IMG/VR virus record: IMGVR_UViG_3300044971_000339
Span: 1-33,403 of that record
Length of the DNA: 33,403 nucleotides
Source: a virus
Taxonomy: Duplodnaviria > Caudoviricetes
Direction: 5' to 3' (one strand)
In this document: piece by piece, positions 1 through 33,403 of the stretch
Position numbering within the stretch: the stretch's first letter is position 1
How the letters are laid out: each line of letters begins with the position of its first letter
Notes under the pieces: model-generated
Told to the model about the DNA's origin: nothing
The model's input: only the letters and a program-made list of their open reading frames with translations
Database searches by the model: none
Made by a program: the position numbers and the translations under genes

Positions 1-177
1 GCCGAAATTTACTCTCATTCTGCCTTCGTCTGCTCTTGAACCTGCTCACGCAGCTTTTGCCACAGCGCGACCGACATCTCCAACGGCAGTTTGCCCAACC
101 CCATCGCAAGGATGTTGGCCTCCTCTACCGTGATCTTGATGGTGAACTCTTGCATGTCAGGCAGCCCAAGGAAGGGG
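1..177. repeat. Terminal direct repeat, copy 1 (matches 33011-33187)
   Basis: Identical to 33011 onward for 97 nt, then mismatches at 98, 110, 156 and 169, and divergence from 178. Confidence 0.97.
15..155 (-). CDS. Small tail-associated hypothetical protein (46 aa, MQEFTIKITVEEAN...)
   Basis: ATG at 155 lies 1 nt after the upstream stop; its stop overlaps the nozzle gene ATG (ATGA); the longer track ORF overlaps 157..474. Confidence 0.8.
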   Translation of the reverse strand: MQEFTIKITVEEANILAMGLGKLPLEMSVALWQKLREQVQEQTKAE

Positions 178-474
178 TGTGTTCTGTGGGCTAACAGGTG
201 GGTTTGCCATCGAATCCAGTTGGCCCTGCACACAGGCTTGTGCGCTCTCGATTTGGTTGGCGGGAATCCAGCCAATGACCTGTTCCTGAGTCAGTTGGTC
301 ATAAGGGATGAACGCGCCCTCTTGGTCAGCCGAGTTGAACTGCGTGTTGCCGCCGATGGAGGCGGTGTTTGCGCCGTCCACCCCGGTCACTGTCCACAGT
401 ACGTTCACAACGTAATCTGGGTCAGGAGTTTGCAGGGTGTACATGCGGTCGATGGTGGTGGTGAATGTGGTCAT
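157..474 (-). CDS. Tail fibre-associated protein, putative assembly chaperone (allele A)
   Basis: Directly after a fibre gene; FIPYDQLTQEQVIGW and terminal PLPWAA motifs are typical of small phage genes following fibres. Confidence 0.7.
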   Translation of the reverse strand: MTTFTTTIDRMYTLQTPDPDYVVNVLWTVTGVDGANTASIGGNTQFNSADQEGAFIPYDQLTQEQVIGWIPANQIESAQACVQGQLDSMANPPVSPQNTPLPWAA

Positions 475-493
475 GGTATTTTTCTTTCAGGGG

Positions 494-1810
494 TTAAATT
501 GATTCCAGTGCCGCAACACGGGCACGGAGAGATTGAACTTCTGCGATTAAATTGGCAATCATTTCGGGGCTGCTATAAGACATGCCTTGCATTTCATCGC
601 CATCTTTGCTACCTGTCGCAATTTGAGTGCGTGAAACTTCTTGTGCCTCATGTGCAACCAAGCCGACAAAAACAGAGCCGTCATGTTTCCATGTGCCCTC
701 AACAGGTTTCAGGCTGTCGATGTAGGAACCAGAGTTGGTGATTGGGCCTGTGATGTTCTTCAGGCGGTAATCAGACGATGTGTTGTATGTGGTATTGTTG
801 ACATTCGTGGTAACTGACCCCGTTTCCGAACCATCCCACCCTAAAAACCTAATAGCTTTTGCGCCGACGTTATTTGAAGTATTTGCAATTTGCAAACCAA
901 TAGTGCCGAGGTCGCCATTGCAAGACCCAGTGAAGCTTACGCCGCCAGAAACGCCTCCAGCGGTGGTTATAAAGCCAGCATCAACAGTAAATTTACCATT
1001 GTTGTCAAACACACCCCGTGGATTCCCGTCTCCATCGGAAAGAACAATCCGATTTGAAAGAGTGCGGATGTCGAGGCCACCTTGGTTGCCGTTGTATCGA
1101 CCAATAATGGTATTTCTAGTTCCCGATGTAACCAAATAGCCCGCTGTATGACCAACAAATGTGTTGTAAATGCCTGTTGTTGAATTACCAGAATAAGAGC
1201 CAAGATATGTTGAGCCTGTACCAGTAGCGGAATAACCAGCTTGCCAACCAATGGCTGTTAAGTCTGCGGCAGTTGTGTTGGAGTACAGTGCCTGATAACC
1301 AACAGCGGTGTTGTTGGAGGCGGTGGTGTTGTTCAACAGGCTAAATTGCCCAAGAGCCACATTAAAACTACCGCTGGTATTACTCACTAAAGCTTGGTAG
1401 CCAAATGCAGCGTTGTTTGTGCCCGTGTTATTCGCAACAGTGGCCGAGCCGCGTAATGCAAGAGCACCAAACGCATCGTTTGTGTTGGCCAGAATGTTCA
1501 ATGCGGCTTGGTAACCTACAGCGGTGCTGTTTGTGCCAGTCGTGTTTGCAGCAAGAGCATTGAGGCCAAATGCCGTGTTGTCTGCACCACTCGTATTCGC
1601 CGCCAACGCACTCGTACCCACCGCAGTGTTGGTAGCCACAGCACCTGCACCGCGACCTACGGTGAGGCCGTGTATCGTTACGTCGTTGTTAACGACATTG
1701 ACTCCGGAGTTAAACGCAATAGCCCGAGGCACAACGTAGGTGTCGCCCGTCTGTGCGGCTTGGATCTGGGGGATTGCTGTATTGAGAAGAAGAACCTCGT
1801 ATGCGGCCAC
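494..1810 (-). CDS. Tail fibre/spike with YadA-like beta-roll repeats and C-terminal peptidase S74 intramolecular chaperone
   Basis: Repeated NTAVGxxAL units; TSSDYRLK autocleavage motif; GLVAHE motif and C-terminal coiled coil (LIAEVQSLRARVAALE); GTG start with GGAG upstream. Confidence 0.88.
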   Translation of the reverse strand: MAAYEVLLLNTAIPQIQAAQTGDTYVVPRAIAFNSGVNVVNNDVTIHGLTVGRGAGAVATNTAVGTSALAANTSGADNTAFGLNALAANTTGTNSTAVGYQAALNILANTNDAFGALALRGSATVANNTGTNNAAFGYQALVSNTSGSFNVALGQFSLLNNTTASNNTAVGYQALYSNTTAADLTAIGWQAGYSATGTGSTYLGSYSGNSTTGIYNTFVGHTAGYLVTSGTRNTIIGRYNGNQGGLDIRTLSNRIVLSDGDGNPRGVFDNNGKFTVDAGFITTAGGVSGGVSFTGSCNGDLGTIGLQIANTSNNVGAKAIRFLGWDGSETGSVTTNVNNTTYNTSSDYRLKNITGPITNSGSYIDSLKPVEGTWKHDGSVFVGLVAHEAQEVSRTQIATGSKDGDEMQGMSYSSPEMIANLIAEVQSLRARVAALESI

Positions 1811-1820
1811 GGCTTAACTC

Positions 1821-2024
1821 CTAAATCGGGTAATACTCGGTTCCGTCGCTTGTCTTGACGGAACTGGCAACAGTGTAATCAACACCAGAACTGTCTCTGG
1901 CAGGTAGTCCGATAGTGTACTGGGTGCCTGTCGAATCCAGTACGATAAACGGAGCGCCAGGAACAGGGACATAACCCCCGAGTGATCGAAGGTTCGGGAG
2001 TTTTAGGTTAAGACCGAGCAACAT
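1821..2024 (-). CDS. Small virion-module protein with DSSG-type repeats
   Basis: TAATG overlap with upstream gene; three V-x-[DT]-S-x-G-x-x-Y units. Confidence 0.7.
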   Translation of the reverse strand: MLLGLNLKLPNLRSLGGYVPVPGAPFIVLDSTGTQYTIGLPARDSSGVDYTVASSVKTSDGTEYYPI

Positions 2025-2275
2025 TACAGCAGTCCAACGATGTTGCTGGCAGTCGTGTTGGTTGACCAGACCCGTCGAGCCATCACCGGCAGGATGACGC
2101 CAGCAGGGACGTTGTAAAAGATCACGCTTCCACCGCCGGTGTCGTTGATCCGCACGTTACCCGACCCGCCGATGTAGAGCGCACGAACAGGCGCAACCAG
2201 ATCAGAGTCGGCTGGAGTGATAGCAATGCAGTTAACAGCGCAGCTATCAGGAGTCGTTGAAAATGGAGCAGCCAT
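2024..2275 (-). CDS. Spike base-like protein (RcGTA Rcc01079-like)
   Basis: AITPADSDL..VRALYIGGSGNV..VPAGVILPV..RRVWSTNTTA pattern; ATG at 2275 preferred over the track start at 2287. Confidence 0.72.
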   Translation of the reverse strand: MAAPFSTTPDSCAVNCIAITPADSDLVAPVRALYIGGSGNVRINDTGGGSVIFYNVPAGVILPVMARRVWSTNTTASNIVGLL

Positions 2276-2277
2276 GT

Positions 2278-2577
2278 CTACACCCACACATTAGACGAAG
2301 TTGATGAATCTTGCCACAAATTGCTAGAACAGATAAAGCCTGTCCCACTACTGTTCAGAATTTCCAAACTTACAACGTACCCAACAGCAGAACTTGTTAA
2401 CACTGTCAGCGAACACTGGTAGTCAACACCGCTAGAATCTCTCACGAGAAAACTGTTATCCGTTGACTTGGTAACCCACTGGTTTGCATCTGCCCTTATC
2501 TCTGCCCAACCCCCCGTCGCTGCAATACCAATACCGCTAAACGGAGCCTCTGAGAATGATGACAGACCGAACATCAA
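2278..2577 (-). CDS. Virion-module hypothetical protein
   Basis: N-terminal MFGLSSFSEAPFS motif typical of genes following MALVLKDRVKET-type fibres; shares RDSSGVDY with 1821..2024. Confidence 0.72.
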   Translation of the reverse strand: MMFGLSSFSEAPFSGIGIAATGGWAEIRADANQWVTKSTDNSFLVRDSSGVDYQCSLTVLTSSAVGYVVSLEILNSSGTGFICSSNLWQDSSTSSNVWV

Positions 2578-4247
2578 AAGCCTACTTCAGTAGTTTCCAG
2601 CTTGCACACCCATCTCACGGTGTCCGATACAGCGCCAACACCGGATACACGCAAAGATCCATCAGTCGTATTAGCAGCAAGCGATAACGTCCAGGCTGAT
2701 GCCCCAGTATCTTCATAGCCAACGGTTACAGTCGATCCCGTTAGCACAGTTGTTGACGCACCAGAACCACGTTTAATCTGGCCTTCAAACGTCCAAGACT
2801 TTGTGTCGCCAGCCCCGGTTACGTTGGCAATTACAGATCCCTTGAAAAATATTGCCGAGTTGTCTTGCAGAGTCAGCACATTACGGGTAAACCCAGCAGA
2901 CAAACCATCGCTAGACATCGTTTTTGAACTATTGTTGGTCGTGACCATCCCCAACAACATTGAGCCGGTTTGCACCATCCCAACGGTCGTGCCAGTGAAC
3001 GGATTTGCGCCTGATTGCGCCGCATAACCAATCATCTGCCGAGCCGTTCCGTATATCCCACCAAGGATTACAGAATATTGCCCGTCAGCAAGGTTGGTGC
3101 TGCCACTCAACACAGCAGATCGAGAACCGCTTGCAGTGTTGCTAATACCGCCAGAAACATTAGAAAACGTGCCAGATGCGGTATTGGACGAGCCACCAGA
3201 CACTACAGCAGTGCTACTTGTCGCAGAGTTAGACTGTCCACCACCAATTGCAGAATAATCGCCAGACCCTGTGTTACTGCTACCACCAGAAATCGTGGCG
3301 TATTGGCCTGAGCTCGTATTACTTATTCCGCCGCCAACCGATCCGTATATTGCTGATGCAGCGTTAAGACGCCCACCAGAAATTGTGGTGTACTGATTAG
3401 AGGAGGCATTTGATAACCCGCCACCTACTGAAGAATAAGCACCAGAAGCAGCGTTTTGCCGACCTCCGGCAACAGTTGAATACTCGGTTGATGCAGTGTT
3501 AAATCTGCCGCCAGCAATTGTCGTATGCGTTGCACTCGCATTATTGTCAGCACCGCCGGCTACTGTCGAATAAAAACTGGTTGCAACATTCCCGCCGCCA
3601 CCACCAACTGTCGCGCCAGTCTGTGTCGCTTGACACAAACTTCCGCCAGCGACTGTGCTATTTGTCGCAGATGAAATATTTCCGTACCCGCCGCCGATGA
3701 CAGCCAACGATCCACTTGCCACCTGTGTAGCACCAGTGCGAACCGTCTGCCAGTCAACCGCATACGTTCCGCGCTTGTTCCCACCAGTCGTGGTTCCGTC
3801 TGGAACCTGTGCAAGTTTCGCCCCTGTTCCTTTCGGAACAAGCGCAATGTCGCCCGTTGCAGTCGTGACAGCAGCAGTAAGACTTGCGACGTTTACCGTG
3901 GCATTAGGCGAGGCACCATTGATTTCACCCGTCACCGGCAGACTATCAGTGCTTACTGACTTGCCAGCAGGGTATGTGCAGAACACATCTTTAACACCAG
4001 CACCAAATCCAACAAAATTGCCGTTGTTGCTGCTTGCAAGCACCGTGTCTCGAGTCAACGTGCCAGAACCAACCGTGCCGATACCGACTTCCCAGTCAAC
4101 AGTCCCTTGAATGCAGTAATAGGTCGTGTTGCCGTTGCCGATAGCCGAGAACGCTTGGTATCCCTGCACAGCGCCCAACAGGGTCAGCGTACCAGTCCCT
4201 TGTGTACTGGTTGTCTCTTTTACCCGGTCTTTCAGTACGAGTGCCAT
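2574..4247 (-). CDS. Tail fibre protein with 15-aa Gly-rich beta-solenoid repeats
   Basis: MALVLKDRVKETT N-terminal anchor; regular STVAGGxxNxAS repeats; follows the adaptor gene. Confidence 0.85.
   Translation of the reverse strand: MALVLKDRVKETTSTQGTGTLTLLGAVQGYQAFSAIGNGNTTYYCIQGTVDWEVGIGTVGSGTLTRDTVLASSNNGNFVGFGAGVKDVFCTYPAGKSVSTDSLPVTGEINGASPNATVNVASLTAAVTTATGDIALVPKGTGAKLAQVPDGTTTGGNKRGTYAVDWQTVRTGATQVASGSLAVIGGGYGNISSATNSTVAGGSLCQATQTGATVGGGGGNVATSFYSTVAGGADNNASATHTTIAGGRFNTASTEYSTVAGGRQNAASGAYSSVGGGLSNASSNQYTTISGGRLNAASAIYGSVGGGISNTSSGQYATISGGSSNTGSGDYSAIGGGQSNSATSSTAVVSGGSSNTASGTFSNVSGGISNTASGSRSAVLSGSTNLADGQYSVILGGIYGTARQMIGYAAQSGANPFTGTTVGMVQTGSMLLGMVTTNNSSKTMSSDGLSAGFTRNVLTLQDNSAIFFKGSVIANVTGAGDTKSWTFEGQIKRGSGASTTVLTGSTVTVGYEDTGASAWTLSLAANTTDGSLRVSGVGAVSDTVRWVCKLETTEVGF
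3045..3719 (-). repeat. About 15 tandem 15-codon (45 bp) degenerate repeats within the fibre
   Basis: GG (once SG) dipeptide recurs every 15 residues from about aa 186 to 397. Confidence 0.85.
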
Positions 4248-4867
4248 TATCGCGCCGCCACTCTCATTACCAACGGGCTAGCAGAAAACTCTGCCTTGTC
4301 ATCCGACTCCGATAGCGCAGCAATCCCCCTGTTGTACAGCGCACCCCAGACCTGCAATCGAGCGTCGTTCATAAGGTACGGCTCGGCTTCTCCCAGGCTT
4401 GCGTACAGGAGACAGTCCATCGCATTCACCGTCCAGACGTTCGTGGTGTTCGTGTCTGACAAAAACGCAGGAGCAGAGTAGTACAGCATCACCAAGGTGT
4501 ACGCAGTATCAGGCGTCGGAGCAAACTTGAACTCGTCCGCTAGGATCGTGTAGTCCACCGGCCTGCCTGACTCGTAACTGCGGGAGTTGCGAGTAAAGAG
4601 GCTCGGCGTCATGTAGTTCAACGGGTAAACCGGCTCACCTTCTGTGTACAGATCGCGAATTTGTAGGAAGTCAGACGGTAGCTGCACTGTGTCGTCGCCA
4701 CCAGTCGTGGAGGTGGTGACAGATCGAAGCATCTGCCGGATGCGAAGCTCTCTCCGCAAGCGAATCTCAGCCAGACGGATGAAATCCGGTATCTGACTGG
4801 TCAGATCACTTCTTGCGAGATAGCTTGCGATTGCGCTTTGCAGATCGCTGTAGGTCGTTAGGGCCAT
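4247..4867 (-). CDS. Head-tail adaptor protein
   Basis: MALTTYSDLQSAIASYLARSDLT..IPDFIRLAE..LPSDFL..LLYASLGEAEPYL pattern; position after the capsid gene. Confidence 0.8.
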   Translation of the reverse strand: MALTTYSDLQSAIASYLARSDLTSQIPDFIRLAEIRLRRELRIRQMLRSVTTSTTGGDDTVQLPSDFLQIRDLYTEGEPVYPLNYMTPSLFTRNSRSYESGRPVDYTILADEFKFAPTPDTAYTLVMLYYSAPAFLSDTNTTNVWTVNAMDCLLYASLGEAEPYLMNDARLQVWGALYNRGIAALSESDDKAEFSASPLVMRVAAR

Positions 4868-5516
4868 GCTTTACGTCATCCCAACCGAATGTTTTGACCC
4901 CTATGTGTCCGATGTGCATCGACAACTCGTGATCCACCCAGACAGGTATATCGTTCTCCATGCACCGGACACAGAACGTTACATCCTCTCCGATTACATT
5001 GCCGTGATCCGTCCAGATAACGTCAAACCACGGGCGCGGAACCTTCTCGAAAACTTCTTTGTTGACAAGTGTACAAGCAAACCCTACCGCTGTCACCTGC
5101 TCAATTCCCTTCTTGCCACGGCTCTCAACCTTGTGCCAAACCTGATAAGGCTCACCCGTAGGCTTGCCTTGCAGCATCTCGCGTTCGATCTTCAGGTTCA
5201 GCGCAGTCGGTAGGATCGGTTCGCGTCTGGTCGTGGCATTAACACCAACCATCTGAACCTGCCGAGATTGCAGGATCTCTAGCGTGTTGGCAGGGAATCG
5301 TTGGTCAGAGTCAATCCACAGTAGTTGATCCGCACCCCACTCCAGAGCCTCTTGCGCCAGTTTTTCGCGCTGGGTAAAGATCAGCGTCCCAGGCATTTGC
5401 AGGAGTTGAATGTCATTCACTCCACGCTTTGCCTCGTATGCACACAGCCTTGCAAGGTCGAAACAGAACCCTGCCATTACTTCATCTCGACACGGTACGC
5501 AAATAGCGACTTTCAA
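4806..5516 (-). CDS. GT-A fold (GT2-like) glycosyltransferase
   Basis: KVAICVP strand, LLWIDSD (DxD), AVGFACTLV, GEDVTFC and HIG motifs. Confidence 0.72.
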   Translation of the reverse strand: MKVAICVPCRDEVMAGFCFDLARLCAYEAKRGVNDIQLLQMPGTLIFTQREKLAQEALEWGADQLLWIDSDQRFPANTLEILQSRQVQMVGVNATTRREPILPTALNLKIEREMLQGKPTGEPYQVWHKVESRGKKGIEQVTAVGFACTLVNKEVFEKVPRPWFDVIWTDHGNVIGEDVTFCVRCMENDIPVWVDHELSMHIGHIGVKTFGWDDVKHGPNDLQRSAKRNRKLSRKK

Positions 5517-5821
5517 ATGTGCCCCGGATGAGTTCTAAAGAATCGGTTGTCAGGATGGTTGAGGAAGGCTCTAAACGCCTTCTGATCGATGACCTTGAAC
5601 CCTTGCATTACCCGCTTGCGGTTCAGGTCGTCAATGACCGTCAAAGGAAGACGAGCAATGTGTGTGATTACATCGTCGAACTTGTTGGCAGTCTCATTGA
5701 ATTTTTTCTTGTTGGCCTCGATGATATGGGAAACATCCTGCTTGGTTTCCAATATCACACCGTCGTCCGTCTCGTGCGCGACAGTGATGGCCCCTTCGTT
5801 TACAGAGAATAGTTTTGGCAT
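5513..5821 (-). CDS. Hypothetical protein following major capsid
   Basis: ATG at 5821 (MPKLFS); QDVSHIIEANK..FLNHPDNRFFRT pattern. Confidence 0.75.
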   Translation of the reverse strand: MPKLFSVNEGAITVAHETDDGVILETKQDVSHIIEANKKKFNETANKFDDVITHIARLPLTVIDDLNRKRVMQGFKVIDQKAFRAFLNHPDNRFFRTHPGHI

Positions 5822-5823
5822 AT

Positions 5824-5853
5824 AAAAACGCCCCCACTCGAAAGCAGGGGCGT
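5824..5853 (-). terminator. Rho-independent terminator after major capsid gene
   Basis: ACGCCCCUGCU-UUCG-AGUGGGGGCGU is an 11-bp stem with two GU pairs, followed by UUUUAU. Confidence 0.85.
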
Positions 5854-5868
5854 CCACTCCGTTAAGAG

Positions 5869-6813
5869 TTACAGCGCGGGGTTAAGATCGAAAATTCCGG
5901 CATGAGCAGCCTCATTCCGCATCTCGAACGTGAACTCGCACAGAAGCTGCGTTTTATCACTGTCGCCAACCTTTGCAAGATCCATCGTCGCAAACGGACG
6001 CAGATACGCAAGGGCAGCGTACTCGGGATCAATCAGCAGTGCGTCACGAGTACGCATAAAGCGGTCAGGAACCACGCTGAGCGTCGAAAAATCGCTCATA
6101 TAAACATCGGCAGCGCCGATAATCGTGGTCGGCTGGTCGCCAGGAGCCATGAATCGCTGGGCAGCGATACCGGCAAACGAACTGACTTTCTGCTTCAGAC
6201 CAGAACCAAGAACCAGCATCGTCGGATTGCCACCCGACTCGAACGCCGCAGCAACTTCGTCCTTCAGAAGCTGCTCGGTGAAAGTCCGAGTAGCACCGTC
6301 GGAACGGGTCGATACGCCGATGGTCGTCGGGTCAGTGCCAGACGTACCTTTGGAGGTGTTGGTCTTGATCCACGACAGAATCGCACCGAGTTTGCGAGCG
6401 GAAGTGGACGAACCCTGGTCACGGCCCTGGTTGGCAGTGATGATGGTTTCCATGTCCCGCTTGAGTTCGGCTGCGGCTTTCGATAACTGATAAGCCTTCT
6501 CCGAGCGCCGACCGGCCTTGTTGACAGTTTCGAGCGTGCCGGACACTTGAATCGTCTTTTGAACGATCTGCGTGTAATTGCCGAGACGGGTGGTCGGGCT
6601 GATCGTTGCCGACACAGCGTCTGCACCTTCAACGGCAGCGTTAGCAGCAGTTGCAGCAGCCAGGGAATCCGATTGCCACTCGTGAAACACTGCGGTCGCT
6701 TTGGTGCGAGCCAGAGTGCTCATGATCGGGGTTTCGGTCGGGCTGATGTCATAGATGACATCGATGAGGTCTTCGCGCTGGCCAATGGCCGTGTGTGCGG
6801 TAAAGGTGGGCAT
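5869..6813 (-). CDS. Major capsid protein (DUF5309-like, HK97 fold inferred)
   Basis: GQREDLIDVIYDISPTETP, HEWQSDSL, NYTQI, ELKRDME motifs; follows scaffold and precedes a terminator. Confidence 0.92.
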   Translation of the reverse strand: MPTFTAHTAIGQREDLIDVIYDISPTETPIMSTLARTKATAVFHEWQSDSLAAATAANAAVEGADAVSATISPTTRLGNYTQIVQKTIQVSGTLETVNKAGRRSEKAYQLSKAAAELKRDMETIITANQGRDQGSSTSARKLGAILSWIKTNTSKGTSGTDPTTIGVSTRSDGATRTFTEQLLKDEVAAAFESGGNPTMLVLGSGLKQKVSSFAGIAAQRFMAPGDQPTTIIGAADVYMSDFSTLSVVPDRFMRTRDALLIDPEYAALAYLRPFATMDLAKVGDSDKTQLLCEFTFEMRNEAAHAGIFDLNPAL

Positions 6814-6821
6814 GATTGCTC

Positions 6822-7736
6822 CTATGCCAAGAATCGTTCAAAGATGGTCGCTGCGTCCCTAGCCTTGCCAGACTTACGCAAGCGGTTTCGTTCAGCTTTC
6901 AGCGCATCCGATTCTGGATTAACAACCTTCGCAGTTCCGGGCTTCATCATCTTCGGAGCCTCGGACACCTTTTTAGTGACCTCTGGCTTGTTAGAGATTA
7001 GCTTGTCGTACTGCGCGGCCTTCCAGAGCGTTAGCACTGCTCGGCTGTCATAGACTTGTGAAAGCTCCTGATCGGAAAATCCAAGACCTTTCGCGTAAGT
7101 GCGAATGTCTTTACGGACATCCTCTCCCTTTTCGGTATTCCACTCAGGAATTGCCTGGGCAACCTTCTCAGCTTCTTGAGCCAGCACCTCTTGCAGTCGC
7201 TGCTGTTGCTCCGCTTGTTGCTGTTGGGCAAGGCGAGAGCGTTCGGCTTGGACGGCAGTTAGTTGCTTCTCCCGTTGAGAAAGTTCGGCAACCTTTACGG
7301 CATACCCAATAGGGTCAGTATCTTTCAGGTGTTCAATATCCTCCGTCTTGTTCTGCTCAGATAGAACTTTTTCGATAAGTTCTAACCGTTGCGCATACTG
7401 ATCGCGGAGGGACTTTGCTTGCTCTACCGCAGCCTTTTCGGCCTCGATAGCCTTTCGCTGCTCGGCAAGCGCCTGGGTTTTCTGCGTGTAATCAGTGCCA
7501 AGCTGGTAAGACTTAATCAGGTCGTCCAAAGAAACTTCGCGTTCCTCACCTGCGGCTTTCACCCGGTAGCGCGGTGTTTCCTCAACTTCCTGCGTCTCCT
7601 GCTCAACCTGCGGCTCTTGCTCCTGTGAAACCTCGGGAGTCGGTTCGTCACCTTCCTCTGGTCCCATCAATCCAAGAATCGCGTTGGCTGCACCGTCAAC
7701 ACTCAGCGGTCCACTTCCGTTAGGAGTCGTGTCCAT
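6822..7736 (-). CDS. Capsid scaffolding protein
   Basis: Acidic N-terminus, EVSLDDLIKSYQLGTDYTQKTQ motif, coiled coil, position before MCP. Confidence 0.85.
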   Translation of the reverse strand: MDTTPNGSGPLSVDGAANAILGLMGPEEGDEPTPEVSQEQEPQVEQETQEVEETPRYRVKAAGEEREVSLDDLIKSYQLGTDYTQKTQALAEQRKAIEAEKAAVEQAKSLRDQYAQRLELIEKVLSEQNKTEDIEHLKDTDPIGYAVKVAELSQREKQLTAVQAERSRLAQQQQAEQQQRLQEVLAQEAEKVAQAIPEWNTEKGEDVRKDIRTYAKGLGFSDQELSQVYDSRAVLTLWKAAQYDKLISNKPEVTKKVSEAPKMMKPGTAKVVNPESDALKAERNRLRKSGKARDAATIFERFLA

Positions 7737-7752
7737 GTTTACCCGTCAAAAG

Positions 7753-7980
7753 TTACAAAATCTTCCAGCGTTTGCGCTCGATCTCTTTCGTATCAGCGAT
7801 ACTCTGGAAATGAGTGCGAATAACTGAAAGCGCCTTAATCATTCTATACGCATTTTCTCTAACGTCAACATCGTGCTCTAGCGAGTTCACAATCGTCTGG
7901 ATTTGCAGTTCGTGAAGTTTGGTTAACTCAGCGACAAACTCCTCGTCCCGCATGAGATTCGCAGCGCGTTCCGGGTTCAA
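7753..7980 (-). CDS. Small protein between portal and scaffold
   Basis: TTG start overlapping the portal stop; helical 75 aa. Confidence 0.7.
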   Translation of the reverse strand: MNPERAANLMRDEEFVAELTKLHELQIQTIVNSLEHDVDVRENAYRMIKALSVIRTHFQSIADTKEIERKRWKIL

Positions 7981-10013
7981 CCTGGAATCTCCACGTTAGC
8001 CGAAATCCCAGCACCGACCTTGGCTGCTTTCAACTGAGCCTCAACCCGAAACTCCTCTTGCTTCAGAATCAACTCAGCAGCAGCTTTCTCTCGTGCAAGT
8101 TGAATATCAGCCTGAGCCTTGATTTGCTTAGTCTCAATGTCTGCCAAAGCCTTTTGCCGGTCAATCTCGATCTGGGCTTGAGCCTGGGCGAGCATGGCAT
8201 CCATCGGCCCCGGTTGCTGCTGCTGCGGAGGAGGATTCGATAGGGCTTGATCGACTTCGGGCGGGATCTCTTTGAAGAACTCAGCCGAATCCTTAAACCC
8301 TGCCGCCTCGATAAACCGTCCAAGAGTCGCCCGATACTGTCCGACCGATACAAGCGGATTGGCAGGACCGTAAGCTTGGAGAATAGCCTCCTGTTTTGCC
8401 AGTACCATCTGGAGCATCGCCATCTGCTCCCCCTTCGATCCAGTACCGAGTCCTACAGAGATCGAAACATCGTACTGGTTCGACCACTCTCGCGGGTCCA
8501 TCTCAACATATTTGCCGCGCATCCGAATCAGGCGAGGCTTGTCCTGATATTTGCAGAGTAGGTGCAGAATGCCCTTAAACAAGCTTTTAACGCCTGTCTC
8601 AGCGAAGATTCGTGCTACTAGCTCCAGCTTTCCTTGCGCGGCCTGAGTGGTAGCAGCAACAGCCGCAGCGGTCACGTTTTGCAAGATGTTCGGGTCTAGC
8701 CCCTGTTGGACATCCGACACGCCAGACCGTTTCGACTGGATGCTGTCGAAGTAACCCAGCAGCGGATATGCGGAACCAGTCACATCCGGCACAGTAATCG
8801 GCTGCACCATCCCAGGAGCCTTCGTCCGTACAACTCCACCCGGAGTGACATTCAGAAGGTCGTCCAGGTTGACTTGCCCCTCTACGACAGCAGTGCGAGC
8901 GTTGTTGACAAGGTAGATGTTGTCGAGGATCTGACGGGTAATCGTGGACTTGATAAGCTGAATGTCCATCACCCGATCAGCGAGTGACTGACCAAAGAAC
9001 TTGTGCGGAACTGGCATCGGGCAGATTACATGGAAGGGAATGTAATCCGTCTTAATGTTGGCTTCCTGCCCATTTGCCCAGGTCAGAATTTGCTGGCCAG
9101 AGTAGTAAATCTGCCGCAGTTCAGCGATACCGTCACCGTCAAAATCGACGTAGATATAGCACTCGTAAACCTCAGCCTCTTGCATCGTTTCGTCAAGAGT
9201 GTCTGAGTCATACGGTTCCTCTCCAGGCGAATAACGTGCGAGACGCTCCTCGGTAAAGTCTAGCGAGTTGTACGTCGGCAGCGAGTTAATCTGCTCAGGA
9301 TCGAACCCCATCGCAATCAGTTCTGATCGCGTGGCGAGCCTCCTGTGGGCAATGAAAGGCGCATCCTCTACACAGGTCGCCTTCTTGCTGACAATCAGTT
9401 CCTCTGGAGGCACTACGTCAATCTGAATCCGGCCAGAGTTAATGCGCTTCTGCACGACAACATTGTGCGTCGTCTGCTGCATGGCCCCCATAGGAGACGC
9501 GACTTCCTCGGTAATCGTCTCCTGTGCGACGATTTGCCGAGTACCGTCCGACATCAACAGCAGAAGCTCGTTGTCAGTCAGACCCCGATATGCCTCCTCG
9601 TTAACATCGATCTTCTGCTCCCAGTACGCTTTCAGCGTGCCGGTTTTCTCCAGTAGAGCGTCCTTAAACCAGTCGTGGAGCAGCGCAAAGCCTCGGTTGT
9701 CCTTGTAGAACACCCAGTTTGCATAGTCTGTCGCCTGATCTGCGCCTTCCTCGTCGCCTGGGCCTACAGGCTCAAACCTACCTAGGTCATCGCTCGCAGT
9801 GAATACGCGAATGAGTTGCGGCAGCGCACCATCGACAACCTCGGCAACCTCGCCGGTAACGATCTGGCTGCGTCCCTCTACCTCATTACCGTATGGATTC
9901 CGCAGGTAATACTCAATAGCCTTGCCTCGCTCTGCTGTCGTGTCAGAGTCCAGCATCCCGATAGCATCGTCAATCTCAGATTGAATAATGCCTTGTAGCC
10001 TACCGATATCCAT
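7977..10013 (-). CDS. Portal protein (P22-like)
   Basis: Start at MDIGRL with GAGG upstream; GRSQIV..LPQLIRVF, WFKDALL, PHKFFGQS motifs; Q/A-rich C-terminal barrel region. Confidence 0.92.
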   Translation of the reverse strand: MDIGRLQGIIQSEIDDAIGMLDSDTTAERGKAIEYYLRNPYGNEVEGRSQIVTGEVAEVVDGALPQLIRVFTASDDLGRFEPVGPGDEEGADQATDYANWVFYKDNRGFALLHDWFKDALLEKTGTLKAYWEQKIDVNEEAYRGLTDNELLLLMSDGTRQIVAQETITEEVASPMGAMQQTTHNVVVQKRINSGRIQIDVVPPEELIVSKKATCVEDAPFIAHRRLATRSELIAMGFDPEQINSLPTYNSLDFTEERLARYSPGEEPYDSDTLDETMQEAEVYECYIYVDFDGDGIAELRQIYYSGQQILTWANGQEANIKTDYIPFHVICPMPVPHKFFGQSLADRVMDIQLIKSTITRQILDNIYLVNNARTAVVEGQVNLDDLLNVTPGGVVRTKAPGMVQPITVPDVTGSAYPLLGYFDSIQSKRSGVSDVQQGLDPNILQNVTAAAVAATTQAAQGKLELVARIFAETGVKSLFKGILHLLCKYQDKPRLIRMRGKYVEMDPREWSNQYDVSISVGLGTGSKGEQMAMLQMVLAKQEAILQAYGPANPLVSVGQYRATLGRFIEAAGFKDSAEFFKEIPPEVDQALSNPPPQQQQPGPMDAMLAQAQAQIEIDRQKALADIETKQIKAQADIQLAREKAAAELILKQEEFRVEAQLKAAKVGAGISANVEIPG

Positions 10014-10155
10014 TTTCGACCTCTTTTCGCGTATACGGTCGTTTCTGCTCTTGTTTAGCCTTAAGTTCTTCGATCTGTTTACGCAGATCGGCAACTTCCT
10101 TGACTAGAGCATCGAAAGCGTGTTTAGGCACAATACTACCTTGCGGCATTAGCAT
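10000..10155 (-). CDS. Small coiled-coil protein (MLMPQG...)
   Basis: TAATG coupling to the terminase stop; fills the terL-portal gap. Confidence 0.7.
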   Translation of the reverse strand: MLMPQGSIVPKHAFDALVKEVADLRKQIEELKAKQEQKRPYTRKEVENGYR

Positions 10156-11429
10156 TAGACAATCCAGCGAGTTTGTACGTTGATCGGCTTGCCCCAACTG
10201 GACTGCGTTTCGTTCAGCCCGATTGCAAGGTATCGGAAAGCGTCGCTTCCGTGAGATGACCAGTCGTGCAAGGGTCGGTCGTAAAAAACCTTTTGTTTCT
10301 CGTCGAACGTCCGCCGATAGTTCCGCAGACAGTTCAACCCCTCACTTACCGCCGGAACATTGAACCAGCAGCGCGGCAGTAGCCTACGGACAGCCTGAAT
10401 ACCGTCATCGACAGACAAGCGCGGAGCAATCCGGCACTCCAGACCAGCGGCTTGCAGCACCTCGAGACGGGACTTGCCAGAGCCTAGCTCCCTTACCTGT
10501 ACGTCGTGCGGGACAATGTTCTCAGCCTTGTGCCAGTCACGGTTGCGTAGCTCTCGGACGTACCAGTCAAGACCTACTCCGTGGTTCTCGATGTAATCCA
10601 GAAGCCTTACTTCCTGCCCGTGAACCTGTGCCACCCAGATAGACGTAGAGTCACCGATACCCAAGTCCCACGCACAGATAGTCTTGCAGAGGTCATCCCG
10701 CTTGATCTCGCAGAACCTCCCCTCCCCTTCCATCTGGTTGAGTTGGTGTCCGTAATACGCACCCTCGATAGCAGCGTGGAAGCTGCACTCGAACTCTTGG
10801 TCGTACTTGTCCTGGCCCATCTCACGCAGGGCGTCGTCCAGTTCAGCCTGGGCAATGATCTTGGTCTGGCTGGCCTTGAACTCTAAGAGTTTCCACCCCG
10901 GCTCACCGATAGCGCGGTTGCGTAGGTCGAAAAAGTGGTTTTGGCCTTTGGGAGTCCCGATGAACAGCGCCCAGCCTTTCCGGTCGGCTAAGGCAGGGCG
11001 TATCACTTCGTTCCAGATCTTCGGGTTTTGATCCCCCACCTCATCGAGAACCACTCCGTCGAAGTAACTTCCGCGAAGTGAATCGGGATTGTCCGATCCG
11101 TAAAGCCCGATCCTGCGGTCCCAGAAGTCAACTCGCAACTCTGAGATGTTGGCTGTGCCCCCGAGCGGTGCGGCAAAATGATTGAGATAGTCCCAGGCAA
11201 CTCGCTTGGCTTGGCTGTAGGTTGGTGCGATATAGGCATAACGTGGACGCTCTAACTGGCACATCACCGCTGACTTGATTAGCTGGTTGATGGCAGCAAC
11301 CGATTTGCCAAACCTTCGATGGCAAACCGCAACAACAAACCGGTAATCCTCCATCGCGCTGTGCAACTCAAGTTGCAACGGTCGCGGTGTGTAGGGGATT
11401 ACGATCTGTTTTGACTCAGACAAGTCCAT
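10155..11429 (-). CDS. terL: Terminase large subunit
   Basis: Walker A HRRFGKS, Walker B VVLDE, GTPKG motif, nuclease motifs WDLG and HGSDAFRY. Confidence 0.96.
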   Translation of the reverse strand: MDLSESKQIVIPYTPRPLQLELHSAMEDYRFVVAVCHRRFGKSVAAINQLIKSAVMCQLERPRYAYIAPTYSQAKRVAWDYLNHFAAPLGGTANISELRVDFWDRRIGLYGSDNPDSLRGSYFDGVVLDEVGDQNPKIWNEVIRPALADRKGWALFIGTPKGQNHFFDLRNRAIGEPGWKLLEFKASQTKIIAQAELDDALREMGQDKYDQEFECSFHAAIEGAYYGHQLNQMEGEGRFCEIKRDDLCKTICAWDLGIGDSTSIWVAQVHGQEVRLLDYIENHGVGLDWYVRELRNRDWHKAENIVPHDVQVRELGSGKSRLEVLQAAGLECRIAPRLSVDDGIQAVRRLLPRCWFNVPAVSEGLNCLRNYRRTFDEKQKVFYDRPLHDWSSHGSDAFRYLAIGLNETQSSWGKPINVQTRWIV

Positions 11430-11741
11430 CTATGCCTGCCATGTGACAGTCATCCGCATTGGGTTGTCAGCATCCCCAGCAACAACGGTTCTTGCCAGCT
11501 TCGGAATGTGGTACTCGATTGCTTTCAGGTAGAGATCAGCAGCCTTGGCAGGGTCTGGCTTGACTAAATCACCGTCGCCATTCGCAACGATATTGAGCCA
11601 GCGCGAGAACTCCTCTGCGTTTTCCTCCGCAACCTTGCGGATCGCTTCTCTTACGTCTCTGGTGGCTTTGTTCGGGATGCCAGGGGGTCTACCCTTGCCA
11701 TCGTTCGGCTTACGCCTAGTTTTTCCTTCTTTTGGTTCCAT
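11430..11741 (-). CDS. Putative terminase small subunit
   Basis: Immediately upstream of terL; GKGRPPGIPNK motif; GDADNP tail. Confidence 0.7.
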   Translation of the reverse strand: MEPKEGKTRRKPNDGKGRPPGIPNKATRDVREAIRKVAEENAEEFSRWLNIVANGDGDLVKPDPAKAADLYLKAIEYHIPKLARTVVAGDADNPMRMTVTWQA

Positions 11742-11766
11742 ACGCACTCCTATTGGGTCATGCGCT

Positions 11767-12456
11767 TTACATTTTACTACGTTCTGATATTAGCCTGTCA
11801 ATCTGCGGGTCGCCCACTTGCTCGGGTGATGGTGCAAACAGAGCGCGTTTCCGTCCGTCCGTGATACCAGGGTCGCACAAGTAATACATTGCTAGACTGT
11901 TTCTGGTGACATCCTCTGGGCAGGTAATCGGCTCCGGTAGCCCATGCCATGAACCGCGAGTGTCGAATATGACTGCGCGGTTGAAGTAAGGTTCGATTGA
12001 CTTTACTAGCTTACGGTTCCTGTCGTACAGCCCTAAATGCCCACCCCAGCATTCGTCCCAGTTGGGAGTCATGTAAACGATGATGTTTAGCCTGCGCTGA
12101 AGGTTCAGCTTTGGATGCAGGTTGTAATCCAGGTGGACGTTTAACTTGCCACCTCTGCCGTGCTGATGCAGTCCTCCACCGTGTAACCCGTAGTCTGGAT
12201 ACAGAGTGTCACCTGCCTTGTGGCCGAGGAACATTGTGAACCCAGGCTCACACATACTCTGAAAGGCTCGGTAGGTAGCTGGACCGAACCGTTGCCAGTT
12301 GTTGCAGGTCTGCTTGATCTCTAGCGGGTTGTCGTAGCGGAACCAGCAGTCATCGTCTGGATGCGGGAACTCTCGCGCTATTTCCTCCGCTTCCTCGAAG
12401 AAATCTTCAACGATAGCGTGCCAGAACGGGGTTTCGCTTATCGTTATCCTCACCAC
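11767..12456 (-). CDS. 2OG-Fe(II) oxygenase (prolyl 4-hydroxylase-like)
   Basis: HLD..SWHG..RNS facial triad and 2OG-binding motif; RRLNIIVY and FNRAVIF. Confidence 0.9.
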   Translation of the reverse strand: MVRITISETPFWHAIVEDFFEEAEEIAREFPHPDDDCWFRYDNPLEIKQTCNNWQRFGPATYRAFQSMCEPGFTMFLGHKAGDTLYPDYGLHGGGLHQHGRGGKLNVHLDYNLHPKLNLQRRLNIIVYMTPNWDECWGGHLGLYDRNRKLVKSIEPYFNRAVIFDTRGSWHGLPEPITCPEDVTRNSLAMYYLCDPGITDGRKRALFAPSPEQVGDPQIDRLISERSKM

Positions 12457-12722
12457 TTGACCTTATTGGCCCAGTACGCAGCGCTCATCTTGCCCTTCTG
12501 TATATTCTCAGCGTGTCGAGCCTTGAATGACTCTCTGCGCCTTTTGTCAGCGGCAGATTCACCCTCTCGCTTGGGGCTTCCAGACACTCCCTGCTGACCA
12601 AAACGGATCAGCTTTACCTCATCGCCAGACTTTGCCAGCACAGCGTGAGACTTGGTAGGGTGTCCAGGCGTTCGCTTGGGCTTGTTGTAGCCTGAGAACG
12701 ATTCGCTGCCACGCTTAATCAT
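12450..12722 (-). CDS. Basic hypothetical phage protein
   Basis: IRFGQQG..RRRESFKARH..SAAYWANKVKW pattern; strongly K/R-rich. Confidence 0.8.
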   Translation of the reverse strand: MIKRGSESFSGYNKPKRTPGHPTKSHAVLAKSGDEVKLIRFGQQGVSGSPKREGESAADKRRRESFKARHAENIQKGKMSAAYWANKVKW

Positions 12723-13041
12723 CGTCCATCATCCCAGCAATCTTGATGACAATGCCACCTCGTTTGGCTTGTCCACCTAGCCACTTGCTGCAAACCATGT
12801 CCTCGGAGCAGACGAAATCAAGTTGGGCGCAGTAGCCCATGTCCTCTGCTTCGTCCTCCATGTCCTTAGCAATGCCGTTTTCCAGACAACCCTGCATCTC
12901 GTCTGACTGGATAAACGCAGCACAATTCTCGCACTTGTACTCTGCGCCTTCCTCGGCTTCACCGTAATCAGCTTTATCGACTGCCTTCTGCTTGTTGGCG
13001 TCGTTTAGCTTGGCATCGCCCGTGACAATAGGACACTTCAT
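12715..13041 (-). CDS. Acidic Cys-rich protein, HiPIP-like cysteine spacing
   Basis: CENCAAF..GYC..VCSKW. Confidence 0.6.
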   Translation of the reverse strand: MKCPIVTGDAKLNDANKQKAVDKADYGEAEEGAEYKCENCAAFIQSDEMQGCLENGIAKDMEDEAEDMGYCAQLDFVCSEDMVCSKWLGGQAKRGGIVIKIAGMMDDD

Positions 13042-13193
13042 TTCTTCCTCGCTGCTCTCATGTTGTCCACGAGATTGGGGTAGGGTCGGCCAGCAGACTT
13101 AGCCATCGCTTTCGCTGACTTCTTTTCTTTCTTCGACAGCGGATCAGGTTTGCCCAGCTTTTTCGGACGGGGCTTGTCCCAGATTGGCTTCAT
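13038..13193 (-). CDS. 51-aa Lys-rich protein (MKPIWDKPRPKKLGK...AGRPYPNLVDNMRAARKK)
   Basis: Translated by hand, below the ORF track cutoff; ATGA overlaps at both ends. Confidence 0.82.
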   Translation of the reverse strand: MKPIWDKPRPKKLGKPDPLSKKEKKSAKAMAKSAGRPYPNLVDNMRAARKK

Positions 13194-13345
13194 TTTTTGG
13201 CTGGCATCTTCTTGTAGGCTTTCTTGGGAGTCTTGGCAATCATCTCCTTTGCCACAGACATCGGAACGCCAGTCTGCTTCGCCACCTTCTTGTTACCAGC
13301 GGCTGCGTACATGAGACGTTGCTGCGCTTTGCTAGTGATCGGCAT
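13190..13345 (-). CDS. 51-aa Lys-rich protein (MPITSKAQQRLMYAAA...KKMPAKK)
   Basis: Translated by hand; GAGG upstream; starts 1 nt after the previous stop. Confidence 0.82.
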   Translation of the reverse strand: MPITSKAQQRLMYAAAGNKKVAKQTGVPMSVAKEMIAKTPKKAYKKMPAKK

Positions 13346-13346
13346 A

Positions 13347-13997
13347 TCAGTCCTCGACAATAGAAGTTAGATGCCCAATCCGGCCCCTAACACCTATTTT
13401 ACCGACTTCGTTGAGAATGTCACGAGGCAGGAACTTGTAGAAACCGTGCTCCATGTCGAACACTTTTCCACTGTCCCACTGCTCGTGGAAGAACGCCTCT
13501 ATCTGCTCCAACGTCTCCAACATCTGCGGGATTACGTTGTAATCGAACGAATACAACCGGGTCATCAGCATACCGTCCGTCCCAACGTATTCCATGGGAT
13601 AACCGGTCTGCCTTGCCTGGGCAAACGTCGCCTTGTTTGCAACGTGAGCCTGGATGTTGAAGTGTTCAGTTAGCGTGTAGCGACCGGAAATCTTGAAAAC
13701 GTGACTGTAGCGATTCGGGATGTCATGCAGAATATTTATCGTTGTGTGCAACTCAATAGCGTTTTTGATATAGGCAACGTCTCGGTCTGTTTTTCTTACG
13801 TCTTGAATGAACTTTGAGCCGTAGTGTTTTACCGTCGCACGAGGAAATATCACGTTCTGATGCTCGAAACTCGATTCCAGCACCCAAATTGACGCAATCG
13901 GACACGCTCGGTGAATGCTCTCAATCGTTTGTTGCGTCTCATACAACCTTTGAGCATCGCCGTTGATTGCAGAAGTGACGATAAACAGAATCACCAT
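13347..13997 (-). CDS. Hypothetical protein, possibly glycosyltransferase-like
   Basis: FIVTSAIN first strand, VFKISGRY and DMEH motifs; coupled to the GT32 gene. Confidence 0.5.
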   Translation of the reverse strand: MVILFIVTSAINGDAQRLYETQQTIESIHRACPIASIWVLESSFEHQNVIFPRATVKHYGSKFIQDVRKTDRDVAYIKNAIELHTTINILHDIPNRYSHVFKISGRYTLTEHFNIQAHVANKATFAQARQTGYPMEYVGTDGMLMTRLYSFDYNVIPQMLETLEQIEAFFHEQWDSGKVFDMEHGFYKFLPRDILNEVGKIGVRGRIGHLTSIVED

Positions 13998-14596
13998 TTA
14001 CCTCGCGTTGACTTCCACTCCTGCCGAGCAAACACCATCTCACCGGAGTACGGGAGTCCAGCAAAATGATCCGGCAGGAAAAAGTGACTCGGCCAGATTG
14101 TAAGGTCACGGTATTGGTTATTCACCCAGGTACTCGTTAACCGTGTCGGACCACAGAACTGCCATGCCATCAGTTCACCCGGCTCGTCGTGCATCAGGTC
14201 ATCCACTATCTGACCGATGAACGGATGGCCAGGAATAGCACCCACTGCAGAGTTAGACAGCAACCCAGGTCTAAGAAGCTCCGACTCCCACGAGCACCAC
14301 ACATCCGGCTCTAGCATCCAGTCAGGAATGGCCCTAGAAGGCTCAGAATCGGCGTCTAGCGCGATTCCGCCGTGTTCGTAGAGTATCTCCCAGCGCATAC
14401 AGTCTGCTACGCCACAAAGCTCTGTTTTCCAAAAGTGCTTCATATGGCTTGCAAGCCTCCAACCTTTCGATAGGTCAGAGTTGTCCCACAGGTTAACTTC
14501 AAAGTCAGGGTTGAGGTTCTTCCACCGCTGGATGGTTTGCAGTGGTGCTTTGGTTTCGTCACCGACCCAGATGAAGTGCAGGATTTTCGGAATCAT
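13991..14596 (-). CDS. Glycosyltransferase family 32 (DxD sugar-binding, OCH1-like)
   Basis: MIPKILHFIW, ADCMRWEILYEHGGIALDAD, GHPFI and CGPTRLT motifs. Confidence 0.9.
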   Translation of the reverse strand: MIPKILHFIWVGDETKAPLQTIQRWKNLNPDFEVNLWDNSDLSKGWRLASHMKHFWKTELCGVADCMRWEILYEHGGIALDADSEPSRAIPDWMLEPDVWCSWESELLRPGLLSNSAVGAIPGHPFIGQIVDDLMHDEPGELMAWQFCGPTRLTSTWVNNQYRDLTIWPSHFFLPDHFAGLPYSGEMVFARQEWKSTRGKW

Positions 14597-14747
14597 CGAG
14601 TTTGATCTTGTATGCGGTTAGGCGAGCGGTTGCAGCGATTTGGATGCACAGTTCAAGCGCTTCTGTCGTTCGCTTCTTCAGCATCGCCTCGTGCATCTGC
14701 TTCATCATCTTCTGCATCTCTAGATACCCTTCCACCCAGTCGGTCAT
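14559..14747 (-). CDS. Hypothetical protein (MTDWVEGYL...)
   Basis: Helical ORF bridging to GT32; overlaps the upstream gene by 95 nt. Confidence 0.55.
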   Translation of the reverse strand: MTDWVEGYLEMQKMMKQMHEAMLKKRTTEALELCIQIAATARLTAYKIKLDDSENPALHLGR

Positions 14748-15048
14748 ATTGTTGCTTCCAGAGTTTTTGATTGATTCGGAATGTTCTGCGGTCGATTGCT
14801 TTGAACGGGACATCGGTATTACTGGTGTCATTCATCACCTCAAGCAGTTTTCTACGGTAGTGACCAGGATCGATGTTCAGCAAGTCAAAGTAACCGTCTG
14901 ATGTGTCTGTCAACAGGAAGTCGAACGCTGATGCTGTTTCCCGTTGAAGCTGTAAGTTTTTCTTACCGATTGGAGCGTGCATTGTGTCACGGATAGCTAG
15001 GCTTACAACAGCGGATAACAGGCGTGTTTCAGGATCGGCTGATCGCAT
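14653..15048 (-). CDS. Hypothetical protein (MRSADPETRLLSAVV...)
   Basis: ATG at 15048; ETRLLSAVVSLAIRD resembles small phage proteins found near late regulators. Confidence 0.65.
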   Translation of the reverse strand: MRSADPETRLLSAVVSLAIRDTMHAPIGKKNLQLQRETASAFDFLLTDTSDGYFDLLNIDPGHYRRKLLEVMNDTSNTDVPFKAIDRRTFRINQKLWKQQYDRLGGRVSRDAEDDEADARGDAEEANDRSA

Positions 15049-15325
15049 CTTTGGCCCTTGTGATTGCTCGGTTGATCCAGGTCGGAGGCATGGCAAGCTC
15101 GGCAGATACGAAATAGATCGACTGCTTCGGCCATTGAACATAGATAGCTTTGACTATCTGCCTGACATCCTCTGGGAGAGTCTTAATCGTCTGGTCGATC
15201 AGTTTCGCATCCGTCTTGTCCACCGGCTCCAGTTTGTTGATCCAGCCTGCCCAGTTCACCAGCCGGTCCTCTGTAGTGCCTAAACCATGCTTTTCCGCAG
15301 TCATGACAAAAATGTACCTCCGCAA
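15029..15325 (-). CDS. Putative late-gene regulator (antiterminator Q / sigma region 4-like)
   Basis: EDRLVNWAGW..DAKLIDQTIKTLP..KAIYV plus C-terminal HTH-like segment; lies at the early/late boundary; start may be 15304. Confidence 0.6.
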   Translation of the reverse strand: MRRYIFVMTAEKHGLGTTEDRLVNWAGWINKLEPVDKTDAKLIDQTIKTLPEDVRQIVKAIYVQWPKQSIYFVSAELAMPPTWINRAITRAKDAISRS

Positions 15326-15395
15326 CGTGATTGTCTTCGATTGTTTCGGTGTAGCCTTCTAGCCCACCGCATTTAGAGCAAGTGTCTTTACGCAT
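15183..15395 (-). CDS. Zinc-ribbon protein
   Basis: CSKC..CHDC; GGGAG upstream; 3' part overlaps the Q-like gene. Confidence 0.55.
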   Translation of the reverse strand: MRKDTCSKCGGLEGYTETIEDNHVAEVHFCHDCGKAWFRHYRGPAGELGRLDQQTGAGGQDGCETDRPDD

Positions 15396-15597
15396 TCTTC
15401 TCCCTTGCTTTTATCATGAGGTCTGCCATTTGATACGCTTCATCTGCGATCTCTGCATTAGACATTGGTGCATCCATCAGACCCTGCATCGCCTTCGCTG
15501 CGAAGTAGTCTCGCAGGGTCATGCCGCTTGTGGATGTGATCTGCTTGTATTGCAGATCCTGTGAGATCCTAGGAAACGCTGGGCCTCCGTTGTTCAT
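15388..15597 (-). CDS. Conserved small phage protein (GGPAFP..GMTLRDYFAAKAMQ)
   Basis: Recognisable motif of a widespread small phage protein family. Confidence 0.8.
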   Translation of the reverse strand: MNNGGPAFPRISQDLQYKQITSTSGMTLRDYFAAKAMQGLMDAPMSNAEIADEAYQMADLMIKAREKNA

Positions 15598-15836
15598 TTC
15601 TCACCTCGTGCTTTAGCGATGGCAGCGCTGGAAACTTCGATAACATCAAAACTGTCGCCATCCATCTGAATGTAATCTGATCGCCCAAGGGCGCTCACAG
15701 CCATCATTAGCGCCTCCAACAAATCCGGCGCGGCTGCGGCGAGAGTCCAGTCCTCCTGTGTAACCGGGCCTTGCAGATCCCAGTCACCGCACCCAACGTA
15801 GATTGCCTTCCACGGTCCGGATGTGTGTTTGCTCAT
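15594..15836 (-). CDS. Small phage protein (KHTSGPW..AAAPDLLEAL..AIAKARGE)
   Basis: Recognisable motif family; ATGA coupling. Confidence 0.8.
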   Translation of the reverse strand: MSKHTSGPWKAIYVGCGDWDLQGPVTQEDWTLAAAAPDLLEALMMAVSALGRSDYIQMDGDSFDVIEVSSAAIAKARGEK

Positions 15837-15851
15837 TTCTCACCTCGTGCT
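15594..15851. repeat. 19-bp direct repeat TCATTTCTCACCTCGTGCT at 15594-15612 and 15833-15851
   Basis: Exact match; on the minus strand it encodes ARGEK-stop plus an SD and the next ATG. Confidence 0.9.
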
Positions 15852-16033
15852 CGGATGGCGGCGGCAGCTTCGATGTATGTCTTGGCGTTGAACGCAATTT
15901 GAGCGCACGCCTCTCGTTCGGCTGCTGCGACAAGGGCGGCAAAGTTAGCAAAGCCATCAAATCCAATAATCTCTACAACCCCATCTACAAACCCAGCCTC
16001 TCGCGCCATTGCAATGATGTTGTCTCGGTTCAT
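15833..16033 (-). CDS. Small phage protein (IAMAREAG..AAAEREACA..AIRARGE)
   Basis: ATG at 16033 with GGGAG upstream; motif family common in betaproteobacterial phages. Confidence 0.78.
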   Translation of the reverse strand: MNRDNIIAMAREAGFVDGVVEIIGFDGFANFAALVAAAEREACAQIAFNAKTYIEAAAAIRARGEK

Positions 16034-16034
16034 G

Positions 16035-16295
16035 TTATTTCGCTCCCAGATTGATTCGTAAAATCTCAATCCGTTTTGCATGGCTAGGTGATCCACGCCA
16101 CTTGTCTCGTATCCGCCAGTTGCGACACTTGCATTCGTCCTGTGCAAAAACGATATTCAGGTGTTGCACATACTTGTTAACGTGCCGCAACAAGACTTTC
16201 TTCCTACAGTCAGACAAACCCGCTTGATGACTGAAGTTGATCGCAATCACCCGCAAGTCATCCTCTAGCTCATCAACAATCTCAGACGGACTCAC
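16035..16295 (-). CDS. Hypothetical protein
   Basis: GTG at 16295 with GGAG upstream; fills the gap between neighbours. Confidence 0.55.
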   Translation of the reverse strand: MSPSEIVDELEDDLRVIAINFSHQAGLSDCRKKVLLRHVNKYVQHLNIVFAQDECKCRNWRIRDKWRGSPSHAKRIEILRINLGAK

Positions 16296-16296
16296 T

Positions 16297-16518
16297 TCAA
16301 CTCTCCACCTTGTAGGTCGGTTCAATCAACGTCCTGATCTCAGTCGGTATCTTCGGCAGCGGATACCAGCCCACATACCAATCGCCTTTACCATCCCACC
16401 AGCCTGTCTGAGCAATCCCAGCCCTATTCAGCAGCAACACCTTTGGTCCGGTAGGACAAGTCGCCATCGGCCTGTAAATCAACCCAGGATCAGTAACAGC
16501 CTCAACATTCGTAATCAC
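16297..16518 (-). CDS. DUF551-like small protein
   Basis: YRPMATCP..KVLLL..WYPLPKIP. Confidence 0.65.
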   Translation of the reverse strand: MITNVEAVTDPGLIYRPMATCPTGPKVLLLNRAGIAQTGWWDGKGDWYVGWYPLPKIPTEIRTLIEPTYKVES

Positions 16519-16814
16519 TTCAACTCTCCCGCTAGGAATCGCAACTCAACGATCCGAGCACATTCGCGTAGCTTCGAGACGTTGGTGCGCTTCATCACCT
16601 CAATCGCAATGGCTATGAATGTCTCCAACTCTGCACGCTCGTCGTCTCCCCAACCGATTAGCTCGGCAACACATTGTTGAAGTCGCTCATCCTTCATCTT
16701 TGCAACACGCTCGACAACGTATTCCAGATCGTCTCTATTTAGTGCTGCTCTGTTCTGAATGATTTCTTTCATCCTATTTGCCTGTTCTGCAACAAACCCT
16801 GCGTCCGGTTTCAT
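16515..16814 (-). CDS. Hypothetical protein
   Basis: Coupled by 4-nt overlaps on both sides. Confidence 0.7.
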   Translation of the reverse strand: MKPDAGFVAEQANRMKEIIQNRAALNRDDLEYVVERVAKMKDERLQQCVAELIGWGDDERAELETFIAIAIEVMKRTNVSKLRECARIVELRFLAGELK

Positions 16815-17002
16815 CGCTCCAGCTTCCCGTTTTCGTTGCCACCCGCGACTTCTAGCAAATCAACAGGAACCTCGTATGTGCTCCAGCGGTGCCCACAATC
16901 TGAACAATCCCGCAGACGCCACTTGTAATCGAACCTAGTGTCTTTCCGACTTTCTTTTACTTTCGAGTTCCATCCCCCACAACTCGTGCAAGCAGACATC
17001 AC
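16811..17002 (-). CDS. NrdR N-terminal-like zinc ribbon protein
   Basis: CTSCG..SKVKESR..RLRDCSDCGHRWSTYE. Confidence 0.78.
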   Translation of the reverse strand: MMSACTSCGGWNSKVKESRKDTRFDYKWRLRDCSDCGHRWSTYEVPVDLLEVAGGNENGKLER

Positions 17003-17370
17003 AACCTCACTTTTTTGCTCTCTAGCATCTCTTTCATCTGTTTAAGAATCGCCTTGCCTTCATCGGAAACGTGCTTCGGGGCTGGCAACGACACGGTTTG
17101 GCGCTGCTCAACACGATCAAAGTCGCGACACATACCCATGAACTCCGACAAGCTGGGAGGCCAGTCTCGCCCAAGGCTGGGCAGGTTTTCGATGACCTTG
17201 CGGATGACTTCAGGCTTGGTCTTGCGGAGGAACGTCTCCCAGGCTTCGTTCGCAGCCATGATGCCGTTGTCGTCCTCCATGTACATCGCCTTCACCTTCT
17301 GGTTGCCGTACATCACCGAGAAGTGCTGCATCATGCGTTCAGCGTAAGGGTAGCGGGATGGCATTGGCAT
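16999..17370 (-). CDS. Putative helicase loader (lambda P-like)
   Basis: Follows the initiator; WPPSLSEFMGMCR motif; start at 17370 or 17364. Confidence 0.6.
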   Translation of the reverse strand: MPMPSRYPYAERMMQHFSVMYGNQKVKAMYMEDDNGIMAANEAWETFLRKTKPEVIRKVIENLPSLGRDWPPSLSEFMGMCRDFDRVEQRQTVSLPAPKHVSDEGKAILKQMKEMLESKKVRL

Positions 17371-18076
17371 CTCCCATGTCGATGAAGTCATCTTTCCTTT
17401 CCCACGAACCAAAGATCAGTTCAGACTTTCGGTCATTTTTAGCTTGCTGTGTATTGGGGGAAACCCTAGTGTTGCGCACCCAGTTGCGCCACGTTGCAAG
17501 CCAATCGGCCTTCAACCCTTTGCTCCCAGGCTGCGCGATCCAATAGTCGCGGAACGCATCGAACGTCTTGCGCGGGTCGATGTCTGGACGCTCCTGCTTG
17601 CAGAAGTCAATCCACTCATCCGGCACCTCCTGAAGATCAAAGCGCGTCGAGCGCGGTTTCTTTTCTTTTATATGGTTACTGGTTATTGGTTCTTGGTTAT
17701 TGGTTAGTTGAACATCTGTTGGCTGTGTGTTGGACACTTGCTCAACAGGTGTTGAACTTGTGTTGATCCTGTGTTCAGCAGATGCTTTACCAGCCTTGCT
17801 TCGCTTGTGGATAAGTTCCTTGTACTCCTTGATTTCAGCGTCACAGCGAGTGTGATGCCAGCAACCATCTTCTAGCCTGAAGAACGAGACAAGGATTAAT
17901 TGGACGGTTTTTTCGTCAGTCCCAAGCTGAAAGGCAAGGGCTTCTATGTCATCTGGAAGTGGCCGCTCGCGGTCGTAGTACATCCAGATCAGACGCAGGT
18001 AGGCCATCGACTGAGCATCTGTCAGCCTAGCGGTCGCCTTGACGAAATCACCGATGTGGTGATGGTAGTAATGCAC
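17339..18076 (-). CDS. Replication initiator, DUF1376/YdaU family
   Basis: HYYHHHIGDF..AYLRLIWMYYDRERPLPDD N-terminal domain; FRDYW..DWLATWRNW C-terminal domain; GTG start with GGAG SD. Confidence 0.85.
   Translation of the reverse strand: MHYYHHHIGDFVKATARLTDAQSMAYLRLIWMYYDRERPLPDDIEALAFQLGTDEKTVQLILVSFFRLEDGCWHHTRCDAEIKEYKELIHKRSKAGKASAEHRINTSSTPVEQVSNTQPTDVQLTNNQEPITSNHIKEKKPRSTRFDLQEVPDEWIDFCKQERPDIDPRKTFDAFRDYWIAQPGSKGLKADWLATWRNWVRNTRVSPNTQQAKNDRKSELIFGSWERKDDFIDMGDANAIPLPLR
17673..17780. repeat. Putative replication origin: 5x 7-mer TGGTT(A/C)N plus 7x TGTTGAACA-like iterons
   Basis: 7-mers at 17673-17707; 9-mers begin at 17706, 17717, 17728, 17739, 17750, 17761 and 17772 (11-bp period); adjacent T-rich tract. 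Confidence 0.8.
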
Positions 18077-18080
18077 GAAC

Positions 18081-18209
18081 AATCTCCATCGGTGCTGGCC
18101 TATCCGGTGGAAATTCCGGCAGGTCGCACCCAGGACGGGTTAGAAACGGTCAGATAGACCAGCCCGATAAAGACTGTCCGCTGACCTGCTATGCGCTTTC
18201 CACGGCGCA
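18081..18209 (-). ncRNA. Structured 5' leader RNA of the replication initiator (candidate translational switch)
   Basis: Non-coding gap downstream of a sigma70-type promoter, containing several complementary segments including one that covers the SD. Confidence 0.65.
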
Positions 18210-18214
18210 GAACG

Positions 18215-18243
18215 ATCATACGAAAACAAAGTTTGCCTGTAAA
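18215..18243 (-). promoter_or_regulatory. Sigma70-type promoter for the replication genes
   Basis: TTTACA-N17-TATGAT on the minus strand. Confidence 0.75.
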
Positions 18244-18267
18244 GCCTTACACCAACCTTACAGGCAA
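18222..18267 (-). terminator. Possible terminator hairpin after the Cys-rich peptide gene, overlapping the -35 box
   Basis: TTGCCTGTAA (18233-18242) and TTACAGGCAA (18258-18267) are an inverted repeat, followed on minus by ACUUUGUUUU. Confidence 0.5.
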
Positions 18268-18272
18268 CCCTG

Positions 18273-18422
18273 CTAGAAACAATTGGTATTGCAATTCCCC
18301 CCAAAACAACAGGTAGTGCAAGTCACCATCCTGCCGTTGATTGTGTATGTGTGCGTGCTGCAAGCAGCGTAAGCAACACTCGCAACAAGTGAGAACAACA
18401 GACCTACTGCTACTTTTTTCAT
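18273..18422 (-). CDS. Secreted six-cysteine miniprotein (49 aa precursor)
   Basis: AAGGAGGT SD; MKK + hydrophobic core + AYA signal peptide; mature ACSTHTYTINGRMVTCTTCCFGGNCNTNCF. Confidence 0.85.
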   Translation of the reverse strand: MKKVAVGLLFSLVASVAYAACSTHTYTINGRMVTCTTCCFGGNCNTNCF

Positions 18423-18472
18423 CTCGACCTCCTTGTAGTGAAAAACACCTGCTATAGAACCTTTTCCCCGCA

Positions 18473-18760
18473 CTACTTGACACTGATTCTTCCAGCCTCG
18501 CATAGCGCAACCAACGTCTTGCGAAACGCATCCTCCCAGGCTTCCCGCCTTTCCTCTCCCGACATCTTCGCCCCCTGGTCGATGGCAAAGTGGCAGTGCT
18601 GACAAAGTGCCGCGGTAAAGCAGTCGTGCGACTTCATCCCCATGCCCTTACCGTATGCACCCCAGTTGGCATGAGCAGCTTGTGTCTGACCGTCCAGACC
18701 ACATCGCTGGCAGGATAGAGAGGCAACGGCTTTTAACCATGACTTACTGCGGAACATCAA
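18473..18760 (-). CDS. HNH-like nuclease (DUF968/Ref-like)
   Basis: RSKSWLKAVASLSCQRCG..AAH..GMGMKSHD..LCQHCH. Confidence 0.75.
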   Translation of the reverse strand: MMFRSKSWLKAVASLSCQRCGLDGQTQAAHANWGAYGKGMGMKSHDCFTAALCQHCHFAIDQGAKMSGEERREAWEDAFRKTLVALCEAGRISVK

Positions 18761-18944
18761 TCACCTCAACATGACAAGAGTGATGCAAGCTAGTCTCTCG
18801 ACCGTCGCGCTCCACAACGTGACGCATACCGGACGGGGTTCTGATCTCCAGGCGCAGGTAGGTATACACCTCACCCGTCCGTAATAGAATGAACCGCTGC
18901 CCCGGATTTACCCTTCGCACTCGCGTGACACTTTCTGAGTTCAT
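18744..18944 (-). CDS. Hypothetical protein
   Basis: GAGG before ATG; fills the operon gap. Confidence 0.6.
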   Translation of the reverse strand: MNSESVTRVRRVNPGQRFILLRTGEVYTYLRLEIRTPSGMRHVVERDGRETSLHHSCHVEVIDVPQ

Positions 18945-19182
18945 CCTCTAGTTCCCTCCTTGCTGGCATCCCTCTGGCCTTCTCTACCTGCTCCAGATGC
19001 TCCCTGCGTTTCTTGATCGGCCAGCGTAAAACCGTCTGAGCCTCGCAATAGAGCGCGTACTCTCTCGACTGCAGACCTACGGTGCCAGTAGGGAGGCTGA
19101 TGAGTCGTGCGTTGTCGTGTCTGCGTCCACACGCAAAACAGACATCTCGTCCGTCATCGTCAACCCGTGATTCGTCGCCCAT
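18871..19182 (-). CDS. Hypothetical protein (CEAQTVLRW..RREHLEQVEKARG)
   Basis: Phage-like motif with N-terminal CxxC; start uncertain because it overlaps ninB. Confidence 0.55.
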   Translation of the reverse strand: MGDESRVDDDGRDVCFACGRRHDNARLISLPTGTVGLQSREYALYCEAQTVLRWPIKKRREHLEQVEKARGMPARRELEDELRKCHASAKGKSGAAVHSITDG

Positions 19183-19511
19183 GCGAAAACCTTCTCAACG
19201 TAGTCTGAAAACTGACCCTTCGTCAGCCCTGTTGTAGTCGGCTCCTGCTCGACAATCTGACCGTTCGGAAGCTCGACAACCCTCCCAGGTAGATAGCGAG
19301 CCTTGAAGTAGCTATGCCAGATGTCGGGAGAGTGCTCCTTACCCTGCGGCCTGATCTGCTCGCTGATCGCTGTTAGGGTGGCCCAGTAGAACGAGTTTTG
19401 GGCGCTCGTTCGGTTGGGTGGCTGGATGGATACCACCCAACCCGGTTTAGCGGCTGATACGGCTTGCAATGCGCGTTTACGGGCAGTCTCGTTGGCTAGC
19501 GTGTAAATCAC
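19077..19511 (-). CDS. ninB: NinB/Orf-family recombination protein
   Basis: RTSAQNSFYWATLTAISEQ..WHSYFK..TTGLTKGQFSDYVEKVFAW. Confidence 0.85.
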   Translation of the reverse strand: MIYTLANETARKRALQAVSAAKPGWVVSIQPPNRTSAQNSFYWATLTAISEQIRPQGKEHSPDIWHSYFKARYLPGRVVELPNGQIVEQEPTTTGLTKGQFSDYVEKVFAWATNHGLTMTDEMSVLRVDADTTTHDSSASLLAP

Positions 19512-19813
19512 AGTTCAACCTCTTTCAGTTGCCACCTGTTGCCTTCCTTGAACCACCCATGTAGCACCACCCGCCACCCTGAACGCAGCATCTCTGGGTA
19601 AGCCTCGGCTTCTTCGATCTTGTGTTTGCGAGCAGACAGGTTTGACTTGCTTGTCACCTGGATTGCTACTGTCTCTCCGTGACCGATTGCCAGCAGATCG
19701 ATACAGCCCCACAAGTCATGCTTGCGCTTGGTGAAGCTGTTGTAGTGCTCGACTAGAGCCACCTGATAGCCTCGCTCTACAAGCAGCGCTTTACTTCGGG
19801 CTGTTAAGGTCAT
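19508..19813 (-). CDS. PD-(D/E)XK-like nuclease, possible resolvase
   Basis: LVERGYQV..DLWGCIDLLAI..VAIQVTS. Confidence 0.55.
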   Translation of the reverse strand: MTLTARSKALLVERGYQVALVEHYNSFTKRKHDLWGCIDLLAIGHGETVAIQVTSKSNLSARKHKIEEAEAYPEMLRSGWRVVLHGWFKEGNRWQLKEVEL

Positions 19814-20006
19814 AGTCCGGTCTCAACATTGCCAACGTCACTCGACCCCCTGTCAGTCGCTCGATCTCCACCGCACGATTGAGAGGGACTCGACCGGCTC
19901 GCCTCCAATTGTGGATAGCCTGCCGCTTGAGTCCCAACAAGCTGCACAGCTTTCCCTTGCCGCCGATGATTGCTGCTGCCAGCGCGATTGCCTGTTCCTG
20001 CGTCAT
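19791..20006 (-). CDS. cro: Cro/YdaS-like HTH regulator
   Basis: GGKGKLCSLLGLKRQAIHNW..VPLNRAVEIERLTGGRVTLAMLRPD; first gene of the leftward operon. Confidence 0.85.
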   Translation of the reverse strand: MTQEQAIALAAAIIGGKGKLCSLLGLKRQAIHNWRRAGRVPLNRAVEIERLTGGRVTLAMLRPDYDLNSPK

Positions 20007-20026
20007 GTCACCCCCGTAAAGTTGCG

Positions 20027-20055
20027 ATAGTATGACATTGTAGCGACATACGCAA
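20027..20055 (-). promoter_or_regulatory. Leftward early promoter
   Basis: TTGCGT-N17-TACTAT on minus, upstream of cro. Confidence 0.7.
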
Positions 20056-20096
20056 TACATAGGCGTTAGCCGTTGCCTATAGGTGTCGCAAGAACG

Positions 20097-20145
20097 ATAA
20101 AAATATTTATCCACACAATGCCAAAGAGATGACATATGATGTCAA
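20097..20145 (+). promoter_or_regulatory. Probable rightward early promoter
   Basis: TATGAT at 20135-20140 with an AT-rich upstream tract; the -35 match is poor (CACACA). Confidence 0.45.
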
Positions 20146-20173
20146 CCACTGCAACACAACAACCGAGGCAAAC

Positions 20174-20500
20174 ATGGACTACGACACTTGGCTAGAAGAA
20201 CCTGAACAGCGTGCTTGGGATCAGCACTACCGTTGGGAGCAAGAAGAACTTCGCAGGCTTCATGACATCGAGTTGTGGATCGAAACAGAAAACTCGAAAA
20301 TCATCTGGCGAGTCTGGGATGAGGTTGCGGGATGTAGCGACGATTGGTGCGAACTGTCGAAGCAAGTAACCATCGCAGTGTTAGACGGTCAAGACGCTAA
20401 GAAGATTGCACACTCGTTTATGACTCAACACTTTGCTACGCATTACAGCTTCTGGGAAGCATCGCTGCACCAGATCAACAAAGAAAGAGGTTGGAAATGA
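20174..20500 (+). CDS. Early hypothetical protein (MDYDTWLEEP...)
   Basis: GAGG SD before ATG at 20174. Confidence 0.75.
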   Translation: MDYDTWLEEPEQRAWDQHYRWEQEELRRLHDIELWIETENSKIIWRVWDEVAGCSDDWCELSKQVTIAVLDGQDAKKIAHSFMTQHFATHYSFWEASLHQINKERGWK

Positions 20501-20619
20501 GAATGGTTTTAGCCTACGCAGTTTTCGGAATACTCGGTGTCATGCTGGGCACAACAGCAGTCGATTTGCTTGTAGGATCGGAGTCAACCATAGGAGCCTT
20601 GTTTTGGCGCATCTTCTAG
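20497..20619 (+). CDS. 40-aa membrane peptide (MRMVLAYAVFGILGVMLG...LFWRIF)
   Basis: Translated by hand; ATGA coupling; GAGG SD; hydrophobic. Confidence 0.7.
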   Translation: MRMVLAYAVFGILGVMLGTTAVDLLVGSESTIGALFWRIF

Positions 20620-20819
20620 ACCTCGAATTCAAATGGGTATCAGCAGCAGCCACCAACGTAGAAGCAACCTGGAGAAAGTTCGGCTACATCCCGCCTAGCG
20701 AGCAACAGCACTACCAACAGAAATGGAAACGATTCAAAGATAACAACCATGAAACAGATAGCCCAAGCCCTAGTCAAGTCTCAGAAACAGTTCGGCCCAG
20801 CGCTAAAGTCAAGCAGTAA
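20604..20819 (+). CDS. Small phage protein (FKWVSAAATNVEATWRKFG)
   Basis: TTG start with GGAG upstream; in frame with track ORF 20433..20819. Confidence 0.6.
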   Translation: MAHLLDLEFKWVSAAATNVEATWRKFGYIPPSEQQHYQQKWKRFKDNNHETDSPSPSQVSETVRPSAKVKQ

Positions 20820-21300
20820 TCCGCACTTCAAGTCCCGATATGCCGACCTTGCAGCCTGTGTTGAAGCTGTAGTAGATGCTCTCAACGCTAACGGTATCGC
20901 TCTTATCCAGCAGACGCACGAATGCGCGGATGGAGTGATCGTCGAGACGGTGTTCGTCCACGAAAGCGGAGAGACGTTCTCAGGTGGCAAGCTGCATGTT
21001 CCTGCCAGCAAACACGATCCGCAGGGATACGGTTCGGCGCTTACCTACGCTCGCAGATATAGCCTTATGGCAGCGACCGGGATAGCACCAGAAGACGATG
21101 ACGGTAACGCTGCAAGTAAGAAACGCGATCCGCATCCGACCATCGAAAACCTGATCAACGCTTCGTCGCTGGATGATCTCAAAAACAAATACGCAGCCGC
21201 ATACAAAGCGTATCAGTCAGACAAAGAGTCCCTTGCACTGATCGAGCAAGCCAAGAACACCCGCAAACAGCAACTACTGGAGATCGACAATGCTAACTGA
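20749..21300 (+). CDS. erf: ERF-family single-strand annealing recombinase
   Basis: NPHFKSRYADL, HESGE, DPQGYGSALTYARRYSL and EDDDGN motifs. Confidence 0.93.
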   Translation: MKQIAQALVKSQKQFGPALKSSSNPHFKSRYADLAACVEAVVDALNANGIALIQQTHECADGVIVETVFVHESGETFSGGKLHVPASKHDPQGYGSALTYARRYSLMAATGIAPEDDDGNAASKKRDPHPTIENLINASSLDDLKNKYAAAYKAYQSDKESLALIEQAKNTRKQQLLEIDNAN

Positions 21301-21523
21301 AGCACAGAAACAGAAACTAAAGAACGCCTCCCGTATCAAGCGAGGCTATAAGCAAGGTGATGTTGACTTCAACGGAGACAACTTCTCGCTAGACCTCGCC
21401 ATCGCTGAATGCAAGATGGAGAACCCTGGAGCCTTCTGGACTAGCGAAACACTCATCCTGCGCCGGTTCTACCACAAGCCTCAGTTCCCCATCCCCTGCC
21501 AAGATTGGAAGGTGAGCAAATGA
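21290..21523 (+). CDS. Hypothetical protein
   Basis: GGAG SD; coupled to neighbours. Confidence 0.65.
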   Translation: MLTEAQKQKLKNASRIKRGYKQGDVDFNGDNFSLDLAIAECKMENPGAFWTSETLILRRFYHKPQFPIPCQDWKVSK

Positions 21524-21801
21524 CATACGGGTTAGCACGAAACGATGATCCCGATACCTCGCACGAGGCAGCATCCAGCATTAACGCAACACGCATCGAG
21601 CGCATCGTGCTGGAAGCCTTCTGGAAGTCACCTGGAGGGTTGATAGCGGAGGAAGTGGCGTTTCTCACAAGACTGCCTCTCAACACCGTTACGCCACGCA
21701 TAGCGCCTCTCGTGCGAAAGGGTTACATCATCCCAATCGGCAAGCGGAAATCTTCCTCTGGACGCAACCAACGGGTGCACAAATGGATCAGCGAAGCGTA
21801 G
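21520..21801 (+). CDS. Winged-HTH protein
   Basis: ARNDDPDTSHEAA N-motif; TVTPRIAPLVRKG..GRNQRV. Confidence 0.7.
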   Translation: MTYGLARNDDPDTSHEAASSINATRIERIVLEAFWKSPGGLIAEEVAFLTRLPLNTVTPRIAPLVRKGYIIPIGKRKSSSGRNQRVHKWISEA

Positions 21802-22385
21802 AGTGGATTGAGGCTAGGTTGGGCCATGCAACAGGCTCTCGGGCCTCCGATATGCTTGCAGGGAAAGACACGCAAGCCAGGAAGGGATACATCACCCAGC
21901 TTGTGACAGAGAGGCTTACAGGGATGTCGCAGGACTTCTACACGAATGCCGATATGCAGCGCGGTATAGAGGTGGAGCCTGTCGCACGAGCAGCGTATCA
22001 GGCGAACCACGAACTGGTGGACGAGGTGGGCTTCATCAAGCATCCGACTATCCTATGGTTCGGTGCTAGCCCTGACGGTCTGGTTGGGAGTGATGGACTG
22101 GTGGAGATCAAATGTCCCCGGTCAACAACTCATCTGGAGTACATCCAGGCTAAGAAACCACCAGCGAAGTACATCCCGCAGATGATGGCTCAGTTGTCAT
22201 GCACCGGCAGGAAATGGGTGGACTTCGTGTCATTCGACAACAGGTTCCCAGAGCACCTACAGTTGTTTGTTGTTCGGTTTGAACCCAGCGCGGAGGAACT
22301 GGAGAAGTTTGAAACGAAGGTCAAGGAATTTCTGTCTGAAGTTAATAACCTAATGGAGCAACTATGCCCATCGCATACGAAGTGA
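21783..22385 (+). CDS. YqaJ/lambda-type exonuclease
   Basis: QRSVEWIEARLG, GASPDGLV, VEIKCP, YIPQ and DFVSFD motifs. Confidence 0.93.
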   Translation: MDQRSVEWIEARLGHATGSRASDMLAGKDTQARKGYITQLVTERLTGMSQDFYTNADMQRGIEVEPVARAAYQANHELVDEVGFIKHPTILWFGASPDGLVGSDGLVEIKCPRSTTHLEYIQAKKPPAKYIPQMMAQLSCTGRKWVDFVSFDNRFPEHLQLFVVRFEPSAEELEKFETKVKEFLSEVNNLMEQLCPSHTK

Positions 22386-22567
22386 TCGCCACAACCGGAA
22401 CGTACACCAACAAGTCCGGTGAGGAAAAAAAACGCTGGCAGAAGATCGGCGTTGTCATGCAAACCAAGAACGGACTAGCTCTTAAGATGGAGTCCGTACC
22501 TGTCAACTGGGATGGCTGGGCAACGCTAGCTGAACCTAAACAGCGGGACAACGATGCACCATTCTGA
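22364..22567 (+). CDS. Small SSB-like protein
   Basis: GEEKKRWQKIG beta-rich core; acidic DNDAPF tail resembling the SSB C-terminus. Confidence 0.6.
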   Translation: MPIAYEVIATTGTYTNKSGEEKKRWQKIGVVMQTKNGLALKMESVPVNWDGWATLAEPKQRDNDAPF

Positions 22568-22766
22568 GGTAGACCACCCCGCTCACTACAACCAGGGTGA
22601 CATCGAGTGCATTGATGCGATAGCGGTTGCCTGCAAGAACCTGTCGGGACTGGAGGCTTTCTGTACAGGCAACGCTATCAAGTACCTCTGGAGGTGGAAG
22701 CAAAAGGGAGGAGTGCAAGACCTTCAGAAAGCTCAGTGGTACATCAACAAGCTCATATCATCTTGA
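22554..22766 (+). CDS. DUF3310 (SaV-like) protein
   Basis: VDHPAHY..IECIDAI..GNAIKYLWR..DLQKAQWY. Confidence 0.9.
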   Translation: MHHSEVDHPAHYNQGDIECIDAIAVACKNLSGLEAFCTGNAIKYLWRWKQKGGVQDLQKAQWYINKLISS

Positions 22767-23262
22767 GTGCTGCGGAGCGGACATCTTCAACACGCCGCTC
22801 CCAGCCTTTACCAAACACATCCCAGGTCTTGAGTTCTTTCAAGAACGCGAGTCGCTTGTTGCAATACAAGTTGATGAGATCAGCAGCAACCATTGACCTA
22901 GCAGCTTGCAGCGACATTGGACCAATAGCACCGTCTGGCTGAGTGCCTACACACTCCTGCAACCACTTTGCCGCTCGGCCAGCACCACTGTTGATAGCAG
23001 CGTCAAACACGATGTAGTCAACGCCAGAGGGTAGGTCGTCACCCTTCACCCGATCCCAATATTTCGACTTGTAGAGCGGAGCAACGTCGCTCGGCTGTAA
23101 GTCGCGCATATCCTGCTCGGTGACTGGATGACCGCACCACTCCTCCCAGACTGCTTTAGTGCAGCCAAGGTTGGTCATGCCGCCTGGGTCGGACGGGTGG
23201 TGAACGAAAGACCCTTCATGATGGAGAACGGCTTTCAGTGCGTTGTCCCAGTTCGAGTTCAT
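22753..23262 (-). CDS. Endolysin, glycoside hydrolase family 108 with peptidoglycan-binding C-terminus
   Basis: HEG..HPSDPGGMTNLG, YWD, FDAAINSG and FGKGW motifs. Confidence 0.93.
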   Translation of the reverse strand: MNSNWDNALKAVLHHEGSFVHHPSDPGGMTNLGCTKAVWEEWCGHPVTEQDMRDLQPSDVAPLYKSKYWDRVKGDDLPSGVDYIVFDAAINSGAGRAAKWLQECVGTQPDGAIGPMSLQAARSMVAADLINLYCNKRLAFLKELKTWDVFGKGWERRVEDVRSAALKMI

Positions 23263-23669
23263 TTCTTAGCCTTCATGTCGATGATTTTCTCCAGCGTTCT
23301 GCCGCCAAAGTAAAAGCTCATGATGAGCATCCCCCATTGGCCTAGAAGCTCAACGTAAGCCTGATTGGTGTTCTTATCGAACGCGCTCATCATCGCAAAC
23401 GTAAAGTAGCCGCATAGGATTGCGATCAGCGTCATCGGCCTGATGTTCTTGGACAGCCAGCTATCGCTGGCCATGTCGGCTTTCAACCTGTCAGTCAGGT
23501 TGTTCTGCTCGATCTCAAATAGCTTGGTTTCGTTGGCTAGCTTTGCAAGCTCACCATCCTGGTGGAGTTTTGCTAGCTCTGCCTTCGCCTTGTCTGCTAC
23601 CGCTTGATCTGGCAGCACCCGGTCAAGTATTTTGGAGCCAACCTCAAGTAGCGGGCCTAGCGGGATCAT
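23259..23669 (-). CDS. Holin (GTA 3TM holin-like)
   Basis: SDSWLSKNIRP..SFYFGGRTLEK; TM segments; adjacent to the endolysin. Confidence 0.8.
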   Translation of the reverse strand: MIPLGPLLEVGSKILDRVLPDQAVADKAKAELAKLHQDGELAKLANETKLFEIEQNNLTDRLKADMASDSWLSKNIRPMTLIAILCGYFTFAMMSAFDKNTNQAYVELLGQWGMLIMSFYFGGRTLEKIIDMKAKK

Positions 23670-23931
23670 CTTTGTCCTTTGAAATCATATTGGCTGCTGC
23701 ATACGCACCTTTGCGCCCGACGATCCCGCCGACAGCGCCGATGCACAAAAGCATGATGTCTTTAAGGATCGCCATGAATTGCGTGTCAATCGGGCTGATG
23801 CGTTCCATGTCGTGCTCGACAAACAGCACACCAAGAATGATGCCGATGACGGAGGAAACTAGGATGCCGGTTAGCGATAGGGCAATGACTGCCCAAACCC
23901 TAACTTCGACCTCCTCTGTACTCATCTTCAT
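23644..23931 (-). CDS. Two-TM membrane protein of the lysis cassette
   Basis: Start at MKMSTEE; two hydrophobic segments. Confidence 0.7.
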   Translation of the reverse strand: MKMSTEEVEVRVWAVIALSLTGILVSSVIGIILGVLFVEHDMERISPIDTQFMAILKDIMLLCIGAVGGIVGRKGAYAAANMISKDKDDPARPAT

Positions 23932-24011
23932 GTCGAAATCCTTGCGAGAAATAGCATCAGCACCTCGATAAACAAGATGCTGACCACCAGAAACTTTATT
24001 GCCCCGGCCAT
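23928..24011 (-). CDS. 27-aa hydrophobic peptide (MAGAIKFLVVSILFIEVLMLFLARIST)
   Basis: Translated by hand; fills the gap and ends in an ATGA overlap with the next gene. Confidence 0.5.
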   Translation of the reverse strand: MAGAIKFLVVSILFIEVLMLFLARIST

Positions 24012-24475
24012 GCGTCGATGATGTAGCTGACAAGGTGGAACAGGATGATGCCACCGATACCGATGACAACAGCAATCAGCGCTCGCTCCTTCTTCTGCTT
24101 TGCCCGTCGCTCTTTTTCTCGCTGTGCTGCCAACTCTTCTGCCTTGCGTCTCTGTACTACCGCATTGTGCTCACGCTGAATCTCGTCCCAGACCGCAGCT
24201 TGACCAGACCATATCAGGAACTGTTTAAGTTCCTGTGTCATCTCGCGTACCTTCTTAGCGGCAATAACAGTCTCTAGCGCCTCGCTCATCGCCGACTGCT
24301 CCGGCTTCTGCTTGGCTTTCTCGTCCAATGACGCTTTCTGAAGTTGATCCTGCGCGTCGAACAGCTTCATGAAGTCGCCCAAGCACTCGTGCGCTTCCTT
24401 GCCAATCTGGATCGCTTGCTTGATGCCAGCGACAGCGGCTTGGGCGGTAGCGAGTACAACAGCGACTTCGATCAT
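23996..24475 (-). CDS. Coiled-coil protein with C-terminal TM anchor
   Basis: Helical body, basic patch, then ALIAVVIGIGGIILFHLVSYII. Confidence 0.75.
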   Translation of the reverse strand: MIEVAVVLATAQAAVAGIKQAIQIGKEAHECLGDFMKLFDAQDQLQKASLDEKAKQKPEQSAMSEALETVIAAKKVREMTQELKQFLIWSGQAAVWDEIQREHNAVVQRRKAEELAAQREKERRAKQKKERALIAVVIGIGGIILFHLVSYIIDAWPGQ

Positions 24476-24627
24476 GTTTTCAGAACCAACCCCAACAAAA
24501 GCGCAATGATGAACGCAGCACTGCCAATAAGAATCTGCTCAAGACGCTTCAGACGAGCGTTGATGCCATCGTAGCGAACAGCGCAGACTTCTTCGTGCGT
24601 CATGAGTTTAGCCTCGATGTCGTTCAT
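24472..24627 (-). CDS. 51-aa XhlA/holin-like membrane protein
   Basis: Translated by hand: MNDIEAKLMTHEEVCAVRYDGINARLKRLEQILIGSAAFIIALLLGLVLKT; ATGA overlaps at both ends. Confidence 0.8.
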   Translation of the reverse strand: MNDIEAKLMTHEEVCAVRYDGINARLKRLEQILIGSAAFIIALLLGLVLKT

Positions 24628-25397
24628 GTCTTGATGATGAAGTAAACACCCAGATAGGGCGGGAGGTTCGCATTGGTGCCAGACGAACCCTCTGTCGAGA
24701 TTGTCGTCGTAATGCTGGCTGTAGAACTTTTTACGTTCGTTCCAGAGTCGTTTACGTTGGCAATCCCATAATCAGCGCCAGAACCTGCCAAACGATCATC
24801 TACAGATGCGCCTGACAAATTGCTGACTTGAATGTTGTGCGTATGCCCAGCATCCGTACTCGTCGCGGTATGTGTATGGCTGACAAGTGTAGCGTTTGCA
24901 CTACCACCAGTTGAGTTGGCACTGTATGTCGTACCAGCACCAACAGGGAAGCGGTCGCGAAAGTCCGGCACGTTGAACGTAGTAGACCCGTCACCCGATC
25001 CGTATGTCGTACCAAGAACCGCAAACAGCGCAGAATAGGTCGAGCGGGAGACGGCAGCACCGTTACACAACAGATAGCCAGTCGGAGCAGATGCAGTGCC
25101 CCACATCATCATGCCGCCGGTAGGAACGTAAGTCGGTGTTGACGATACCCAGGCTGAACCGTTAGATGTTAAAACATTGCCGGACGTTCCGACTGAAGTA
25201 AGACCAGTGCCGCCACCTGCAACTGACAGTTGGTTGCTGGTCTGATTGCCTAGCTGGAAGTCTCGCAACTGTGCCATCAACTCTCGGATGGCATTGTTCA
25301 GGTTAGCAGGCGAACACCCTTCGTTGATGTTGATACCACCAATGTCGGTGTTGCTTGCAGGAGTGGTCGAATACTCGCTGAGTTTTGCGATTGTCAT
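24624..25397 (-). CDS. Short tail fibre with phage tail collar domain
   Basis: APTGYLLCNGAAVSRSTYSALFAVLGTTYGSGDGSTTFNVPDFRDRF; NLPPYLGVYFIIKT. Confidence 0.9.
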   Translation of the reverse strand: MTIAKLSEYSTTPASNTDIGGININEGCSPANLNNAIRELMAQLRDFQLGNQTSNQLSVAGGGTGLTSVGTSGNVLTSNGSAWVSSTPTYVPTGGMMMWGTASAPTGYLLCNGAAVSRSTYSALFAVLGTTYGSGDGSTTFNVPDFRDRFPVGAGTTYSANSTGGSANATLVSHTHTATSTDAGHTHNIQVSNLSGASVDDRLAGSGADYGIANVNDSGTNVKSSTASITTTISTEGSSGTNANLPPYLGVYFIIKT

Positions 25398-25399
25398 GG

Positions 25400-27433
25400 T
25401 TACTGTCCAATCAATCCTGGTTGTTGCATCGTGCCACCAATACTACCGCCAAGCTCGCCAAACAAGAACGGGCTAACCATTCCTCTACCGAGCGCTGCTG
25501 GCGCTTCTGGCAACCGCTTGCGAACAACATCCATCAACGTCTGTTGTTGCAACTCTTTTGAGATTTTTTGCAAAGCGTTCGGATCTTGTGCAGTCAAAAT
25601 CCTCGACAACTCAGAAGCAGTTGATCGCATCTGCTGGTCTGACATCGCACCCATATCACGGCGCATAGCCTGCATCAACAATCCTGTCATGCTCAAACCC
25701 ATCGGGAGTTCTCGCGCAGCCTCAGTTTTGATTTTGCCCATCGCCTCTAACCGGCCAGCAGTCTGAGAACCCGCTAACACAGATTGGCTAGTCACTTTCA
25801 TCTGCAACTCGTCTTGCAAGTTGTTGATGAACTTGCCAAATGCTTGATCTCCTGCGTCACCTTCAGGAAACGTTAAACGCATCATTCGTTGAGCGCGAGG
25901 GTCAAGCAACTTCTTAGCGTCTCGCATTGACCCAGCCAAAACAGTTTGCCCTGTCTCAGCGCCACCGATCCGATCAAGCAGGTTCTGCATCGCTCCTAGC
26001 CTAAAAGCCTCGCGTTCAGATAGAGACATCTTCCGCAAGTCTGATTGCAACTCATCAAAATCAGCTTTCAGGAAGTTGCGCCCTTCCTGCATGGCATCCA
26101 TTGCAGCAGTGTCATCTGCCCAATAGTTTCTGGCTCGCTTGTAAGCGGGATTGTTGCGGTCAATCATGTTCAACAACCGCTGACGCACTTCTTTTTGCCC
26201 AGCAAGCTCAGTTCGACCAATGCCTGATGTTGGAGTTTTGCCAGTAAACACAACATCATCAAGACCCATTTTCAAGAAATGCAGAAATTCGGTGTTGATG
26301 CCTTTTACCTCATCACCTTTTGCAGTCACTAACTTGCCATCAGGGGTGATTTGAACTTTAGGCAAAGGGATGTTGCGATCAGCAGCGATCCTAGCCGCAC
26401 GTTCATACGCAGACTGAGCGGTTGGCGTCTTTAGGATGTTGGTTAGCTCTGTGTTTACAGGGACTTCAACACGGAAAGCGCGGTCATAAAGTTTGCTACC
26501 AAGATCGCTGCGAGCCTCTTTGAGAGCATTGAATTCATCGAAGAATGATGCTCTGCTACCAAACGCCTCCTGAATGTCGCTTGTGAGCCTGTTAAGCATC
26601 CCTTTGTCGCGTTGACGCAAAAAGTCCTCGGCAATCTTTTTTCCGGGGCCAGGAAGTTGTGCAGCAGCGTCTAGGTAAGCGCGAGTGTTCGGCCCAATAT
26701 CAGCCAAAGCATATGGCTTGCCTGACCGCTGCAAGATCATCCCGATTGCTTGGTCAATGTCGCCAACATCAGCCTCGATTGCTTCTTTCAACAACTGCCT
26801 AGCCGACTCAACACCGGCTCGCTCTGGAGGTTTGAACATGGCATCAACCATGCTTCGATAGCCTTTGCCAACCACTCTACCGGCAACAGAACCAACCCCA
26901 GCGCCGACAGAACCAAGCGGTGCACCAATAGCCGCACCAGTAGCTCTTTCGGTTACTCCGCCTTCTGCCTGTCCTGCTCCAGAAACTGCGCCAGTCAACC
27001 CACCCAACCCAATAGCGCGAGGGATTGTGGTTGCAGGCATAAACACACCAGGAAGCATAGCGCCAGCAACTTCAGCGCCGATTGCTCTGATCGGAGATTC
27101 TTCTCCGTATTGCTGCAACCCTAGCCGTTCAATCGCTGCGCCAGTCTGCGCAGGGGTCAACGATGGCATCTGTTGCCCAGGCTGACCAGCCTCAAACGCT
27201 TGCAGCGTCCTAGAAAGTTCAGCAGGTTGTGGCGAAAGAAAGGATCGAATTGAACCAATCGCTTCGTCCGACAGGTTCATCGTCAAGCCTTGCAAGAACG
27301 CTCCAGTTCCCTGAGTGGCAACTCCGCTTTGCAACAACTGCAATGCTCGCTCACCTTGAGGTGTAAGCATCCCACGGTCTTGCGCTGTCAACAGTTCTTG
27401 TTGGAGCGCGTAAAGCCTTTGCGTCGGAGTCAT
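25400..27433 (-). CDS. Large internal virion/ejection protein
   Basis: Ala/Gly-rich helical 677 aa; position in the podovirus ejectosome block. Confidence 0.68.
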   Translation of the reverse strand: MTPTQRLYALQQELLTAQDRGMLTPQGERALQLLQSGVATQGTGAFLQGLTMNLSDEAIGSIRSFLSPQPAELSRTLQAFEAGQPGQQMPSLTPAQTGAAIERLGLQQYGEESPIRAIGAEVAGAMLPGVFMPATTIPRAIGLGGLTGAVSGAGQAEGGVTERATGAAIGAPLGSVGAGVGSVAGRVVGKGYRSMVDAMFKPPERAGVESARQLLKEAIEADVGDIDQAIGMILQRSGKPYALADIGPNTRAYLDAAAQLPGPGKKIAEDFLRQRDKGMLNRLTSDIQEAFGSRASFFDEFNALKEARSDLGSKLYDRAFRVEVPVNTELTNILKTPTAQSAYERAARIAADRNIPLPKVQITPDGKLVTAKGDEVKGINTEFLHFLKMGLDDVVFTGKTPTSGIGRTELAGQKEVRQRLLNMIDRNNPAYKRARNYWADDTAAMDAMQEGRNFLKADFDELQSDLRKMSLSEREAFRLGAMQNLLDRIGGAETGQTVLAGSMRDAKKLLDPRAQRMMRLTFPEGDAGDQAFGKFINNLQDELQMKVTSQSVLAGSQTAGRLEAMGKIKTEAARELPMGLSMTGLLMQAMRRDMGAMSDQQMRSTASELSRILTAQDPNALQKISKELQQQTLMDVVRKRLPEAPAALGRGMVSPFLFGELGGSIGGTMQQPGLIGQ

Positions 27434-28827
27434 TATTGCCTCACAAGTCCAGCGGCTCTTGCAGCAGAGCCAGCTTGCTGTCGAACCTCTGGAGCAGAAC
27501 TTAGGTCAAAGTCAGTTGTATATCCCTCGGCAAACGATCTTGTTTCTTCTGGAAGAATGTTACGAAGTCTGCGCACGTTTGCTTGATGACCTTGAATTTT
27601 GAACTTTGCGGTTCTCTCCAAAGCATCTAATAACGAATTAACCTCGCCAACAGTTAAAGACTGGAGGTTTCCACCAGCAGCGCGAGCAATCAATGCTCGT
27701 TCACCCTCGGTGATTGCGCCTTGTCCACGCATTTGTTCTGCCGCAGACAACTCCAATGACGCAAGACGCTGCATTGCAAGTGATGTTCTGTTCAAAAGTT
27801 CTTGCGTATTCTGGCCAGTCACGCCAAGACTAGACGCTAGCCTTGCAACAACCGCTGTTTGTCCACTCAACGGACCAGACAACACCCCAGCACTAAGCAC
27901 AGGTTTCAAATCAGAGATTGTTCGCAGTGTTTGAGCAGCACCACCAGCAGCCAACTCTGATGCATTTGCGCGTTCAATTGCAGCATCAATCAATCTTGTT
28001 GCTGTTGGCGGACCGATTTTTACTTCAAGCGGTTGTGCTCCGGCTCTACGCAAACTTTCTTGATACTGGACAAGCGTGGGCGGAGTTTCTCCGCGCTCAC
28101 GAGCCTGTGCAACCACACGGTCGTAGTTTGCAAGTTCAGATGAAGGCGCTTTTTGTGTTGCTTCAACCATCTTGGCAAGGCTTTCAGCGCGTTGCCCTGC
28201 TGTTGCCTCGTCAATCGCACCGCTTTGATAGGCACGAGAATATTGTGCAGCAACTGTGCGAATGTTCGGATTTTCGCTTGCCATAAACGGAGCAAACGGG
28301 TCAGCACCTTCCATGCCGCCAGCAGTCAACCCAGCCCTACGCAATTCTGGAATCGTTTTGGCAATGTTGGAGAGCGCACCAAACGGATCGCTAGACATCG
28401 CAGCCAAAAGTGACAGACGCTGCGGATCAATTGAGATGCGCTGTTGAGCGGTAGGAATCGGACCTTCCTCTCCAGCCATCGCTCCTCGTTCAGTAGTTGT
28501 TTGAAAGATCGTTGGGAACAACTGGCGCATGGCTTGTTGCTGTTGCAACTTCCGCTGCTGTTCAGCGATCTGTTGCGAGATCAATGCTTCCTGCGTTCTC
28601 TGCTGCAGAACATTGCCATACGCTTGTTGGCCAGCAGCTAGCCCCTGCGCCAACGCCTGTCCAGTGGAGATGGGAGTACGGCTAGGAGCACCGGCTTGCA
28701 TAAGACCGAGAGCAGCACCCAGCAGACCCTGCTGTTGGGCTTGTTGTCGCGCCAGCCTCGCCTGTTCCTCTCCCAGCAGACCGGGAAGGTAGGAAGGCGC
28801 AGCAGGGAAGAAATTAGAAAGGTCCAT
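27433..28827 (-). CDS. Internal virion/ejection protein
   Basis: Q/A-rich N-terminus; GQGAITEGER motif; GAGG before ATG at 28827. Confidence 0.65.
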   Translation of the reverse strand: MDLSNFFPAAPSYLPGLLGEEQARLARQQAQQQGLLGAALGLMQAGAPSRTPISTGQALAQGLAAGQQAYGNVLQQRTQEALISQQIAEQQRKLQQQQAMRQLFPTIFQTTTERGAMAGEEGPIPTAQQRISIDPQRLSLLAAMSSDPFGALSNIAKTIPELRRAGLTAGGMEGADPFAPFMASENPNIRTVAAQYSRAYQSGAIDEATAGQRAESLAKMVEATQKAPSSELANYDRVVAQARERGETPPTLVQYQESLRRAGAQPLEVKIGPPTATRLIDAAIERANASELAAGGAAQTLRTISDLKPVLSAGVLSGPLSGQTAVVARLASSLGVTGQNTQELLNRTSLAMQRLASLELSAAEQMRGQGAITEGERALIARAAGGNLQSLTVGEVNSLLDALERTAKFKIQGHQANVRRLRNILPEETRSFAEGYTTDFDLSSAPEVRQQAGSAARAAGLVRQ

Positions 28828-28835
28828 GTTTGCCC

Positions 28836-29375
28836 TCACAACAGGCTGATTTGTCGTTTCTCAACGCGCTTGGGAGCCAGCAGCGACATGATTGGATCTT
28901 GCTGCACTAGCCGAGGATCACCACGCTTTACTCCACCGCCGGCAACTGGTTGCGGTTGCTGACCACCCAGCATATTCATTGCAGAAAGCGCCATCAACGG
29001 ATTCATTCGCGCAGCCATCGGAGATGCGCCAGCAACAGCGGACGCTCCGGGTAGATCGCTTCCAAGGCTCGCACGAGCGATAGCGTCGAAGTCAAACATT
29101 GGTGTATTTGACAGACCAGTGGACGTAACTTGACCACTTGCAATCGGAACCAAACCCTGTGCCTGACTAGCAGTAATGTAGTCCGACAGGACAGGCGCAA
29201 CGTCTGGTCTTACTAGCGAGATTGAACCCTGTGCCCCACCCATCGCACCGGATGCGATACCGCCGCCAACACCACCCAGCGCAGCGCCCATCATCGCACC
29301 CTTCAGCGGGTCGTCTCGATTGGTTGCCGCGCCTAACGCAGCACCAGCCATCATCATCGTTGCCGGATCAGCCAT
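28836..29375 (-). CDS. Small ejection/pilot protein
   Basis: MADPATMMMAGAALGAA Gly/Ala-rich hydrophobic N-terminus. Confidence 0.62.
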   Translation of the reverse strand: MADPATMMMAGAALGAATNRDDPLKGAMMGAALGGVGGGIASGAMGGAQGSISLVRPDVAPVLSDYITASQAQGLVPIASGQVTSTGLSNTPMFDFDAIARASLGSDLPGASAVAGASPMAARMNPLMALSAMNMLGGQQPQPVAGGGVKRGDPRLVQQDPIMSLLAPKRVEKRQISLL

Positions 29376-29376
29376 G

Positions 29377-30219
29377 TTACCTCCCGCTTGCGCCTAACAG
29401 ACCACCTGCAACAGCGCCAGGAACGGCGTATTGCGATCCCGCCATGCCACCCAAGGTGTACCCAGCTAGACCACCACCAAGCGCACCAGCAATCGGTGAA
29501 CGATACGTCGGAGCGGTAGTGATCGTCCCCATCGGCGCACCGTAAACGGCTCCAAGAAAGCTTTGTAGCGCACTGTACGGGGCTTGCTGGCCAAAGTTGA
29601 ACCGAGCAATGTCCGCTGCAAGTGCCTGCTCTTGGTAAGCCTCCTGGGCCTGTCCTGCTTGCAGAAGACGCTGAAGGTCGGCGTATTCGGACTGAGCCAG
29701 ACCCGGAGCAGCAGCGGCTGCGGCTTCTTGTCTAGCGCGTTCTTGTGCGTAGTTCTGATAAGCCATCTGCTGAGAGATGTCACCAAGACCACGAGCAAAC
29801 GCTTCTGTCGCACCGCTTTCCAACTGAGCCTGCGCCCCTGAACCGTATCGGCCAGCAGCAGACGCTTGTGACTGGATTTGTCCTAGACGTTGCTGGAACT
29901 GTTGTTCTAGCGGACGGGATGCAGCAGCTATAGCACCTTGCAGAAACGGATTCGGCCCGAGATACGCACCGGATACCGTCCCTAGTTGCTGCTGTAGCGC
30001 GGTCTGCTGGAGCGGAGAACCTGCCATCGCTCGCTGACCAGCAGTTTGCAGGGCTTGCGTCGTAAACTGGCTCGGGTTAACGTAAGTCTGACCCGGGAAA
30101 TACTGCGGAGGTCCACCCTGGTAGAGACGTTGCGCCTCTTGCAGACCAAACTCTACGAACGGTTGAACAGTCGGATCAATCCGCTGCTGGGAAACTTGTT
30201 GCGATCCACCGCCAGCCAT
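29377..30219 (-). CDS. Ejection/pilot protein
   Basis: MAGGGSQ start; Q/A-rich; Gly-rich hydrophobic C-terminus. Confidence 0.65.
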   Translation of the reverse strand: MAGGGSQQVSQQRIDPTVQPFVEFGLQEAQRLYQGGPPQYFPGQTYVNPSQFTTQALQTAGQRAMAGSPLQQTALQQQLGTVSGAYLGPNPFLQGAIAAASRPLEQQFQQRLGQIQSQASAAGRYGSGAQAQLESGATEAFARGLGDISQQMAYQNYAQERARQEAAAAAAPGLAQSEYADLQRLLQAGQAQEAYQEQALAADIARFNFGQQAPYSALQSFLGAVYGAPMGTITTAPTYRSPIAGALGGGLAGYTLGGMAGSQYAVPGAVAGGLLGASGR

Positions 30220-30220
30220 A

Positions 30221-30616
30221 TTACACCTCTGCTATCCACTGCTTAGGTCGGAATCCGTGTTTTCTTGCTACACGCTCCCAACCGGGACGATTTGAGTCAA
30301 ATGAAATTCTACGCGACCCACCCGCTTTCGCAATCTCGCGGATGTGTCTAAAGCCCTCATCCATCAGCATCTGCCCCCAACCGCACCAAACATGGAGGCA
30401 GTCACCCAACGGTTGCATCACTCCAAACCCGACAGGCTTCCCCTGATCCGTTACCACCCACAGCATAGACCGACCATTAAAACAGTCGGTGTATACATCC
30501 TCCGGTATCCAGTTGCCATCTGAGTATTCTTGTACTTCCAACAGCCCAGGTCTGACCCATCCCCAGATCTCCCGCAACTTCTGCGGCTCAATGAACACTC
30601 TATCCAAGGACGACAT
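30221..30616 (-). CDS. GNAT-like virion assembly protein
   Basis: LWVV..VGFGV..LHVWCGWG..RISFDSNRPGWERVA; lies between tail and ejection genes; alternative GTG start at 30598. Confidence 0.55.
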   Translation of the reverse strand: MSSLDRVFIEPQKLREIWGWVRPGLLEVQEYSDGNWIPEDVYTDCFNGRSMLWVVTDQGKPVGFGVMQPLGDCLHVWCGWGQMLMDEGFRHIREIAKAGGSRRISFDSNRPGWERVARKHGFRPKQWIAEV

Positions 30617-31382
30617 ATCGATATGTTTTGTCTGCGGTTGAGTTGGCAAAGTGGTTGACCGTACACTGACCCTGAGTCTGGTTCGATGCGTAAATGTCAG
30701 ACGATGATGACTCGTCGACTTTGTTGATCGTGACAATCGCACTCGGAGTCGTCGGTCGTGTCGGACTTGTCTGCGCTGGCAACTGCTCAAGCGTCACATC
30801 TGTAGAAGTTGTCGCCCACATGATCTGGACGTAATCGCCTGCTGCCAGTTGGATGTAGAAGTTCAGCGCAGCAATCAGATGACCATCCGTGCCGCCATGC
30901 CTGTTAGGGACTGAGAACTTGCTATTCGACCCGGCAACATCAGTCCCGTTCTTACGGAACCATACGTCAACGTCTTGGATGGCAACGTTGGTATTGGCGA
31001 ACTGAAACGAAAACTGAATGTTGTAGACGCCAGCAGATCGGACGGTTATCTGCGAGTTGCTGACAATCGCAACACCAACAGCATAGTCCGTCGTGTTAAA
31101 CGTCACCGCATACGCTGCGGTTGTGCTAGCAGCGGATTGGTCTGTAGTGTCCTGAAACGCTCCGTATGGCACTGCATCGGCTATCGCAGCAGCAGAGTAC
31201 GGTACAAACAGAATTAACGAATCTTCGCTGATCCTAGCGTCGAGAAGGGTGGTGGTCGTGGCGTTACCCGTCGACAGCGTAATAGTGCTGACAGAGTTGA
31301 TCTTGCCATCAAGGATGCGGTTGACAACTTCAGCGACTTGCCTCGGCTGTCCACCGGCCTGGGGCAGACGCAGAAACATCAT
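30600..31382 (-). CDS. Tail protein with C1q/BclA-like beta-sandwich
   Basis: PYGAFQDTTDQ..ITVRSAGVYNIQFSFQ..VWFRKNG..LAAGDYVQIMW. Confidence 0.65.
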   Translation of the reverse strand: MMFLRLPQAGGQPRQVAEVVNRILDGKINSVSTITLSTGNATTTTLLDARISEDSLILFVPYSAAAIADAVPYGAFQDTTDQSAASTTAAYAVTFNTTDYAVGVAIVSNSQITVRSAGVYNIQFSFQFANTNVAIQDVDVWFRKNGTDVAGSNSKFSVPNRHGGTDGHLIAALNFYIQLAAGDYVQIMWATTSTDVTLEQLPAQTSPTRPTTPSAIVTINKVDESSSSDIYASNQTQGQCTVNHFANSTADKTYRYVVLG

Positions 31383-33028
31383 CGGCCCCCGGTCGGAATC
31401 AGATCAACGTCAACACCTACAGCGCTGACCCAGTTACCAGTTGGTACAACAGAAAGACGATGAAACTTGCCGCGAGAACGTAGAGACACGCGATTATCAG
31501 AATCAGCAGCAACAGGACTCGCATAGCTGATGTTCCCGTCCAACCTCTTTCGAGACGCTACAGCCACCGTCGCTGACCCGTTGTCAATCAGCGGCCTCGC
31601 AAGCGTGATGATAGATTCAAGACCCTGCGCCTCAATATCGCCAGTCTGAAGCGTAGCAGTAAGATCCTCGCCTCCGAAAGTAATGATCTTATCCCCATCG
31701 ACGCCACCCTGAATCAGTTTGCCGCCAGACCAAATACGAGAATCCAGGCTTGCAGGAACCGTGTCGATGTTCGGATACAGCGCCGCAAGGCTTTCCAAAT
31801 CCGTACTGCTAGTTGCTACAGTGCTCACATAATCAGCGGTCGTTTCGCCATGCGTCCACTTGTCCACCTGCCAGTTGTAGACCAGCAGTTGCTTCATCTG
31901 GAAGATGTCGGTAAAGCCCCATGTCACCGTCTTGTTGATCGGGTCAACAGCAGCAGACATCTCCGTTAGCTTGCCAGGATCGAGTACAGAGTAGAACCAA
32001 CGGTCTACTCTCTCAGCACCGATTGGTTTAACCGTCTGACCGTCGCAGACAAAGAACCCATCGTCTGACAGGAAGAACGTCATTGACCCGTACTGCACGA
32101 CAGAACGGGACTCGTAGCAGCCAAGCGAACGGGTAAGTGTGTCGAACTGGAAATAAAGGGGAGCGCCGATGTACGTCATCCGCACAATAGAACGCTCCAT
32201 AAGAACAAGCCCAAACTCACCACCAGTCAACCCACGAACCTCACCACCATCAGGAATATCCTGCGAATCAGCCTGACTACCAGAACCAGATGTCCAGTCT
32301 GTAGCGTCGTTAATGTCAGACCACTGCACTCGATTGGGATAGCTTGCCTGTTTGCCAGTGACTACAAAGTCACGAACAGTCGTCACAAACTGAGCAGACG
32401 GAGCAGATGCGTTGAGATCGGCAAAGTTGGCTGATGATCCAACCGTCCATGCTTGGAGTTTGTCCAGACCATTAGCAGCGATCAAAGTCTGACCAAACTG
32501 CGTAAACGTCCACTGTGTAGTGGTTGTGTATGCGGATGCTGTGCGCGATACGTCTTGCAGATACTTCAGCGTTGTCGCTGTGCCTCCAGAGGTGTAAGTG
32601 CCGAACGCTGTCGAGTTCACTCCGTTAAGACTGAACGAGTTAGCATCGATCACCGTTATGACGTAAGAGTTGCCGTTTAGCTGCGTCATCCCGCCAACAG
32701 CAGCAATCAATACTGTGATCCCTGTACGGAACCCATGACCCGTGGCGGTAATTACGCAAGGGTTAGCCTTCGTCGCTCCGGTAATCGTTGCAATCTTGCT
32801 AGGCCAATAGCGGAATAGCTTGTTAGCGCCAGCAGCAATCAACAGGGTATCGGTGTTCCACCGGGCTACAGAACAAGTCAGCAGGTTTTCGCTTGCAGAG
32901 TTGGAGAAATCGGCAGCGCTGGGCATAGGCCCGTAACCTACAAGCGTAGGTAAGACGTTCTTTGCCTCAACCAGACTGTCGGCAATACCCGGGCGGTCTG
33001 GTGTCCACTGGCCGAAATTTACTCTCAT
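31379..33028 (-). CDS. Tail nozzle/stabilisation protein (beta-propeller) with E1-FCCH-like insertion
   Basis: WTFTQFG, NRVQWSDIND..W and FFLSDDGFF motifs; ITGATKANPCVITATGHG..GGMTQLNG insert. Confidence 0.78.
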   Translation of the reverse strand: MRVNFGQWTPDRPGIADSLVEAKNVLPTLVGYGPMPSAADFSNSASENLLTCSVARWNTDTLLIAAGANKLFRYWPSKIATITGATKANPCVITATGHGFRTGITVLIAAVGGMTQLNGNSYVITVIDANSFSLNGVNSTAFGTYTSGGTATTLKYLQDVSRTASAYTTTTQWTFTQFGQTLIAANGLDKLQAWTVGSSANFADLNASAPSAQFVTTVRDFVVTGKQASYPNRVQWSDINDATDWTSGSGSQADSQDIPDGGEVRGLTGGEFGLVLMERSIVRMTYIGAPLYFQFDTLTRSLGCYESRSVVQYGSMTFFLSDDGFFVCDGQTVKPIGAERVDRWFYSVLDPGKLTEMSAAVDPINKTVTWGFTDIFQMKQLLVYNWQVDKWTHGETTADYVSTVATSSTDLESLAALYPNIDTVPASLDSRIWSGGKLIQGGVDGDKIITFGGEDLTATLQTGDIEAQGLESIITLARPLIDNGSATVAVASRKRLDGNISYASPVAADSDNRVSLRSRGKFHRLSVVPTGNWVSAVGVDVDLIPTGGR

Positions 33029-33187
33029 TCTGCCTTCGTCTGCTCTTGAACCTGCTCACGCAGCTTTTGCCACAGCGCGACCGACATCTCCAACGGCAGT
33101 TTGCCCAGCCCCATCGCAATGATGTTGGCCTCCTCTACCGTGATCTTGATGGTGAACTCTTGCATCTCAGGCAGCCCAGGGAAGGGG
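33011..33187. repeat. Terminal direct repeat, copy 2
   Basis: Matches 1-177 with 4 substitutions. Confidence 0.97.
33025..33165 (-). CDS. Second copy of the 46-aa tail-associated protein (one L-to-I change)
   Basis: Same ORF as 15..155. Confidence 0.8.
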   Translation of the reverse strand: MQEFTIKITVEEANIIAMGLGKLPLEMSVALWQKLREQVQEQTKAE

Positions 33188-33403
33188 AGGGGTGATCGTT
33201 ACCGGGTTCTTTTGAAGCTCAATCTGCTGTTGCACTGCCGCTTCCGTTGCGGCCTTGTCTACGCCGTTCGCCCAGATCCATCCCAACACTTCGTCTTGCG
33301 TGAGTTGGTCGTAAGGGACAAAGCTCGCCGGGTTCGGGCCGGGAACAGAGCAGGTGGAGTAGACAGAGGCAGAGTAGGTCTTGTCACCATCTACTTCGGT
33401 CTT
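33167..33403 (-). CDS. Partial fibre-associated protein, allele B (5' end beyond the window)
   Basis: Translated by hand: KTEVDGDKTYSASVYSTCSVPGPNPASFVPYDQLTQDEVLGWIWANGVDKAATEAAVQQQIELQKNPVTITPPLPWAA. Confidence 0.85.
   Translation of the reverse strand, partial: KTEVDGDKTYSASVYSTCSVPGPNPASFVPYDQLTQDEVLGWIWANGVDKAATEAAVQQQIELQKNPVTITPPLPWAA

Follow-up and report, generated by a model that had tools for sequence, protein, structure and literature searches.

A candidate two-state regulatory RNA family of the CI/c4 kind in the leader of a likely phage replication-initiator gene

The leader and its genomic setting

The window, that is the whole stretch of 33,403 bases analysed here, corresponds to record IMGVR_UViG_3300044971_000339 (CheckV completeness 95%), and its open reading frames are those of a tailed phage. 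The early region carries a Cro-like gene, NinB, DUF968, an Erf-like recombinase and an exonuclease (Pfam and PHROG assignments). A DUF1376 (YdaU-like) gene lies on the minus strand at 17339-18076 (245 aa, GTG start at 18076-18074, PF07120 E = 3e-21). The PHROG groups of its product are labelled as primosomal and replication initiation proteins, which makes it a likely replication initiator, and its best cultured relatives are less than 60% identical. Positions 1-177 of the window recur at 33011-33187 (97 bases exact), after which the two copies diverge, a pattern that either an incomplete repeat of the ends or the joining of two variants would leave.

The Cro-like gene (19791-20007, minus strand) likely starts at ATG 20007 rather than at 20135, and no CI gene lies opposite it in the window. 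The absence of CI had been pointed out in the first-pass annotation of this DNA, and it extends to the relatives: among 11 genomes at least 90% complete that carry the leader described below, none encodes a tyrosine integrase, an S24 repressor or ParA, on which basis these phages look lytic, while seven have a Cro-like gene. According to a covariance model, each of the 11 genomes contains a single copy of the leader.

The leader is located on the minus strand between a promoter-like site at 18243-18215 and the GTG start at 18076. This sigma70-type site, TTTACA-17-TATGAT, is present as previously annotated (-35 at 18243-18238, -10 at 18220-18215) and matches 10 of 12 consensus positions, with a predicted transcription start at about 18209-18208. 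Taken alone it is no better than what shuffled sequences offer (2 found, 2.6 expected). In the family, a -10-like hexamer is kept 6-8 nt before P1, a 4-bp 5' hairpin (18193-18208), in 45 of 54 members, and P1 therefore likely starts the transcript. The -35 box is overlapped by a terminator-like hairpin (18233-18267, minus strand), which likely insulates the leader from upstream transcription and includes two direct TGTAAGG repeats (18256-18262 and 18245-18251). These 7-mers, 11 bp apart, occur nowhere else on the minus strand of the window. The repeat was found in 16 of 190 distinct upstream sequences, all of one lineage, in which it is kept even where the hairpin is lost, and it may be an operator. 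Directly 5' of the promoter, a small cysteine-rich ORF (18276-18500, minus strand) probably encodes a signal peptide and is unmatched in both Pfam and PHROG; by eye, coding DNA resembling it precedes the leaders of several relatives.

The leader region folds at -66 kcal/mol (z = -5.0), a value equalled by none of 200 shuffles, and the abundant pairing reported from the letters of the window is thus real. All its elements lie on the minus strand. The loop of P1, at the predicted 5' end of the transcript, holds site x (18197-18203), a heptamer with a swapping code whose letters GUGGAAA are, as had been noticed, complementary to UUUCCAC at site x' (18107-18113). Base 18107 belongs both to x' and to a CCGG hairpin, whose 3' stem starts with it. 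Site y (18183-18189, extending to 18180) is the partner of y' (18119-18125), the pairing of 18189-18180 with 18119-18127 consisting of 7 bp, one bulge and 2 bp. Site z (18181-18186) overlaps y and pairs with z' (18153-18148), a helix that closes the early, Shine-Dalgarno (SD)-open domain referred to as ON; within it, hairpin H (18156-18179) tucks the anti-SD away. Site z' and the CCG of a short helix P5 (18149-18147) together span 18147-18153 and are common to the ON and OFF folds.

The OFF fold is dominated by a helix between 18176-18151 and 18080-18106 that has 26 bp and one bulged A (A18093) and buries the GGAG SD (18087-18084), as had been proposed for a shorter version of about 23 bp. Its outer part, P3a, joins the anti-SD arm (18164-18176) to the strand with the SD (18080-18092), and its inner part, P3b, joins 18151-18163 to 18094-18106. 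In this hairpin x' lies in a 9-nt bulge and y' in an internal loop. In the ON fold x' lies instead in the loop of hairpin P6 (18104-18119, extending to 18123-18099), which holds the 3' strand of P3b. A further hairpin, P4 (18128-18140), is variable and dispensable, being missing in two members (L316 and L368) that retain y'.

A leader family with six covarying helices

Protein relatives bear the same leader with compensatory changes. The family was collected with a search pattern of anchors in which two code positions were left free, giving at least 120 viral matches (about 200 estimated) and at least 119 metagenome matches, two sets that overlap. Among the matches listed, the free positions are complementary in 113 of 120 viral and 115 of 119 metagenome sequences, and the complementary matches sit just 5' of replication-initiator genes; the non-complementary ones listed are 8 chance loci, 2 one-mismatch members and 1 sequence with Ns. 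From 95 distinct cores, 86 were aligned (4 chance loci, 1 core with Ns and 4 near-duplicates were left out), and clustering at 90% identity yielded 50 representatives. A second set comprises 29 metagenome representatives, each less than 90% identical to any earlier one. Altering the first loop base in the scan returned 48 hits, with only 4 further members (G-C to C-G). When sources were scored with a covariance model derived from 27 rows, 71 of 81 exceeded 50 bits on the sense strand.

Each helix was tested by comparing the duplex energy of a representative's own two strands with 5000 permutations among representatives, kinship being handled by the 90% clustering alone. Six helices covary in this comparison of related leaders. 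With 50 representatives, z-scores were -9.9 for x/x', -14.5 for y/y', -11.3 for z/z', -16.8 for the anti-SD/SD helix P3a, -12.4 for P3b and -8.1 for P6, each with 0 of 5000 permutations, whereas six control pairings stayed at |z| ≤ 2.2. The 29 independent representatives gave -8.8, -11.8, -7.2, -12.3, -12.6 and -4.9, respectively. The letters of P1 are set by the search pattern, and this hairpin therefore provides no covariation evidence. In a MAFFT alignment of 27 clean rows, 11 of 51 pairs changed on both sides, with 63 both-side-change cells against 20.3 in shuffles; such changes affect five of the seven y/y' pairs and two pairs of z/z'. The two free positions of site x are complementary to x' in 50 of 50 representatives, and a third position covaries with x' in four members (L255, L260, L274 and L275). 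Hairpin H, which is more stable than shuffles in 44 of 50 representatives, has no own-versus-permuted signal (z = -0.8, n = 50). An apparent covariation between linker length and a T after CGG, considered as an indel signal, turned out to be the same register read differently and was not counted.

These results bear unevenly on the ON fold as first drawn. Its helix between 18180-18189 and 18119-18127 exists and covaries, while CGGG/CCCG and GGUC/GACC, its nested stems, are possible pairings that lack covariation (z = +1.0 and -2.2, the latter with 87 of 5000 permutations, for n = 50; +0.8 and -1.0 for n = 29; a single both-side-change cell in the 27-row alignment). Two covarying helices are missed or underplayed in that earlier description.

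The ORF 3' of the leader was assigned in 52 cases: 31 are DUF1376, 2 are HTH_36 and 6 are further PHROG replication proteins (39 of 52), and the leader, kept before replication ORFs of different families, thus accompanies the function even when the protein is replaced. The others are 5 nucleases, 3 ORFs without match and 5 without Pfam match (Pfam only); an initiator-like ORF, judged by eye, follows directly in 5 of the nuclease or small-ORF cases of this set and also in L032. At six loci (L120, L132, L201, L212, L260 and L032, the last judged by eye), an HNH, GIY-YIG or T5orf172 gene adjoins the leader and takes its ribosome site, and in L120, L132 and L032 an initiator-like ORF comes after the nuclease gene. 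Two RNA-library contigs of relatives span the leader and run 31 and 53 nt beyond it into the promoter, and accordingly say nothing of RNA ends, strand or level.

Among 185,579 prokaryote genomes the pattern had six hits, of which four are true members, all on MAG contigs labelled Rhodoferax, Limnohabitans, Methylococcaceae and Microbacteriaceae. In L239, the 12 kb examined contain only phage-type genes, so that the labels do not settle the host. The first-pass annotation had not recognised the family, and neither does Rfam: there was no match in the window at the gathering score; at E up to 10, two unrelated weak hits both lay upstream of the leader and none at it; and 20 diverse family loci gave one unrelated hit, away from the leader. 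BLASTN searches with the leader against 50,697 phage and 72,556 plasmid records were negative. We found no paper on the leader motif in a literature comparison that stopped short of the supplementary alignments of Weinberg 2017 and Fremin 2023. The supplement of the former (PMC5737381) may hold the motif; the supplementary tables of the latter include three candidates 5' of DUF1376 genes (DNAVirus_187, DNAVirus_230 and DNAVirus_4653; PMC10690425), which may include a fragment of the leader element. On this comparative evidence from sequence, we regard the leader as a real, uncatalogued regulatory RNA family of the CI/c4 kind.

The same slot can be filled by other modules. The int-alpA RNA (RF02996) occupies it 5' of DUF1376 genes in related phages and matches 13 of 20 tested DUF1376 loci at E < 1, five of them above the gathering score. 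It differs from the leader in sequence and structure: RF02996 has no match at the leader, and the leader model misses the two int-alpA loci tried. In the 220 nt 5' of the DUF1376 start at 80 loci (L037-L116), a regular expression found 49 int-alpA-like elements, 15 leader motifs and 3 of a third class, with none seen in 13. At several loci, judged by eye, bases close to the SD seem to be complementary to the second int-alpA loop, and in L125 (1141-1348) an int-alpA-like element stands directly 5' of the leader in place of the promoter, forming a tandem of two modules. The third class (positions 1351-1503 of L069, L077 and L104) has a 5' hairpin with a UUGGCG or UUGGCA loop, whose complement lies inside a long hairpin ending in a terminator-like U-run; it has no hit in Rfam or with the leader covariance model. 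UUGGCG is the loop motif of ColIb-P9 Inc RNA targets, according to the title of a reference listed in PMC10724649.

Two alternative folds and the predicted folding path

The ON and OFF folds compete for sequence in several places: the inner end of the OFF helix includes bases of z', the 3' strand of P3b is also needed for P6, and y and z have bases in common. The ON helix y/y' and the OFF helix do cross, as had been described; they have no bases in common, and their competition would be either steric or exerted via z/z' (18186-18181 with 18153-18148), a pairing that went unnoted earlier.

Folds were computed with ViennaRNA without pseudoknots, the x/x' kiss being represented by an added helix term of about -11 kcal/mol with no loop penalty. 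For the window, the OFF fold has -65.6 kcal/mol, the best SD-free fold -43.6 and the originally annotated ON fold -38.6, with a barrier of 15.2 kcal/mol. The means over the 50 representatives are -65.0 for OFF and -45.5 kcal/mol for the SD-free fold, with an ON-OFF barrier of 15.8 kcal/mol; the kiss would add stability that ViennaRNA does not count. The best SD-free fold consists of z/z' and the 3' hairpin in 42 of 50 representatives, which displaces the ON fold as originally drawn; it keeps P3b and not z/z' in 10 of 50, and y/y' is absent from it in 50 of 50.

When the leaders were folded by length, z/z' formed first in 49 of 50 representatives, y/y' appeared as a mid-length intermediate in 33, z/z' and P6 were together just before the SD emerged in 42, and P3b was there once the SD was out in 44. 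The predicted order is therefore ON and then OFF, from an SD-open state with z/z' and P6 to the P3b-containing OFF hairpin: ON would be metastable and form early, and the RNA would end in OFF, some 20 kcal/mol more stable. Taken together, a conserved two-state switch on the likely replication-initiator gene, the central proposal of the first-pass annotation, is well supported across the family.

The role assigned to y/y' is less simple. As an ON helix it is under strong selection; in cis, however, it is predicted only as an intermediate, and occupation of y favours OFF. When the 7 nt of y were forced unpaired in silico, P3b formed before the SD in 33 of 50 representatives against 8 of 50 when free, while blocking x (8 of 50) or P4 (6 of 50) had no such outcome; blocking y' gave early P3b in 30 of 50. 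Occupying y favours OFF because y overlaps z. Moreover, the linker from y to the outer helix measures just 0-10 nt in the OFF fold, by our estimate too short to span 26 bp, so that the partner of y in the OFF state would be another molecule.

Known RNA systems, the loop code and a possible mode of action

Of the analogies proposed at the outset, that to P1 c4 and P4 CI RNA is the best. The P4 CI RNA has two exposed patches, one in a bulge, and the P1/P7 C4 RNA has an a1/b1 and a2/b2 anatomy in which few letters set specificity. This hallmark is present in the leader, where two exposed patches, x' and y', match upstream targets on the same transcript and both covary. As in P1/P7 C4, a 5' hairpin-loop site is followed by a second site, both are matched in a downstream long hairpin, and specificity comes down to a few letters. 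As in P4 seqA/CI, where replication genes are governed from the leader transcript, the element lies 5' of a likely initiator gene. The P4 transcript contains in its interior a structured segment whose complement, the target, lies at its own 5' end (PMC4825925), and C4 acts on icd-ant (PMC8198154).

In contrast to P1/P7 C4, the leader lacks a2/b2, an icd-like ORF and an antirepressor, and its target is the likely initiator. A second downstream target of the a2/b2 or seqC type was seen once among 53 loci against 1.5 expected (flanks of 29-3260 nt), and not in the window. No short ORF of the icd or kil type was found downstream of the leader, the initiator following directly in 39 of 52 cases, and the C4 model RF01695 gave no match at E up to 1 in 5 genomes. 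Unlike P4, the leader has no downstream seqC-like copy, its output would be burial of the SD by the 26-bp helix rather than premature termination (no U-run follows, and runs of 5 T occur in 6 of 53), a processing signal does not seem to be conserved, and the phages are autonomous and without tyrosine integrase.

The leader would also resemble Gifsy-1 IsrK, a single RNA with inactive and active structures that acts on its own message and whose locus has been termed a structural homologue of P4 seqA (PMC4825925). IsrK, however, activates via a terminated short form and an upstream ORF, whereas the leader has neither a terminator nor a conserved upstream ORF and repression is predicted for it; the IsrK model RF01394 does not match it. 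In the IncI/IncB/IncL-M rep systems (repZ pseudoknot, Inc RNA/RNAI), a loop pairing gates initiator translation; in the leader the pairing covaries and the gating is predicted. There, too, few letters set incompatibility, RNAI of IncK1 and IncK2 having a five-letter difference (PMC10724649). The IncI/IncB analogy raised earlier nevertheless fails on anatomy. Unlike the I-complex plasmids, the leader has no counter-transcript promoter (best antisense score 7.1 versus 7.4 in shuffles, over 53 loci and with the sigma70 consensus only) and no conserved leader peptide (the ORF beginning at the loop codon has 4-50 codons and no SD, and a CTG start in 4 of 53), and the 72,556 plasmids contain no DNA like it.

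The loop code has an unusual distribution. Two codes dominate (201 of the 239 matches listed), and both letters on both sides (2+2) are swapped within 9 of 14 near-identical clusters in the first set and within 10 of 20 in the pooled set, five pairs being otherwise identical. None of the wobble intermediates GG/TC, GG/CC, GG/CT or AA/TT occurs among the 239 matches listed. On a tree, the code takes 28 steps against 34.8 (sd 2.3) for shuffled labels, and its retention index of 0.375 is below that of all 66 variable columns (median 0.77, minimum 0.41), a comparison in which the tree favours those columns, from which it was built. This polymorphism, common to many lineages, is as expected from selection on specificity between phages and thereby argues for it indirectly. 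Three one-mismatch forms (L014, L231 and L322) have the 5' half of one code and the 3' half of the other and are likely recombinants; L014 and L322 represent observed single-crossover forms. Restriction avoidance was considered as a cause of swapping, as one code makes GAATTC in some members, and was set aside, as members without the site swap as well (L124/L143 and L140/L171).

We propose the following sequence of events. During synthesis, z/z' would close the anti-SD into hairpin H, P6 would take the 3' strand of P3b and x would pair with x' in cis, so that the SD would emerge free and initiator would be made. The SD-free state, predicted to lie about 20 kcal/mol above the OFF hairpin, would then decay into it. 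The OFF hairpin could display x' in its bulge and y' in its internal loop, through which it might engage the 5' end of a newly made transcript at x and y; docking would remove z from z' and commit the new transcript to OFF. The initiator would be produced in a brief pulse, with negative feedback and with late phages of the same code excluded; the circuit would resemble P4 seqA/CI, a single RNA serving as target, repressor and message.

We give this model, in which a metastable ON leader relaxes to OFF and OFF leaders silence new leaders of the same code in trans, roughly even chances, and the same holds for action of the leader in trans as such. Several observations count against the trans reading: y/y', being a mid-length intermediate in cis in 33 of 50 representatives, could be conserved without a trans role; two dominant codes are few for an exclusion system; the 28 steps of the code fall below the shuffled value; and phages that look lytic may have little use for lasting immunity. 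A more far-reaching version, which we offer only tentatively, sees the leader as a self-propagating conformer: unprocessed OFF leaders would turn fresh copies OFF via the two-site code, without antisense gene, processing or protein, and would govern replication in place of CI in lytic freshwater phages, the code defining mutually excluding kin groups under frequency-dependent selection.

Alternatively, the leader could be a pure timer in cis, in which x/x' and P1 form an H-type pseudoknot, y/y' serves as a topological trap, the ON-then-OFF path opens a brief translation window for each transcript and no molecule acts on another. The MS2 maturation-gene leader obtains a short translation window through such ON-then-OFF folding, and with 4 bp in P1, a loop of 1 nt and a second stem of 7 bp, the dimensions here agree with those of the common H-type pseudoknot. 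The folding simulations reproduce the whole path in cis with the mean barrier given above, and the x-y and y'-x' spacings are fixed in 82 of 86 cores, as expected if both pairings form simultaneously. Nonetheless, such a timer leaves without reason both the repeated 2+2 swaps in otherwise identical elements and the missing wobble intermediates, and we judge it possible, if rather unlikely.

More unlikely still is a processed repressor, a core of about 70-75 nt (18163-18090) cut from the OFF hairpin by RNase P or RNase III and acting in trans. The core resembles P4 CI and P1 c4 in size and in its stem-bulge-loop plan, and a helix of 26 bp suffices in length for RNase III. The 13 bp of P3b are followed by A in 33 of 48 leaders, and ACCA or ACCG follows in 25 of 48. 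Strict ACCA, however, accounts for only 14 of 48 (ACCG for 11), and the CC that follows the bulge, being paired to GG within P3a, co-changes with it in five members (L140, L174, L189, L194 and L228), and so does not appear to be kept as a tRNA-like end.

It is quite improbable that OFF is the default and that a trans factor turns the leader ON, be it a short 5' RNA as in IsrK or a phage or host protein binding the near-invariant P1 and CGG-AA positions. The greater stability of OFF, by about 20 kcal/mol, would fit, as would the near-invariance of the P1 letters (the 4 further members among 48 altered-loop hits), and the IsrK locus has a logic of this sort (PMC4825925); yet the rarity of 5-T runs leaves no terminator to release a short RNA, and occupation of y' also favours OFF in silico. 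Finally, a single static fold whose only effect is weaker translation, or a role in the DNA itself, for instance as an origin hairpin, is very improbable: the OFF hairpin does dominate the equilibrium, but mutually exclusive helices covary, the sense strand folds better than the antisense strand in 48 of 50 representatives (334 of 2428 pairs are G-U), and the element has a fixed place between promoter and start codon.

If silencing in trans by OFF leaders is true, phages without tyrosine integrase, CI or partition genes would limit their replication and exclude kin by an RNA of 130 nt alone, which would bear on replication timing and the handling of coinfection in abundant uncultured aquatic phages. 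Natural pairs that are alike except in the code, such as L124/L143, L129/L190, L154/L215 and L022/L119, make specificity in trans directly testable. Even if it acted only in cis, the leader would be an uncatalogued switch whose two folds comprise six covarying helices, and would lend itself to studies of cotranscriptional folding. The occurrence of the int-alpA RNA in the same slot, lastly, hints at a function for that orphan motif.

Follow-up and report, generated by a model that had tools for sequence, protein, structure and literature searches.

Introduction

Several phages make small proteins that act in the envelope of the infected cell. T4 Sp and Imm, T5 Llp, and the Cor lipoproteins are superinfection-exclusion proteins of this kind; Llp and Cor are receptor-blocking phage lipoproteins, and Rz1 is the o-spanin. 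The RI protein of T4 is periplasmic and is made early in infection. Disulfide-rich and beta-structured peptides of other origins offer further points of comparison. A knottin is an inhibitor cystine knot with the pairing C1-C4, C2-C5, C3-C6, and the patterns of defensins likewise differ from a ladder of disulfides. The TmAFP-type antifreeze protein is a beta-helix built of 12-residue T-C-T repeats, and thanatin and darobactin are peptides in beta-strand form whose edge pairing blocks Lpt or BamA. Among phage signals, AimP matures to a hexapeptide that differs from phage to phage, and it is paired with aimR, the gene of its receptor. The AimP precursor is reported to be short, phage-encoded, and equipped with a signal peptide (PMC11323111). 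HxsA, of the bacterial HXS defence, is reported to be an exported periplasmic effector that stops the entry of phage DNA (PMC13128918).

Small exported phage proteins steer entry and lysis; very few have been characterised, and hardly any from environmental phages. Here we compare with these systems a short gene in a virus record, which encodes a predicted exported peptide of 30 residues.

Results

The gene and its local sequence

The gene lies on the minus strand of the window, by which we mean the whole stretch of DNA that was analysed, a 33.4-kb virus record rated about 95% complete. A 49-codon open reading frame (ORF) is read directly on that strand at 18273-18422, with its start ATG at 18422-18420 and its stop TAG at 18275-18273. 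The features of the gene and of its immediate surroundings are as follows.

18473..18760, minus strand: upstream DUF968/HNH-type nuclease-like gene (PF06147, E 1.5e-8; phrog_131 HNH endonuclease, E 1.3e-26)
18434-18427, minus strand: Shine-Dalgarno sequence AAGGAGGT, read directly, 4 nt before the ATG
18366..18422, minus strand: signal peptide MKKVAVGLLFSLVASVAYA, residues 1-19, with a predicted signal peptidase I cut after AYA
18276..18365, minus strand: mature peptide ACSTHTYTINGRMVTCTTCCFGGNCNTNCF, 30 residues with six cysteines, a predicted three-stranded antiparallel sheet with three cross-strand disulfides
18273..18275, minus strand: stop codon TAG, one residue past the last cysteine
18223..18267, minus strand: terminator-like hairpin of 14 pairs with a loop of 7 and a T-rich tail, directly past the stop
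18215..18243, minus strand: sigma-70-like promoter match TTTACA-17-TATGAT, 10/12 matches, a consensus match only
17339..18082, minus strand: downstream DUF1376 replication/primosomal-type gene (PF07120, E 3.1e-21; phrog_3992 primosomal protein, E 5.2e-32)

A preliminary description of this DNA had placed an ORF at 18273-18422, leaving its strand unstated, and had claimed for it a near-perfect Shine-Dalgarno sequence, a Sec signal peptide ending in AYA, a 30-residue mature part with six cysteines, and a hairpin past the gene. Each of these claims holds. All 52 unique family loci have a Shine-Dalgarno-like motif no more than 18 nt from the start, and direct reading of the mature part gives the claimed cysteine spacing, C-x13-C-x2-CC-x4-C-x3-C. 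The signal peptide was judged by rule (a basic n-region, an uncharged h-region, and A-x-A) together with family conservation. By that rule the precursor carries a Sec signal for signal peptidase I, with MKK at the start, an uncharged hydrophobic stretch, and AYA. The ORF list also holds a longer in-frame version that begins at a TTG (18273-18605, 110 amino acids). This start was rejected: the sequence that relatives carry ahead of MKK is unrelated or contains stops, and therefore the ATG at 18422 is the start.

The stem-loop of the hairpin occupies 18267-18233 and is followed by ACTTTGTTTT. It is the only terminator-like site within 17900-18900; shuffled sequence averages 0.9 such sites. The promoter match overlaps the 3' arm of the hairpin and faces the DUF1376 gene. 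Among eight close relatives that were aligned, six keep the hairpin (L002, L003, L006, L014, L015, and L011), one compensatory change from T:A to G:C is found in L015 and L011, and the hairpin/promoter block as a whole is conserved in the same six. The close relatives have the peptide gene and this block in common, yet show three different upstream junctions. Across the whole family the hairpin is not conserved. Structured RNA on the same strand begins 9 to 43 nt past the stop in 22 of the 52 unique loci. Rfam gave no match in the whole window at gathering thresholds, and its search of 18050-18300 returned chance rows only.

A large family with a conserved mature part

A word-based protein search recovered 11 clusters of 63 to 90% identity, with the six cysteines invariant in all of them. 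A scan of viral contigs yielded at least 600 pattern-matched stretches, and tblastn confirmed 409 of those 600 as relatives; the total in the viral collection is estimated at about 1100 stretches. An intact copy is present in all 80 loci that were kept. Script parsing covered 78 of these 80 and gave 52 unique precursors and 45 unique mature peptides, the parsed copies being exactly 49 amino acids long in 74 of 78 cases. The mature peptides (45 variants) are 60 to 83% identical to that of the window. A profile of the mature part, run against 1.84 billion representatives, found 58 clusters at E<=1e-3, one of which (P0063, a 575-amino-acid repeat translation) was rejected as spurious. The remaining clusters are nearly all 47 to 60 amino acids long, with the domain at the C-terminal end behind a signal peptide. 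The pooled family set holds 118 unique sequences, of which 115 can be indexed on the first cysteine, C1.

Selection was computed over 49 gap-free members of 49 amino acids, among which the indel-offset L048 and L060 inflate pN slightly. Synonymous sites are near saturation, with pS of 0.72 in the signal part and 0.83 in the mature part, and pN/pS is 0.55 in the signal part and 0.27 in the mature part. Both TGC and TGT are used at every cysteine column. Conservation of the protein despite near-saturated synonymous change argues for a real gene rather than chance. Judged by this comparison, the peptide gene is real and strongly conserved, and its mature part is under purifying selection. The preliminary description had proposed a secreted miniprotein with three disulfides and had called the conservation of the signal peptide and the cysteine pattern among homologues decisive; both are conserved, and the proposal stands as a prediction.

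The family has little standing in databases. Searches of Pfam, PHROGs, NCBIfam (12 members), and PADLOC gave nothing above cut-offs for the peptide, and sub-threshold library matches fall on the signal peptide only, for example to MerP. A profile search of the PDB returned one chance row (E 2.7). The ESM Atlas holds only unnamed clusters of the same peptide family. In INPHARED, a megablast of 17300-19900, a tblastn of the window peptide, and a blastn of the gene gave no match, in searches whose low-complexity filter may hide the peptide; with a second family member as the query, two records of uncultured phages were found. In the one GenBank phage record examined, the peptide gene is unannotated and an ORF on the opposite strand is called instead. 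An 83%-identical member in UniProt and BFVD, A0A6J5M8Q5, bears the name 'Lipoprotein'. The motif VTCTTCC was not found in the literature, and term searches there found no description of such a peptide. The family is thus unnamed and often unannotated, with a mini-fold that is new and confidently predicted from the models.

Predicted fold, disulfides, and surface

AlphaFold2 on the 45 mature sequences gave a model with a pLDDT of 90.7 and strands at residues 2-9, 12-21, and 24-29, joined by turns of two residues each, N10-G11 and G22-G23. Over 30 residues, the BFVD model of another family member superposes with an rmsd of 1.1 A. The divergent precursor P0035, which is 37 to 55% identical to its alignment rows, was modelled with a pLDDT of 84.2; its signal helix at 2-16 is followed by strands at 21-29, 32-41, and 44-49, in the same register. 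The strand register sets C2 opposite C19, C16 opposite C29, and C20 opposite C25 (residue numbers). Read from the register of the AlphaFold models, the predicted disulfide pairs, numbered by order of the cysteines, are C1-C3, C2-C6, and C4-C5.

Variation in the family bears on this prediction. Between C1 and C2 there are 13 residues in 103 members and 14 in the other 12, and between C4 and C5 there are 4 residues in 102 members and 5 to 7 in 13; length variation is confined to the two turns, which fits the predicted register. All six cysteines are complete in 64 of 67 representatives. Among the variants that have lost cysteines, P0029 is without C1 and C3 and P0044 is without C4 and C5, and these paired losses agree with the predicted disulfides. 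The variant P0013, without C1 and C6, contradicts the predicted pairing; it has also lost its stop and carries a read-through tail, and is probably a decayed copy. After C6 there is exactly one residue in 112 of 115 members, and 95 of 115 members end in F or Y.

The mature part is rich in Thr (23.9%), Cys (20.4%), and Asn (9.4%), and its net charge is +1 in 90 of 115 members and 0 in 21. One face of the sheet carries the conserved T4, T6, T15, T17, N24, N26, and N28, with aromatics at 21 and 30. The other carries the conserved S3, H5, Y7, V14, T18, and T27, together with two disulfides. A role for His5 as a metal ligand was considered and rejected, since S, T, or Q substitutes for it in 9 of 49 members. 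A Foldseek search of the PDB (best E 1.2) and a wide VIA search (best Z 3.4) returned only generic meanders, with no defensin among the rows of either, in comparisons where short models match poorly. The likeness to defensins or knottins that had been suggested for this peptide is not supported: the models give a flat meander with pairs C1-C3, C2-C6, and C4-C5, and 111 of 115 members carry a charge of +1 or 0.

Genomic context and habitat

The window carries P22-like portal, scaffold, major head, ejection, and tailspike-type genes, a GH108 endolysin, and a holin. Its minus-strand series begins with a Cro/YdaS-like gene, a 101-amino-acid ORF, NinB, DUF7696, and a 66-amino-acid ORF, and continues with the DUF968/HNH-like gene, the peptide, a 190-nt gap, and the DUF1376 replication-type gene. 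The DUF968/HNH-like gene ends 50 nt before the start of the peptide, and the DUF1376 gene begins 190 nt past its stop.

Neighbours in the family were scanned as the two nearest non-overlapping ORFs on each side at 53 loci; these comprise L082 and the 52 unique viral loci, and together they gave 205 ORFs. At position -2 lie ERF (8/53 loci), YqaJ (6/53), and RecT (1/53), and at position -1 Cro-like genes (3/53) and DUF968 (3/53, plus the window). Downstream, DUF1376 is found at position +1 or +2 in 9/53 loci, PD-(D/E)XK at +1 in 4/53, and MazG at +2 in 7/53; wHTH is among the other downstream genes. An acidic tail of the ...DDIPF type closes the product of the gene immediately upstream in 23 of the 52 unique viral loci. 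This tail resembles the C-terminal tip of SSB, but no family match supported SSB for these proteins. In 39 of 52 loci the closest ORF upstream shares the strand of the peptide gene; its end then usually falls between -4 and +19 nt from the peptide start, with wider gaps in L007 (40 nt), L073 (348 nt), and L080 (247 nt). The gap downstream of the peptide gene is usually longer than that upstream. No co-conserved neighbour was found within two genes per side at the 53 loci, and the proteins at +1 are of cytoplasmic types.

The variable neighbours suggest that the peptide gene is a mobile single-gene unit, placed mostly at the end of early transcription units. Such a peptide had been called unusual for an early phage operon, and a functional tie to the replication promoter and RNA leader had been raised. 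Neither view is supported by the comparison across the family, as the gene recurs in the early modules of many phage contigs and the DUF1376 gene accompanies it at +1 or +2 in those 9 loci only. The replication gene and leader of the window are one of several downstream arrangements and not a feature of the family. A further idea, that of a glycopeptide linked to the DXD glycosyltransferase and 2OG-Fe(II) oxygenase of the window, was dropped after the flanks were compared: the glycosyltransferase recurs in the three nearest relatives only, and the oxygenase in no relative's flanks.

Cellular genomes almost never carry the gene. Two scans of the 185,579 species genomes of GTDB gave 0 matches and 1 true match, respectively; a 10-residue match in the second scan (L083) was set aside. 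The true match, L082, is a contig of a Burkholderiaceae metagenome-assembled genome in which the gene lies between an HNH gene and terminase genes, outside an early module. No integrase family matched any of the 52 window ORFs scanned. A single match in 185,579 genomes and the lack of an integrase match make a product of lysogenic conversion unlikely, and the peptide is expected to act in lytic growth. Metagenome runs of lake water, freshwater, and drinking water from many studies contain the 2.6-kb region that surrounds the gene; no RNA run is among those listed for it.

Discussion

Proposed function

The reading that we favour is of an exported periplasmic disulfide sheet that binds a conserved component of the envelope, and for this explanation as a whole we see an even chance. 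Its parts differ in strength. The product is very probably a real exported disulfide miniprotein; whether it acts on the envelope of its own producer is evenly balanced; and superinfection exclusion specifically, which we propose by analogy, is a doubtful guess at its purpose. Its synthesis would fall early in lytic growth, alongside that of the products of recombination, Cro, or nuclease genes. The 49-residue precursor is predicted to be exported by Sec and cut after AYA by signal peptidase I, and the exported part is predicted to be oxidised to a 30-residue three-stranded beta-sheet with three cross-strand disulfides. It would need no phage-encoded partner, because no neighbour is co-conserved. 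A rigid, near-neutral, two-faced sheet rich in Thr, Asn, and aromatic residues would bind, in the periplasm, a component common to many hosts; as a guess, the envelope of the infected cell would then be closed to phages that arrive later.

The peptide is nearly invariant among phages that differ in GC and gene content, which suggests that many hosts share its target, presumably many of Burkholderiaceae type. A glycan and a conserved envelope machine are both candidates. The high conservation of the mature peptide fits lysis control or extracellular activity after lysis equally well. No structural or sequence relative of defined function was found in the searches made.

Alternative readings

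Action outside the cell after lysis, either as an antimicrobial or bacteriocin-like peptide directed at competitors or grazers or as an arbitrium-like signal between phages or from phage to host, is unlikely. A small peptide made rigid by disulfides is likely to be stable outside cells, it is encoded by a single gene without a partner, and it carries a signal peptide, as AimP is reported to do (PMC11323111). However, the net charge of +1 or 0 in 111 of 115 members is unlike that of cationic membrane-active peptides. Within two genes per side there is no co-conserved gene for immunity, for an AimR-type receptor, or for a transporter, and the mature sequence is nearly the same across phages, whereas a phage-specific code would differ between them. 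Given the size limits of porins, a peptide of some 3 kDa also cannot cross the Gram-negative outer membrane.

Tuning of the phage's own lysis is quite unlikely. The peptide would here be a periplasmic antiholin-like factor, or one that binds endolysin or peptidoglycan, and would delay lysis or guard against premature or external lysis. Like T4 RI, it is predicted to be periplasmic and early, one conserved face carries Thr, Asn, and aromatic residues, which are often of glycan-binding kinds, and the window itself carries the GH108 endolysin and a holin. The gene is nevertheless never beside lysis genes in the loci examined, and its conservation is far above what would be expected of a peptide that tracks diverse holins.

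A small lipoprotein is improbable. In that case signal peptidase II would cut before C1, and the lipidated C1 would anchor a 29-residue peptide in the membrane. The name of A0A6J5M8Q5 and the presence of a cysteine after a hydrophobic segment speak for it, as do the residue before C1, which is A, S, or G in 70 of 115 members, and a loose PROSITE-style lipobox pattern that fits 38 of 115; the loose fit probably accounts for the UniProt name. The strict lipobox, [LVI][ASTVI][GAS]C at a fixed spacing, is however present in only 5 of 115 members, which does not mark the family as lipoproteins. In 45 of 115 members C1 directly follows N, Q, T, R, Y, E, D, H, or K, and position -3 to C1 is aromatic (W or Y) in 69 of 115, with L, V, or I in another 11. 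A small-x-Ala site precedes C1 by 1 residue in 95 of 115 members and by 0 to 4 residues in 113 of 115, so that the distance from A-x-A to C1 varies. C1 is moreover predicted to pair with C3, both are lost together in P0029, and a lipidated C1 would leave five cysteines. Because the family is one homologous set and C1 behaves like a disulfide partner, the export signal across these sequences fits the signal peptidase I type rather than a lipobox.

Highly improbable are a RiPP precursor with a modified core rich in Cys, Ser, and Thr, and a type I toxin-like membrane peptide under the control of a structured RNA. The core composition (Thr 23.9%, Cys 20.4%) and the structured RNA past the stop in 22 of 52 unique loci would suit these. 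However, none of the marks of a RiPP (a nearby maturase, a non-Sec leader, and a precursor-family match) was found for the peptide gene: no radical-SAM, lanthipeptide, or YcaO-type family occurs among the window ORFs or within two genes per side at the 53 loci, no NCBIfam precursor family matched the 12 members searched, and the leader is a classical cleavable signal peptide. As for a toxin, the hydrophobic part is variable and the polar part conserved, the reverse of membrane toxins, and the strong Shine-Dalgarno sequence is not visibly occluded.

That the ORF arose by chance, or that the conserved feature is the other strand or an RNA, is next to impossible and is refuted as far as the comparative data reach, for although the ORF is very short and a GenBank record annotates the opposite strand instead, its amino acids are kept despite near-saturated synonymous change, its six cysteines are written in mixed codons, its length is 49 amino acids in 74 of 78 parsed copies, and its Shine-Dalgarno sequence recurs in 52 of 52 loci.

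Significance

Within the favoured reading of a periplasmic sheet that binds the envelope, a more specific version is possible. The peptide would be a genetically encoded envelope blocker that caps the exposed beta-edge of a conserved machine in the periplasm, for instance the LPS-transport bridge or BamA, or coats a glycan, and that shuts the surface of the infected cell; we regard this as a long shot. If it were true, the peptide would represent a new structural class of Gram-negative envelope ligands, and one nearly invariant sequence would serve across many hosts. Should the target prove to be an essential envelope machine, the peptide would serve as a tool and also as a lead. Were the peptide an exclusion factor, it would reveal a way in which uncultured phages of fresh water compete; the estimated 1100 stored stretches come mostly from lake and fresh water. 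A bolder variant would have the flat Thr/Cys-rich face bind ice in lake bacteria. With only 30 residues, the mature peptide can be synthesised or expressed directly and its target fished for.

Comparison with known systems

Like knottins and defensins, the peptide has about 30 residues, six cysteines, and, by prediction, three disulfides and a small three-stranded sheet. It differs from them in its predicted C1-C3, C2-C6, C4-C5 ladder across a flat meander and in being near-neutral; the predicted pairing is not that of a knottin, and the peptide shows neither the cationic charge nor the disulfide pattern of a defensin. The likeness to beetle TmAFP is one of composition and surface, with Thr at about 24%, Cys at about 20%, the T-C-T motif, a disulfide-braced flat beta-sheet, and rows of Thr and Asn. 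The peptide has no repeat, however, and only a single three-strand sheet, which is not what defines insect-type ice binding, and a PDB profile search at E<=10 gave no match to an antifreeze protein. We take this likeness as a lead only. With thanatin and darobactin the peptide shares, by prediction, a small rigid beta-structure with free sheet edges and a site in the Gram-negative envelope, whereas those are insect or modified bacterial peptides applied from outside; we know of no sequence relation between them and the peptide.

AimP is likewise a short phage-encoded precursor that bears a signal peptide. It belongs to Gram-positive phages, whereas the peptide described here is nearly invariant and has no adjacent receptor gene, and so does not show what defines an arbitrium system. 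HxsA resembles the peptide in its periplasmic site of action, which for the peptide is proposed, and offers a precedent (PMC13128918). As described there, HxsA is host-encoded and larger, with a peptidoglycan-binding domain, HxS repeats, and radical-SAM maturation, and the peptide has none of these features.

The comparison with T4 Sp and Imm, T5 Llp, and Cor bears most directly on the proposed function. No sequence or fold similarity to any of them was found; Sp is larger and not disulfide-laddered, and Llp and Cor are lipoproteins, whereas a strict lipobox is rare in the peptide family. All are nonetheless small phage proteins with export signals that are produced in the course of infection and work without phage partners in the periplasm or membranes, as is predicted here, and it is from T4 Sp/Imm and T5 Llp and, separately, from the report on HXS (PMC13128918) that we draw the guess of exclusion.

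Sequences 3' of the peptide gene

In the window, the peptide gene is separated from the DUF1376 gene, which is of replication/primosomal type, by a single gap.

18083-18272, minus strand: 190-nt gap before the DUF1376 gene, containing a terminator-like hairpin

The -35 element of a promoter-like site lies within the 3' arm of this hairpin, and the leader that follows folds strongly, giving an MFE of -87.7 kcal/mol and a z of -4.9 over 18083-18290. Six close relatives keep the block of hairpin and promoter-like site, and one base pair in it has changed in a compensatory way.

An RNA-like motif was also seen directly 3' of the peptide gene, starting 9 to 12 nt past the stop codon, in 13 of the 52 unique viral loci that carry a gene of the family (L022, L023, L034, L035, L044, L046, and L047, e.g., L047:4160-4250, and further L049, L051, L052, L053, L068, and L074). 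Its outer helix, GGCC/GGCC, shows compensatory changes, one pair being CG (8) or GC (6) and another UA (5) or GC (4). The interior GAAAGC...GAGUAG strands, which we take to be loop-E-like, are kept; the inner hairpin varies. An Rfam search gave no match for the motif.

Three other loci matched the int-alpA RNA (Rfam RF02996, sRNA type) just past the peptide stop codon, with 36.7 to 38.9 bits versus a gathering score of 35.8.

L063:2955-3023, int-alpA RNA
L072:4162-4230, int-alpA RNA
L056:3846-3913, int-alpA RNA

By a simple pattern, sequences resembling this RNA (GGCUAG...GAAAAG) were found 3' of the peptide gene in 9 of the 52 unique loci.

Additional family members

The GenBank record MW202544.1 (L084), from an uncultured spring-water phage, contains a family gene that is not annotated; the CDS deposited beneath it is on the opposite strand.

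4004-4144, plus strand: family member of 47 aa
4273-4974: DUF1376-like gene that follows it

Two family representatives, P0049 (122 aa) and P0054 (119 aa), are longer at the N-terminus by about 70 residues, a stretch that includes hydrophobic segments. The signal and mature domain follow C-terminally in their usual form, and the extended proteins may be fusions or over-long gene calls.

Gene context

Among the 52 window ORFs scanned, no integrase family was matched and no clear CI-type repressor was found. Other genes of the window include the following.

19791-20135, minus strand: Cro/YdaS-like gene, facing the plus-strand operon with Erf and YqaJ
13991-14596, minus strand: DXD-type glycosyltransferase domain (Pfam PF12919 and PF04488)
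11767-12456, minus strand: 2OG-Fe(II) oxygenase

The last two sit between the replication and packaging genes, and in the locus flanks compared, the glycosyltransferase was found again only in the three nearest relatives.

In 23 of the 52 unique loci, the gene 5' of the peptide gene (e.g., L023:3733-3984) encodes a protein with an acidic tail, ...DDIPF, DDVPF, or DDINF. These proteins are small (79 to 92 aa, some 140 to 216 aa), and a Pfam scan of them returned no match. Where this gene is present, the commonest arrangement is Erf or YqaJ, then the acidic-tailed protein, then the peptide. The tail may correspond to the C-terminal tip of SSB.
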